From contig CAWAIF010000003.1 in NCBI GenBank assembly GCA_963782055.1, positions 2,496,001-2,560,000 of the forward strand: 64,000 bases of DNA, given 5' to 3'. How positions within the stretch are numbered: position 1 is the first letter of the stretch; each line of letters starts with the position of its first letter. This DNA comes from an uncultured delta proteobacterium. GTDB taxonomy: Bacteria > Myxococcota_A > Polyangia > Polyangiales > Polyangiaceae. The translations under genes were made by a program, and so were the position numbers. The notes beneath the pieces were generated by a model, which ran no database searches, was not told where the DNA came from, and saw only the letters and a program-made list of their open reading frames with translations. This document shows positions 1 to 64,000 of the stretch, piece by piece.

Positions 1-492
1 GCCGCGCACCGCCGCGTACGCCGCGGCGTCGCCGTCGTAGCTCACGTTGATCTGCGCGAAGCCGGCGAGGCGCTTCGCGCGCTCGGGGGTGAGGCCGAGG
101 CCGCTCGTGGTGAGCACCGGCGTGATGCCTCGCGCGCGCGCCTCCGCCGCGAGCTCGTCCAGGTCGTCGCGCAGGATGGGCTCGCCGCCGCCGAAGGCGA
201 CGGTGAAGACGCCGGCGCGCTCCATGGCGTCGAGGGTCGCCAGCAGATCGGCGCGCGGCACGTGGTGGCCGTCCGGTCGGGCGTCCAGGTAGCAGCCCTC
301 GCACCCCGCGCCGCAGCGGCTGGTCACCGCGAGGTGCACCTCCAGCGGCGCGCTCGCGGCAGGGGCCTCGCGGTCCCACACAGGCGCGCCGTCCACGCCG
401 AGGGCGCGCACGCCGTCGCGGTCCAGGGCGACCAGCGCGGGCATGCTCTCCAGCTTCGCCCAGGCGCCCCACGGCTCCAGCCGCAGCCTCAC
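1..492 (-). CDS. Radical SAM protein, 3' end runs off the window
   Basis: Minus strand reads RCGAGCEGCY (CxxxCxxC) at about 289-318 and VAFGGGEP at about 178-201. GTG start at 492 overlaps the TGA of the upstream small ORF (GTGA). Confidence 0.9.
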   Translation of the reverse strand, partial: MRLRLEPWGAWAKLESMPALVALDRDGVRALGVDGAPVWDREAPAASAPLEVHLAVTSRCGAGCEGCYLDARPDGHHVPRADLLATLDAMERAGVFTVAFGGGEPILRDDLDELAAEARARGITPVLTTSGLGLTPERAKRLAGFAQINVSYDGDAAAYAAVRG

Positions 493-752
493 GGCGCCGC
501 CTCCTCGTCGGGCGGGGCGTCCTTCGCCGCGGGCGCGTCCGCGGCCTCCGGCCTCGACGCCCCCGGTCCGCCGCCGCCGACCACCGTCACCTTCTCTGCG
601 GCGAGCGCGGCCGCGACCGCCGCGAGCAGCGCGCCGCCCGCGACGCCCATCACGAAGAGGGTGTCCACCACGCTGCCGATGCTGGAGCAGTTGGCGCCGT
701 GGCCTTCGCGCACGGCACGCACGTTCTGTTCGCGGACGTCGCGGTCGCTCAT
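489..752 (-). CDS. Small 87-aa protein with one hydrophobic segment, translationally coupled to the radical SAM gene
   Basis: ATG at 752 overlaps the upstream stop (ATGA) and its stop overlaps the rSAM start. Sequence MSDRDVREQNVRAVREGHGANCSSIGS, then a hydrophobic stretch and an acidic tail. Confidence 0.75.
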   Translation of the reverse strand: MSDRDVREQNVRAVREGHGANCSSIGSVVDTLFVMGVAGGALLAAVAAALAAEKVTVVGGGGPGASRPEAADAPAAKDAPPDEEAAP

Positions 753-1843
753 AGTCCGAAGCCGTCCAGATAGTGCGCGTCGATGCTGCGCAGCAAGAGG
801 AAGGCGGCCCCGACGACCGCGCCGGAGGCGAGCAGCGCCCGGAAGACGCGCGCCGCGGTGCGCGGCGAGCCGGCGGCGCTCCACGCCCGCGCGATGAGCG
901 CGATGGCGATCGCCGAGCCGCCGAAGGCGAAGAAGGGCAGGGCGTGCCCCTTCTCGTAGCGGGTGACGAGCACCGCGCCGACGCACGCGAGGTACAGGCC
1001 GTACGCCAGCGCGAGCGGGAGGAAGGCGCGGACGGGCGCGGCTACCCCGCGGTGCTTGCGCGCGACCGCCACGCCGGAGAAGGCGGCCAGGGCGGCCAGG
1101 AGCGCCACGGCGATCCACCCCAGCACGCGCCGCCGCTCCAGCCGCTTCACCTTCGCCAGGAGCGAGGGATCACTCGCCGCGATGCGCGCGGCGGCCACGC
1201 GCGCCCCGGCCAGATCACCCGCGGCCACACGCAGGTTGACCAGGCGAGACGACGCCTCCGCGCGCAGGATGCGGTCAGCGCTGGCGTCGGCCGACACGAG
1301 GTCGAGCTCGCGCATGCCGTCGGCGGGGCGGTCGAGCCGCGAGAGGTAGGCCTCCGCGGCGAGCATGCGCGCCTCCGCGCGGCACGGGCCGTCGGGGAAG
1401 GTGTCGGCGTCGCGGGCGAGGGCGTCGATCGCCGCGGGATCGGAGGTGGCCTGGGGATCGCGCCGGACCTTCTCGAGCCGGCGAAGCGGGGCGAAGCCGC
1501 CCTCCGAGTGGGCGCGCAGGGCGTCGATGCGCGTGTGCGCGCGCTGGGCATAGCGGAAGGAGGGGGAGGCCGTGATCGCCGCCTGGTACTGCGCGAGGGC
1601 GTTCGCGAAGGCGAGGTCCTTCTCGTCCATGCCGCCGAGCTGGTAGTGGGCCTGTGCGGCGACCCGCGCGTCGCCGGACCGCGTGGCGTCGTCGAGCAGC
1701 GCCCGCGCCGCGGCGGTGTCGCCGCGCGCGGCGTCGGCCTGGGCCTGGTCGAAGACATCGGCCAGCGCGGGGCGCGCCGCCGACCACGCGATCAGGAGCG
1801 TCAGGAGGACGGTCAGGAGCGCCCGGAGCCGGCTGAGGCGCAC
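749..1843 (-). CDS. TPR-like exported/membrane protein with C-terminal TM helices
   Basis: Signal peptide (LLTVLLTLLIAWSAARPALA), TPR-like AQAHYQLG/ALAQYQAAI segments and about 4 C-terminal hydrophobic helices. GTG start at 1843 is estimated. Confidence 0.7.
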   Translation of the reverse strand: MRLSRLRALLTVLLTLLIAWSAARPALADVFDQAQADAARGDTAAARALLDDATRSGDARVAAQAHYQLGGMDEKDLAFANALAQYQAAITASPSFRYAQRAHTRIDALRAHSEGGFAPLRRLEKVRRDPQATSDPAAIDALARDADTFPDGPCRAEARMLAAEAYLSRLDRPADGMRELDLVSADASADRILRAEASSRLVNLRVAAGDLAGARVAAARIAASDPSLLAKVKRLERRRVLGWIAVALLAALAAFSGVAVARKHRGVAAPVRAFLPLALAYGLYLACVGAVLVTRYEKGHALPFFAFGGSAIAIALIARAWSAAGSPRTAARVFRALLASGAVVGAAFLLLRSIDAHYLDGFGL

Positions 1844-1902
1844 CCGCGCGCACCCGGGACGCAAAACGGCTCCCCGGGCGTTACCCTGCACGAAGATTTC
1901 CG

Positions 1903-3804
1903 GTGCTCCACAAACTTTGGTACCCAAACGTGGTGCGCTCGCGGTCAGCCCTCCGGTGCCCTTCGGGCGATTGCCCCGCGCGTGCGCGGGTGCTGTGCGG
2001 CCTTGCAGCTTTGCTCTCGGTCCTGGCCGGATGCAAGGGCTGCAAGAACGACCATCCGTATGTGCCCTACAGCATCGACGACGAGGCGGGCGCCGACGCC
2101 GACGTGACCGACGCCGAGGTGGCCGAGCCGGACGTGGGCACGCCGGTGGAGGTCTTCGCCACGGTGGCGCCGGCCGGGGCGACCACCTGGTCGCTCCAGG
2201 GGCTGGACGTCGTGGCTCCCGCCGGGCAGGTCTTCGAGCTGGGCCTGCCCGTCGACCCCGGCGGGGAAGGGCACCGCGGCGTGGTGGCGATCGTGCGCAA
2301 GCAGATCGACCCCAACGATCCCGGAGCGCTCGTCTACTACCCGCCGGGCAAGGGGGGCGCGGTCGGGCCTCCCCAGACGCTCGCGCCCTCGCCGACGCTG
2401 GGCACGCCGGGCTCGACCTGCAAGGCGACCCGCCGCCTCTCGGCGGTGGGCAAGCGCAGCGTCGTCGTGGAGCGTGGCGTCGAGTGTCCGGTGGCCTCCT
2501 CGCGCGTGCCCGACCGGAGCTTCCAGGTCTGGATGATCGGCGACAAGCCACGGCAGCACTTCGCCGCCGACGTCATCGACCCGGCAGGCGCGCCGAAGCT
2601 CTCGCTCGACGCCGACGCCGCCGATCGCGATGGCGACGGCATCGAGGACGTGACGCTGCACGTCTCGGTGGAGGGCGGCGGGGCGCCCTTCGAGCCGCTG
2701 CCGCACACGACGGCCACCATCAAGTGGTTCGACCGGCCGGCGGGCATGAGCCGCGACGCCAACGATCCCGAGGCGTCGCTGCACTCCCTCGCCTATGTCG
2801 CCGCCGTCCGCGCGGCGAAGGCCTCCACCGCGCCGCAGGTCCCCGACAGGGTGCGCGCGCTCCGCGCGCTCTACGTGGCGATGTGCGCCGAGGGGGGCGC
2901 GCCTCGCCTCGTGCACGTGCTGGGCGGCGGCCCGATGCAGTGCGGGCCGAGCCACGCGCTGGAGCAGGCGGGCCTCGCCGACACTCGCGCCTACGCCACG
3001 ATGGGCGACGCCCTGCGCGCCGTCACCGCGCTGGATCGCGCGCAGATCCCTCCGGCGACCAGGACCGCGGCGCGCACCGGCGACGCCCTGGCGTGGATCA
3101 ACCAGGTGGCGCCCACCGCGACGCCGGTGTCCATCCGGCAGGTCGCGGCGGTCCCGCTGGTGGAGCGCGGCAAGCAGCCGGCGTGGGGCGCGCTCGCCTT
3201 CGAGACCGACGGCAAGCTGCTGGTGCGCACCGCGGCGGGCGTCGTGCACGTCGACCCGGACCTGGGCGACGAGCTGGAGGCCATCGACGTGGCGCCGTGG
3301 GGCATGCCCGTGCTCTCGCCCGATGGCGCGCTGCGCTTCATCGAGGCGTACGACGCGTGCGACGGCGTCGCGCTGCACGCCACGCTCGCCCCCACCGGCG
3401 ACGGCGACATGGTGGAGGCGTCCTTGCCCATCGCGCCGCTCGGCGCCACGTGCAAGAGCTCGCGCGGGCAGCCGGTGCCGGCGATCCCGCTCGCCTGGGG
3501 GCTGGGCGGGCTCGCGGCGGTGGTGGCCGGCGAGCCGGTGCTGATCGCGCGCGACGGCAAGGCGTCGCTGCTCCACGCCCTGCCCGGCGACGCGGTCACC
3601 CTCGGCTCGCCCCGGTCGCCCGACGGCAAGACGTGGGTGGTGCCGACGAGCCAGGGCATCCTGATCGTCGGCGCCAGCTCGCGGCTGCTGCGCCACAAGG
3701 ACCTGGACGGCACCTACGCGGAGCAGCGAGGCTGCACGGTGAGCGACGGCGGCACCCGCGTGGCGTGCGTCCACGCCGGCCGCGTCTGGGTCGCCACCAT
3801 GTAG
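1903..3804 (+). CDS. Hypothetical lipoprotein
   Basis: 633-aa ORF with host codon usage, lipobox LSVLAGC and a DRDGDG Ca-binding-like motif. True start is probably slightly downstream. Confidence 0.7.
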   Translation: MLHKLWYPNVVRSRSALRCPSGDCPARARVLCGLAALLSVLAGCKGCKNDHPYVPYSIDDEAGADADVTDAEVAEPDVGTPVEVFATVAPAGATTWSLQGLDVVAPAGQVFELGLPVDPGGEGHRGVVAIVRKQIDPNDPGALVYYPPGKGGAVGPPQTLAPSPTLGTPGSTCKATRRLSAVGKRSVVVERGVECPVASSRVPDRSFQVWMIGDKPRQHFAADVIDPAGAPKLSLDADAADRDGDGIEDVTLHVSVEGGGAPFEPLPHTTATIKWFDRPAGMSRDANDPEASLHSLAYVAAVRAAKASTAPQVPDRVRALRALYVAMCAEGGAPRLVHVLGGGPMQCGPSHALEQAGLADTRAYATMGDALRAVTALDRAQIPPATRTAARTGDALAWINQVAPTATPVSIRQVAAVPLVERGKQPAWGALAFETDGKLLVRTAAGVVHVDPDLGDELEAIDVAPWGMPVLSPDGALRFIEAYDACDGVALHATLAPTGDGDMVEASLPIAPLGATCKSSRGQPVPAIPLAWGLGGLAAVVAGEPVLIARDGKASLLHALPGDAVTLGSPRSPDGKTWVVPTSQGILIVGASSRLLRHKDLDGTYAEQRGCTVSDGGTRVACVHAGRVWVATM

Positions 3805-3806
3805 AT

Positions 3807-4436
3807 TCAGGGGGCCGGGGAGCAGGGCGCCAGCACCGACTCCAGCGCGCGCCGGAGCATCGCGGTGGCGTCGGCGGGGGAGAGGTGCAGGGCGTAGCGC
3901 ATCGTGTCCCAGGTGCGGCCGTGCGCGAGCAGGTCCAGCGCGTCGAGCAGCTCGCGCTTGTCCGGCCGGCCGTCGAGCTCCCGCGCGAACACCTGCTCCA
4001 CCTCCCGGCGGCGTCGCTGCCAGGCCTCGTCGGTGGCGCGGCCGATCGCCGTCGACGCGCGCACGTGCTTCTGCGCGGTGTCGAGGAAGCTCGCCGCGCG
4101 GCGAACGGGCGAGCAGAACTCCAGCTCTCGACCTCGCACGTCGGCGAAGGCGGCGACGCGATTGGCCATGGGCAGGCGGGCGTCGACGTAGTCGCGCAGC
4201 GGCGCCACGCGCCGGGCGTGCTCCTCCACGGCCGCGAGGAAGAGGTCCTCGCGGGAGGGGAAGTGCTGGCGGATGGACCGCACCGCGACGCCCGCGCGCC
4301 GGGCGATCTGCGCCGCGGTGGGCTCCAGGTTCCCCTCCTCGACCAGGTCGAGCAGCGCCGCCACGATGCCGCGGTGCGTGCGGGCCGAGCGCTCGCGTCG
4401 CCCGTCCTTCTTGTCGTCGTCTCGCGGCGGAAGCAT
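3807..4436 (-). CDS. TetR/AcrR family transcriptional regulator
   Basis: DGRRERSARTHRGIVAALLDLV...PTAAQIARRAGVAVRSIRQHFPSREDL is a TetR N-terminal HTH. Confidence 0.9.
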   Translation of the reverse strand: MLPPRDDDKKDGRRERSARTHRGIVAALLDLVEEGNLEPTAAQIARRAGVAVRSIRQHFPSREDLFLAAVEEHARRVAPLRDYVDARLPMANRVAAFADVRGRELEFCSPVRRAASFLDTAQKHVRASTAIGRATDEAWQRRRREVEQVFARELDGRPDKRELLDALDLLAHGRTWDTMRYALHLSPADATAMLRRALESVLAPCSPAP

Positions 4437-4471
4437 CGCGGCCTGGAGTATCGCGTATCCGCGGCCCGCCG

Positions 4472-5947
4472 TCACGGCAGGCATGGCGGCATGCCGAGGT
4501 CGGAGCACGCGGGGAGGGGCTGGCCATCGAGGAGTGCCAGACCCCACCGGATGGCGAAGTCGGCGTTGCGGTCGACCACCGTCTGGTGCTGAGCGGCGGC
4601 GTCCACGCACACCTGCGGCGTGACGCCGTCGGCCAGGAGCTTCTGGACGTTGCACGCGGCCTCGCTCGCGGCGGGCATGATGTAGTCGGACAGCCCCTGG
4701 ACGTAGAGCACCTTCGCGCCCTTCGGGTCGGCGGTGACGAGGTTGCTCTCGAGGTATGCGTGGTAGCTCTTGCCTGGCTCGACGCACCCGGCGGCCTGAT
4801 CGCCGCCGTCGACGCACGCGAGCAAGGAGGTGCGAAGCTCGTCGTCGACGAAGTCCTTCACGTGCAGCGCGTTGCCCTGCAGCCACCCGCCCAGGGGCGC
4901 CTGGCAGAGGGAGGTGACCGCGCTGTCGAAGCCGGCGCGCGCCGGCGCGGGGAAGCCGTCGTCGGCGTGGCCCGCGCCCGCGTGGTTGAAGAAGTAACCG
5001 AACGTCCGCATCACCGCGACGACGTTGTCGCTGATCCCGGTCTGGATGGTGAGCTCGTCGGGGTTGCGGAGCATGTCGAGGTAGTCGAAGGAGTTGAGGC
5101 GCGTGGGCCACTCCGGCGCGAAGGCGATGACGCCGACGAGATCGTCGCCGGCGCCGTAGCTCGACGCGATCGCCTGCGCGGAGAGCACCGCGCCGCCGCC
5201 CTGGCTGTAGCCGACGGCGAGCACCTCGTCGGAGAGCGCGCCGGGGGCCAGCAGCTTGCGCAGCGCGCGCGCGCCGTCGAGGATGGAGTGCGCCTGATCG
5301 CGGTTGTCGAGGTAGCCCTGCACGCCCTCGTTCCCCAGGCCGGCGTAGTCGGGGACGATCACCGCGTAGCCGAGGCCCGCCCACGGGAGGGCCAGCTCGC
5401 GGTTGGAGGTGGCGTCCATCGACGGCGCGCAGCCGTCGGCGATGCCGTCGGTGGGGTGGCCGACGACGATCACCGGGAGGGGCAGGGTCGCCGGCGCGAC
5501 GGGGAGGTAGACGCGTGCCGTGCTCACGCCGGGCGAGCCGTCGCCGCGCTCTGTGCGGAAGGCGACGCGGTAGATCGTCACGCCGGTGGTCATGGGCGTG
5601 GTGAGTCCCTTGTCGGCGACCTGCGCCTTGACCTCGGCGAGGGTGGTCGGGCCGTCCAGGGCGCAGCGCACCAGGTCGCCACGCGCGGCGGTGGTCATCG
5701 GCGGCAGGGCCGGCGTGACGTACACGTGGTCCAGGGTGTCGCCGCAGGGCACGGCGGGGACATCGGCGCGCGGTGGCGCGCTCGCGTCGGTCGCCGCGCC
5801 GGCGTCGCTGCGGGCGCCCCCGTCCGGTGACGGTGCGGCCGCGCCGGCGTCGTCCGCCGCGGTCGGCCCGGCATCAAGCGTGAGCGGCGCGCCTGAGCAG
5901 GCGGCGAGCGAGAGCACGAACAGACCGAAGAGCCCCCGGCGCAGCAT
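4472..5947 (-). CDS. Secretory lipase (LIP family) lipoprotein, alpha/beta hydrolase
   Basis: Lipobox LSLAAC, HPTDGIADGCAPS, PDYAGLG and the GYSQGG nucleophile motif. Confidence 0.88.
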   Translation of the reverse strand: MLRRGLFGLFVLSLAACSGAPLTLDAGPTAADDAGAAAPSPDGGARSDAGAATDASAPPRADVPAVPCGDTLDHVYVTPALPPMTTAARGDLVRCALDGPTTLAEVKAQVADKGLTTPMTTGVTIYRVAFRTERGDGSPGVSTARVYLPVAPATLPLPVIVVGHPTDGIADGCAPSMDATSNRELALPWAGLGYAVIVPDYAGLGNEGVQGYLDNRDQAHSILDGARALRKLLAPGALSDEVLAVGYSQGGGAVLSAQAIASSYGAGDDLVGVIAFAPEWPTRLNSFDYLDMLRNPDELTIQTGISDNVVAVMRTFGYFFNHAGAGHADDGFPAPARAGFDSAVTSLCQAPLGGWLQGNALHVKDFVDDELRTSLLACVDGGDQAAGCVEPGKSYHAYLESNLVTADPKGAKVLYVQGLSDYIMPAASEAACNVQKLLADGVTPQVCVDAAAQHQTVVDRNADFAIRWGLALLDGQPLPACSDLGMPPCLP

Positions 5948-5964
5948 GCCGGAGGCTCTACCAC

Positions 5965-5992
5965 AACTATTTGCCGACGCTGGCAAATAGTT
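5965..5992. promoter_or_regulatory. Perfect 11-bp inverted repeat, probable TetR operator
   Basis: AACTATTTGCC-gacgct-GGCAAATAGTT, AT-rich, about 18 bp upstream of the lipase-tetR start. Confidence 0.6.
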
Positions 5993-6028
5993 TGCGCGGC
6001 CGAAAGGCGGGGCCGCGCGGCGTGGGCG

Positions 6029-6463
6029 TCACGGCGTGACGGTGAGGGTCCCGTGCATCGTCTTGTAGTGGCCGGGGAAGGTGCAGATGTACGGGTACGT
6101 CCCCGCCGCGGGCGCGGTGAACTGCACCTCCACCTGACCGCCCGGAGTGGACAGCGGGGTGTGCGCGATGATGTTGGGGTCGCTGGCGTTGACGTAGCCC
6201 GCGGCCTCGCCGGCGGTCATGCCAGCCTGCGCGACCTCGTCCTCCTTGCCCGGCTTCACCAGCACCCAGTTGTGCTTCATCGCCTGGGAGGTGGCGTGGT
6301 TGGTGAGCGTGAGGTGGACCTTCTGGCCGGCCTTCACGGTCATCGCCGCCGTGTCGTACGTCATGGTGTCGCCCACCGAGGCGATGTTGAGCTCCGCCGT
6401 GCCCTTGCCGCACGCGACGAGAAGGACGGAAGCTGCGGCGGCGTACAGAAATGAGTTTCGCAT
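6029..6463 (-). CDS. Azurin/auracyanin-like blue copper lipoprotein
   Basis: MKHNWVL and YICTFPGHYKTM type-1 copper ligands; lipobox LLVAC. Confidence 0.92.
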   Translation of the reverse strand: MRNSFLYAAAASVLLVACGKGTAELNIASVGDTMTYDTAAMTVKAGQKVHLTLTNHATSQAMKHNWVLVKPGKEDEVAQAGMTAGEAAGYVNASDPNIIAHTPLSTPGGQVEVQFTAPAAGTYPYICTFPGHYKTMHGTLTVTP

Positions 6464-6601
6464 GGCTCCGCATTTGGCGACATACACGCCCGCCGTCAAG
6501 CGTCGCCCGCGCGATCCTTGCAGCTCCCGTCATCCCGGGATCGGACGCCCCGGACCGCCGCTGGGCCAGGTGTCGTGGGCGCGCCCGGATGTCAGGTGGA
6601 C

Positions 6602-7225
6602 TTACTTCGGCGAAGAGGGGCTGCGCGTGCCGGCCCTCCGCGGGGCCGTGGTGCAGAGGATGTCGTCCTCCTCGCGGGTGCTCTGCAGGCACTGCACGCG
6701 GGAGTCGTTGCAGCGCACGACGAGGACGCCGTGGTCGTGGAGGGTGGCGAGCGGGGTGCTCGCGTTCTGCACCGCGCGCGCGGGTGTCTGCGCTTCGCAG
6801 CCGGAGGCCATGAGCAGGTCGACGCGCCGGCCGCCGCCGACGAGCTCGATCTTGTCGAGTCGCGCCTTCGCCGCGGCGGAGCCCTTGTCCATCGCCCGGA
6901 CGATGGGCGTGAGCTGCGTGACCAGGTGCTTCACCCACGGCTCGTCCACCGGCGGCTCGTCCACCGCGGGCTGCGCCATCGCCGTCATGTAGGCGATGGC
7001 CTTCATCTGGACCTCCTGCGGATCGCCGGAGCCGACGGTGTTCTGCGGCTTGGGGATGGGCCGCGGCGGCATGAAGGCGGAGGCGGGAGGGCGAGGCTTG
7101 GCCGTGGCGGAGGCGCTCGCCTGCGGCGCGGGCGCCGCGCCTGCTTCGAGGATCGCGGCGACGCCCGGCGCGGGCTTGTCGCACCCGACGGCGAGGATGG
7201 TCCAGACGACAACCCAGGCGCGCAT
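6602..7225 (-). CDS. Hypothetical lipoprotein
   Basis: MRAWVVVWTILAVGC lipobox; 207 aa with host codon usage. Confidence 0.7.
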   Translation of the reverse strand: MRAWVVVWTILAVGCDKPAPGVAAILEAGAAPAPQASASATAKPRPPASAFMPPRPIPKPQNTVGSGDPQEVQMKAIAYMTAMAQPAVDEPPVDEPWVKHLVTQLTPIVRAMDKGSAAAKARLDKIELVGGGRRVDLLMASGCEAQTPARAVQNASTPLATLHDHGVLVVRCNDSRVQCLQSTREEDDILCTTAPRRAGTRSPSSPK

Positions 7226-7250
7226 GCCTTCCTGATACCATGCTCGCGTG

Positions 7251-8075
7251 GTGCGCCGTGAAGAAGCAGGTCGTCCGTCGGGCATGCCCGACGAACGACC
7301 TGCCTCAAGCTGCGCTTCTCCAGCGGGTGAGAGTCCCGCACCGGTAAGCGTCGGAGCGCCGGGTAGCAGGCCCCAGCCGAGCGGGAGAGATCCCGTCGGC
7401 CGAGCGGGGCGTCGAAAGGGTCCACGGACCGAGCGAGCACGCGGGCCGCAACATGAAGTGAAGCTTGCAGCCTCGTCAGATCTACAAACCGGGAGCCGAG
7501 CCGATCATGTCGCGGCGAAGGCAATATCGGCGGCGCCAGATCCGAAACGCGCCGTCGGTCCCGGCGGGGTAGGGAGCGCAGCACGCGTGCAAGGAGGAGT
7601 GCGGAACTCGGGAGGCCCGTCTGCGTCGCCCTCGTCGGGGCAAGGCGCGTCGTATAAGCCAGAGGCGAAGTCGGCCGCTGCGCAGCGGGAGTCCGAGGGG
7701 GTCACTGTACCGAAGAGCGAGGCGCGAGCTTCGCGAACGAACGCCGTGAAGAACAACGCGGCAGGAGGGAAAGACCCCTGCAGTGGTCGTGTCGGCGGAG
7801 CAGGTAAGCGCGAGGGCATGGCCGGCGAGACCGGTCCCAACCACCCCCATCGGCGACAGCCCATGGACAAAGTGCGACAACTGCAACGCCGGCTGTGTGC
7901 CGCGGCCAAGCGGCATCCGGAGCGCCGATTCCACGCGCTGTATGACCGCATCGCGAGGCGTGACGTCCTCGCGGAAGCGTGGAAGCGGGTAAGGAGGAAC
8001 AAGGGAGCCGCGGGCGTCGATGGCGAGCTGGTTCGTTATGCGGACGACTTCGTCGTGATGTGCAGGACGAAGCGT
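7251..8075 (+). mobile_element. Group II intron, 5' half (ribozyme 5' domains plus IEP N-terminus), cut by IS21
   Basis: Starts GTGCG at 7251. Structured RNA is followed by an RT ORF (RFHALYDRI...NKGAAGVDG...YADD). Ends at the AGCGT target site. Confidence 0.9.
7863..8075 (+). pseudogene. ltrA: Intron-encoded reverse transcriptase/maturase, N-terminal part, internally deleted
   Basis: The RT0 motif [16 protein letters not shown] is joined directly to the RT5 motif [12 protein letters not shown]1-4 are missing. Confidence 0.88.
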
Positions 8076-8888
8076 TGTGCGTTCCGGAAATTCTGAGGAC
8101 TGTTTTCCAGAAAATCTGACAGCCCCTGTGTCTCGGTCATCGAGCCGGAGTTCGTCCTCGGGAAGGTGCTTCGTCCTGAGCGATGGCCCGTCGAGACGTA
8201 GCAGCCGACCGTGCTCGAGGATTCGATCGACGATGGCCTCGGCGAGGTCATCGTCGTGCAGGACGGCCCCCCAGCGCTTCGGGTGCTTGTTGGTGGTGAA
8301 GACCATGGCGCGGCGGCGGATGTGTCGGTCGTTGACGACGTGGTAGAGCACGTTGGCGGCATCGTCGCCGTAGCCAAGGTAACCGACCTCGTCGACCACC
8401 AGGACGTGAGGCTTGACGTAGCGCCCGAGCGTGTCGCGCATGGTGCCGTCACGACTGGCGGCGGACAGGTCGTCGATGAGCTCCGCCGCGGTCGTGAAGA
8501 GCGCATCGAAGCCGTTCTGCATCGCGCGGTACGCGATGGCGACGGCGAGGTGCGTCTTGCCGCGGCCAGGCTTGCCCTCGAGGATGACCGAATGACCTTC
8601 GGTGACGAAGTCCGGGGTGAGCAGCGAGCCGATGGTCGTGAGGCGCAGGCTCGACTGGTAGGTGAAGTCGAACTCCTCGATGGTGCGCAGGAAGGGAAAG
8701 CCGGCGGCGCGGACGGCGCGAGCGAGCCGCGTGCCGCGGCGATGCGCGACCTCCTCCGAGAAGAGCGTGAGGAGCAGCGCGTCGTACGACCAGTCTTCCT
8801 TCTCGGCGCGCTGGACGAGGTCGCGCCAGGTGCGGCGCGCGTTGGCGAGGTGCAGGCGCTTGAGCAGCGGGTCGAGGTCGGAGCTCAC
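8076..8888 (-). CDS. istB: IS21 helper ATPase IstB (no stop inside the element; ORF runs on to 7482)
   Basis: GKPGRGKT Walker A, LVVDEVGY Walker [12 protein letters not shown]. Confidence 0.95.
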
Positions 8889-10441
8889 GAGGCACCTCCC
8901 TTCGAGCCCGCGCGGCCCAAGGGCAAGCCGAGCTGGTGAGGCTGTCGCCCGCGCGGTTGCGCCACTGCGGCACGGAGGCGTGCGCCTCCGCGCCTCCGGG
9001 CGCTCAACGCCTGCAGAGCGTGCTTGACGCCGGCGACGGACAAGGTGCCGGAGCGGACCGCGCGCCCCATCGCGTCGCGCAAGACGTCGTCACCGTACTG
9101 CTCGAGCAGCGCGTAGAGGTCCTCGACGCGACGGCTGGCGAGCTTCGGCTCGCGGTGGGTGATCTCGGTGAGCAGCGCGAGGGCATCGGAGCCGAGGTTG
9201 AGCAGCTGCTGGCGCTTCTCGTAGAGCTTGGCGCGCTTGCCGTGGACGGCGGCGATCTTGGCGGCGCGATGCTCTGGCAGCGGCGCGGGTGGCTCGCCCT
9301 TGCGCCTTCGGCGGTGCCACGCCTCGAAGCGGCCGGCGACGATGTGCAGGCGCTCCTCGTAGAGGAAGAGGGTGCCGGCGACATGCGTCGCCTGCGGCGG
9401 CATCGAGTACGGCACGCCCTCGAACATCACCTCGGCGGTGGGGCCCACGAAGACGGGGACGCGCAGGGCGAGCTTTTCCGGAAAGACCTTGACGGGGCGC
9501 AGGCGCGCGAGCTCCTCCTGGCGCCGTGTTTCCGGAATCTCGCCGGTGGCGCGCGAAGGCGTCCTGGTGTTGATCTCGACCTGCCACGCGGCGAGCTGCG
9601 CCTCGAGATCGGCTTCGTCCTGGAACTTGCGGTGCTTGAAGAAGGAGCTCTTCACCCAGCCGACGAGCCGCTCGACCGAGCCCTTCTGGTTGCCGCTGCG
9701 CGGCGCGCACATCTCCACGCCGACGCCGATGTCCACGATGGCCTGCGCGAAGGTGGCGTTGAACTCCTCGACGTCGCGCCCCTTGCCGGACTTCTTCACG
9801 ATGGTCCTGGGGCGGTCGAAGACGGCCATCAGGGGCAACCCGCCGAAGGCGACGAAGTGGCGCGCCAGGCAGCGCACAACCGTCTCGACGCGCTCGTTGT
9901 CGACGAGGGAGACGGCGACGAAGCGCGAGTACTTCAGGCGCGAGGCGAAGAAGTGGAACCGCTTCTTGCGGCCGCCGACGAACGTGACGTCGACGTGGCC
10001 GAAGTCGTGCTGCGAGAACTCGCCGGGCAGGCCCTCGAAGCGCACGACGGGGGCGGCGCGGGGTGGGCGGACGCCGGCGACCAGGGCGTAGAAGGCCGAC
10101 TTGTGTCCCGCGTACCCCGCCTGCGTCGCGCGACGCAGCAGCTCCTGGGTCGGAAGCTCGGGCTCCTCGGCGAGCCACGTGCGAACGCGCTCGGCGAAGG
10201 GCGTGGCTTTCGACGGCCGGCCGATGCCACGACCCACACGCGCCGCGGCGTCATCGACGACCGCCACCTCCTCCTCGCGCCTGACGCGGTCAACAGTCGC
10301 GACCGACGTACCCGTGCGCTCGGCAACGTCCTTGCGGGTGTGCCCCGCGTGAAGCAAGACCTGGATTTCGTGGCGCTTGAGCAGAGGCAGCATCTCCTCC
10401 GCATGCACCCGCCTGTGAGCCATCACCGGGGATTCCATCAT
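8885..10441 (-). CDS. istA: IS21 transposase IstA
   Basis: RFEGLPGEFSQHDFG, VFDRPRT and KGSVERLVG DDE signature. Confidence 0.95.
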   Translation of the reverse strand: MMESPVMAHRRVHAEEMLPLLKRHEIQVLLHAGHTRKDVAERTGTSVATVDRVRREEEVAVVDDAAARVGRGIGRPSKATPFAERVRTWLAEEPELPTQELLRRATQAGYAGHKSAFYALVAGVRPPRAAPVVRFEGLPGEFSQHDFGHVDVTFVGGRKKRFHFFASRLKYSRFVAVSLVDNERVETVVRCLARHFVAFGGLPLMAVFDRPRTIVKKSGKGRDVEEFNATFAQAIVDIGVGVEMCAPRSGNQKGSVERLVGWVKSSFFKHRKFQDEADLEAQLAAWQVEINTRTPSRATGEIPETRRQEELARLRPVKVFPEKLALRVPVFVGPTAEVMFEGVPYSMPPQATHVAGTLFLYEERLHIVAGRFEAWHRRRRKGEPPAPLPEHRAAKIAAVHGKRAKLYEKRQQLLNLGSDALALLTEITHREPKLASRRVEDLYALLEQYGDDVLRDAMGRAVRSGTLSVAGVKHALQALSARRRGGARLRAAVAQPRGRQPHQLGLPLGRAGSKGGAS

Positions 10442-10510
10442 GAGGTGCCTCTCTTCCGGGAGCCCTCAGATTTTCCGGAATGGGTGCCCTCAGATTTTCC
10501 GGAACCATCA

Positions 10511-11096
10511 TCTGTCGCTGGCGGCCCGCATCGCGGATCTTCGGGCCGTACATCACGTCGCTCATCCAGAGGTCGCCGGCGCTCTCGTGCTCGAAGCGAC
10601 GCCGGTCTTTGCTCGTCGGCTCCTCGGGCTGCTTCTTCATGAGCCCGCGGCGCGCGAGCACGCGGTGCACCGTCGACTCGGGGAGCGCGACCTCGTCGGT
10701 GACGACGTGGGCGTGGTCGGCGCGTGCGACCTTGATCAGCGCGGGGATCGAGAGCTCGGGCGAGTCCTCCTTCATCTGGCAGAGCAGGTCGACGACGTGC
10801 ATCGGGATCGACCGCGTGCTGCCCTGGTCGGCTCGCACGCGCGGCGCCAGCGCATCGAAGCCACCTTGGCGGTAGGCACGGAGCCAGCCGCGCATCGTCT
10901 CCGGCGCGACGTGCCGGCGCAGCGAGCCGGGGATCGTGTAGTCGAGCTCGGCCTTCTTTGCGAGCAGCGCATAGAGGCCGCGGTGGTGCGGCTCGAGGTG
11001 CACGAGGTCGGCGATGACGCCGTAGCGGAAGAGCGCGATCTCGCGCCGGCGCTCGTCGATCTCGGGTGTCGGTGTGTCGTGGGAATCGGTGTGCAT
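10511..11096 (-). pseudogene. DDE (rve/Mu-like) transposase, 5' half, interrupted by IS21
   Basis: IALFRYGVIADL...RRRFEHESAGDLWMSDVMYGP. Joined to 24742-25535 it gives an in-frame 459-aa protein (...RQRQ|TYLIAFIDD). Confidence 0.9.
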
Positions 11097-11214
11097 GGCG
11101 GATGCCTTCGGTGCGCTCGCCCGAACCCTTTCCGAGCGGCGTGCCGGCAAGCTCGGCGAGATCGCCGCCGGCAGCCGGCACCCTTTCGTGTGGGCCGGCC
11201 GCGGCGACCCCCGG

Positions 11215-11865
11215 TCACCCGGTCGCCCGCGTGCGCAATCCGAGAGGGACGGGCAACGCACCGAGGTGCCGCTCGCCGAGCTCGCGCAGCACGACGAGCA
11301 CGCGATGGCACCCGAGCGCCTCGCGGAAGGCGGCGAGCGTCGGCCTGACGCCTGCGAACCGCTCGGGCATCAGCGTCGCGATCGCGAGCAGCGCGGCGCG
11401 CACCGCCGATGCCCGCCGACGGATTGACCTCAGCGCGCACACGAGCCCGACGGCGTCGTCGGCGTCCGGCGGGTGCACCGCGTCCACCGCCGCCGCGACA
11501 CCGCCGGCGGCCTCCACCGCGGTGACGACGTCTTCGACCGCGGCGAGCGTGCCGGAGAGCCGCGCCGCGAGGAACGACGGCAAGAGGCTGATCGACGCCC
11601 GCTGCTTGGGGCACCACCAGCGCGCGACGCGCACGCCTGCGGGCTCGACGCGGGGGTAGCTCCCGAGCTTCTCGAGGCCGCAACCGCCCTCCGGGTGGAA
11701 CGGGCAGCTGTCGAGAATTGCGCTTTCCCACGCACGTTGAGTAACGTAGCCCTCGTCGGAGAGCGGGCATTTCCACAGAACTTGCACGGCGCTGACACGA
11801 GCCCGCACGTGGTCCAGACGTGCGGGCTCACTCCTTTTGTCCGACGCATGCTCGCGCGCCGGCAC
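11215..11865 (-). CDS. Transposon-associated Cys-containing protein (first ORF of the rve/ExeA element)
   Basis: CPFHPEGGCG...GSYPR...RWWCPK...SLLPSFLA, located between the element end and the transposase. Start uncertain. Confidence 0.7.
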   Translation of the reverse strand: MPAREHASDKRSEPARLDHVRARVSAVQVLWKCPLSDEGYVTQRAWESAILDSCPFHPEGGCGLEKLGSYPRVEPAGVRVARWWCPKQRASISLLPSFLAARLSGTLAAVEDVVTAVEAAGGVAAAVDAVHPPDADDAVGLVCALRSIRRRASAVRAALLAIATLMPERFAGVRPTLAAFREALGCHRVLVVLRELGERHLGALPVPLGLRTRATG

Positions 11866-12008
11866 GTCTCACCACGAATTCCTGGTGATCGCCGCCGGCC
11901 TGCGCCGCGTCTCAGGTGCCGGACTGCGCCAACGTCTCAGGAGATTGAACGGGCGCAGAGACCGGGAGAGACCAAGCGGGGGATCACGAGGGAAGGCGAG
12001 GCCCAACA

Positions 12009-12986
12009 CTCGCGCTCCGCCAGCATCCAGCCGACGACGTAGCGGCTGTAGATGTCGAGGACGACGTACAGGTAGTAGTAGACCCACTTGCTCGGGCCGA
12101 GCAGCTTGGTGATGTCCCAGCTCCAGACCTGGTTGGGGCCGGTCGCGAGCAGCTGCGGCGCCGCGTAGTGCGGATGCCGCAGCTGGTTTCGGCGCTCGCG
12201 CACCTCGGCGTTCTCCGCGAGGATGCGGTACATCGTGCGCACCGAGCAGAGGTAGCGGCCCTCCTCCAGCAGCGTGGCGTGCACCTCCGGCGGCGCGAGG
12301 TCCGCGAAGCGAGGCTCGTGCAGCACGTCGAGCACCTGCTGGCGCTCGGTATCGGGCAGGCGTCGTGGCGGCGAGGATCGACGCGGCCGTGGTCCCAGCA
12401 CGGGCGCCCGCTTGCGGTAGTAGGTGGCGCGCGGCACGCCCAGGGCCCGGCACGTCTCGCTGACGCCGTGGCGGGGCCCCATCTCGATGGCGAGGCTCAC
12501 GACCTCTTCTCGTCCTCGGGCTCCGGCAGCGCGATGCCCAGAATTTCCGAGATTTTTTTTGGAGCTCCACGAGCGCCTCGGCCCGCTCGGCGCGCTTGGT
12601 GAGCTGGCGGACCTTCCGCTCCAGCTCGGCCACCTTGCGGTCCTCGGCGGTAACCTTCTCCTTCGGTCCTCGCTTCTTGGCTTCGAGCGCTGCGCGGACC
12701 TCCTCGCGCCAGGCCGTCAGGTGCGAGGAGTACAGCCCCTCTCGCCGCAGCAGCGCGGTGACGGCGCCTCGCTTCTCCGCGCAAGCATCCGCCTCACGCA
12801 GGATCTTCTCCTTGTACCTGTCGGTGAAAACCCGCCGCGTGGCCTTCGACGACACCTCGACCTCCTGCTTCGTGCCCGGTGTCGAAGACATCATGGATTC
12901 CATCGGTCATGCCAGTCCTCGCCCTGCAGGTTGGGTCAGAAATCTCGGAGGGGGCGGCTGTCTCACCCACGTTGGCACGCAGGGCA
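12009..12986 (-). mobile_element. IS3-family element, left part (orfA plus 5' orfB), interrupted by the rve/ExeA transposon
   Basis: OrfA (RRVFTDRYKEKILREAD, LLRREGLYSSHL), A8 slippery site at about 12553-12560, and OrfB (PNQVWSWDITKL). Terminal IR GGCTGTCTCAC..CGTTG.CA matches 27018-27046. Confidence 0.9.
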
Positions 12987-13302
12987 GGCCGAGCCTTCCG
13001 CCGGTGCAGAAGTCGTTGGCTCCGACCAGCCAGGAAGCCGGGACCTGGCCGAAGCTGCCCAGGCCTCCGGCGTTCCATACCGCGCTCGTCTCCTGCGTGC
13101 GGATGCCAGCGCCCCCGCCGCCGCAGTTGCCGCCGGGCGTCGAGACGACCCGCTCCGGCAAGAGCGTCGTGGTGAGCGGCGCGCTGGAGGAGCCCACGGC
13201 CTCGACCGAGCTCGTGGACGAGCAGCCCGCCGCTGCGACCGACACCGCTGCGAACGCCGCGCAGACACTGACCCAACGGCTCACCACAATGGTTCGTCTC
13301 AT
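12987..13302 (-). pseudogene. Lipoprotein gene 5' fragment truncated by IS3; resembles the N-terminus of the 40.5-kb protein
   Basis: SD GGAGGTG then ATG; lipobox AAAGC; SSTSSVEAVGSSSAPLT and CGGGGA also seen in the 40501 ORF. Confidence 0.7.
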
Positions 13303-13482
13303 GATCACCTCCGCGACCGTTCCGGGGCCGTCCGTCTGGCGGCGACGCTGACCGTGCCCCGCATGGGCCGCCTCGCACATTCCCCGCGCGGGGGAACACG
13401 TGTCCCCCGCGCGGGGGATCCCGCGGGAGAAGCGCGGCGATCCTGACGGCCTACGGGCGGCGGAAAATCGGCGCGGACGATC

Positions 13483-14634
13483 TCAACTAGCCGCGCGCAG
13501 CTCGATCCGCGTGACCTCCGCCGGCGCGCCGACGCGCATCGGCGGGCCCCAGTAGCCGGTGCCCTTGCTCACGTAGATGGTGGTGCCGTGGTCCTGGTGC
13601 AGGCCGGCGACGTGCGGCTGGTCCAGCCGGACCAGGTAGCCCCACGGCCAGATCTGCCCGCCGTGGGTGTGCCCGGAGAGCTGCAGGTCCACGTCGTGGG
13701 CGATGGCCTCGCCGATGGTCTTCGGCTGGTGCGCCATGAGCACCACCGCGCGCGCGGGGTCGCGGCCATCCATGGCGCGCGGGACGTCCTCGCCGTGGCC
13801 GTGGCCGAACTGCTTCGCGCTGTGGTCGTCGACGCCGGCGAGGTCGAAGCCCGCGTCGCCGCCGATCGGCAGGCGTTCGTTGCGGAGTACACGGATCCCC
13901 AGCGTGCGCAGGTGGGCGATCCACGCGTCGACGCCGGAGTAGTACTCGTGGTTGCCGGTGACGAAGTAGACGCCGTCCTTCGCGCGCAGATCGCGCAGGG
14001 GCTCGACGAGCGGACCGAGCTCCTCCACCGAGCCGTCCACCAGGTCCCCGGTGATGCAGATCATGTCGGCGTTCTGCGCGTTGGCGATCTGGACGATCTC
14101 CTCGACGAAGTCCTTGCCGATGGTGGGCCCCACGTGCACGTCGGTGAGCTGGACGATGGTGTAGCCGTCGAGCGCCTTCGGGAAGCGACGCAGCGGGACG
14201 CGCACGCGGGCGACGCCGACCCGCTTGAGCACGTTGGCGACGCCCACGCCGCCGAGCACCACGCCGACCAGGCCCGCGCCGCCGGCGAGGATGCGCGCGA
14301 GGGCGAGGCGCCGCTCCGGGTCGAAGCCACCGAGGCGCGCGGCGGCGCGGACGAGCTCCATCGGCACGAGGGTGAAGAAGAGGATGGCCATCAGGCCCAT
14401 CCAGGTGAAGGCGACCCACGCGATGGGCGTCTCCACGCTGCGCGGCACCACGCGCATGACGGGCATGGCGACCGCCATCAGCACGCCCAGCACCACGATG
14501 GCCCAGGTGGCGAGGCGCGCGTAGCTGGCGGGGAGCGCGGCGTCGCGGACCAGGCGCACCCAGAGGTAGTAGTGGATGCCGAAGGTCACCCCCAGCACCA
14601 CGGCGAGAAAGAGGATCATCCGCCCTACGGGCAT
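13483..14634 (-). CDS. Membrane-bound metallophosphoesterase (YkuE-like)
   Basis: TM helices plus DVHVG, TGDLVD, GNHEYY and SGHTHGGQ motifs. Confidence 0.95.
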   Translation of the reverse strand: MPVGRMILFLAVVLGVTFGIHYYLWVRLVRDAALPASYARLATWAIVVLGVLMAVAMPVMRVVPRSVETPIAWVAFTWMGLMAILFFTLVPMELVRAAARLGGFDPERRLALARILAGGAGLVGVVLGGVGVANVLKRVGVARVRVPLRRFPKALDGYTIVQLTDVHVGPTIGKDFVEEIVQIANAQNADMICITGDLVDGSVEELGPLVEPLRDLRAKDGVYFVTGNHEYYSGVDAWIAHLRTLGIRVLRNERLPIGGDAGFDLAGVDDHSAKQFGHGHGEDVPRAMDGRDPARAVVLMAHQPKTIGEAIAHDVDLQLSGHTHGGQIWPWGYLVRLDQPHVAGLHQDHGTTIYVSKGTGYWGPPMRVGAPAEVTRIELRAAS

Positions 14635-14697
14635 GGCTGATTGGATGCCATCTCGGGCGGCGGCGGCTCGTGAAGAATCATCAAGGAGCCGCCACCG

Positions 14698-16517
14698 TCA
14701 CGAGGATACGGGGCGGGACGCCTTGCGGTGGCCGCGCGGACGCTTCCCCGCGGCGGCGAGCATCTCCTCCAGCGTGGTCACCTGATCGCTCGCCGAGAGC
14801 GGCGCGGGGGTCTCGTCCTGCTCCACCTCCGGCAACAGGGGCGAGCTGGCGGGACCCTTCGCCGCGATCTCCCAGCGTGCGGCGAGCTCGGTCGCGATGC
14901 GGGCGATGAGGGGGCGGGTGGTCTCGCGCTTCGTGGCGACGAGGAAGACCGCCTGCGGGTGGGCCCGGCGCAGGGCACCGAGCTCCGCCTTCTGGAGCAG
15001 ATCGCACTTGTTGAAGACGAGCACCAGCGGGAGGCGGTCGAGCGACAGAATCCTCCAGGACCTTGTGCGTCGTGGCCATGTGCTCGTCCTTGGCCGCGTC
15101 GCTCGCGTCCACCACGTGCAGGAGAAGGTCTGCGTCGGCGGCCTCCTCGAAGGTGGCGCGGAAGGCGGCGAAGAGGTCCTTGGGCAGGTCCCGGATGAAG
15201 CCGACGGTGTCGGTGACGACCACCTCGCGATCGCCGTAGCCCGCCCAGCCGACGCGCAGGGTGCGCGAGCGGGTGTCCAGCGTGGCGAAGAGCTTGTTCT
15301 CGGCGAGCACCGTGGCGCCGGTCATCGTGTTGAGCAGGGTGCTCTTGCCGGCGTTGGTGTACCCGACGATGGCGACCGTCGGCACCTCGCCGCGCGTGCG
15401 CTTGCGACGCCGCTGCGCGCGCTGCTTCGCCAGCTCCTTGAGCTGCGACTCCAGGTGCGACACCTTCTCCTTGGCACGCCGGCGGCCGATCTCCAGCTTC
15501 GTCTCGCCGGGGCCGCGCCCGCCGATGCCGCCGGTGAGGCGGGAGAGGGCGTCGTCCTTCTGCGCGAGGCGCGGGAGGCTGTACTTGAGCTGCGCCAGCT
15601 CCACCTGCAGCTTGCCGTCCCGGCTCTCCGCGCGCTGCGCGAAGATGTCCAGGATGAGCTGCGAGCGATCGATGACCTTCAGGTCGCTCTGCTTGGCGAT
15701 GGCGGAGGCCTGCGCGGGGCTCAGGTTGCGGTCGAAGATGAGGGTCTCGGCGTCCAGCTCGGCGGCGCGCAGGATGACGTCGTTCAGCTTGCCCTGGCCC
15801 ATCACCGTCTTCGGGTCGACGCGCTCGCGGACCTGGATGATGGTGTCGGCCACCTCGACGCCGGCGGTGCGGGCGAGCTCGCGCAGCTCGCGCACGCTCT
15901 CCTCCGCGCGCGCCAGGGCGCCGGCGCCGCTCGTCTTGGCGGCGACGTGCACCAGGATGGCGCGGCCGTCCTTGGCCCGGACCTCCCGCGCGCGCGACTG
16001 CCGGGCGAACTCGCTCTCCAGGTCGCTCATCAGCCGCAGGACGTCCACCTCCGCGCGGGCGATGGGGACCGGGCCGGTGATCTGGTAAGGCGGCTTGCCG
16101 GGCACGTTGTGCGCCCACTGCACGAAGCGCGGCTCCCCGTCGTGAGCGATCTCGGATCGCGGCGACGAGATCGAGGCGCAGGCGGACCAGGTCGATGAGA
16201 TCGTCCTGCGTGAGCGGCTCGCCGCGCACGTGGGTGTGGATCAGCCGCACGCCGCGGAAGCGGCCCTCCGCGGCGCGCAGGCGGCCGATGTCGGGGAGCA
16301 CCAGCTTCCCGGCGTCGCCCACGACGACGTAGTCCACCTGCCCGGAGCGGTGCACCAGCGCGCCCACCTGCCGGCCCGCCTCGCGCGAGGCGTCGACCAG
16401 CGAGCGCACCAGCTCGGGCGTCATGAGCTTGTCGCCGGGGACGCGGCGCCGGTAGATGCGCTCCAGCGTCTTGATGGCGGAGGGAGAGAGGCCGGTCTTG
16501 TTGCCGTAGATCTCGAT
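14698..16517 (-). CDS. hflX: GTPase HflX (long N-terminal type) with two apparent +1 frameshifts (about 16154 and 15049) and an ATC start
   Basis: IYGNKTGL N-terminus, [34 protein letters not shown] and NKCD lie in three successive frames. Confidence 0.88.
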
Positions 16518-16538
16518 GGCGGGAGCTCCTCCCGGAGC

Positions 16539-17837
16539 CTACTGCGTGGGGCCGCAGGTCGCGCCCGAAGCGGGGATGGCCCAGTTCAGGAGGTTGCGCT
16601 TCGGATAGTACATGCTGAAGCCGAAGCACATCTCGTCCTCGGTGTTCACCCCGAACTTCACCGCGGTGTCCTTCGGGTTCTGCCACACGCACCGAGTGGT
16701 CGCCACGTCGCCCGCCTGGAGCGTCGCGTCGACCGGCCGCCAGTGCTGGTAGTCGAAGTTGAAGTTGGGGTCGGTGCCCAGATCGATCGGCCCGCCACCC
16801 TGCGCGGGCGCCAGCGTGGTGGAGATGGAGAGGCCGATCTGGTGCATGTGGGGGAAGCCGGAGAAGACGTGCACGCCCGCCAGGTTGGCGTCGACGGTGT
16901 ACTTGCAGGACCAGTCCAGCGTGGCGTGGGGCGGCACGGTGAACTTCATCGACCCGAAGGCGAAGACGTCGGCGTCGTTGGGGCGGAGCTGGTCGGTGGT
17001 GCAGAGGTCGAAGCCGGTCTTGTCCTGCTCGCCGGCGAGGTGGTTGATGTTGTTGTAGTGGACCTGCACCACGTAGTGGGTGGTCCCCTCCTGCGGGAAG
17101 CCGGCCTCCGGCGGCAGCACGAGCGTGGCACCACCGGGCGCCCACGCGTAGACGACGGTCCAGCCGATGTCGCCGAAGTCGTTGTCGCAGATGCGCGGCG
17201 TGCCGTCGTAGCTGGTGGGGCCCTGCGACTGGAAGAGCAGGATGTGGTGGACGATCGTCTTGTCGTCGACGTGCGGCGCGATCTGGATGACCTGCCGCTT
17301 CTGCGCCGGCGTCACGTCGAAGCCGTAGCAGACGTAGTCGTTGGCGTCGGCCTGGGGCATCGTCCAGGCGCTGGTGGGGGCGATGTGGGTGTCCGGGGTG
17401 CAGGCGTTGGGGTCCGCCGCGTCGGCGCCCGCGTCGTCGTTGCCGCCGCCGCAGGTGTCGCCGGCGGACCGCGCCGGGGCGCCGGCCGCGATCCAGTCGT
17501 CGAGGACGGTCGTGTCCTGCGGCGAGAGGCGCGGGTTGGGCGGCTGCGGCATCGGCGCCTTGTCGTCGTGGATGCGCGCGCCCATCATCTGGTAGACGGG
17601 CGTCTTGCCGTCGGAGTGCGCGAGGGCGTGCACGTCCTCCCAGTTCACCAGCGGCATGGGCGCGCCGTAGACGGGCGGGGCCTGGTGGCACGTGCGGCAG
17701 TTGCGTGCGAGCACGTCATCGACGGCGCAGGGCAGCGGCGTGCCGCTCGATGTGGACGTGCCCCCGCAGGCGGGGGCGAGGGCGCTGCCGGCCCCCAGCG
17801 CAGCGAGGACGAGAAACCAGGGCCGAGGCAAATGCAC
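16539..17837 (-). CDS. Copper type II ascorbate-dependent monooxygenase-like lipoprotein with an N-terminal CxxCH
   Basis: Lipobox LAPAC, CRTCH, IVHHILL, QVHYNN, FPHMHQIG and EDEMC (PHM/DBH copper ligands). Confidence 0.85.
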   Translation of the reverse strand: MHLPRPWFLVLAALGAGSALAPACGGTSTSSGTPLPCAVDDVLARNCRTCHQAPPVYGAPMPLVNWEDVHALAHSDGKTPVYQMMGARIHDDKAPMPQPPNPRLSPQDTTVLDDWIAAGAPARSAGDTCGGGNDDAGADAADPNACTPDTHIAPTSAWTMPQADANDYVCYGFDVTPAQKRQVIQIAPHVDDKTIVHHILLFQSQGPTSYDGTPRICDNDFGDIGWTVVYAWAPGGATLVLPPEAGFPQEGTTHYVVQVHYNNINHLAGEQDKTGFDLCTTDQLRPNDADVFAFGSMKFTVPPHATLDWSCKYTVDANLAGVHVFSGFPHMHQIGLSISTTLAPAQGGGPIDLGTDPNFNFDYQHWRPVDATLQAGDVATTRCVWQNPKDTAVKFGVNTEDEMCFGFSMYYPKRNLLNWAIPASGATCGPTQ

Positions 17838-17884
17838 GCCTCATCTTCGCACGGGTCGGCTCGGCTTGCCGTCGTAAACCGCGC

Positions 17885-18448
17885 TTACTTGTTGACCCGC
17901 TCCAGATAGGCGCCGGTGCTGGTGTCCACCTTGACCCACTCCCCCTCCTTGATGAAGAGCGGGACGTTGACGGTGGCGCCCGTGGACAGGGTCGCGGGCT
18001 TGGTCGCACCGCTGGCGGTGTCGCCCTTGATTCCGGGCTCGCTGGAGGAGATCTGCAGCACGACCGTGGGGGGCATGTCGACGCCGATGGGGTTGCCGTT
18101 GAAGAGGGTGACCTCCAGCTCCATGCCCTCCGCCAGCCAGCGGGCGTCGTCGCCGACCTTGTCGCGCTCCACGTTGAGCTGATCGCCGGTGCTGGTGTCC
18201 ATGAAGACGAAGGAGTCCGCCTCCGCCCAGGAGTACGTCATCTTCCGCTCCTCGACGTCGGCCAGCTCCACCGACTCGCCGCTCTTCCACGTGCGCTCGA
18301 TCACGTTGCCGTTGAGCAGGTTGCGGATGCGGCACCGGGTGAACGCCTGGCCCTTGCCGGGCTTGACGAACTGGTGCTCGACGACGTGGTACGGCACGCC
18401 GTCGAGCTGGAGGCGGAGGCCCTTGCGGATGTCGGTCGTGGTCGCCAT
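17885..18448 (-). CDS. efp: Elongation factor P
   Basis: FVKPGKGQAF, PGIKGDTASG..KPATLSTG..VNVPLFI. Confidence 0.98.
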   Translation of the reverse strand: MATTTDIRKGLRLQLDGVPYHVVEHQFVKPGKGQAFTRCRIRNLLNGNVIERTWKSGESVELADVEERKMTYSWAEADSFVFMDTSTGDQLNVERDKVGDDARWLAEGMELEVTLFNGNPIGVDMPPTVVLQISSSEPGIKGDTASGATKPATLSTGATVNVPLFIKEGEWVKVDTSTGAYLERVNK

Positions 18449-18513
18449 GGCGCGGCGTCAGGTAGCACGGCGGTGAGGGGGCCGGCAAGACCGCCGCTGT
18501 CCCGGGGAGCGGC

Positions 18514-18552
18514 GGGGCCCTCCCCGCGCGGGCCATCCGCTACGCGTCGGGC
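18514..18552. repeat. Partial copy of an intergenic REP-like repeat
   Basis: GGGGCCCTCCCCGCGCGGGCCATCCGCTACGCGTCGGG resembles 56262-56300. Confidence 0.55.
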
Positions 18553-18614
18553 GCGCCACCCGCGAGAGAAGCCCCGCGTGGCGGATTTTCCGGTCTTCGG
18601 GTATTGCAGACTGC

Positions 18615-19475
18615 ATGCACGAGGTCGACGACGAGCTCCGCGACATCAAGCGCGAGATCATCGAGTCGCGCGGGCTCGTCATCAAGACGAACAACCTGAC
18701 GAACGCGCTCAGCGCCGACATCAAGTCCATCGCCAAGCGGCAGCAAGGCTACGAGCGGCGCATCTCCTGGAACAGCGCCACGGCCTACATCGTCTTCGTC
18801 CTGGTGGTGTTCACGGCGCTCAAGTTCGCCTGGGACGCGCGCGTCGACGCCATCCGCGCCGAGACGGACCAGAAGACCGCCGAGAACGAGCGGCTGCGCA
18901 AGGACTCGCGGGAGGAGGAGAAGCGCGACGAGGACCGCGCCCGCGCCGAGCAGAAGGCGGCGCAGTTCTACGAGCTGGTGCGACAGGGCAAGCGGGTGGA
19001 GCTGGTGGACGGCTACGACGCCATCCAGAAGGAGCCGCTCACCAAGGCGGAGCAGGCGGTCTTCGCCGACGCGGTGGAGAAGGCGCGCAACGAGCTCGCC
19101 GCGCAGCTCTACCAGCAGGGGCTGGACAAGGCGCGCGTCCAGCGCTGGCAGGAGGCGGCGACGGCGTTCGAGGAGTCGCTCAAGTACAAGAGCACCTCCG
19201 CCATCGCGCCCAACGTGCGACTGGGCCTCGCGAGCGCCTACCGCCACCTGGGCCGCCCGCGCGACGCCATCCCGCTGCTCACCGCGCTGTCCGACACCTC
19301 GCAGGACAAGGAGATCCAGGACGACGCGCTCTACACGCTCGCCTACTGCCAGATGGACATCCAGGCCTGGAACGAGGCGAAGAACACCTGGCGCGCGCTC
19401 ATCCACCGCTTCCCCGACTCGCACTTCACCCCGGAGGCGAAGCTCCAGCTCGCCCAGCTCCAGGTGATGCACTGA
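18615..19475 (+). CDS. Coiled-coil/TM/TPR protein (CpoB/YbgF-like C-terminus)
   Basis: TM helix, coiled coil and TPR repeats ending WRALIHRFPDS. Confidence 0.85.
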   Translation: MHEVDDELRDIKREIIESRGLVIKTNNLTNALSADIKSIAKRQQGYERRISWNSATAYIVFVLVVFTALKFAWDARVDAIRAETDQKTAENERLRKDSREEEKRDEDRARAEQKAAQFYELVRQGKRVELVDGYDAIQKEPLTKAEQAVFADAVEKARNELAAQLYQQGLDKARVQRWQEAATAFEESLKYKSTSAIAPNVRLGLASAYRHLGRPRDAIPLLTALSDTSQDKEIQDDALYTLAYCQMDIQAWNEAKNTWRALIHRFPDSHFTPEAKLQLAQLQVMH

Positions 19476-19628
19476 GCGGTGTCCAGGAGTCGAGGCGTGC
19501 GACGGAGCCGCACTGCCGCGGGATAGGCTCGGCTCGGCCGAGAGGGCGCCCCACGGAGGCGCGGACGTTGGCGACGACCCGGACGGCGTTGATGGGCGCC
19601 AGGCGATCCGGCGGCTCCCGCGGACCTA

Positions 19629-20237
19629 TCACGCGCTGGGCGCGGCGAGCGCCAGTGCGCGGTCGAGCTCGCGCCGGCGCTGCTCCTCGCGCGCCTGGGC
19701 GCGGCGGTTGCGGTCGAGGTCCCGTAGCACCCAGGCCCCGCACTCGGTCAGCCGGTCGAGCTCGGCCTGATCGCCGAACCCGAGCCGAATGCGCATGCAG
19801 AGCGCCTCGATGTGTCTGCGCGCGCTGGCGCACCGCCGCGCATCGGGCCAGCGCCGCTCACCCGGCGCAAGCGCGCCGTCCAGCGCGAACCCCACGTGCC
19901 CCACGAGCACGAGCCCGTAGTACGCCCGCCGAACACGCCGACGCCCCTCGGGCGTGAGCGCGACGATCACCTCGCGCCCGACGCGCCGCCGGCTGACGAG
20001 CCCGATCGTCTCGAGCGCCCGCATCATCTCGCTGATCGTCGCCCGCGCCACCCCGAGCCCTCGGCGCAGATCACTCTGGTAGTGCGCGCACCCGTTCCCG
20101 AGCCGGTAGAGCGCGTCGAGCACATCGAACCGAGCCGCCGTCAGCCCCATCGCCCCAAGCGCCCGCCGGGTGAGCCGGAGCGTCGCGTAGTACGCCCGCT
20201 TGATCGTGAAGAACACCGGATCCAGTCCCGCCATCAT
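19629..20237 (-). CDS. MarR-family winged-helix regulator
   Basis: GLTAARFDVLDAL...QSDLRRGLGVARATISEMMRALETIGLVSR...VALTPEG. Confidence 0.8.
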   Translation of the reverse strand: MMAGLDPVFFTIKRAYYATLRLTRRALGAMGLTAARFDVLDALYRLGNGCAHYQSDLRRGLGVARATISEMMRALETIGLVSRRRVGREVIVALTPEGRRRVRRAYYGLVLVGHVGFALDGALAPGERRWPDARRCASARRHIEALCMRIRLGFGDQAELDRLTECGAWVLRDLDRNRRAQAREEQRRRELDRALALAAPSA

Positions 20238-20473
20238 CCCCACCCCCCAAGCACCCCCCATGCCACCCCCCCTCCCCACGGATCCCCGCAGAAACGTCGG
20301 AGTGAAAGGACCCTTGCACTTCGACGCTGGGTGTCCGGGGACAGGAAGGGGGACAGGGGGGACAGGGGGGAGGCGAACGGCGAGCCAAGCGAATCGCGTG
20401 GAGTCTTTGCGCAGGAGGGGGCGTCGCGTGCCGCGGGCGGGCGGGAGCCGTCCGCCACGACGGGTTCGGAGGG

Positions 20474-21163
20474 TCAGGCGACCAGGGACTGGTAGGCGGC
20501 GGCGACGATGGCGAAGCGGGCGCCCAGCGCGCGGCGCTCGGCGTCCGACGCGTCGGGGTGCAGGTCGGGGTGGAGCTGGCGGGCGAGGCGGCGGAAGGCG
20601 CGCTTGATCTCGGCGGCGTCGGCGTCGCGCGGGATGCCCAGCACCCGGTGCGCCTCGTGCGCGCTGGGCGAGCCCTCCGAGGGACGCGTCTCGCGCCGGC
20701 GCCGGCGTCCGCGCAGGAACTCCGCCGCCTCGAGCGGCGTGTCCACGAGCGCGCTCCGCGGGGGCCGCAGGGTCACGCGGAAGGAGACGCGCGCGTCGCC
20801 GAGCTGCTCGAGCACGCACAGCCGCGCCACGAGCTGCTTGCGCAGCGCGGCGCCGACGACCTCCGACGAGAGCGCGAAGTCGCGCACGAGCACCTCGCCC
20901 ATCATGCGCCGCGAAGCCATCGCGCGGAGCACCGCGCGGCGAAGCGTGGGCTCGTCCAGGTAGCCCTCGTGGTGAAGCAGCTCGGCGAGCATCGAGGACG
21001 AGCCGTCCAGCTCCACGGCGGTCACCCGCCCGCCGGAGAGAAACACCCGGTGGACCCGCCCGCGGTCCTCGACCAGCTCCAGGGTCCCCGTCGCCTCCGC
21101 CCGGTGCAGGGAGCCGAGCAGATCGCCCAGCGTGGTGGACCGTAGCCGCCCAGGAAGCTGCAT
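20474..21163 (-). CDS. DUF4388-like plus DnaJ-domain protein
   Basis: GRLRSTTLGDLL N-terminus; C-terminal J domain with HPD (IKRAFRRLARQLHPD). Confidence 0.88.
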   Translation of the reverse strand: MQLPGRLRSTTLGDLLGSLHRAEATGTLELVEDRGRVHRVFLSGGRVTAVELDGSSSMLAELLHHEGYLDEPTLRRAVLRAMASRRMMGEVLVRDFALSSEVVGAALRKQLVARLCVLEQLGDARVSFRVTLRPPRSALVDTPLEAAEFLRGRRRRRETRPSEGSPSAHEAHRVLGIPRDADAAEIKRAFRRLARQLHPDLHPDASDAERRALGARFAIVAAAYQSLVA

Positions 21164-21228
21164 CCGTCCTCCGCTACCGGATCAGCCTCTCCCGGGCCAA
21201 CTTCCCCGCGAGCTCCGGCGTCCCCCGC

Positions 21229-21654
21229 TCACTCCCCGACGCGCACCTCGGTCTTCACCTCGACCTCCACCGGGCGGCATGCCTTCCCGCGACACACCAC
21301 CGCGCGCACACGCCCGGTGAGCTCACCTTTGCCGTGCCTTCGCGCCACGACGGCGAACTCCCAGCGCCACCGCTCCGGCCGCGTGTCCACGGCGTCGCTC
21401 GGCGAGAGCCGGCCGCGGAGGGCGACGGTGAAGGGCGGCACCTCCGTCAGCACCACGTCCGCCCACGACAGCGACTCGCCCTCCGCCGGGAGCACCTCGA
21501 CGGAGCAGCGCAGACGCCCCGCGCTGCTCGACGGCGGGCACGTCATGCTGGCCCGCGGCGCGCGCGCGCCCGCGTCGTCGGCCCGGGCCGACGGCTCCGG
21601 AGCCAGCGCCGCGGCTGCGGCGAGCAAGAGGGATCCGACCCACGCCGAACGCAT
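21229..21654 (-). CDS. Secreted hypothetical protein; host gene of the group II intron (3' exon)
   Basis: Signal peptide MRSAWVGSLLLAAAAALA; VCRGKACRP. The ATG is formed by the intron-terminal AT plus exon G. Confidence 0.75.
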   Translation of the reverse strand: MRSAWVGSLLLAAAAALAPEPSARADDAGARAPRASMTCPPSSSAGRLRCSVEVLPAEGESLSWADVVLTEVPPFTVALRGRLSPSDAVDTRPERWRWEFAVVARRHGKGELTGRVRAVVCRGKACRPVEVEVKTEVRVGE

Positions 21655-22301
21655 TGGTAGATCCTTACACCTTGGCCGCCCTACGGCGGCGGTTGGAGTC
21701 AAGACCCCCTCTCAAACCGTGCGTGCGGATTTCCCGCACACGGCTTACCGGTGGTCTCTCGTGACGCGGCATTACGCGGCCTCCGGGTAGCGGATGGTCC
21801 CGCGCAGGCGGTGGAGCCCGAAGCCTTCGACGAAGTAGTCGCGGGTCCAGCGCTCGGCTTGTCCGGCCTTGAGCTTCGAGCCGGCCCGTTTCAGGCGCAG
21901 CGCTCGAAGCCGTTCGTACACGTACTCGTCGAGTCGGTTGAACTTCACGTCGGCGTTCCCGGTGCGAAAGTACTCGCCCCAGCCACGCAGCACGGGGTTG
22001 AGCTGCGCGACGACGTCGCGCAGGTCCGCGTGGCAGCGTGATCGCGGGGTGAGGTCCCTCACGCGCTGCCGGATCCGCTTCATCGCGCGAGCCGATGGCC
22101 AGCGCTGGAGGAAGTACACGCGTTTGCGCGACCTCTCCCAGATGGACCCGCTCAAGCGTTTCCGCAGGTGGCAGCCGAGGAAGTCGAACCCCTTCTTACC
22201 CCAGGAGAGGTCCAGCTTCCTCGTCTTGTCCGGGTGCAGCTCGAGCCCGAGTCGCGTCATCACGTGCTTCACGCGAAGCTCGGCCTCGTCGACGTCACGC
22301 T
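21653..22301 (-). mobile_element. Group II intron, 3' half (IEP RT6/7-maturase, domains V and VI)
   Basis: LGLELHPDKT, FDFLG, LNPVLRGWGEYF. Domain V AAGCCGTGTGCGGGAAATCCGCACGCACGGTTT; domain VI ends CTACCAAT at 21653. Confidence 0.92.
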
Positions 22302-22370
22302 TGATGGTTCCGGAAAATCTGAGGGCACCCATTCCGGAAAATCTGAGGGCTCCCGGAAGAGAGGCACCTC

Positions 22371-23927
22371 ATGATGGAATCCCCGGTGATGGCTCACAGG
22401 CGGGTGCATGCGGAGGAGATGCTGCCTCTGCTCAAGCGCCACGAAATCCAGGTCTTGCTTCACGCGGGGCACACCCGCAAGGACGTTGCCGAGCGCACGG
22501 GTACGTCGGTCGCGACTGTTGACCGCGTCAGGCGCGAGGAGGAGGTGGCGGTCGTCGATGACGCCGCGGCGCGTGTGGGTCGTGGCATCGGCCGGCCGTC
22601 GAAAGCCACGCCCTTCGCCGAGCGCGTTCGCACGTGGCTCGCCGAGGAGCCCGAGCTTCCGACCCAGGAGCTGCTGCGTCGCGCGACGCAGGCGGGGTAC
22701 GCGGGACACAAGTCGGCCTTCTACGCCCTGGTCGCCGGCGTCCGCCCACCCCGCGCCGCCCCCGTCGTGCGCTTCGAGGGCCTGCCCGGCGAGTTCTCGC
22801 AGCACGACTTCGGCCACGTCGACGTCACGTTCGTCGGCGGCCGCAAGAAGCGGTTCCACTTCTTCGCCTCGCGCCTGAAGTACTCGCGCTTCGTCGCCGT
22901 CTCCCTCGTCGACAACGAGCGCGTCGAGACGGTTGTGCGCTGCCTGGCGCGCCACTTCGTCGCCTTCGGCGGGTTGCCCCTGATGGCCGTCTTCGACCGC
23001 CCCAGGACCATCGTGAAGAAGTCCGGCAAGGGGCGCGACGTCGAGGAGTTCAACGCCACCTTCGCGCAGGCCATCGTGGACATCGGCGTCGGCGTGGAGA
23101 TGTGCGCGCCGCGCAGCGGCAACCAGAAGGGCTCGGTCGAGCGGCTCGTCGGCTGGGTGAAGAGCTCCTTCTTCAAGCACCGCAAGTTCCAGGACGAAGC
23201 CAATCTCGAGGCGCAGCTCGCCGCGTGGCAGGTCGAGATCAACACCAGGACGCCTTCGCGCGCCACCGGCGAGATTCCGGAAACACGGCGCCAGGAGGAG
23301 CTCGCGCGCCTGCGCCCCGTCAAGGTCTTTCCGGAAAAGCTCGCCCTGCGCGTCCCCGTCTTCGTGGGCCCCACCGCCGAGGTGATGTTCGAGGGCGTGC
23401 CGTACTCGATGCCGCCGCAGGCGACGCATGTCGCCGGCACCCTCTTCCTCTACGAGGAGCGCCTGCACATCGTCGCCGGCCGCTTCGAGGCGTGGCACCG
23501 CCGAAGGCGCAAGGGCGAGCCACCCGCGCCGCTGCCAGAGCATCGCGCCGCCAAGATCGCCGCCGTCCACGGCAAGCGCGCCAAGCTCTACGAGAAGCGC
23601 CAGCAGCTGCTCAACCTCGGCTCCGATGCCCTCGCGCTGCTCACCGAGATCACCCACCGCGAGCCGAAGCTCGCCAGCCGTCGCGTCGAGGACCTCTACG
23701 CGCTGCTCGAGCAGTACGGTGACGACGTCTTGCGCGACGCGATGGGGCGCGCGGTCCGCTCCGGCACCTTGTCCGTCGCCGGCGTCAAGCACGCTCTGCA
23801 GGCGTTGAGCGCCCGGAGGCGCGGAGGCGCACGCCTCCGTGCCGCAGTGGCGCAACCGCGCGGGCGACAGCCTCACCAGCTCGGCTTGCCCTTGGGCCGC
23901 GCGGGCTCGAAGGGAGGTGCCTCGTGA
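22371..23927 (+). CDS. istA: IS21 transposase IstA
   Basis: Same protein as 8885-10441 except one residue. Confidence 0.95.
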   Translation: MMESPVMAHRRVHAEEMLPLLKRHEIQVLLHAGHTRKDVAERTGTSVATVDRVRREEEVAVVDDAAARVGRGIGRPSKATPFAERVRTWLAEEPELPTQELLRRATQAGYAGHKSAFYALVAGVRPPRAAPVVRFEGLPGEFSQHDFGHVDVTFVGGRKKRFHFFASRLKYSRFVAVSLVDNERVETVVRCLARHFVAFGGLPLMAVFDRPRTIVKKSGKGRDVEEFNATFAQAIVDIGVGVEMCAPRSGNQKGSVERLVGWVKSSFFKHRKFQDEANLEAQLAAWQVEINTRTPSRATGEIPETRRQEELARLRPVKVFPEKLALRVPVFVGPTAEVMFEGVPYSMPPQATHVAGTLFLYEERLHIVAGRFEAWHRRRRKGEPPAPLPEHRAAKIAAVHGKRAKLYEKRQQLLNLGSDALALLTEITHREPKLASRRVEDLYALLEQYGDDVLRDAMGRAVRSGTLSVAGVKHALQALSARRRGGARLRAAVAQPRGRQPHQLGLPLGRAGSKGGAS

Positions 23928-24736
23928 GCTCCGACCTCGACCCGCTGCTCAAGCGCCTGCACCTCGCCAACGCGCGCCGCACCTGGCGCGACCTCGTCCA
24001 GCGCGCCGAGAAGGAAGACTGGTCGTACGACGCGCTGCTCCTCACGCTCTTCTCGGAGGAGGTCGCGCATCGCCGCGGCACGCGGCTCGCTCGCGCCGTC
24101 CGCGCCGCCGGCTTTCCCTTCCTGCGCACCATCGAGGAGTTCGACTTCACCTACCAGTCGAGCCTGCGCCTCACGACCATCGGCTCGCTGCTCACCCCGG
24201 ACTTCGTCACCGAAGGTCATTCGGTCATCCTCGAGGGCAAGCCTGGCCGCGGCAAGACGCACCTCGCCGTCGCCATCGCGTACCGCGCGATGCAGAACGG
24301 CTTCGATGCGCTCTTCACGACCGCGGCGGAGCTCATCGACGACCTGTCCGCCGCCAGTCGTGACGGCACCATGCGCGACACGCTCGGGCGCTACGTCAAG
24401 CCTCACGTCCTGGTGGTCGACGAGGTCGGTTACCTTGGCTACGGCGACGATGCCGCCAACGTGCTCTACCACGTCGTCAACGACCGACACATCCGCCGCC
24501 GCGCCATGGTCTTCACCACCAACAAGCACCCGAAGCGCTGGGGGGCCGTCCTGCACGACGATGACCTCGCCGAGGCCATCGTCGATCGAATCCTCGAGCA
24601 CGGTCGGCTGCTACGTCTCGACGGGCCATCGCTCAGGACGAAGCACCTTCCCGAGGACGAACTCCGGCTCGATGACCGAGACACAGGGGCTGTCAGATTT
24701 TCTGGAAAACAGTCCTCAGAATTTCCGGAACGCACA
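23924..24736 (+). CDS. istB: IS21 helper ATPase IstB (reads through the element end to 25363)
   Basis: Walker A/B as in copy 1. Confidence 0.95.
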
Positions 24737-25535
24737 ACAGACCTACCTCATCGCGTTCATCGACGACGCCACACGGATCGTACCTCACGCGGCCTTCACG
24801 TTCTCCGAGGGGACGATCAGCTACCTCTCGGTGCTCGAGCAGGCCGTGCGTCGCCGCGGCATCCCCAAGCGACTCTACGTCGACAACGGCTCGGCGTTCC
24901 GCTCCAAGCAGCTCGCGATCGTGTGCGCGAAGCTCGGCATCGCGCTCATCCACGCCAAGCCGTACAAGCCCCAGGGCAAGGGGAAGATGGAGCGATGGTT
25001 CCGTACCACGCGCATGCAGCTCTTGCCGCTGCTCCACTCCGCGCAGCTCGTCTCCCTCGACGCGATGAATCGCGCGCTCGCCGCGTGGGTCGAGGGCGAG
25101 TACCACCACGCGCCGCACCGCGGCCTCGGCGACGAGACCCCCGCCGACAAGTGGGCCCGCACCAGCGACGGCGTCCGAATGCCCGCCGCCGACCTCGGCG
25201 ACCACTTCCTCGCCGAGCAGAAGAGGAGGGTGCAGAAGGACCGCACCGTCACCCTCGACGGCGTTGCCTTCGAGGTCGACGCCGCGCTCGTCGGCGAGCG
25301 CGTCACGCTCCGCTTCGACCCGGCGCGCAAGCCCGACAAGCGCAACGTCGAGGTCTGGCATGAGGGCCGCCGCATCGAGATCGCTCGCCGCGTCGATGTC
25401 CTCGCCAACTGCTTCGTCAAGCGCAACTCCGCCACCAGAAGCCTGGAGATCCCCACCGGAGCTGGCGTCGAGCTCCACGAGGGCCTGGCCATGCGCGAGC
25501 TCGTCGACGACGACGCCGACAAGGAGCTGTTCTGA
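24737..25535 (+). pseudogene. DDE transposase 3' half with Mu-transposase C-terminal domain
   Basis: IAFIDDATR, LYVDNGSAF, PQGKGKMERWF, RRVQKDRTVTLDG. Confidence 0.9.
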
Positions 25536-26332
25536 TGTACCGCAAGCACTTCGCGCTCACGCGCCACCCCTTCGACAAAGACCTCGCGGCCGACGACCTC
25601 TTCGAGTCCGCCTCGCTCGCCGAGCTCGGCGCGCGTCTGCGCCATCTCGTCGACATGCGCGGCATCGGCCTCGTCACCGGCGACAGCGGCTCCGGCAAGA
25701 CGACGACGTGCCGCCACCTGGTCGCCGGCCTGCACACCGGCCTCTACCGCGTGCTCTACGTCTCGATGACCACGGGCAACGTCATGGACCTCTACAAGTC
25801 CATCGCCTGGGAGCTCGGCCTGCCGACCGAGCGCAATCGCGCTGCGCTCTTCCGGCAGATACGCGGCGAGGTCTCGCGCCTCTGCGCCGAAAACCGCCTG
25901 CGCCCCGTGCTCATCGTCGACGAGGCCCACCACCTGCGCACCGAGCTGCTCGAGGACCTGCGCCTGCTCACCAACTACGCCATGGACTCCGAGAACCGCC
26001 TCACCGTCGTGCTCGTCGGCCATCCCGAGCTGCGCCGCCGCATGAGCATGGCAGCCCTCGACGCCCTCGCGCAGCGCGTCGTCGTGCGCGCCCACGTCCG
26101 CGGCCTCACGCGCGAGGAGATGGGCCCCTACCTCGCCCATCGCCTCCATCTCGCCGGCACCGACGTCCCGCTCTTCGAGCCGCCGACCGTCGAGGCGATC
26201 TACCAGGCGTCGAGCGGCTTGCCGCGCAAGGCCAACGGCCTCGCCCATCACGCACTCTTCGCCGCCGCCATCGCCAAGGCGAAGTCCGTCACCACCGAGC
26301 ATGTCCAGGCGGCGATGCAGGAGGTCGCGTAG
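25535..26332 (+). CDS. ExeA/TniB-like AAA ATPase of the transposon
   Basis: MYRKHFALTRHPF, GDSGSGKT, LIVDEAHHL, LVGHPEL, SGLPRKAN. Confidence 0.92.
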   Translation: MYRKHFALTRHPFDKDLAADDLFESASLAELGARLRHLVDMRGIGLVTGDSGSGKTTTCRHLVAGLHTGLYRVLYVSMTTGNVMDLYKSIAWELGLPTERNRAALFRQIRGEVSRLCAENRLRPVLIVDEAHHLRTELLEDLRLLTNYAMDSENRLTVVLVGHPELRRRMSMAALDALAQRVVVRAHVRGLTREEMGPYLAHRLHLAGTDVPLFEPPTVEAIYQASSGLPRKANGLAHHALFAAAIAKAKSVTTEHVQAAMQEVA

Positions 26333-26513
26333 AGCCACCCGCACCGGTCACCGACGACGTCGGGGGGCTCGCGCTCGTACCGCGGTGCCCCGGCGTCTCG
26401 CTCTTGTCCCACGGCTCCCACCGCGGGAAGCGATCACGCAGACCGAGAGCGCAGCCCGGTGGCGTCACGACGGAGCGTGGGGCGCTGGCGGTGGAAGAGC
26501 GTGGGAGACAACA

Positions 26514-27046
26514 GCGAGTCGGCACCCTGGCCACCAAGCTCGTCGCCGAGGCCTGCCGCCGTCACGGCATCGCGCCCAGGCAGCTCACGCTGCACGCGGA
26601 CCCGGGCGCCGCGATGCGGAGCAAGCCGCTTGTCGCCTTGCTCGCGCAGCTCGACGTCGAGCGCACGCACTCGCGCCCCCACGTCTCCAACGACAACCCC
26701 TTCATCGAATCGCACTTCAAGACGCTCAAGTACGACCATCACCACAGCGCCCTGGCGTGGATGACGCACGGGCGCGCCCAGGCGCTGCTCGACCGCCGCG
26801 CGCACGTCCTCGCGGACGCCCGCGCCGCGCATCCCGAGCGCTTCCCGCACGGGCCGCCCGCGGCTCCGACGCTGCCCGGCGCCGTGTGGATCAACCCGCC
26901 CAAGGCGGACCGCGTGGCCGCCCCCGAGCCCGAGCTCGGAACCACGCTCATCCTGCCCACGCGACCTGCGCCCATCCCCACTTCGACACTCGTCTCCCTA
27001 CGCTAGACTCCGCGACAGGCTGTCTCACACTCGTTGACAATTTCCG
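26514..27046 (+). pseudogene. IS3 orfB 3' part (degenerate) and right end
   Basis: LTLHADPG, SRPHVSNDNPFIESHFKTLKY, HPERF...VWINPP. Has a frameshift at about 26520 and internal deletions; IR at 27018-27046. Confidence 0.85.
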
Positions 27047-27236
27047 GATGTGGACACCGTCCGGCCCGGACCGGGACGTCGACGATGGCCGTCCCTTCGT
27101 CGAGGCGAACGGTCCTACTCCCGAGGGAGTATGGACAGGCCGGGCAGAGCATGGTGCAATCGGAGTGCGGATGTTGCTGGTAGCCTGACTTCCGTCTGTG
27201 GCCTGAGCCCTGACAACCAAGGAACGGGGAATCGTG

Positions 27237-30200
27237 ATGTCGCCTCGCCTCGCCTCGCCTCGCCTCGCCTCGCCTCGCCTCGCCTCGCCTCGCCTCGCCT
27301 CGCCTCGCCTCGCCTCGCCTCGCCTTCGTCGTGGTGTTGGTGTCGGTGTCACTGCTGACGTGGGGTGCCTCATGTTCGCCACCTCCGCCGGCGCCCTCGC
27401 CGGCATCTAGCACGGTGCTCTTCGCGGAGAAGAGCATGGCGATCGGGGCTTCCAGTACCGTCGCGGGTGACGTCACCGTCAGGCAGATCGAGCCGCTTCC
27501 GGCGCTCGCGACCCTCGTGTCGGTGGATGGGGGCGCGCCACCTCCGTCGTCCGTCCCGCAGCTCCTCATCGGAGCGTACTCGCACGTCGCCACGGATGCG
27601 GCCTGCAATACAACCGGGACCGTCTCGTCGAACTCAATGGAGCTCGGCGCCGGTGCGTGCGCGGGGGACGTCCGCACCAATCAACTCAGAAATCCGAGCG
27701 GCACGGTCGGCTCGCATGCGCCCTTTCCAACCAAGCCGCTCGACCCTCTCCCGTTCGCCGGCATGCCGACGGGCGGAGCACCGGTCACGGTGGTCGCCTC
27801 GTCATCGGCGTCGCTCACCCCGGGTGCTTACGGGGATTCGACGGTCGGCCAGGGTGGCACGCTGACGCTGGCTGCCGGGAGCTACTCCTTCGGTGCCATG
27901 CACCTCGCCGGGTGGGCGACGCTGACCACGTCGGCGAGCGGTGTCTCCATCGTGGCATCGAGCCTGACGGTTGGGCAGGTCGCGACCGTGACGCCGCAGA
28001 GCGGGCTTCACGCCGGCGCTCTCCAGATCCAGCTTGCCGGCGCGGCGACCTTCGCGAAAGGGGCCTCGGTCAAGGCGCTCGTCGCCGCGCCGCACGGCGA
28101 CATGACCTTCGGTGCCGGCGTGACGGCGGCCGGAGCGTTCGCCGCGTTCACCATCGAGACGAAGGACCACGTGAGCGTAACGCTCGACAGCGGCTTTCCG
28201 CCTCCCGCGCACGGCACACAACAGCTCTCCGGGTACTACGGCCAGCAGCTCAACGGCGCCTTCGGCGCGGTCTCCCCCGTGGAGCGGGACAAGGTCTTCG
28301 CGCTCTCCATCGGCCTGCCCATTCCCAACCTGGCGGCGCTCCACGCCTTCATCGACGACGTCTCGAACCCCCACAGCCCGAACTACCGGCATTTCATCAC
28401 GCCGGCGGCCTTCAAGACATCGTTCGGCGCGAGCGACGCCGACTACCACGCGCTCGAGCGATGGGCCGTCGCGCACGGCCTGACCATCGAGCGGACCTAC
28501 TCGAACAACCTCCTCTTGACCGTGACCGGCACGGCCGCCGTGATCGAGCGGGCGCTCTACGTGAACCTGATGTACCGGAAGGGAGGGCCGTTTGCGCCAG
28601 GCTTCCTCGCGGTGGACCGCGAGCCGTCCCTCAACCTTGGGCCGGCGGTTCTCTGGATCACCGGCTTCACCGACTCGCGCGTTCCGCAAGCGGGCCTCTG
28701 CAACCCCGTGAATCCGGTGCCCGGCGGCGTGTCGGGTGGTCTGGGGTTCCTCTTTTCCGCGAGCGACGTACGTCAAGCGTACCTGGGCAACGGAGCCTGT
28801 CAGCCGCTCACCGGTGTGGGTCAGACCATCGGCATCCTTCAGCTCGAGCCGACTAACCTGGGCGACCGGGCCGCCTTTATCGCGTCACAACCGGCGGGGA
28901 GCGCCATCAACTTCACCGGAAACGTCTCCTTCGTCACGAACGGCAGCGCGGGCGAGCTCAGCTCCCCGAGTGGTGAAGCGGCGCTTGATCTGGAAGCGGT
29001 GTCGGCCATGGCGCCCGCCGCGAACGTCAAGATCTTCCAGACGCCCGTTGGCATCACCAGCCACGCCGACGACGCGTATCACGAGATGGCGACGGACGGG
29101 ACGCTGACGGTCGGGACGAGCTCATGGAACTTCGGCAGAAGCGACAACTCGCAGCAAGCCTTGACCCAGATGGCAGCGGAGGGGATCAGCTTCTTCAACT
29201 CGTCGGGCGATTACGGCGACGTCGGCGATCCGCAGTCGAATCAGGACATGGACGACCAGACGCTCGTGGGCGGCACGTCGATCAGCGGCAGCGGAGTGAG
29301 GACGCTCTTCAACCCCGCCACGAACAAGCTCTTCCTCAGCTACACGCTGCCGTACTGGGCGGGCGAGACCACATGGAATGGCGGGTGTGCCGGCACCGTG
29401 GACAATGTGGCGACCTTGCTCGACGCGACCAACATCCAGAAGGACATCACCGGCGGCGGGGTGATGAATGGGCAGGCCTTCTCCACGTTGGGGCCGCCCG
29501 CGTGCTACTGCTTCCCATCCCCGTCCTGCTGCGGCAGCGGCGTGCCGCTCCCAGGCTACCAGAAGGGCGTCAAGATGAGTCCGGTGGTGCGCGTCCCGGG
29601 CGGGCTTGCGTCCCCTGCCGGCGGCAACGGAGGCTCGACCTCCTTTCGCGACTTTCCCGACGTGGCCGCCGCCGCGGCCAGTTTCCAGACCGTCTTCACG
29701 CAGCCCCAGTGCGCGACGTTGCCGGCGTGTCCGCCTGGCGTCTTTTCCCCGCGCAGTTGCTGCCCGATCATCAACGGCGCTTCCGTGTGCTGTATCGTCG
29801 CGCAGAGCGGCACGAGCCTCTCCGCGCCGCTATGGGCCGGCTTTGCGGCGCTGGTCAACGAGCAGTCCAAGGCCAACGGCAACCCCAACAAGAGTGGCTT
29901 CCTCAACGACACGATCTACCCCATCGGTCTCACCCGGGGCCTGCCCGGCGCCGGCGACCTCTACACACCGGCGTTCCACGACATCGCCGACGGCGTGTTC
30001 AACCAGGATCCCCAGCCCAACACGCTCGGCCTCGGCTTCCCCGCCGTCGGGGGCTACGATCTCGCGACCGGGTGGGGTTCGCCGTCCTGCGCGCTCCTGC
30101 GGCTGCTGAGCAGCGCCAGTCCGCTCACGCCGCAGGCGTTCTCGCAGGTCTACGCGCACATCGAGAGCGGCCCGGACGGCCTGAACGATGCGACCAGCGT

Positions 30201-31047
30201 CGACCTCGTGGTCAACACGACGGACCCGAACCTCGCTCCGCCGCCCTTTCACGTGAAGCTGCAGGGCGAGGCGGGCTGGGGTGACGGCACCACGCACGAC
30301 CTCGACGCCCTCCCTCTGCCGGCGGCTCTCAACCCGGCCCAGATCGCGAGCGTCACCGTCACCCTGTTCGAGAACGGCCAGGGCGGCTCGCACGCCGACA
30401 ACTGGGACCTCGGCGGCATACAGGTCCGGCTCGGCACGGCGCAGCCGGGCGCGGCGTGGGGGTGCCTCGTCGACGTGAGCGGCAACGGGAGCTGCGATGC
30501 GAACCAGCCGAGCTGTCACTCGGGCACCCTCGGCAACACGAGCGACACGGGCGCCGCGCGGCTCAGCGAGACGGTGAGCGACAGCGGCCAGGGGCCGTCG
30601 GCGACGTTCCTCATTGCGAACGAGGGCTGCGCAGCGTGGAACCCGGGGCCGGCGCAGCAGCCCTTCGACTCGATCGAGGTCGTGGTGGACACCTCCGACG
30701 ACGACCTCGGGAGCGGCGACCAGCTCGATTTCCGCGTCTTCGACAGCACGAACACGCAGAAGGCCTTCCAGCCTCTCCATAACTCCGGGGCGGCGAAGTT
30801 CGACAACAACACGGAGCACTCAGTTCGCGTCGCGGTGCCGCAGCTCCCGTCTTCCGCGGTGGATCACCTCACCCTCGCGCTCTCCAACGAGGGGAACGAC
30901 GAGTGGCACGTGAACGGCATCTCCATCTTCGGCCGCCGCATCATCGCGGGCGGCCAGGACACGTGCCTCTACCGCTCGACGGGGAAGATCGTCATGAACA
31001 GCGGGCTTTCCACCTTGACCCTGTCGCGCGGGAGCGGGTGCCCCTGA
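27237..31047 (+). CDS. S53 (sedolisin/kumamolisin) serine protease lipoprotein, multidomain; ATG out of frame at the current repeat number
   Basis: Pro-domain DVSNPHSPNYRHF; catalytic EAALD, SSGDYG and GTSLSAP; GYDLATGWGSP. N-terminal beta-helix-like region and C-terminal repeats with DNWDL/DEWHV; lipobox WGASC. Confidence 0.9.
27241..27325 (+). repeat. Pentanucleotide microsatellite (CGCCT)x17 directly after ATG-T
   Basis: 17 perfect copies starting 4 nt after the A of ATG at 27237. Confidence 0.97.
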
Positions 31048-31057
31048 GGGCGCGGCG

Positions 31058-31426
31058 ATGAAGGCCTCACCGGTCGGCTCTCGCCTGGTCACGGCCGCGG
31101 TCGTCTCCGCGCTGCTCGGATGCGGCGCCCGGACCGAGCTGGAGAGCCCGGAACTCGCCGCGACCGCGACGGCGGATGCCGGAGCGGACGGCGCCTCCGA
31201 TGCAGGTGCTGGCGTGGACGGTAGTGGTGGTGACGGAGGCGGTGGGCCCATCTACTGCGGGTACTATGTCGGCCCGGTGGACTACTGCCCCGACGGCTGG
31301 GCCATGCGCTGCTCGCCGGGACGGGAGTGCCTCTACAATATTGGGCACGATGGCCTCTGGGGGTGCTGCACCCCAGAGAACAACTGCCTCTACGGAAGCC
31401 CCGGCGATGGGTACACTTGCCCATAG
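31058..31426 (+). CDS. Small Cys-rich lipoprotein (family A, copy 1)
   Basis: Lipobox LLGC-GARTEL, DAG linker, 8 Cys in the C-terminal domain. Confidence 0.8.
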   Translation: MKASPVGSRLVTAAVVSALLGCGARTELESPELAATATADAGADGASDAGAGVDGSGGDGGGGPIYCGYYVGPVDYCPDGWAMRCSPGRECLYNIGHDGLWGCCTPENNCLYGSPGDGYTCP

Positions 31427-31506
31427 CGCATTGTGATGAGCCAGCGGCCCATCGATAATCGTGCCACTCGCGCAGTGCGGACGCGCACGTGTGATAGCCG
31501 ATCCCT

Positions 31507-32083
31507 TCACCCTCGCGCTCTCCAACGAGGGGAACGACGAGTAGCACGTGAACGGCATCTCCATCTTCGGCCGCCGCATCATCGCGGGCGGCCAGGACAC
31601 GTGCCTCTACCGCTCGACGCGGAAGATCGTCATGAACAGCGGGCTTTCCACCTTGACCCTGTCGCGCGGGAGCGGGTGCCCCTGAGGGGACGGCGATGAA
31701 GGCCTCACCGGTCGGCTCTCGCCTGGTCACGGCCGCGGTCGTCTCGGCGCTGCTCGGATGCGGCGCCCGGACCGAGCTGGAGAGCCCGGAGGTCACCGCG
31801 ACACCGCGACGGCGGACGCCGGAGCGGACGGCGCCTCCGATGCGGCTGCCGGCGTCGACGGCGGTGGTGATGCCGAGGGGGGCGGCCCCATCTACTGCGG
31901 CTACTACGTTGGTCCGGTGGACTACTGCCCCGACGGCTGGGCTATGCGCTGTCCGCCCGGCTCGCAGTGCCTCTTCGATGTGGGGCATAATGATCTGTGG
32001 GGCTGCTGCGATGTAAGCGGGCGTGTGTACGGCAACCCCGATAATCCATACCAGACCTGCCCGTAGCACATCGTGATGAGCCA
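31507..32083 (+). repeat. Tandem duplicate of 30869-31443 (protease 3' end plus Cys-rich lipoprotein)
   Basis: Near-identical at offset 638. The protease fragment has TGG changed to TAG; similarity ends at GTGATGAGCCA. Confidence 0.92.
31696..32066 (+). pseudogene. Small Cys-rich lipoprotein (family A, copy 2), +2 frameshift near 31800
   Basis: Same N-terminus as 31058; Cys domain continues in another frame with a diverged C-terminus. Confidence 0.75.
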
Positions 32084-33074
32084 ATCTCCTTCGGCATCAA
32101 TCAACCGCTACGTGAACCAGGGGCACTGCGACGACGGTGTGCAGGATCAGCCGGCCGCGGCCTTCGACACCACGGTGTTCCCGCCGCGGCTCTGGGTGGC
32201 GTGGCGGCACAACGGATCCGGAGGCACCTATGGTGCGTGCGTGCAGTATTTCGACATCGATCCCATCGCGAGAGCCGTCATTCCCTCGCCGAACCCTCCG
32301 CAGGAGGTGCAAAACCTGGACCGCACTCCGTTCTACGGCGTCGGTGGACTCATCGTTCGCGCGCAGAACAGTCGCGTCAGCCTCGTCTATTCGAACTCGG
32401 ATCACCACTGGGATTGCCCGACGTCGCCGGACAAGGAGATGAAGTGGTTCTCGGTGTCCTCGGATGACGCCGGGGTTAGCTGGACCCCGAGCAACCTGAT
32501 TCGCGACACGACGACCTTCGCCCCGTGCCTCGCCGCCAACAACATGAGCAACGAGATGCGCACCTTCGGCTTCATCAACGACAGCAGCGGCGACTACTAC
32601 GTCGCTCTCCCGGTGGCGAAGGATCAGATCGAGGTCTGGCGAAGCACGACGCAGGGGGACAGCTGGCTTCCTGGGCCGGTGTGGACGACGTTCGCGCGCG
32701 GTGGCTCGGGCTCGCGCGCGCAACCGTTCCTGGCTTCGGATGGTGCGTCTCGACTCGGGCTGATGTACTACGAGACCGACACCGCCACGGACACCAGGGT
32801 CACGCCGAGACTGGTGGCGGCGACGAACGCTGCGTCGGGCTTCTGGGACCCGCCGCAGGCGGCCGGCTCGAGCTTCGTCATCGACACGGCGGCGGGGCCG
32901 TGCAGCCAGAACACGCAGCAGTGCCGCACACTCGGGGACTACGCCGGGATCGCTGCGAGGGTGAAGAATACCCGCGGGCCGACGTATCTCCCGGCGTGGA
33001 CGGCGTTTCCGCCGGGGCGACCCAACGTCGTCGGTGAGGAGCGCGCGACGGCCGTTGCTGCTACCGTCAACTGA
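32073..33074 (+). CDS. BNR/sialidase-like beta-propeller protein, probably an N-terminally truncated (orphan) fragment
   Basis: Asp-box-like SDDAGVSW and STTQGDSW, plus LGDYAGIA. No signal peptide; starts at the duplication junction. Confidence 0.65.
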   Translation: MMSQSPSASINRYVNQGHCDDGVQDQPAAAFDTTVFPPRLWVAWRHNGSGGTYGACVQYFDIDPIARAVIPSPNPPQEVQNLDRTPFYGVGGLIVRAQNSRVSLVYSNSDHHWDCPTSPDKEMKWFSVSSDDAGVSWTPSNLIRDTTTFAPCLAANNMSNEMRTFGFINDSSGDYYVALPVAKDQIEVWRSTTQGDSWLPGPVWTTFARGGSGSRAQPFLASDGASRLGLMYYETDTATDTRVTPRLVAATNAASGFWDPPQAAGSSFVIDTAAGPCSQNTQQCRTLGDYAGIAARVKNTRGPTYLPAWTAFPPGRPNVVGEERATAVAATVN

Positions 33075-33475
33075 TGCGGACGCTGATCATCGCGACGTGC
33101 CTCCTCGGGATCTGCCACTGCGGGCGCGTCGCCGGTGACGACAACGCCACCGGAGATGCCGCAGGTGACCAGGCACCGGCGGGGCCCTGGGACTGCGGTG
33201 ACGCGGGCCTCCCCAAGTTCCCCGCGCCGTGCGATGATCCGGCGGCGTGTCAGGCATGGCAGCAGTCCTTCATTCATCACGGGACGGTGCACACCATGTG
33301 CGGCGGCCTCTCAGGGGGGCTGCCAAAGTGCTGGGCGGCGGACCATGACGTCTCATCAGGGGGCTTCGACGACTACGAGTGCGGCAATGGACTGGGGTGC
33401 GCGGCCTTGCATCAGATCTGTGTGAGCGACACGCCTGGCGGGACACCTCATTGTGTGAAGCCGTGCAGTCAGTGA
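33074..33475 (+). CDS. Small Cys-rich lipoprotein (family B, copy 1)
   Basis: Signal ending CHC-G; PWDCGD, AACQAW, QICVSD...CVKPCSQ. Start overlaps the upstream stop. Confidence 0.75.
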   Translation: MRTLIIATCLLGICHCGRVAGDDNATGDAAGDQAPAGPWDCGDAGLPKFPAPCDDPAACQAWQQSFIHHGTVHTMCGGLSGGLPKCWAADHDVSSGGFDDYECGNGLGCAALHQICVSDTPGGTPHCVKPCSQ

Positions 33476-33891
33476 CAGCCGTCCTCGCCCTCGTCGCGGG
33501 GTGCACCGCGCTCGGTTGCGGCGGGCGCATCGACGCCGCGACCGACGCCGGTGCTCCTGCCGATGGCGGCGCCGGTGAACCATGGGCGTGCGGGGATCTG
33601 GATGGCGCTCCGGAGGTCGTCCTCTGCACCGAGGGCGCCAAGGCGGCCTGCCAGACCTGGGCGCAATCTCTTGTCCATGATGGCGTGGCGCAGTCGGCCT
33701 GCGTGGACGACGACGCCGCTGCATGGCCTCCGGTCGGCTGCGTGCCGGCGAGCGAGTGCCACCAGATCGCCCAGGACGTCTTCACTTGCAGCTGTGGCGA
33801 CCAGGGCGGCGCCTGCATCCTGGGTCGGCAGGTGTGCGTGAGCGATGGACTGGCGCCGCATGGGCGCTGCGTTCCGGCGTGCAGTCAATGA
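33472..33891 (+). CDS. Small Cys-rich lipoprotein (family B, copy 2)
   Basis: GTGA overlap; lipobox ALGC; PWACGD, AACQTW, QVCVSD...CVPACSQ (paralog of 33074). Confidence 0.75.
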   Translation: MTAVLALVAGCTALGCGGRIDAATDAGAPADGGAGEPWACGDLDGAPEVVLCTEGAKAACQTWAQSLVHDGVAQSACVDDDAAAWPPVGCVPASECHQIAQDVFTCSCGDQGGACILGRQVCVSDGLAPHGRCVPACSQ

Positions 33892-34398
33892 GCGCCGATG
33901 AGCTTGCGCACGCCTGCCCGATGGCCCATGCTCGCGTGAGAATGTACTGAGGTGGCGGCCCGCGGGCGAGCTCGCGACGCCGCGGCAAGCCAGGCGAGCG
34001 AGATCCTCCAGCCGACCAGGGAGCGCCCTGCCAGTGGCCGCCAGGAGGGAAATGCTGCGAGGGGACGGACTGCCCGTGGACCGGCAGGGCCGCGGCCAGT
34101 ACTTCCACGCACCTTCGTGGCATGCAGTGCTGGTCGACGGCGCGCCCTCCGTGACTGGGGGAGCGCCTACTCGGTCGGCGACGCCGTGCTGGTCGTGGCG
34201 CTCGGCGCACCAGGAGGGTTGCTTTCCCACGACGTCCGCCGGTACTTCCCGCCCTGAATCCGCGACTCGCAACGAGGGTGCTCTGGCGCGCGTGACGAGC
34301 CACGACGAGGTCACGCCGATTTTGCGACGGAGTGACCTCTTCTCGGGCATCATAGACGTGGACCGACTGACCAGGAGGGAAGGGATGGCAGCCGACTT

Positions 34399-34433
<35 letters not shown>

Positions 34434-34508
34434 GGTGAGCGCGTGACCGCTCGGCGCGCGTCGGGAGCGTTCGCGACGCACCGTGCCCGGGCGCTCCACC
34501 CGAGCATC

Positions 34509-35125
34509 GTGGACGAGCCGATCCCGGTGCTCTGGTCGAGGACCACCTCCTCCTCGGGCGCGCGCTGAAGCGGCGCCTCTCGAGCTTCGCGGACGTGGCC
34601 ACGAGCGTCTGCACGACGGCGACTGCCGCGATCCGCGAGATCGAGCGGCGTGCCTTCGCGCTGATGATCGTCGACCTGGCGCTCGAGAGGGGCGCCGACG
34701 GGCTGCCCGTCCTCGATCGTGCTCGGGCCTTGCAGCCGGCAGCACCGGTGATCGTCCACAGCGGGCATCGCACGGCCTTCGGGGCAAAGGTCGCGGGACG
34801 CGGCGTGCCCTTCCACGACAAGCCGATGCCCGAGGAGGAGCTGCGCCGCGTACTCCTCTCCGCCGTCGAGGAATGGCTCCTCGCCAAGGGGCGAGTGGTC
34901 GATCTGGTCCACGCCATCGCCGAGGCTTCGGGCGTGGCACCGATGCCCCGTGTCGTGCTCTTTCACCTGATGCGGGGTCGCGGGGGCGACGAGATCGCGC
35001 TGCTCCTTGGCGTGACCGCGGAGACGGTGCGCTCGCACGTCGCGGCGCTGTACGAACGGCTCGCCGTGCACTCGATCGACCAGCTCATCCTGCGTACGGT
35101 CGCGCCGGTCCTCCGGCGTGCGTGA
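34509..35125 (+). CDS. Response regulator with LuxR-type HTH (frameshift near 34533)
   Basis: VL(L)VEDH, LMIVDLAL..GADGL, KP, and EIALLLGVTAETVRSHVAALYERL. Confidence 0.75.
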
Positions 35126-35148
35126 GCGGCCGAGCAGCCTGCGGGCGG

Positions 35149-35631
35149 CTACTTGAAGTCCTGCACCGCCCACACCTTGCCGTCCGGCAGCGTGGTGAAG
35201 CCGCAGGCGACCTTGGTGTACTTGGTGCTCGACATGTTGATGTAGTGCCCGTGCGTGGAGAAGTCGGAGCCCGGGCCCTCCGCCCACATCATCTTGAGGC
35301 AGCTGGGGATCATGGTGGAGGGCGGGCCGGGCCAGCCGGGGCACTCGTTCTGCGCCGACTCGCCGCACGCCTGGAAGGCGCCGTGGGCGGTGCCGGAGCT
35401 GGAGTCGCTCTTGGCCTGGCCGTCGGCGCACGACTCGCTGTCGGTCCAGCGCTGGTAGGGCGCGAGGCCGAGCGTCGCGCGGTACTGGTTGATGGTGTCG
35501 ACGCAGAGCTGCTCGGCGGTGCCGTCGCCGTTCTGCCCGGTCCCGCCGTCGCCGGTCGTGTCGTTGCTGCCGCCCCCGCCGCACGCCGCCACCAGCACGA
35601 CCGCCGCGACCATGCCGAACAGTTTGCGCAT
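35149..35631 (-). CDS. CAP/SCP-domain lipoprotein
   Basis: Lipobox LVAAC; CVDTINQYRA, AQNEC, GHYINMSS.KYTKVACG. Confidence 0.88.
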   Translation of the reverse strand: MRKLFGMVAAVVLVAACGGGGSNDTTGDGGTGQNGDGTAEQLCVDTINQYRATLGLAPYQRWTDSESCADGQAKSDSSSGTAHGAFQACGESAQNECPGWPGPPSTMIPSCLKMMWAEGPGSDFSTHGHYINMSSTKYTKVACGFTTLPDGKVWAVQDFK

Positions 35632-35668
35632 GGCCTCAGAGTAGCCCGGATGCGACATCGCATCCAAG

Positions 35669-35712
35669 CGGGGTCGGGGTTGGGGCTGGGGCTGGGGTCG
35701 GGGTCGGGGGGT
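35669..35712 (+). repeat. G-rich hexamer repeats (GGGGTC/GGGGCT)
   Basis: About 7 units; the same type recurs at 37868-37950. Confidence 0.85.
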
Positions 35713-35757
35713 TGAACTCGGGGGGACATGCTCGTCGCGCCCAGGGAATGGGCGGAC

Positions 35758-35901
35758 GCGAGGGGTCGCGTCTTGGTCGGTCACGCCTTTGCGCGCAGGA
35801 TTCCTGCCAGCGCTGGGCGCGGTGTGTGCACGATGCACGTATCGCACTGTCATGAATCCTGCGCGATGGGGGGCATGACCGACCAAGACACGACCCCTCG
35901 C
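35758..35901. repeat. 30-bp inverted repeat (28/30) whose right arm is the start of the four-helix-bundle gene
   Basis: 35758-35787 is the reverse complement of 35872-35901 with two mismatches. Confidence 0.9.
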
Positions 35902-35902
35902 T

Positions 35903-37420
35903 GGTCTCTGCTTAGCGGCCGGAAGACGGCCCGCGGCCCGGGCGTGACGTCGACCGTCGGAGGACTCGCCGGCTAGTGGGCAAAGACAGACGGAGGCGGC
36001 TTGCCGTGGAGGTGACTTTCGTACAGCCCGATGACGAAGCCCCGAAGCGGGAGCTGGCACTTGCGCCGCGTCTGCGTGATGCTCATCCAGTGCGCCAGGG
36101 TGGCGCTGCCGGCGGCCGAGCGCGTTCCGCCGGTCATCGCGCGGTGCCGCCCGTGGGCGCGGATGTCGCGTTCGGTCGCGTTGTTCGTGGCCGGGACGTC
36201 GGGGCGGTCGATGAAGAGCGTCACCCCCACCTTGTGCTCGTCGAGGCGCTCCTGCAGCCGGACGATGTCCGGGAACTCCACGAAGTTGGTGCTGCTGATG
36301 AGATGGCCGAGGCGGATGCGCGCGCCTCGGCGCTGCTCGGGATCGCCGCTCGCCGCGGCGTGCTTGCCCGCGACGTAGAAGCCGATGAGTCGGTCGCGGA
36401 ACTCCTCGGTCGCGGCGCACGGGGTGAGCTCGGCGATCTTCTTGGCCTCGCGGATGGTGTGCGCACCGCAGTAGGCGTGGGTCCAGCCGTCGTGACTCGT
36501 GTACACGCCGTAGAAGTCGGTGCACAGGACTCCTTTGAAGCTCGCGCCGAGCATCGACTCGGCGACCCACGCGCCGCGCGACAGCTCGGCGCGGAAGACC
36601 GAGACGCGGTCGGTGCGCATCAGCCACATCCAACCCGGCACGCCGTCCTGTCGATGGCCGCTCTCGTCGAGGCCCGCCACGGGCGATGCGCGCACCGCGT
36701 CGACCAGCTCGTCGTAGCTCGGCGCCGAGCGGCGTCGCAATCGGTCGAACATCTGCGCCAGGCCGCCGGTCGTGATCGAGATGCCGAGCCACTGTCCGAG
36801 GAACGCACTGATCTTGCCCAGCGGCATGTCGCGCTCGAAGCGCAGGTCCAGCGCCATCGCCTGCACGTTGGGGCCGAACGACACCGCGGCGACGCTCTTG
36901 CCCGCCGCCGGCGCGCCCGGCAGCTTCGCGACCACGCGCTTGTGGCACACCTCGCAGCTGCCGACGTGCGCCACGTGATGCGTCTGCCGCGGCTGCACCA
37001 CTGGGATGTCGGTGACGACTGTGCTGTCCGTCTCGCCCGTCGCCACGACTGCCCCGCCACAGCTGCACGTCGCCGGCATCTCGTGCACGACTTCGTCGTC
37101 GACGTGGGCCGGTGCGGCGGGCCGCGATCCGACATGGCCCACCTTGCGGCCGCGCGGCTTGCCCGAGGGCGCCCGCCGACCCTCGGAGCGCGACGTCCGC
37201 CGCTTCCCGCGCTCCCGGAACCCGCGCTTCCACTCCTCGATCTCCTTGCGCAGCTTCGCCAGCTCTTCGCGAAGCGCGGCGTTCTCCTGCTCCAGCTCCT
37301 GGATCCGCTGCTCGGGCGTCACGTGATCCGGGATGCTCCCGATCAGGTCCCATGGAAAGAACTTCTCGCATCAGGAACGAAGAATGGACCCACAGTGTGC
37401 GACACCGCTAAGCAGACACC
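35903..37420 (-). mobile_element. IS66-family (single-ORF) insertion sequence
   Basis: IRs GGTCTCTGCTTAGCGG / CCGCTAAGCAGACACC with flanking duplication CTCGCT (or CCCTCGCT if the right end is 37418). Confidence 0.9.
35973..37322 (-). CDS. IS66 transposase (TnpC-like)
   Basis: Coiled-coil N-terminus, CSCGG zinc finger, LDESG, TDFYGVY, CGAHTIRE, PATNNATERDIR. Confidence 0.93.
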   Translation of the reverse strand: MTPEQRIQELEQENAALREELAKLRKEIEEWKRGFRERGKRRTSRSEGRRAPSGKPRGRKVGHVGSRPAAPAHVDDEVVHEMPATCSCGGAVVATGETDSTVVTDIPVVQPRQTHHVAHVGSCEVCHKRVVAKLPGAPAAGKSVAAVSFGPNVQAMALDLRFERDMPLGKISAFLGQWLGISITTGGLAQMFDRLRRRSAPSYDELVDAVRASPVAGLDESGHRQDGVPGWMWLMRTDRVSVFRAELSRGAWVAESMLGASFKGVLCTDFYGVYTSHDGWTHAYCGAHTIREAKKIAELTPCAATEEFRDRLIGFYVAGKHAAASGDPEQRRGARIRLGHLISSTNFVEFPDIVRLQERLDEHKVGVTLFIDRPDVPATNNATERDIRAHGRHRAMTGGTRSAAGSATLAHWMSITQTRRKCQLPLRGFVIGLYESHLHGKPPPSVFAH

Positions 37421-37753
37421 CTCGCTCTCTTCCTCATCACAAGCTGGTGGCCTATCGGGTCGCGGTGGAGCTGCTCGTCGCGGTGCGGGCGGCTGGCGTG
37501 CGCGACGCGAAGCTGCGCGACGAGGCGATGCGCGCCGCGAAGAGCGCGTGCCTCAACGCGGCGGAGGGCGCGGGACGGGTGACGCGGCGGGACAAGGCGC
37601 GGGCGTTCGCGATCGCGCGAGGCGAGGCAGTCGAGGCGGTGGCTGCGGTGGAGATCGCCGCGGCGGCCGGCGAAGCGGACGTCGCTGCGGCCGCGCGGTG
37701 CGTGCGCATCGCTGATCGACTCGTGGCGCTGCTCACCGGCCTCACCCGGTGAC

Positions 37754-37950
37754 ACGCTCGCTCGCGCCTTCGCTCACGCCCACGCGCCCGCGCTCGCCCA
37801 CGCGCCCGCGCTCGCCCACGCGCCCGCGCTCGCCCACGCGCCCGCGCCCGCGCTCGCGGCACCTGGGCTGGGGCGAGGGTCGGGGTCGGGGTCGGGGTCG
37901 GGGCTGGGGTCGGGGCCTGGGAGTGGGACTGGGGGCTGGGGTTGGGGCTT
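37754..37950 (+). repeat. Tandem 18-mer (ACGCGCCCGCGCTCGCCC) followed by G-rich hexamer repeats, between convergent four-helix-bundle genes
   Basis: Directly visible; similar CGCGCCCGCGCTCGCCC units at 38634-38702. Confidence 0.85.
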
Positions 37951-38012
37951 CTTGGGACAGCCCTGCGCGATGGCGGAAGCCGGCGGCGTGCCGGCTCCCG
38001 CGCATCGCCCGC

Positions 38013-38336
38013 TCAGTGGCCGCCGACCAGACGCACCAGGGTGCCGAGCACGTGATCGAACCGCCCGCGCAGCTCGGGGTCGAGCTCGTCGACGTACCCG
38101 AGCGCCGAGGCGACCTCGAAACACGAGAGCACCTCGCGCAGCGACCCCAGCGCGTTGTGATAGCGCGCCTTCCGGTTGCGACCCTGCGAGTACATGCCCT
38201 CGCCCACGTTCAGCGGCCCGCTCGCCAGCGCCCTGCGACACTGCCGAGCCAGATCCGGATCGTGCCTCTCGAGCTGCCGCACCATCGGCGCCAGCGCACG
38301 CACCAGTTCGAGCAACACCGGGTAGATTCGAAGCAT
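38013..38336 (-). CDS. Four-helix-bundle protein (23S IVP/Avd-like)
   Basis: [28 protein letters not shown]...[11 protein letters not shown]...ALGY. Confidence 0.88.
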
Positions 38337-38741
38337 CGAGCAACTCCTTGTTCGCGCCCGCGCCCGCTGCGCGGGGGCACCCGCCCAACCCCGCCGCGCG
38401 CAGGAGTCCGCCGAGCCGTGCAGAGCGTAGCGGAGCACGGCGAGCTGCTCGCGGGGTGTCGGGGGCGGTGCCCCCCGACCACGAAGGCGAGCGACAGCGA
38501 GCACCGCCCGGAGCCGCGCGCAGGGCGCGAAGCGCCCGAGCACGGCGAGGACGGCCCCGGCCTTGCGGACTCCGAGCACGGCGGGACGCTGCCCTCCCCC
38601 CGAGCGAGCCCCTTCCTCTCCTCCCTCTCCCTCTCGCGCCCGCGCTCGCCCCCGCGTCCGCTCCCGCGCTCGCGCTCGCGCCCGCGCCCGCCCCCGCGCC
38701 CGGGCTTTGGTGCGGCGCGCATGAGTGCTAGGCCTTGGGCC

Positions 38742-40400
<1,659 letters not shown>

Positions 40401-40493
40401 CGAGCAGTTTTGGGACTGCGCTGTAGCTTAGCCTTGACGACCACTAGCTCCAAGCGTATTAAACCCCAGTACAACGTACCGCGGAGGTGGTGT

Positions 40494-42201
40494 ATGATGT
40501 GTGGAAACAGGGGGGGGGCGTCGCACACGTCCTCTATCGCGCTACGGTGCGCGCTTCGTCCTGGTCAGCTTGATCGGGCTGGCTGCGGCGACAGGTAGCA
40601 TGGCATGCTCGTCGTCGGCCCCGCCGGAGACCGTGGGTTCCACGTCGAGCGCGGTCACGGTGGCACCCAACACTCCGGTGGAGACTGACTACGGCTACGA
40701 CACCACGAGCGTCGCCGTGTACAGCGGGGCGTGGATCAGCGTGTGCGGGGGCGGCGGTGCCTGTGGCCCCTTCGAGATCGTGGGCATGCAGGACGACGTC
40801 CCCGCGGACTGGAGCCAGAGCTTCCGGAACCTCGACGCTTACGCGACGTCGGAGGAGGCTCCCAACACGATCCACACGTCGGCCGAGTGGGGCCTGCCGT
40901 CGGAGGCGCCCTCCTACCCGGACACCTTCACAGGGTACACCGGCCATCCGAACATGGTGAGCGTCGACGGCTACAACTTCGACTACGTCGGGCTCGGAGC
41001 GACCGGCACCGGCTACCTGAACACCGAGGTGACCGTCCACGGCTTCCGCGAGGATCAGACCCACTTCCTCACGACGACGCTCAACCCGGCCATCTATCCC
41101 TTCCTCTCGACGAGCGGCAGCCCCGGCGGCTACCCGACGAACACTATCACCGACGTGTCGGTCGCCGCGGATCCCGCTTCCGGTCTCGTCTGGGTGCTCT
41201 GGACGATCCCGCAGTACTGCGACCCCGCCTTCGGGTGCGGGCCCGACGCGCGGACCCTGCTGACCAACTACCACTTTGACGCCGCGGGGGGCTTCGTTCA
41301 CGGCCCGACGTGGAGCCTGACGTACACCTCGCCCACAGGAGGCACCTTGCCGGTCGCGCCGGTCGGGCTGACGCGCATGGCGTTGAAGTCGATGGGCGGT
41401 GGGCCGCCCCTGCTGTACATCGGGTGGCCCGATGAGCCCGACATCACCTGGACCTGCAACCCCTCGTACCCGCTCAACTGGCACGTCACCACGGTCCAGC
41501 CCTCGACCGATCCCTCGGGGCACTCCCAGCCGCCCGTCGTCACCGACCGGATCGTCCTGAGCGATCCCTACCACCAGAACTGCGCCAACGTGGCGTCGCC
41601 CAACCCTGGGTACACCTCCGGACGGCCGGCGATGTTCTATGACGCGCAGTCGGACGAGGTCTGGCTCCTGGCGAACAAGACCCAGTACTACAACGGGTAC
41701 AACTACGGCATGCGCGTGGTCTTCGCGTTCGACGACGGGAACTACCAGGGCCCGATCACTGGGTACTACCAGTCGTGCGCCACCCCTCGTCGGATCCTGC
41801 CCGACGGCACCGGCGACGGCATCCAGTGTTTCCAGTGGGATCCCGGGGCGACGGTGTCCCCTGTGCCCGAGCAGCAGGGCAACATCGCGATCTACACGTG
41901 GCGAGAGGCGGCGCCGGCGGACGGCTACAAGGTGAACTACTGGGGTTCCTCCTTCACTCCGCTGCTGCCGCTCAACCAGACCTTCTTCAAGGTGGCCCAG
42001 TTTGCACAGCCCGGCATCGAGGTGCCCTGGTTCCAGACCAACCCCATCGACTACGCGGCCATGCCGTGGGGAAGGTACGACGGGATCGCCGCGGACCCCG
42101 CGACCGGTACCTTCTTCGCTGCCTGGACGGACAACCGGGCGGACGCGCCGAGCAACCGGCGCTCGAACGTATGGACCACCACCATCCAGTCGCCATGGTG
42201 A
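40494..42201 (+). CDS. Large exported lipoprotein, BNR/propeller-like; G9 tract near the 5' end
   Basis: Lipobox SMAC; WGRYDGIA...FFAAWTDNR C-terminus. The SD-led ATG at 40494 is out of frame by one G (tract 40510-40518); an in-frame GTG lies at 40501. Confidence 0.75.
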
Positions 42202-42485
42202 GCCGGAAGTGGATCATCGCTGCCGCGCTCGTCGCGCTGCCGCCGTACCTCTGCCTGCACTGCGGCGGCAAGACGGAGACGGTCCAGGAGCCGCCGCAAG
42301 GGCACTGGTGTCACGAGAAGCTGGGGCTGCTCGACGCGGCCCCGGATCCGGTGACCCCCATCGATTTCTACTGCGAGGCGGGGTCCGTGTGCTCCGTCAA
42401 CTGCAACGACATGGAGTACCATTGCCTCTACGTCCCCGACGTGTTTCTGGAGCAGGGGACCCCGCACTGCGGACCGGACCTCTGA
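42195..42485 (+). CDS. Small Cys-rich lipoprotein (family C)
   Basis: Overlaps the upstream stop; signal ending LHC-GG; 6 further Cys. Confidence 0.75.
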   Translation: MVSRKWIIAAALVALPPYLCLHCGGKTETVQEPPQGHWCHEKLGLLDAAPDPVTPIDFYCEAGSVCSVNCNDMEYHCLYVPDVFLEQGTPHCGPDL

Positions 42486-42557
42486 GTCGCACGGACACCC
42501 GGACTTGCGTGCGCCCGCGCATCTCGCGCGGGGCGCAGGCCCGGCCCCACCGCGCAC

Positions 42558-42694
42558 AGGATCACTGGGGGAGGTGGCGGCGTGCTTCGAGGTCGCCGCG
42601 GCCCTCCGGTACACGGGCGAGATGGACGCGGCGATGCGGCGGCGGTTCGACCACGTGCTCGGCACGGCTGGTCCGGCTCGTCGGCGGTCACTGA
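42558..42694 (+). pseudogene. 3' remnant of a four-helix-bundle gene, paralog of 38013-38336
   Basis: GSLGEVAACFEVAAALRY...[16 protein letters not shown] matches the C-terminus of the 38013 gene, with a frameshift. Confidence 0.8.
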
Positions 42695-42800
42695 GCGTGA
42701 CTCCTGGGTTCCGATGTTCTGGGGTTCCGTCTGCGGGCGCGGGGCGATGGATGACGGGTCAAGGGTTGTTCGCCCCGGCGCGCGCGCGTAGGCTCCACGC

Positions 42801-44486
42801 ATGAGCTCGCGCAAAGGCGTGTTCCTCTCCGCCGCGGGTGCGGCCGCCCTCGTCGCCGCCGCGCTCTCGGCCGCATGCGGGAGCGACGACACGGCGGCGT
42901 CGCGCTTCGACGGCGGCGCGATGGACGCGGGCGACGATCTGCAGCTCGTCACCGACGGGATCGCCCCCGTCGACGCTCAGCAGGGGCCGTACTCCGACTT
43001 CCCGCAGGACCCCATCGTCGTCTCCGGCGACGGCGGCGCCGGCGCGCCGAACGACTCGTCCACCCTCTTCGGCGATCCCGACGGCGGCGCCGGGAGCGGC
43101 GGCCCGTGCCTCGTCGAGCCGGAGGTGGGCGCGCTCTACCCGCAGAACTGGCTGCGCCCGCGCTTCCACTGGATCGCCCCCGGCGGGGAGAACCTCTTCG
43201 AGGTGCGCGTCCACGCCGACAACCAGCAGAACGATCTGGTCGTCTACACGACGTCCACCATTTGGACGATGCCCAAGGCCCTCTGGGACGGCCTCCGGAT
43301 GCACTCCGCCGACGTGCCCATGACCATCCGCGTGCGCGGCGGCGTCTTCGACGGCAAGAGCCTCACCGCCGTCGCGCTGGGCTCGACGGGGCCGATCGGC
43401 ATCGCGCCGGTGGAGGCGCCGGGGAGCGTCGTCTACTGGACCACCAAGCCCAACCCGCTGCTCAAGGGCTTCTCCATCGGGGACGAGACCGTGGGCGACG
43501 TGCTCACGCCCTCGCAGGTCTACGAGCGCGGGAAGAACGGTGTCGCGTGCATCGGCTGCCACGCCTCCACCCCCGACGGCAAGTACGCGGGCGCCGTGGT
43601 GTTGCAGAGCAACCCCAACAACAACAGCATCGCCGGCGTGGAGCAGGGCAACACCGGCAACCCGCCGCCCTTCCTCGCCGCCGGCGGCAAGGCGGCGATC
43701 GACTCCATGCAGGGCGTCCCCGCCTACAGCAAGGCGCACTGGGGCTCCGGCGATTACATGGAGCTGCTGCTGAGCGGCAAGAACCTGGCGTGGGTCCAGC
43801 TCGACGCCGCGCAGGCGGGGCAGGGGAATGCCTGGGACGTCCTCGCCCGGAGCGGCGACGGCAACGCCGCGGCGATGCCGACGTGGAGCCACGACGGCAA
43901 CACCATCGTCTACGTGTCGACCAAGGGCAGCGTGCCCGACGGCCGCGTCGCGGCGGGGCCGATGGATCTCTTCTCCGTCCCGTACAACAACCGCGCGGGC
44001 GGCGCGGCCAAGCCCGTCGCCGGCGCGAGCGACCCCGACGCCATCGAGTATTACCCGGCGTTCTCGCCGGACGACGCGTGGCTGGTCTTCAACAAGGTCG
44101 CCGGCGCCAGCTCCAGCGCCTACAACAACGCCGCCGCGGAGGTCTACCTCGTGCCCTCCGCCGGCGGCACCGCCACGCGCCTCGCCGCCAACGACCCGCC
44201 CGCGTGCACTGGCAAGAAGAGCCCGGGCGTCACCAACAGCTGGGCCAAGTGGGCGCCCAGCGTCGGCAAGACGAAGGACGGGCGCTCCTTCTACTGGATC
44301 GTCTTCTCCTCCACACGCGACGAGAACGGCAACCCGCAGCTCTACGTCTCGCCGGTGGTGGTGGACGGCAAGGGCAAGGTGACGACCTACCCCGCGCTCT
44401 ACCTCTGGAACCAGCCGGCCGACGAGAACAACCACACCCCGGCGTGGGACGTGTTCAAGATCCCCCCGCCGCCCCCGCCGAACTGA
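42801..44486 (+). CDS. TolB-like/PD40-repeat lipoprotein
   Basis: Lipobox LSAAC; CIGCH; PTWSHDG, YPAFSPDD, WIVFSSTR. Confidence 0.85.
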   Translation: MSSRKGVFLSAAGAAALVAAALSAACGSDDTAASRFDGGAMDAGDDLQLVTDGIAPVDAQQGPYSDFPQDPIVVSGDGGAGAPNDSSTLFGDPDGGAGSGGPCLVEPEVGALYPQNWLRPRFHWIAPGGENLFEVRVHADNQQNDLVVYTTSTIWTMPKALWDGLRMHSADVPMTIRVRGGVFDGKSLTAVALGSTGPIGIAPVEAPGSVVYWTTKPNPLLKGFSIGDETVGDVLTPSQVYERGKNGVACIGCHASTPDGKYAGAVVLQSNPNNNSIAGVEQGNTGNPPPFLAAGGKAAIDSMQGVPAYSKAHWGSGDYMELLLSGKNLAWVQLDAAQAGQGNAWDVLARSGDGNAAAMPTWSHDGNTIVYVSTKGSVPDGRVAAGPMDLFSVPYNNRAGGAAKPVAGASDPDAIEYYPAFSPDDAWLVFNKVAGASSSAYNNAAAEVYLVPSAGGTATRLAANDPPACTGKKSPGVTNSWAKWAPSVGKTKDGRSFYWIVFSSTRDENGNPQLYVSPVVVDGKGKVTTYPALYLWNQPADENNHTPAWDVFKIPPPPPPN

Positions 44487-44598
44487 GAGGATGTGATGTG
44501 CGGAGAGGTGGGCAACTGCCGCATAGTGGTTCCACGCTAGGAGTTTTGCGTTGTAGATCAGCTTGCGCCAGCGTAGCCTCGTACCGAGGAGGTGGGGC

Positions 44599-46603
44599 AT
44601 GGGCAAGACTCGGCGAATCGCCATGAGCATGGTGGCTACGGCATCGGCGCTTGCGTTCGCGAGGTGCAGCCCGGCCCCCCCCCCCCAACAAGCCGCCGTT
44701 CGTGTTCGAGATCCGGGGCCCCGGCGCCGACGCGACGGGCGGAGGTAGCGCCGGAGAGGTCGTGCTCTTCCACTACTCAGGACCGAAGTCGGCCGGCTTC
44801 GAGGAGCTGAGCTACGCCTTCGGCAGCCAGGACTTCGGGGCGGCACCCTTCGCGTCGCTTCAGGGCGCCAACCAGGCGTCCTTCCCCATCCGCGCCATCC
44901 TCGACTCGGCCGACAATCCCACCTCCCTGCCGGCCATCCCGCTCTCCCCCAAGCCGTACGACGTCACGGTGTTCGCCTTCGATCCGGAGCGTCGCTTCGA
45001 GGATCTCGGTCACGCCCTCGACGACGCGACGTGGAAGTCGCTGACGCGCACGGCCGGTCTCGTGACGTTGCCCGACGGGCTCGGGCTGCCTTCGACGCTC
45101 GTCCCGTTCGGGTCGACCCCGACCGACCTTCGCGTCACGCCGGCGGCGTTCAGCGAGGCGCAGGGGCCGCTCGCGGGCGAGGCGGCGCTGCCGTTCGGCG
45201 CGGGGAGTGTCAAGGCGGCGCGGCTCGTGCAGGACGGACTGTGCTCGCAGTTCGTCCCCTACTCCACCTTCTTCCAGCCGATCGATGCCGGAATCCGCCA
45301 GGCGCTGCTCACGGGTTACGGGTCGGCCTGTTACAAGAGCGACGGCACCAGGACGGACGGGTACGGCCAGATTTCCGCCGAGAACATGGTGAGCTTCCTG
45401 GGCCACGAACCGTTGGTTCCTTCGAGCGTCCGAGGCGGGTTCCTGCTCAATCTCGACGTGACGGTGAAGAGCGCCGCGTTCCCTCTCCAGTTCGTGAGCG
45501 GATCCGATCAGACCTGCCGGATCCAGACCACGGCCGGGTACGAGCCGTACCTCGACAGCTACGGCGTGCTGAACGTACAGACGGGCGTGGGGGTCTACCA
45601 GCAGAAGAACTTCGCCGGCGACTACCTTCCTGGCCTCGAGCAGCACTCCGATACCCTGGCTTGTCGGGGCTTGACCATCGCGCTGCCCTTCCCGCCGTAC
45701 ACGGCAACGTTCGACGGCTTCTCGGCGATCTTCCAGCAGGCACTGCAGAACGACGTTCCCTCCCAGGTGCGAGCACGGGCGGAGGCGAGTCAGTATTACC
45801 CGCCAGTGTGGGACACGAGCTTCGACGACGACGCGACATGGTATTGCGATCCCACGGAGTACGATTCTGCTTACACGTGTCCGCCTCAAACCGAGGACCG
45901 GTGTGGGACTGTTGCGGACATCGTTGGAGGGGCGGCCAAGGCAAGCGCCATTGCCTTCGGGATGGACGCTGCGGCCGCCGAGACACTTCGCCTCAGTATC
46001 GTGGCGAAGGATGGAAACTCGCAACGGCTTCTGCGCTGGCGGTGCGTGGGCCGTCCCGCCACCGCTGGTTCACCGAATCCGCAGGCGTGCGTCGACCCGC
46101 ACAAGGGTCGGTGCGAGTTCATCGTGCCCATCAAGAGGCTGAATACTCGGCCTGACGGGATCGAGGCGGTGTTCTTCGATCGCGAGGACGATGCCAACAA
46201 CGCCGCGCTCGCCATCTTCTTCGCCTCCTTCTATGACGCGAAGACGGACTCGACCGACGTGACGAGCACGGCGTATCGAGCGCTGTGCTCCCTCGGGCGT
46301 CCGAGCGTCGACAATCCGAGCGTCGACACCCGTCGGTTCGAGCCCCGGCCGTTTGCGAAGCTCGCCGGAAAGCCGTCGATCTGCGATCAGACTCTGGGTC
46401 TCGGTCCTCCTCCCGAGTGCGCCCTGGATTGTGGGGATCTGGCGAGTCCTACGGCCTGCTCGACGAACGCCGACTGTACCGGCCTGTACATGCAGGGTCG
46501 TAGTTGCCCTGGAGGAGCGTGTGCATGCGTCAACCGCGTGTGTAGCCCCCGATGCTTCACGGCGCCGCCACCACGCGCGGCGTGTGGTCCAAGCCCGATG
46601 TGA
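44599..46603 (+). CDS. Large exported protein with a Cys-rich C-terminus; signal peptide separated from the body by a C12 tract frameshift
   Basis: SD GGAGGTG then ATG 44599 gives MGKTRRIAMSMVATASALAFARCS. C11 instead of C12 (44675-44686) joins it to the 650-aa ORF. Confidence 0.7.
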
Positions 46604-46613
46604 GCGGTGCCAT

Positions 46614-47402
46614 ATGACCAGAGGAACCCCGCTCGTCCACGTTGTCGTGCTAGCAACGCTTCTCTCCTGCGGCGGAACCGTCCAGGGCTCCTCCGATGCG
46701 GGCCCCGATGCGTCCGGCGACACCGCGGACGACGTCGCACGTGACGACGCGGGGTACGGCCAGTGCACCTCGCCCTCCGGCTACCGCGTGTGCGGCGGCA
46801 CGGGGCAATGCACGTACGTGGAGGGAGCCAACCGGTGCATCTGCTGGGGCAAGGAGACGAGCTCTCAACCGAATGTCTGTGGCGACAACAAGCTCATCGA
46901 TCAGGGGTACGACGGCGCCATGTGCAACACGTGCCCCGACGGTTCGCTCTGCGGCGACTTCGGCCTGCTCGCGACCCCGGACGGTGAGCTGAGCTGCATG
47001 CCCTACGAGATGGGCATCCTCTACCTCAAGAACGGGGCCACCACCGACCGCATCCGCTACTACGACCGCGGTCTCTTCGACGGCGGGCCAATCCCCAATC
47101 CGACGGTGTGCCCCTCCCTTCCCGGCATCCGTGTGTGCGGAGGGAGCTGCGGCGGGTGCCCGCTGGGCCAGTACTGCGTCGGTCGATCGCCGCTCCATCC
47201 GGTCGGCTTCTGCTACACCCCCGGCCAGCCGGACGTCTGCAGCCCCGGCAAGCATGCGTGCAGCGATGGCCGGCCGTGCTTCACCTTCAAGGTCGAACCG
47301 GAGGCGCAGCCGATCGCCGACAAGAACGGTCTCTGCATACCGCTCGCGCTCTGCCAGGCGCTCGCGCAGTCGCTCCCCGGGGGAGGCACGTGCACGCCGT
47401 GA
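46614..47402 (+). CDS. Cys-rich lipoprotein (family D, copy 1)
   Basis: Lipobox LLSC; CTSPSGYRVCGG, CNTCPDG, RYYD, CGGSCGGC, CVGRS. Confidence 0.8.
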   Translation: MTRGTPLVHVVVLATLLSCGGTVQGSSDAGPDASGDTADDVARDDAGYGQCTSPSGYRVCGGTGQCTYVEGANRCICWGKETSSQPNVCGDNKLIDQGYDGAMCNTCPDGSLCGDFGLLATPDGELSCMPYEMGILYLKNGATTDRIRYYDRGLFDGGPIPNPTVCPSLPGIRVCGGSCGGCPLGQYCVGRSPLHPVGFCYTPGQPDVCSPGKHACSDGRPCFTFKVEPEAQPIADKNGLCIPLALCQALAQSLPGGGTCTP

Positions 47403-48202
47403 AGGGCGGGCTCCTCGCGACGGTCATCGTGGCGTGCGGCGCGCGCACCGGGCTCGGCGGTGGAGACGGTAACGGCGGCGTGGCCTGGCTCCCGCACCCG
47501 CTCTGCGAGTCGGCGAGCGGCGTGCGCCTCTGCGGCGGCAGCCCGCCGTGTCCGGAGATCCCCGCCCCCGAGTGCCGTGGCTACGCGTGCGAGCACGGCG
47601 CGGACGTGGTGACGAGCGCGCCGGCGTCGGGTGGCGCGTGCCTGTCCGACACGCCGGGCGACGCGAGCTCCCTCTGCCACGCGTGCCCCGACGGCGACGC
47701 GTGCCTGCTGCGGCCCACGGGCGATTTGGTCTGCGTGCCGGCGGACGTCTGCCACGCGCTCTGGGACATCGGCGTGCGCGACGTGTGCCGCTACGCCGAC
47801 AAGAGCGCCTATGACGATCGGCCGCTCGCCGAGGGCGGCAAGTGCCCGTGGTCGCTCGGGGATCCGATGCGATGGGCGCTCTGCGGCGGTGGGTGCGGCG
47901 CGTGTCAGGAGCCCACATGGTCGTGCACCGGACGCTCGGCGACGCGCGGGTGGGGTATCTGCCAGACGAGCACGTTCAAGCCGACCATCCCGTCGTGCAG
48001 CCTGACCCCGAGCGGCAGCGTGGTGAGGTGGTGCGACACGCAGTTTCCCGACGGCTGGGCGTGCGGCGTCTATCGGAACGCGCCGACGGACGTTGCCGCG
48101 AGCCGCCTCTACGGCACGTGCCTCGGCCCGGCGCTCTGCGTCCGTCTGCGCGGCATCCTGGGGCTGGACTGCTACGACGCGTCGGGCGTGCTGATCCAGT
48201 GA
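47399..48202 (+). CDS. Cys-rich lipoprotein (family D, copy 2)
   Basis: GTGA overlap; IVAC-GARTGL; CESASGVRLCGG, CHACPDG, RYAD, CGGGCGAC, CTGRS. Confidence 0.8.
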   Translation: MKGGLLATVIVACGARTGLGGGDGNGGVAWLPHPLCESASGVRLCGGSPPCPEIPAPECRGYACEHGADVVTSAPASGGACLSDTPGDASSLCHACPDGDACLLRPTGDLVCVPADVCHALWDIGVRDVCRYADKSAYDDRPLAEGGKCPWSLGDPMRWALCGGGCGACQEPTWSCTGRSATRGWGICQTSTFKPTIPSCSLTPSGSVVRWCDTQFPDGWACGVYRNAPTDVAASRLYGTCLGPALCVRLRGILGLDCYDASGVLIQ

Positions 48203-48231
48203 CGCGGCCGCCGCGGTGGAGCGTGCGGGCC

Positions 48232-48269
48232 TCGCCAATATCGGCGGTCCAGGTCGCCAATATTGGCGG
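48232..48269. promoter_or_regulatory. Two palindromic 16-mers at 22-bp spacing, candidate operator
   Basis: TCGCCAATATCGGCGG and TCGCCAATATTGGCGG just upstream of the ferredoxin ATG. Confidence 0.5.
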
Positions 48270-48281
48270 GGCGCTGCTACC

Positions 48282-48617
48282 ATGCCCGCCGTGCCCCACC
48301 GCGAGCGTTACCTCTTCGTCTGCACCAACCGGCGCGATCCGGACAACCCCAAGGGCTCGTGCGCCCAGAAGGGCTCGGAGGAGCTGGTGCCGCGCTTCAA
48401 GCAGCTCCTCAAGCAGAAGGGCCTCGCCCTGCGCCTGCGCGCGTGCTCCACGAGCTGCCTCGACCTCTGCGAGAGCGGCGCGACGGTGCTGCAGGAGCCC
48501 GATCACGTCGCCTACGGCGGGGTGACCCTCGCCGACGTGGAGGAGATCGTGGACGCCGCCGCGGAGGGGAAGGTCGTCGGGCGCCTGGTCGTGGCGCCGA
48601 AGCCGGAGGGAGAGTGA
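48282..48617 (+). CDS. Thioredoxin-like [2Fe-2S] ferredoxin
   Basis: YLFVCTNRR...GSCAQKG...SCLDLCESG. Confidence 0.9.
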   Translation: MPAVPHRERYLFVCTNRRDPDNPKGSCAQKGSEELVPRFKQLLKQKGLALRLRACSTSCLDLCESGATVLQEPDHVAYGGVTLADVEEIVDAAAEGKVVGRLVVAPKPEGE

Positions 48618-48618
48618 G

Positions 48619-49062
48619 ATGCCCGGGTTCCGATTCGCCGAGACGATGCGCGGCAGCTACCACCTGCTCGCCGACCCCACCGACGAGCGCGCGATGGAGT
48701 TCACCATCGAGGCCAGCGTCCGCGGCCTGCGCCGCTTCTCCAGGGACCTGAACGCCGCCATCCGCGGGCGGGTCGTGATGGAGGGCTTCGCCGACGCGCC
48801 CATCGAGGGCACGCTGGGCATGAAGGTGCTGCGCGAGCGCCGCCTGCCCTACGAGTTCGGCTTCGTCGCCGCCGACGGCAAGCGCTACACCTTCCGCGGC
48901 CAGAAGGACGTCACCCTGCTGGACATCCCCGGCTCGATGACGGTGCTCCCCGCGAGCCTCTACGACGCCGAGGGCGAGGAGATCGCCCGCGCCACCTTGC
49001 GCTTCGACCTGCGCGGCGACATCGTGAGCTTCCTGCGCTCCTTCCGCCCGCGCGTGCTGTAG
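48619..49062 (+). CDS. Hypothetical protein
   Basis: 147-aa ORF in the operon with host codon usage (GFRFAETMRG...YTFRGQK). Confidence 0.75.
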   Translation: MPGFRFAETMRGSYHLLADPTDERAMEFTIEASVRGLRRFSRDLNAAIRGRVVMEGFADAPIEGTLGMKVLRERRLPYEFGFVAADGKRYTFRGQKDVTLLDIPGSMTVLPASLYDAEGEEIARATLRFDLRGDIVSFLRSFRPRVL

Positions 49063-49071
49063 AGGTCTCGC

Positions 49072-49635
49072 ATGGAACGACTCGTCCCCGCGCACACCGC
49101 CCTGCTCGTCGTCGACGTGCAGGAGAAGCTCGCCCGCGTCATGCCGGAGGCGGCGCTCGAGCGACTCGTGCACAATACACTGATCCTGCTGGAGGCCGCG
49201 CGCCTGCTCGGGGTGCGCGTCGTCGCGACCGAGCAGTACCCCAAGGGCCTCGGGCCCACGGTGGCGCCGCTGCGGGAGAAGCTCGGGACCATGGGGATCG
49301 AGCCCATCGAGAAGCTGGACTTCGACGCGCTGGCCGAGCCGCGCGTGGCGCAGGCGCTCGCCGCCGGCCCGAGCCGCGTGCAGCGGGTCGTCGTCGTCGG
49401 GATGGAGTCGCACATCTGCGTCTTCCAGACCGCGCGCGAGCTCGCCCGCCGCGGCTACGGGCCGCAGGTGGTGGAGGACGCCGTCGCCTCGCGCCGGGAG
49501 GAGAGCCGCCAGGCCGGCCTGCACCTGTGCGAGCGCGCCGGCGCGGTGCGCACCGTCACCGAGACCGTCGTCTTCGACCTGCTCGCCCGCGCCGAGGGCG
49601 ACGCCTTCAAGGCGCTGTCGAAGCTGGTGAAGTAG
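49072..49635 (+). CDS. Isochorismatase-family hydrolase
   Basis: LLVVDVQEKL, TEQYPKGLG, GMESHICVFQT. Confidence 0.93.
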   Translation: MERLVPAHTALLVVDVQEKLARVMPEAALERLVHNTLILLEAARLLGVRVVATEQYPKGLGPTVAPLREKLGTMGIEPIEKLDFDALAEPRVAQALAAGPSRVQRVVVVGMESHICVFQTARELARRGYGPQVVEDAVASRREESRQAGLHLCERAGAVRTVTETVVFDLLARAEGDAFKALSKLVK

Positions 49636-49648
49636 CTCCGGATCGCCG

Positions 49649-50248
49649 CTACTTCCACAGCGAGCCGAGCGCGAGCTCCACCGCGTCGAACGGCTCCGCG
49701 CGGACGCGCGCCTCGTCGCGCCACACGCCGACGAGGTTCCACTCGGTGGTCTTGCGGCGCTTCTTCGCGCGCGACGGCGGCACGTGGCGAAACACCTCCA
49801 GCGTGCGCGCGACCGGATCGACGAGCCACACGTGCGGGATGCGTTCGCGCGCGTGGATGGTCATCTTCTCCGAGCGGTCGAGCGCGCGCGTCGAGTCGGA
49901 CAGGACCTCGCACACCCAGTCGGGCGCGAGGGTGAAGAAGACCACGTCGGGCACCTCCGGCATGCGCTCGCGACGCCAGCCGGCGAGGTCCGGAACCAGG
50001 ATGTCCTCCTCGCGCCTCGGACCGAAGTGCAGCTCGGGCTCGTCCAGAAGGATCCAGCCTCCCGGACCGCCCCTGCCGTCGTCGAAGGGCGGGCCGAGCT
50101 CCACGCCCAGGCGTGACGAGGCGCGCGTGTGCTTCGCGGCCGGACGCGGGTGGGTGTACAGGACGCCGAAGAGGACCTCGGCCACCACGTGCTCCGGAGC
50201 GGCGAGCACGTCGTCGTAGGACGCGCGCGGCTTCGGACGAGCGATCAC
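49649..50248 (-). CDS. Uma2-family (DUF820) endonuclease-like protein
   Basis: GWILLDEPELH, VPDLAGWRRERMP, APDWVCEVLS, WLVDP. Confidence 0.92.
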   Translation of the reverse strand: MIARPKPRASYDDVLAAPEHVVAEVLFGVLYTHPRPAAKHTRASSRLGVELGPPFDDGRGGPGGWILLDEPELHFGPRREEDILVPDLAGWRRERMPEVPDVVFFTLAPDWVCEVLSDSTRALDRSEKMTIHARERIPHVWLVDPVARTLEVFRHVPPSRAKKRRKTTEWNLVGVWRDEARVRAEPFDAVELALGSLWK

Positions 50249-50312
50249 GCCGCAAGCATACGACGACGACGCGGTCCGGGCGAAGCACCCTCGAGGGTCG
50301 ACGGTCGAGTGA

Positions 50313-51920
50313 TCAGGCCGCCGGCGCCTCCGCCTGCGGCGGCGGGTTCACCATCGTCAGCACGACGTACGAGACGGCGGCGACGCCCGCGCCGACGAAC
50401 CACGCGTAGTCGAAGAGCGGGCGGAAGAAGGGGATCACGAGGCCGACCCACGCCAGGCCGCAGCCCAGGCCGGTCGCGAGCACGGCGTTCCAGTTGGTGC
50501 CCAGGCCCGTCACGCTCGTCACCACGGTCTTCGCCGCCGACTCGCGGTACCCGCTGCCCGCGTCCGCCGGCACCTTCATCCGCGTCACCACGCCGTAGGC
50601 GTACGCGCCGTCGCGCCGGTAGAGATCGGCCAGGCGCAGCCGCCGGTGGCGCAGGATCCAGTAGTCGGTGATGAGCACGCCGGCGATGGAGCCCAGCCCG
50701 CCGGAGTAGCCGAGCAGCCACTGGAAGATGTAGCCGTGCGGGTCGGCGATGAGCTTCCACGGCATCATCAAGACGCCGATGACGCCGGTGATGACGCCGC
50801 CCATCTTGAAGGAGATGTGCCTGGGCGCCATGTTGGCGAAGTCGTTCGCCGGGGAGACCACGTTGGCGGCGATGTTCACGCTCAGCGTCGCGATGACGAT
50901 GGTGAACATGGCGATGCCCACGAGCCAGCGCGACTCGAACTTGCCGACCAGCTCGATGGGGTCCCACATCGCCTTGCCGTAGATGATCTGCGAGGCGCTG
51001 GTGATGATCACGCCCATCGCGGCGAAGACCGTCATCGTGGTGGGCAGCGAGACCACCTGCCCGATCATCTGCTCCTTCTGCGATCGCCCGAAGCGGGTGA
51101 AGTCGGGCATGTTGAGCGAGAGCGTCGCCCAGAAGCCCACCATCGCCGTCACGCTCGGCACGAACACCTTCCAGAACCCACCGGGCGTCTTGAAGGTGTG
51201 ATGCGCGGTCATGATCGGCCCGAGGCCGTGCGCGCGGCGGATGGCCCACACCACCAGCAGCGCCGTCATGATCAGCACGAAGGGCGCGGCGAGGTTCTCC
51301 ACCTTGCGCAAGAGGTCCATCCCGCGCACCACGATGGCGATGTTGATCGCCCAGAAGAGGGCGAAGCTGAGCCACTCGGTCAGCAGGTGGCCGCCGGGCG
51401 TCGCGGTGCCGAGCACGGTCGGCCAGCCGGCCCAGAGGGAGTGGAAGAAGGTCTGCAGCGCCTGCCCGCCGATCCACGCGTTGATGCCGAACCACCCGCA
51501 CGCGACGATGGCGCGCATGAAGGCCGGGACGTTGGCGCCGTAGACGCCGTAGGAGGCGCGCGCGAAGACGGGGAAGGGGATGCCGTACTTGGTGCCCGGG
51601 TGCGAGTTGAGCAGGATCGGCCCGAGGACGATCAGGTTGCCCAGCAGGATGGTGACGAGCGCCTGCCACCAGCTCATGCCGAGGCCGATGAGGCTCGCGG
51701 CGAGCATGTACGTGGGGATGCAGTGCGCCATGGAGATCCACAGCGCGGAGAAGTTGTAGGTGGTCCACGTGCGCTGCGCGACGCGCGTCGGCGCGAGGTC
51801 GTGGCTGTAGAGCGAGGAGCCCTCCAGGCTCACCGACTCGCGCAGCTCGACGCGGCCGTCCGCGTGCTGGACTTGCTCGTCGTCGGTCTCGGTGGAGGCG
51901 GCGGCGGTCATTGGGGGCAA
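50313..51920 (-). CDS. NCS1 nucleobase:cation symporter
   Basis: DLAPT..RTW, KYGIPFPV..RASYG, LSLNMPDFTRF, NIAANVVSPANDF. Confidence 0.95.
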   Translation of the reverse strand: MPPMTAAASTETDDEQVQHADGRVELRESVSLEGSSLYSHDLAPTRVAQRTWTTYNFSALWISMAHCIPTYMLAASLIGLGMSWWQALVTILLGNLIVLGPILLNSHPGTKYGIPFPVFARASYGVYGANVPAFMRAIVACGWFGINAWIGGQALQTFFHSLWAGWPTVLGTATPGGHLLTEWLSFALFWAINIAIVVRGMDLLRKVENLAAPFVLIMTALLVVWAIRRAHGLGPIMTAHHTFKTPGGFWKVFVPSVTAMVGFWATLSLNMPDFTRFGRSQKEQMIGQVVSLPTTMTVFAAMGVIITSASQIIYGKAMWDPIELVGKFESRWLVGIAMFTIVIATLSVNIAANVVSPANDFANMAPRHISFKMGGVITGVIGVLMMPWKLIADPHGYIFQWLLGYSGGLGSIAGVLITDYWILRHRRLRLADLYRRDGAYAYGVVTRMKVPADAGSGYRESAAKTVVTSVTGLGTNWNAVLATGLGCGLAWVGLVIPFFRPLFDYAWFVGAGVAAVSYVVLTMVNPPPQAEAPAA

Positions 51921-52007
51921 GCCGCATTACCTGACGGTGACCGGACCCCGCAAGGGTGGGCAGGTACTTCATTGCACGAAACTAAACCATGAGTTACTGT
52001 CTGTGCG

Positions 52008-52589
52008 GTGAGCCTTCCCCCCGGCAGACCGGACTGGGACCGCCTCTTCCAGACGGCGGCCGCCCAGGAAGGCTATTTCACGACCCGCCAAGCGGCGGAC
52101 GCCGGCTACTCGTCGCAGCTGCTGCTCAAGCACATCCACGCCGGCCGCGTCACTCGGATGCGGCGAGGCATCTACCGGCTCGTCCACTTCCCGGCGGGCG
52201 AGCACGAAGAGCTGGTCACCGCCTGGCTCTGGTCGGAGCGGGCAGGAGTCATCTCGCACCAGAGCGCGCTCGCCCTCCACGGGCTCTCCGACGCGCTGCC
52301 TGCGCGCATGCATCTGACGCTGCCGGGCGCGTGGCGCCGGCGCCGCTTCAGGGTCCCCGCCGGCGTCGTGCTCCACCACGCGGATGTGCCGCCGGAGGAC
52401 CGCACGTGGTTCGGGGCGGTGCCCACGACCGACGCGCGCCGCTCGCTGCGCGACTGCGCCCTCGAGGGCCTGTCGCCCGAGCTGCTGCGACAGGCGGCGC
52501 AGCAAGCCCTGAGGCGCGGTCTGGTGACCAGGGACGAGCTCGGCGACGTCGAGCAAGCGCTCGCGCCGTTCGGTGGTCTCGCTGCATGA
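52008..52589 (+). CDS. abiEi: Type IV TA antitoxin, AbiEi family
   Basis: AAAQEGYFTTRQA, RRGIYRL, VISHQSALALHGL. Confidence 0.85.
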   Translation: MSLPPGRPDWDRLFQTAAAQEGYFTTRQAADAGYSSQLLLKHIHAGRVTRMRRGIYRLVHFPAGEHEELVTAWLWSERAGVISHQSALALHGLSDALPARMHLTLPGAWRRRRFRVPAGVVLHHADVPPEDRTWFGAVPTTDARRSLRDCALEGLSPELLRQAAQQALRRGLVTRDELGDVEQALAPFGGLAA

Positions 52590-53494
52590 CGGCGCGCACG
52601 TACTCCTCGCCCGAGGCGTTCAAGCAGGCGCTCGAGCAGCGCCTCCGAGCGTCCGCGAAGACGGGCGCCGGATTCGCGCGCAAGCGGCAGCTGCTGGTGT
52701 TCGCTCGCTTCCTCGCGCGCAGCATGGCCGTGCTGGGCGACGCGGCGACGCTCAAGGGCGGCCTCGTCCTGGAGCTCCGGCTCGCGCGGGCACGGACCAC
52801 GAAGGACGTCGACCTGCGCATGACGGGCTCGCCGAGCGACATCCTGGCGAAGCTGCAGGAGACCGCGCGTCGCGACGCCGGCGACTTCATGACCTTCGAG
52901 ATCGGCCCGGACCGCGACCAGGCCGAGATCCGGAACGACGGCACGCAGTACGATGGGCTCCGCTTCCGCGCGCAGTGCAAGCTCGCCGGCAAGCCGTACG
53001 GACAGCCCTTCGGCGTCAACGTCGCCTTCGGCGATCCGATGCTCGGCGAACCCGAGCGCGTCGTGGCGGAAGACGTCCTGGCCTTCGCGGGCATCGCGCC
53101 CCCGACGCTGCGGCTCTATCCGATCGAGACGCACGTCGCGGAGAAGCTCCACGCGTACACGATGCCACGCGCGCGCCCGAACTCGCGCGTGAAGGATCTG
53201 CCCGATATCGCCCTCCTCGCGACTGCGCAGGTCATCGAGGCGAAGCGGCTGCGGGCGGCCCTCGAGCAGACCTTCACCTTCCGCAAGACCCACCCCCTTC
53301 CGGTGATGCTTCCCGATCCCCCGCCCGCGTGGACCACACCCTACGCCGCCATGGCGCGCGAGGAGCGGCTCGCGTGGCCCACTCTGGGCGAGGTCACGCA
53401 GGCGGCGAGGACGTTCCTCGACCCCGTGCTCGCCGGCGACCCCGACGCCGCATGGAACCCCGGGACGTGGTCGTGGGGCTCATCACGCCGCTGA
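52586..53494 (+). CDS. abiEii: Type IV TA toxin, AbiEii nucleotidyltransferase
   Basis: LKGGLVLE, RTTKDVD, AEKLHA, NSRVKDLPDI; ATGA overlap with the antitoxin. Confidence 0.88.
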   Translation: MTARTYSSPEAFKQALEQRLRASAKTGAGFARKRQLLVFARFLARSMAVLGDAATLKGGLVLELRLARARTTKDVDLRMTGSPSDILAKLQETARRDAGDFMTFEIGPDRDQAEIRNDGTQYDGLRFRAQCKLAGKPYGQPFGVNVAFGDPMLGEPERVVAEDVLAFAGIAPPTLRLYPIETHVAEKLHAYTMPRARPNSRVKDLPDIALLATAQVIEAKRLRAALEQTFTFRKTHPLPVMLPDPPPAWTTPYAAMAREERLAWPTLGEVTQAARTFLDPVLAGDPDAAWNPGTWSWGSSRR

Positions 53495-53604
53495 AGGGGG
53501 CCGGCGTCGCGCTGGCCATCCGTTCCGTATGACATTGTGCGCTTTCTGCGGTAGAAACGGCCTCTTCACCTCTCGCGCAACCTGGGGAGAAGCTGGGAGC
53601 AATC

Positions 53605-54909
53605 ATGGAGGAGCTGGACCGCGATCGATCCGAGGACGTCTTCGAGGACTACAAGGGCGAGTACACGCGGGAGCAGACGGTGGTGGAGGCGAACCGGTGC
53701 CTGTTCTGCACCGACGCGCCGTGCATGAAGGCGTGCCCCACGCACATCGACATCCCGCAGTTCATTCGCAAGATCGCGACGGACAACGTCAAGGGATCGG
53801 CCCGCACCATCTTCGACGCCAACATCCTCGGCATGAGCTGCGCGCGCGTGTGCCCGGTGGAGGTGCTCTGCGTCGGCGACTGCGTCTACAACGAGATGGG
53901 CGTCCCCCCGATCCAGATCGGCAAGCTGCAGCGCTTCTCCACCGACCGCGCCTTCGAGGACGGCTGGCGCTTCTTCGAGGCGGGCGCCGACACCGGCAAG
54001 AGCGTCGGCCTCGTCGGCGGCGGCCCGGCGAGCCTGGCGTGCGCCCACGAGCTGCGCCGCCTCGGCCACCGCGCGACGATCTACGAGAAGCGCCCGCGCC
54101 TCGGCGGGCTGAACACCAGCGGCGTCGCCCCGTACAAGATGAAGGCGGACCGCAGCGTCCAGGAGGTCGACTGGGTCCTGGGCATCGGCGGGATCGAGGT
54201 GAAGACCGGCGTCTCCGTCGGCGACGACGTGTCGCTCGAGGAGCTGGAGAAGCAGCACGACGCGGTCTTCTTCGGCGCGGGCCTCGGCGCCGATACCCCG
54301 ATGAAGGTGCCCGGCGAGGACCTCCCCGGCGTCTTCGGCGCGGTGGACTGGATCGAGCGCATGAAGACCGGCAAGGTCTCGGCGGAGGGAGTGAAGAACT
54401 GCGTCGTCGTCGGCGGCGGCAACACCGCGCTCGACGTGGTGCGCGAGGCGCGCGGCCTGGGCGTCGCGCGCGTGACGATGGTGTACCGCGGCGTCGAGGA
54501 GAAGATGAGCGGCTACGCCCACGAGTGGAAGGCCGCCGAGACGGAGGGCGGCCGCGCGGAGTGGCAGGCGGTGCCCGTCGCCTTCGAGGGCAAGGGCAAG
54601 GTGGAGCGCGTGCGCTGCCACAAGCTGGACGCGAGCAAGAAGCCCATCCCCGGCGAGGAGGTGACGCTGGACGCCGATCTGGTGCTCGTCGCCATCGGCC
54701 AGTCCAAGCTGGGCGAGATGCTGGCGAAGCTCTCCGGCATCCGCATCGACAAGGGGCGCGTCGTCACCGACGAGTCCGGCTTCACCGGCCGGGCGAAGTG
54801 GTTCGCCGGCGGCGACTGCCGCAACGGCGGCAAGGAAGTCGTCAACGGCGCGGCGGAAGGCAAGGCCGCCGCGCGCGCCATCCACGCCATGCTCTCCGGA
54901 GGGAAGTGA
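53605..54909 (+). CDS. preT: Dihydropyrimidine dehydrogenase subunit A
   Basis: RCLFCTDAPCMKACPT, CARVCPVEVLC, GGGPA, GGGNTA. Confidence 0.93.
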   Translation: MEELDRDRSEDVFEDYKGEYTREQTVVEANRCLFCTDAPCMKACPTHIDIPQFIRKIATDNVKGSARTIFDANILGMSCARVCPVEVLCVGDCVYNEMGVPPIQIGKLQRFSTDRAFEDGWRFFEAGADTGKSVGLVGGGPASLACAHELRRLGHRATIYEKRPRLGGLNTSGVAPYKMKADRSVQEVDWVLGIGGIEVKTGVSVGDDVSLEELEKQHDAVFFGAGLGADTPMKVPGEDLPGVFGAVDWIERMKTGKVSAEGVKNCVVVGGGNTALDVVREARGLGVARVTMVYRGVEEKMSGYAHEWKAAETEGGRAEWQAVPVAFEGKGKVERVRCHKLDASKKPIPGEEVTLDADLVLVAIGQSKLGEMLAKLSGIRIDKGRVVTDESGFTGRAKWFAGGDCRNGGKEVVNGAAEGKAAARAIHAMLSGGK

Positions 54910-56177
54910 TGCCGGACCTGACGACCAACTGCGGCGGGATCATCTCCCCCAACCCCTTCTGGCTCGCCTCCGCGCCGCCCGCCAACTCCGGCGGCCAGGT
55001 GCAGCGCGCCTTCGACGCCGGCTGGGGCGGCGCGGTGTGGAAGACGCTCGGCCAGCCGATCCAGAACGTCTCCAGCCGCTTCGGCGCCACCAACGTGCGC
55101 GGCGTGCAGGGCGCGGGCTTCAACAACATCGAGCTCATCACCGACCGCTCCCTCGAGATCAACCTGAAGGAGATCTACGAGACCAAGAAGAAGTACCCGA
55201 AGCACGCCGTCATCGTCTCGCTCATGGTGGAGACGAAGGCGGAGTGGAAGGACATCGTCAAGCGCTCCATCGACGCGGGCGCCGACGGCCTGGAGCTCAA
55301 CTTCGGCTGCCCCCACGGCATGTGCGAGCGCGGCATGGGCTCGGCGGTCGGCCAGGAGCCGAAGGTCAACCAGGAGATCACCTCCTGGGTCGTCGAGTAC
55401 TCCACCGTGCCGGTGCTGGTGAAGCTCACGCCGAACGTGTCGGACATCGTGCCGCACGGCCTGGCCGCGCAGCGCGGCGGCGCCCACGGCGTCTCCCTCA
55501 TCAACACCATCAAGAGCATCATCGGCGTCGACATCGACCGCTTCGTGCCGGAGCCGCGCGTCGCGAGCCTCTCCACCAACGGCGGCTACTGCGGCGCGGC
55601 GGTCAAGCCCATCGCCCTGCACATGGTCGCCGCGCTCTCGCGCGACGACCGCTTCGACATCCCCATCAGCGGGATCGGCGGCGTCAGCAACTGGCGCGAC
55701 GCGGTGGAGTTCATGCTCCTCGGCTCCAGCTCGGTGCAGGTGTGCACCGAGGTGATGCTCCGCGGCTACCGCGTCGTGGAGGACATGATCGAGGGCCTGG
55801 AGGAGTACATGCGCTCCCACGGCTTCGATCGCGTCGACCAGATGGTGGGCAAGGCCGTCCCCGCCTACTCCGAGTGGGGCAACCTGGATCTCAACTACGA
55901 GACCATCGCCAAGATCGACGCGGACAAGTGCATCGGCTGCCAGCTCTGCGTCACCGCCTGCGAGGACGGCGCGCACCAGTGCCTGCACCCGCAGCCCGGC
56001 ACCCGCGTCCCGCTCGTCGACGAGTCGGAGTGCGTCGGCTGCAACCTCTGCAAGATCGTCTGCCCCGTCGCCGACTGCATCTCCATGGTGGAGGTGAAGA
56101 ACGACTTCCCCCCCGCCACGTGGAACGAGCACGTGACCGAGGGCAAGAAGCTGCGCCCCAAGAAGGGGGCGCATTGA
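54909..56177 (+). CDS. preA: Dihydropyrimidine dehydrogenase subunit B
   Basis: NPFWLASAPP, NNIELITDR, LNFGCPHGMCERGMG, two C-terminal 4Fe-4S motifs. Confidence 0.95.
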   Translation: MPDLTTNCGGIISPNPFWLASAPPANSGGQVQRAFDAGWGGAVWKTLGQPIQNVSSRFGATNVRGVQGAGFNNIELITDRSLEINLKEIYETKKKYPKHAVIVSLMVETKAEWKDIVKRSIDAGADGLELNFGCPHGMCERGMGSAVGQEPKVNQEITSWVVEYSTVPVLVKLTPNVSDIVPHGLAAQRGGAHGVSLINTIKSIIGVDIDRFVPEPRVASLSTNGGYCGAAVKPIALHMVAALSRDDRFDIPISGIGGVSNWRDAVEFMLLGSSSVQVCTEVMLRGYRVVEDMIEGLEEYMRSHGFDRVDQMVGKAVPAYSEWGNLDLNYETIAKIDADKCIGCQLCVTACEDGAHQCLHPQPGTRVPLVDESECVGCNLCKIVCPVADCISMVEVKNDFPPATWNEHVTEGKKLRPKKGAH

Positions 56178-56302
56178 GAGGATGTGAATGAATTCACATC
56201 CCTCTCAAGACAGGTCTCAGGGGCGGCACGCGCCGCCCCTCCCCGCCCAAGTGAATTGGGCGGGGCCCCTCCCCACGCGGCCCCTCCGCTGCGCGTCGGG
56301 GG
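56174..56302. repeat. Intergenic multi-hairpin REP-like element
   Basis: TTGAGAGGATGTGAAT..ATTCACATCCCTCTCAA plus GC hairpins; fragments recur at 18514 and 44484. Confidence 0.6.
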
Positions 56303-56359
56303 GTAGGACATGCAGGATCTCTCGACACGTCGACACGAACTTTCGAGGAAATGAGGTAA

Positions 56360-58717
<2,358 letters not shown>

Positions 58718-58736
58718 GAGAGCGAGGAGTATCCCG

Positions 58737-60227
58737 ATGATCCCGAAGTTCAGTGCACGTTCCAACGAGTTCGCGGAGTACGTCCCCGCGCGCAACTACA
58801 TCGCCGGCGAGTGGTGCGATCCGCGCACCTCCAAGACCACGCTGGAGGTCATCAACCCGCGGCACGGCAAGGCGATGAGCAAGGTCGTGATGAGCGGCGC
58901 CGACGACGTCGACGCCGCGGTCAAGGCGGGCGAGGCGGCCTTCAAGGAGTGGCGCGGGTGGCCCGTCCGCGAGCGCGCGCACGTCATGTACAGGCTGCGC
59001 GAGCTCATGGTGGCGAACCTGGAGGAGCTCTCCTGGCTGGTCTCGCACGAGAACGGCAAGATCTACCCCGAGGCGAAGGCCGAGGTGGAGAAGGGCATCG
59101 AGTGCGTGGAGTTCGGCTGCTCGCTCCCCAACCTCGCCGCCGGCAGCCAGCTGGAGGTGAGCCGCGGCGTGACGTGCGAGGTGGTCCACGAGCCGCTCGG
59201 CGTCGTCGCCGGCGTCGTGCCCTTCAACTTCCCCAACATGGTGCCGCTCTGGATGATCCCGCAGGCGCTGGTGGGCGGGAACGCCTTCGTCCTCAAGCCG
59301 AGCGAGCAGGTGCCGCTGTCGTCGCTGCGCCTGGCCGAGCTGCTCACCGAGGCCGGCCTGCCGCGGGGCGTCTTCAACCTGGTGCAGGGTGGGCGCGAGG
59401 TGGTCGAGGCGCTGTGCGATCACCCGCGCATCAAGGCGCTCGGGTTCGTCGGGTCGACCAAGGTGGCCAAGCTCGTCTACGGCCGCGCGAGCACGGCCGG
59501 CAAGCGCGCGCTCTGCCTGGGCGGCGCGAAGAACCACCTCATCGTGGTGCCCGACGCCGACATGGCGGTCACCGCGGAGAACGTCGTCGCCTCCTTCACC
59601 GGATGCGCCGGCCAGCGCTGCATGGCGGCCTCGGTGCTCCTCGCCGTCGGCAAGGTGGACCACATCCTGGACGCCGTGCGCGAGCGCGCGGCGAAGCTGG
59701 TCACCGGCAAGGAGATGGGCCCCGTCACCAACCCCGCGGCGGTGGAGCGCATCACCCGCTACATCGACGAGGCGGAGAAGGCCGGCGCCAAGATCGTGCT
59801 CGACGGCCGCAAGGCGAAGGGCGACGCCGGCGGCTACTGGGTCGGCCCGACGATCATCGACCACTGCACGCGGGACATGCCCGCCGCGTGCGAGGAGATC
59901 TTCGGCCCGGTCCTCTCCATCGTGCGCGTGCCCAACCTGGAGACGGCGATCGAGATCGAGAACGCCAACCCCTACGGCAACGCGTCCAGCGTCTACACCA
60001 CCAGCGGCGACGTGGCGCGCCGGGTGATGCAGAGCGTGGAGGCCGGCATGTGCGGCGTCAACGTGGGTGTCCCCGTCCCGCGCGAGCCCTTCGGCTTCGG
60101 CGGGTGGAACGACTCCCTCTTTGGACACGGCAACCTCACCGGCTGGGACGGCTACCTGTTCTGGACGCGCCAGCGGAAGATCACCAGCAAGTGGGCCCTG
60201 CAGAAGGACCAGAGCTGGATGAGCTGA
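58737..60227 (+). CDS. mmsA: (Methyl)malonate-semialdehyde dehydrogenase (CoA-acylating)
   Basis: PFNFPNMVPLW, GGAKNH, GCAGQRCMA, EIFGPV, GVNVGVPVP. Confidence 0.93.
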   Translation: MIPKFSARSNEFAEYVPARNYIAGEWCDPRTSKTTLEVINPRHGKAMSKVVMSGADDVDAAVKAGEAAFKEWRGWPVRERAHVMYRLRELMVANLEELSWLVSHENGKIYPEAKAEVEKGIECVEFGCSLPNLAAGSQLEVSRGVTCEVVHEPLGVVAGVVPFNFPNMVPLWMIPQALVGGNAFVLKPSEQVPLSSLRLAELLTEAGLPRGVFNLVQGGREVVEALCDHPRIKALGFVGSTKVAKLVYGRASTAGKRALCLGGAKNHLIVVPDADMAVTAENVVASFTGCAGQRCMAASVLLAVGKVDHILDAVRERAAKLVTGKEMGPVTNPAAVERITRYIDEAEKAGAKIVLDGRKAKGDAGGYWVGPTIIDHCTRDMPAACEEIFGPVLSIVRVPNLETAIEIENANPYGNASSVYTTSGDVARRVMQSVEAGMCGVNVGVPVPREPFGFGGWNDSLFGHGNLTGWDGYLFWTRQRKITSKWALQKDQSWMS

Positions 60228-60238
60228 GCCTCCCGGCC

Positions 60239-60324
60239 TCACCCCCCCGGCCCCCCTCTCCCTACGAGGGAGAGGGGGGAGAAGAAAGAGGGGGGAGAAG
60301 AGAGGGGAGAGGCGAGAGGGGGGA
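60239..60324. repeat. CCCCCTCTCCC...GGGAGAGGGGG hairpin plus polypurine tract between convergent genes
   Basis: Directly visible; may act as a terminator or REP-like unit. Confidence 0.5.
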
Positions 60325-60744
60325 CTAGGACGGGATCCGGAAGCCGGCGGTGGCGAAGTGGTGGTCGAAGGTGAAGGCCACGCGGATCTTGGACTTCGTC
60401 ATCAGGACGAAGCTGGTCGCGTCCACGGCGGAGAGCTTGTGCAGGTCCCTGCGCCGGAAGTAGCTCCACGCCTTTCGCACGTCGGCGGACGTGCACTCGA
60501 GCACCTGGAGACGCTTCACCTCGTCGAGGCCGTCCTTCCAGGCGAGCGCCACGTCGCGGGTGGTGTTGCGCTCGAGGAAGGTGAAGGTCTCCAGGATGAC
60601 CGGCACCGAGGTGAAGCAGCGTGCGCCGGCCGCGTCCATGGCGTCCCACGTCTCGACCGCGCGCGCGTGGAGCGGGTCGCGCGTGAGCGCCAGCGCGATC
60701 CACGCCCCCGTGTCGACGAAGACCGCCTCCCCCGAGCGGATCAC
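60325..60744 (-). CDS. vapC: PIN-domain (VapC) toxin
   Basis: VFVDTGAW, ILET, LSAVDATSF, AFTFDHHF. Confidence 0.92.
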   Translation of the reverse strand: MIRSGEAVFVDTGAWIALALTRDPLHARAVETWDAMDAAGARCFTSVPVILETFTFLERNTTRDVALAWKDGLDEVKRLQVLECTSADVRKAWSYFRRRDLHKLSAVDATSFVLMTKSKIRVAFTFDHHFATAGFRIPS

Positions 60745-60950
60745 GGCGCGTCGTAGATCGAGTCGTGGTCGGCGGACGAGGTGGGCACCTCCCCGTCCCA
60801 GAGCGACACGGGCCCGGCCGCGTGCGCGCCGAGCGACCGGCGGATCGCCTCGCGCACCAGCTCCGCGACGCTCTTGCCGGAGCGCTTCGCCGCGCGATGG
60901 AGCGCCTGGAGCTCCTCCTCCGGAAGGTAGACCTGAGTCTTGACCATCAT
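60741..60950 (-). CDS. vapB: Ribbon-helix-helix (CopG) antitoxin
   Basis: MVKTQVYLPEEE...SGKSVAELVREAI...DHDSIY; overlaps the toxin start. Confidence 0.88.
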   Translation of the reverse strand: MMVKTQVYLPEEELQALHRAAKRSGKSVAELVREAIRRSLGAHAAGPVSLWDGEVPTSSADHDSIYDAP

Positions 60951-60981
60951 GGGTGTCAGTATGAGATCGGCGCTGACACCC
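60951..60981. promoter_or_regulatory. Inverted repeat, probable VapBC autoregulatory operator
   Basis: GGGTGTCAG-N13-CTGACACCC directly upstream of the antitoxin ATG. Confidence 0.65.
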
Positions 60982-61040
60982 GTCAACGTCCCCATCGCCG
61001 CGCCTTTCCGGGCGCCGTGACGTGTGGTAGCTCGCGGCCC

Positions 61041-62360
61041 ATGGATTCGAAGGAAATGATCGACCTGTGCACCAGGCACAGCCTGTTCTCGTGGTCGGCG
61101 ACGGGGAAGGTGGCGCCGCTGCCCATCGCGCGGGCGGAGGGGGTGTACCTGTACTCGCCGGAGGGCAAGCGGTGGCTGGACTTCAACAGCCAGCTCATGA
61201 GCGTCAACATCGGCCACGGGCACCCGAAGGTGATCGAGGCGATCAAGAAGCAGGCGGACACCCTCTGCTTCGCGGCGCCCAGCATGGCGACCGAGGTGCG
61301 CGCGCGCCTGTCGAAGCGCCTCGCCGAGGTGGTGCCGGGCGACATCAACACCTTCTTCTTCACCCTGGGCGGCGCGGAGGCGAACGAGAACGCCATCAAG
61401 GCGGCGCGCCTCTTCACCGGCAAGAACAAGATCCTCGCGCGCTACCGCAGCTACCACGGCGCCACCCACGGCGCGATGTCGCTCACCGGCGATCCGCGCC
61501 GCTGGCCGAACGAGCCGGGCATGGTCGGCGTGGTGCGCGTGATGGACCCGCACCCGTACGACTACTCCTTCGGTACCACCGACGAGGAGATCACCAAGAA
61601 CAACCTCACCTACCTGGAGGAGGTCATCCAGTACGAGGGCCCGCAGACCATCGCCGCGATGTTCATCGAGACGGTGACCGGCACCAACGGCATCCTCCCG
61701 CCGCCGAAGGGTTACCTCGCCGGGCTGAAGAAGCTGCTGGGGAAGTACGGCATCCTCTTGGTGTGCGACGAGATCATGTGCGGCTGGGGCCGCACGGGGA
61801 AGCTCTTCGCCTTCGAGCACGGCGGCATCGTCCCGGACATCGTGACGATGGCGAAGGGCCTCACCAGCTCGTACATGCCGCTCGGCGCGATGGGCCTGTC
61901 CGACCGCATCGCCAACCACTTCCGGGAGAACGTCTTCTGGGGCGGCCTCACCTACAACGCCCACCCGATGAGCCTCGCCTGCGCGCTCGCCGTCATCGAC
62001 GTGATGGAGGAGGAGAAGCTGGTGGAGCACTCCGCGAAGATGGGCGAGGTGATGCGCGGCCACATGGAGCGCATGAAGGACAGGCACAAGTGCGTGTGGG
62101 AGTCGCGCAACATCGGCCTCTTCGGCGTGATCGAGCTGCGCAAGAACTCCAAGAACGAGCGCCTCGTCCCGTACAACGGATCGCACCCGGTGATGGCGAA
62201 GCTCGGCACCTTCTTCCGCGACAATGGCCTGTACGCCTTCCTCCGGTGGAACGGCGTGATGTGCAATCCGCCGCTCACCATCACCGAGGCGGAGCTGGCC
62301 GAGGCGTTCGACATCGTCGACAAGGGCCTGGCCATCGTGGACGAGGTGTTCGAGGGCTAG
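61041..62360 (+). CDS. Class III aminotransferase (likely beta-alanine transaminase)
   Basis: SYHGAT, DEIMCGWGRTG, TMAKGLTS; pathway context. Confidence 0.9.
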   Translation: MDSKEMIDLCTRHSLFSWSATGKVAPLPIARAEGVYLYSPEGKRWLDFNSQLMSVNIGHGHPKVIEAIKKQADTLCFAAPSMATEVRARLSKRLAEVVPGDINTFFFTLGGAEANENAIKAARLFTGKNKILARYRSYHGATHGAMSLTGDPRRWPNEPGMVGVVRVMDPHPYDYSFGTTDEEITKNNLTYLEEVIQYEGPQTIAAMFIETVTGTNGILPPPKGYLAGLKKLLGKYGILLVCDEIMCGWGRTGKLFAFEHGGIVPDIVTMAKGLTSSYMPLGAMGLSDRIANHFRENVFWGGLTYNAHPMSLACALAVIDVMEEEKLVEHSAKMGEVMRGHMERMKDRHKCVWESRNIGLFGVIELRKNSKNERLVPYNGSHPVMAKLGTFFRDNGLYAFLRWNGVMCNPPLTITEAELAEAFDIVDKGLAIVDEVFEG

Positions 62361-62387
62361 CCCTGCGCTGACATCCTGACGCCATCG

Positions 62388-62412
62388 TTGACAGCCTGTC
62401 GTTTGCTGTCAA
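62388..62412. promoter_or_regulatory. Inverted repeat upstream of the response regulator
   Basis: TTGACAGC-N9-GCTGTCAA; candidate enhancer-binding or autoregulatory site. Confidence 0.5.
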
Positions 62413-62421
62413 ACTGGCGCC

Positions 62422-63840
<1,419 letters not shown>

Positions 63841-64000
63841 GCCGCACCTGGCCCCCGTTTCCTTGCGAGCGAGAGGCGGAGGTAGAGCGTCAGGGCGGCT
63901 TGTCAGTTTGTCGCGCGCGCGACGGAACACGGCGCAGAGGCGCCAACCTGTCTTGCCTACATTGTCATACACGCGCGGAAAGTCTTTGAAATCTCATGGC

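Follow-up and report, generated by a model that had tools for sequence, protein, structure and literature searches.

Is the long pentanucleotide repeat that directly follows the ATG of a sedolisin protease gene an on/off switch in this apparently environmental myxobacterium? The gene lies in the window, by which we mean the whole 64,000-nucleotide stretch analyzed here, and the host genome (G000), whose kin suggest a myxobacterium, comprises 7.58 Mb in 3 contigs with 71.6% GC. The elements on which the question turns are the following, in window coordinates:

27220-27229, forward strand: Shine-Dalgarno (SD)-like sequence AGGAACGGGG; anti-SD duplex energy -5.7 for ATG 27237 and 0 for GTG 27331 and 27334.
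27237-27239, forward strand: ATG, proposed true start codon; homologs in relatives have an SD and ATG, a basic n-region, an h-region and a Cys.
27240-27325, forward strand: (TCGCC)17.2 pentanucleotide repeat, the putative frame switch; codes for (SPRLA)n whatever the frame and is the source of an Arg-containing n-region.
27326-27375, forward strand: predicted h-region, then a lipobox with its Cys (TGT 27373-27375) in last place; pattern-based.
27237-27410, forward strand: predicted OFF-state product at n=17, 57 aa, with stop codon TAG at 27408-27410.
27331-31047, forward strand: unbroken ORF of 1238 codons, ending in GSGCP and a stop codon, with C-terminal beta domains; equal in length to paralogs and homologs.

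The tract reads T + (CGCCT)17, that is (TCGCC)17.2, and is perfect (100% matches by TRF). Of the perfect repeats that our census of G000 lists (periods 1, 2, 4, 5, 7 and 8), none exceeds it in length, and it is therefore not a product of chance. Its 5-bp unit, which is not a multiple of 3, is placed between the proposed start and the gene body, and the distance from ATG 27237 to GTG 27331 is 94 nt, or 9+5x17. Varying n in silico, we found that ATG 27237 joins the 1238-codon ORF only at n=0, 3, 6 and so on to 18 and 21, and that at the assembled n=17 the sedolisin ORF is out of frame and the reading from ATG ends after 57 aa. The original prediction had described the purine-rich SD, the ATG, the T and the 17 CGCCT units, had argued that n must be a multiple of 3 and that n=17 is OFF, and had given the product of an n=3 allele. 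Each of these points is borne out, with an SD of modest duplex energy; the n=3 product is indeed MSPRLAFVVVLVSVSLLTWGASC. The lipoprotein-type leader proposed there is also recovered by pattern match, with an n-region, an h-region and a lipobox Cys. The lipobox (…WGASC), judged by pattern and by eye, has a non-canonical Gly at position -3, and a Cys stands at a like place in homologs; we would expect this Cys to be lipidated. Because (TCGCC)n reads SPRLA in all frames, export should survive a change in length. RNA folding at n=3, 6, 17 and 18 gave similar SD pairing throughout, with no sign of a length-dependent RNA structural switch, and no sigma-70 promoter or terminator was found within 26950-27340.

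Downstream of the repeat, the gene encodes a predicted sedolisin with these parts:

27403-28206, forward strand: N-terminal all-beta domain, with DUF7305/ice-binding-like adhesive type as a lead (atlas feature score 0.92; beta-rich in the model).
28270-28572, forward strand: pro-kumamolisin activation domain PF09286 (E 3.6e-22).
28975-29817, forward strand: predicted catalytic residues Glu549 (28975), Asp553 (28987), oxyanion Asp627 (29209) and Ser829 (29815), numbered from GTG 27331.

The ORF matches kumamolisin by sequence (E 3e-9) and contains the Glu-x3-Asp, SGD and GTS catalytic motifs. In an alignment of 12 sequences, Glu549, Asp553 and Asp627 are invariant and Ser829 is at least 90% conserved, the exception being P0006 (L162, in G006), a congener's sedolisin that has no 5' repeat and is frameshifted just before the catalytic Ser. 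A structure model built from 38 sequences (pLDDT 77.6) retrieved TPP1, kumamolisin or sedolisin at the first 16 Foldseek ranks shown, with E-values down to 1e-22. PF09286, the catalytic residues and the fold thus all agree with the sedolisin (S53) identity given in the original prediction, and the gene is intact. We assigned the catalytic roles after kumamolisin, and proteolysis at acid pH is a prediction. The protein shares PF09286, the Glu-Asp-Ser triad, the oxyanion Asp and the fold with the sedolisins of MEROPS S53 (kumamolisin 1t1e, Pseudomonas sedolisin and TPP1), and differs from the solved structures, with which it has 18-23% identity, in its lipoprotein leader, in an extra beta domain at the N-terminus and in the beta domains of its C-terminus. 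Its first ~270 residues are similar to DUF7305/ice-binding-like adhesive domains, a paralog matching DUF7305 at E 2e-4, below cut-off, and the C-terminal domains are PLAT-like as a weak lead (atlas 0.84-0.85). The end of the protein is like those of its paralogs and homologs, so the gene is whole apart from the repeat.

Whether the repeat can control this gene depends on where translation starts. One further element bears on this:

27426-27438, forward strand: internal GGAG and ATG 27436, a possible signal-less alternative start (SD -6.6).

From sequence comparison, we propose that ATG 27237 is the real start and that the frame depends on n. We searched 383 family genomes at the protein level and obtained matches in 17; 30 of the 35 matching loci were fetched, 27 of them from other genomes, and the 5' end was visible in 23 of these 27 (L230, L235, L244 and L245 were left out). 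The 23 homologs mostly begin with an SD and ATG, a basic n-region, a hydrophobic stretch and a Cys, and no 4-, 5- or 7-mer repeat is present at the visible start of any of the 23. Since these N-termini carry an export leader, the sedolisin family is exported; a start at GTG 27331 would leave out the n-region and one at ATG 27436 the signal. A start at GTG 27331 independent of the repeat, which the original prediction had set against its own reading, is disfavored, as that codon has no SD and no basic n-region.

If translation did begin at ATG 27436 or GTG 27331, the repeat would be bypassed, and might tune a leader or toggle between an exported and a cytoplasmic form. The GGAG before ATG 27436 stands at a distance of 6-7 nt, the OFF-frame stop lies 25 nt upstream of this ATG and would allow reinitiation, and the database protein P0001 begins there. 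Leader-type repeat loci are also present in G000 (C2:528948, C3:6009783 and C3:1548319) and in a response-regulator family of relatives. Against this, the GGAG lies in codons for an Ala-Glu pair that is conserved within a beta-strand, and most homologs have Leu, Val or Ile in place of the Met. The ATG 27436 form would also have no signal peptide, yet the family is exported. We consider a bypass of the repeat very unlikely; as a rival to be kept in mind, ATG 27436 could yield a cytoplasmic by-product.

In G000 as a whole, repeats are non-randomly placed and biased toward particular gene classes. The genome holds 16 perfect repeats whose period is 4, 5 or 7 and whose copy number is 5 or more, and 15 of them begin no more than 15 nt after an ATG, compared with 0.235 at random positions (P 5e-9). 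With an SD also required, the figures are 12 of 14 4/5-mers versus 0.037. The full layout of SD, ATG, repeat, h-region, Cys and long ORF is present in 12 of the 16 by eye and in 10 by regex; relative to the 17.6% of 5904 crudely predicted genes that this lipobox regex calls lipoprotein-like, the enrichment has P 8e-7 (12) and 8e-5 (10). Half of the 12 panel lipoproteins are serine proteases (3 S53, 1 S8 subtilase and 2 trypsin-like), and the other 6 gave no Pfam family. All 3 sedolisin paralogs in G000 bear a repeat, with two different units among them. Of the other 3 ATG-proximal repeats, one belongs to a REC-LuxR gene in the window (34385) and one to a leader ORF; the third is ambiguous. C3:1186716 was considered as a fused lipoprotein and dropped as ambiguous, its paralog starting at an internal ATG.

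The panel units are TCGCC, GCAG, AGCA, GCAGG, GGCTG, GCAC and a heptamer. Their lengths are not divisible by 3, so each unit yields a single repeating peptide whatever the frame (SPRLA, AGRQ, SKQA, AGQGR, LGWAG), and most of these peptides contain Arg or Lys, which would suit an n-region. With shorter tracts included, a tectonin lipoprotein joins these loci, as do two of the leader type; a single added unit at C2:528948 would put the leader's stop over the ATG of the following gene. Among 69 scanned homopolymer or AG tracts, 7 fall in the 5' coding ends of lipoprotein-like genes, 2 of them in the window. A general mutator was rejected because mutS and mutL are intact in G000, and mutability is therefore local. 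These similarly placed repeats lend strong support to the contingency-locus reading of the original prediction; the switch action that it also asserted stands less firmly, with an SD at ATG 27436 as well.

Two further arrangements were seen in G000. At C3:6819428, 6827484 and 6829682, three modules of 150-300 nt, each consisting of upstream sequence, SD, ATG and (AGCA)n, lie no more than 10 kb apart before different genes. They are 77-90% alike with n = 6.8, 3 and 6.8, suggesting portable switch modules; upstream modules 71-90% alike within G000 carry differing n. At C3:2240913 and C3:6337946, poly-C tracts of 11 and 12 stand right after a TTGACG hexamer, upstream of near-identical paralogous genes for 2250-aa lipoproteins, and are candidates for switches of the promoter-spacer type.

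Repeats of this kind also occur in relatives. Of 251 family genomes, 18 contain (GCAG)5.5 and 46 contain GCDRG-type 5-mer tracts, and ATG-(TCGCC)3.4 was not found in the 150 family genomes searched for it. We examined 41 loci from relatives, fetched without requiring an ATG: 20 with GCAG, 1 with TCGCC and 20 with a 5-mer (GCGAG, GCTGG or GCAGG). Among the matches listed, the GCAG loci are all 20 outside G000 (4 more matches exist) and the 5-mer loci are 20 picked ones (89 more exist). Nine of the 41 have the signal-peptide layout, including, in another genus, a trypsin-like lipoprotein with the same SPRLA repeat (L210); 3 have response-regulator-type starts, and 29 lie elsewhere or are cut by contig ends. 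With L006 and L008 these nine make 11 signal-peptide loci, L030 and L028, which share their flanks, being counted once. Both states are found across genomes: 4 of the 11 are in frame, as a free frame would give, and 5 of 24 when G000 and relatives are pooled (P 0.14). In-frame copies include long tracts, at C3:2208778 (n=9), L006 (n=8) and L202 (n=7). Homologous genes bear different units or tracts in different genomes, namely (TCGCC)8 in L006 and (GCAG)6 in C3:4430945, (GCAG)11 in L015 and (GCAGG)4 in C3:1310367, and (TCGCC)4 in L008 and G11 in C3:2275391, which indicates repeated independent gain. The congeners hold 0-2 such loci with the unit patterns tried, so that the size of the panel is special to G000; three of the five congeners searched in this way (G001, G002 and G005) have no such repeat.

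In wider searches, a GTDB scan returned 5 loci, of which 2 have the lipoprotein layout, 1 is a three-copy tract in a TPR-like gene and 2 are not followed by a long ORF. A metagenome scan gave 0 matches for CGTG-ATG-(TCGCC)3, and at least 117 stretches for ATG..(GCAG)4, mostly eukaryote-like microsatellites with no SD, leaving three useful regulator loci. Response-regulator-type starts with (GCAG)7-15 after the ATG were observed in several genomes (L178, L179, L190, L090, L128 and also L135). Most of these have an alternative GTG or TTG start as well; L178, L190, L090 and L128 are 48-74% alike, L090 and L190 being in frame and L128 and L178 out of frame. We found no close ortholog of this regulator in G000, the best match being 35%. 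In fragmented assemblies, the 5-mer repeats L005, L204 and L207 are located at contig ends or no more than 40 nt from them, and short-read genomes may under-report such repeats.

Within G000, a single one of the 12 panel loci is in frame (1 of 13 with C3:1310367), below one third (P 0.04-0.05), and second one-base breaks affect 1 of the 12 panel genes, the REC-LuxR gene and one repeat-less trypsin paralog. The low ON share and the few second breaks count against phase variation, and fit young pseudogenes or assembly error. Also to be set against it are the SD at ATG 27237, which is among the weakest of the repeat-locus set, the 0 matches in the metagenome scan for the ATG-(TCGCC) context, the 32 of 41 loci from relatives that fall outside signal-peptide starts, and the three congeners with no such repeat. 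If the cause were gene loss, tolerated n-region repeats would have expanded and frameshifted dispensable island genes more or less permanently, and the sedolisin locus would be a young pseudogene. The 11 OFF loci and the second breaks speak for this, as do the cluster of IS and intron remnants that adjoins the sedolisin gene and the homologs elsewhere that work with no repeat. However, no break interrupts the 1137-1260 codons of the focal ORF and its two paralogs, which retain their catalytic residues; long repeats are nearly absent from gene interiors, which would be equally tolerant under relaxed selection; and in-frame copies with long tracts exist. We therefore regard loss of these genes as an unlikely account.

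Assembly error would leave the mechanism in place and change the state. Here the assembled n would be wrong, or would be that of the majority allele, and the gene would be ON at n=18 or 15. One-base breaks elsewhere suggest residual assembly indels, and a consensus conceals mixtures, but of the 210 G/C tracts of 7-9 nt flanked by coding-like sequence, 192 preserve the frame, showing that the assembly is not indel-ridden, and an error of a whole 5-nt unit would be a different and rarer event. This account is in our estimate highly improbable. We considered 3 DNA runs of one study, 1 of which matches the stretch (share 0.25), and no RNA run was listed with a match. The near-identical DNA comes from one soil metagenome run and is possibly not independent of the assembly. 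Over 27326-31100, we obtained from this run (X1) 4 contigs, 151-267 nt long and differing at 0-2 positions each, all inside the gene and none near the start; runs X2 and X3 gave short unrelated pieces only.

The reading that we favor as probably correct is slipped-strand translational phase variation of the Opa type, used throughout the large genome of this myxobacterium for its secreted proteases and lipoproteins. Gain or loss of 5-bp units by strand slippage at replication would shift ATG 27237 into or out of frame with the sedolisin lipoprotein, so that one repeat length in three would be ON, and at any ON length the fixed h-region and lipobox would sit behind a basic n-region. The assembled n=17 would be OFF and one unit away from ON. 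Switching would presumably be reversible.

Other features of the window may bear on the same biology:

27116-27131: perfect palindrome TACTCCC-N2-GGGAGTA, a candidate regulator operator, 106 nt before ATG 27237.
34385-35125, forward strand: REC-LuxR response regulator, the second repeat locus in the window; SD-ATG at 34385 and (GCAC)8.8 at 34399-34433.
40494-42201, forward strand: gene for a lipoprotein, its ATG followed by a G9 tract (40510-40518); out of frame in the assembly.
44599-46603, forward strand: lipoprotein-like gene with C12 (44675-44686) just past the Cys codon; out of frame as assembled.

The palindrome has 11 exact copies in G000 versus 0 for a reversed control. The sites lie ~100 nt upstream of starts, often those of large lipoproteins, and two other repeat-bearing lipoprotein genes have one upstream; we take the palindrome to resemble a NarL/LuxR-type operator (NarL-type 7-2-7 sites). 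The REC-LuxR gene has a further one-base break near 34530, and may be either a switchable regulator or a broken gene. The gene at 44599-46603 is homologous (33%) to C3:6855710, the gene with the heptamer repeat. Upstream of the sedolisin gene, 21772-27040 is a nested mobile-element cluster. It holds a group II intron maturase fragment, transposases of the integrase-core type together with their AAA ATPase partners, and a remnant that ends ~200 nt before ATG 27237. Downstream, a tandem duplication of ~640 nt (30862-31443 and 31500-32083, 83-97% alike) comprises the 3' end of the protease and a small downstream gene for a Cys-rich lipoprotein.

The closest known parallel is Neisseria opa, where the sequence coding for the leader peptide contains repeats of the pentamer CTCTT (PMC5354566, in part). 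Shared with opa are a pentamer in the signal-peptide coding region, a unit number that sets the frame, many independent loci and exported products. The opa repeat codes for the hydrophobic core of the leader, whereas here it codes for the n-region directly after the ATG. The opa genes form one paralogous adhesin family; the targets here are unrelated lipoproteins and serine proteases, with at least 6 different units, in a 7.6-Mb, 72% GC environmental host with mutS and mutL. Switching has been demonstrated for opa, and in the present case we infer it from sequence.

A panel of about a dozen long non-triplet repeats marking candidate switchable surface functions also recalls Haemophilus influenzae, where tetranucleotide contingency loci comprised 12 putative genes in the first genome (part of PMC11868660). 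That organism is a small host-adapted pathogen; ours has a large free-living genome, and secreted proteases as targets. In Haemophilus, the targets are genes for the synthesis of LPS and for iron uptake. Streptococcus gallolyticus Pil1, with GCAGA repeats in a leader peptide in the portion consulted (PMC3894217), offers a model for the three leader/uORF-type loci of G000, whereas the focal repeat sits inside the gene's own signal peptide. Among myxobacteria, the yellow/tan phase variation of Myxococcus xanthus is likewise a phenotypic switch, at the colony level and transcriptional, for which the available text names no repeat mechanism (PMC4880591). Enrichment of repeats at N-termini has been argued to signal phase variation (PMC3315296, in part), environmental SSR switches have been predicted for mod genes, usually one per genome (excerpt of PMC5909438), and long simple repeats are said to track host dependence (PMC4060949 and PMC5909438, both in excerpt). 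The available part of a 2025 review calls soil bacteria a gap in the knowledge of phase variation (PMC11868660), and our searches of the non-subscription literature turned up no account of phase variation through repeats in a myxobacterium. The mechanism is known, membership in the Opa-type class is provisional, and the host, the scale and the protease targets are what is notable.

The focal locus would then belong to a panel in which at least 12 oligonucleotide repeats and ~7 G/C tracts serve as switches for lipoproteins, secreted serine proteases among them. Such a panel would give clonal cells differing sets of surface proteases, and its benefit may be bet-hedging on costly or phage-exposed surface enzymes. 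A broader idea, which we offer tentatively and hold to be possible rather than probable, is that Polyangiaceae-like soil myxobacteria repeatedly evolved a combinatorial "phasome" on exported proteases and lipoproteins, with at least 20 independent slipped-strand switches in G000. Their repeats would read as Arg/Lys-containing n-regions whatever the frame; some of the switches would have been transferred between genes as promoter-SD-ATG-repeat modules, and a palindromic operator common to them would add a further layer of control. If true, members of a clonal swarm would differ in their proteases, and mutation would divide the labor among them. Genes of this kind are mis-called in databases, P0001 and P0003 being stored with internal starts. 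A pathogen-sized switch panel aimed at secreted proteases in a large-genome environmental myxobacterium makes a concrete and cheaply testable case, and would bear on cheating and division of labor over shared enzymes.
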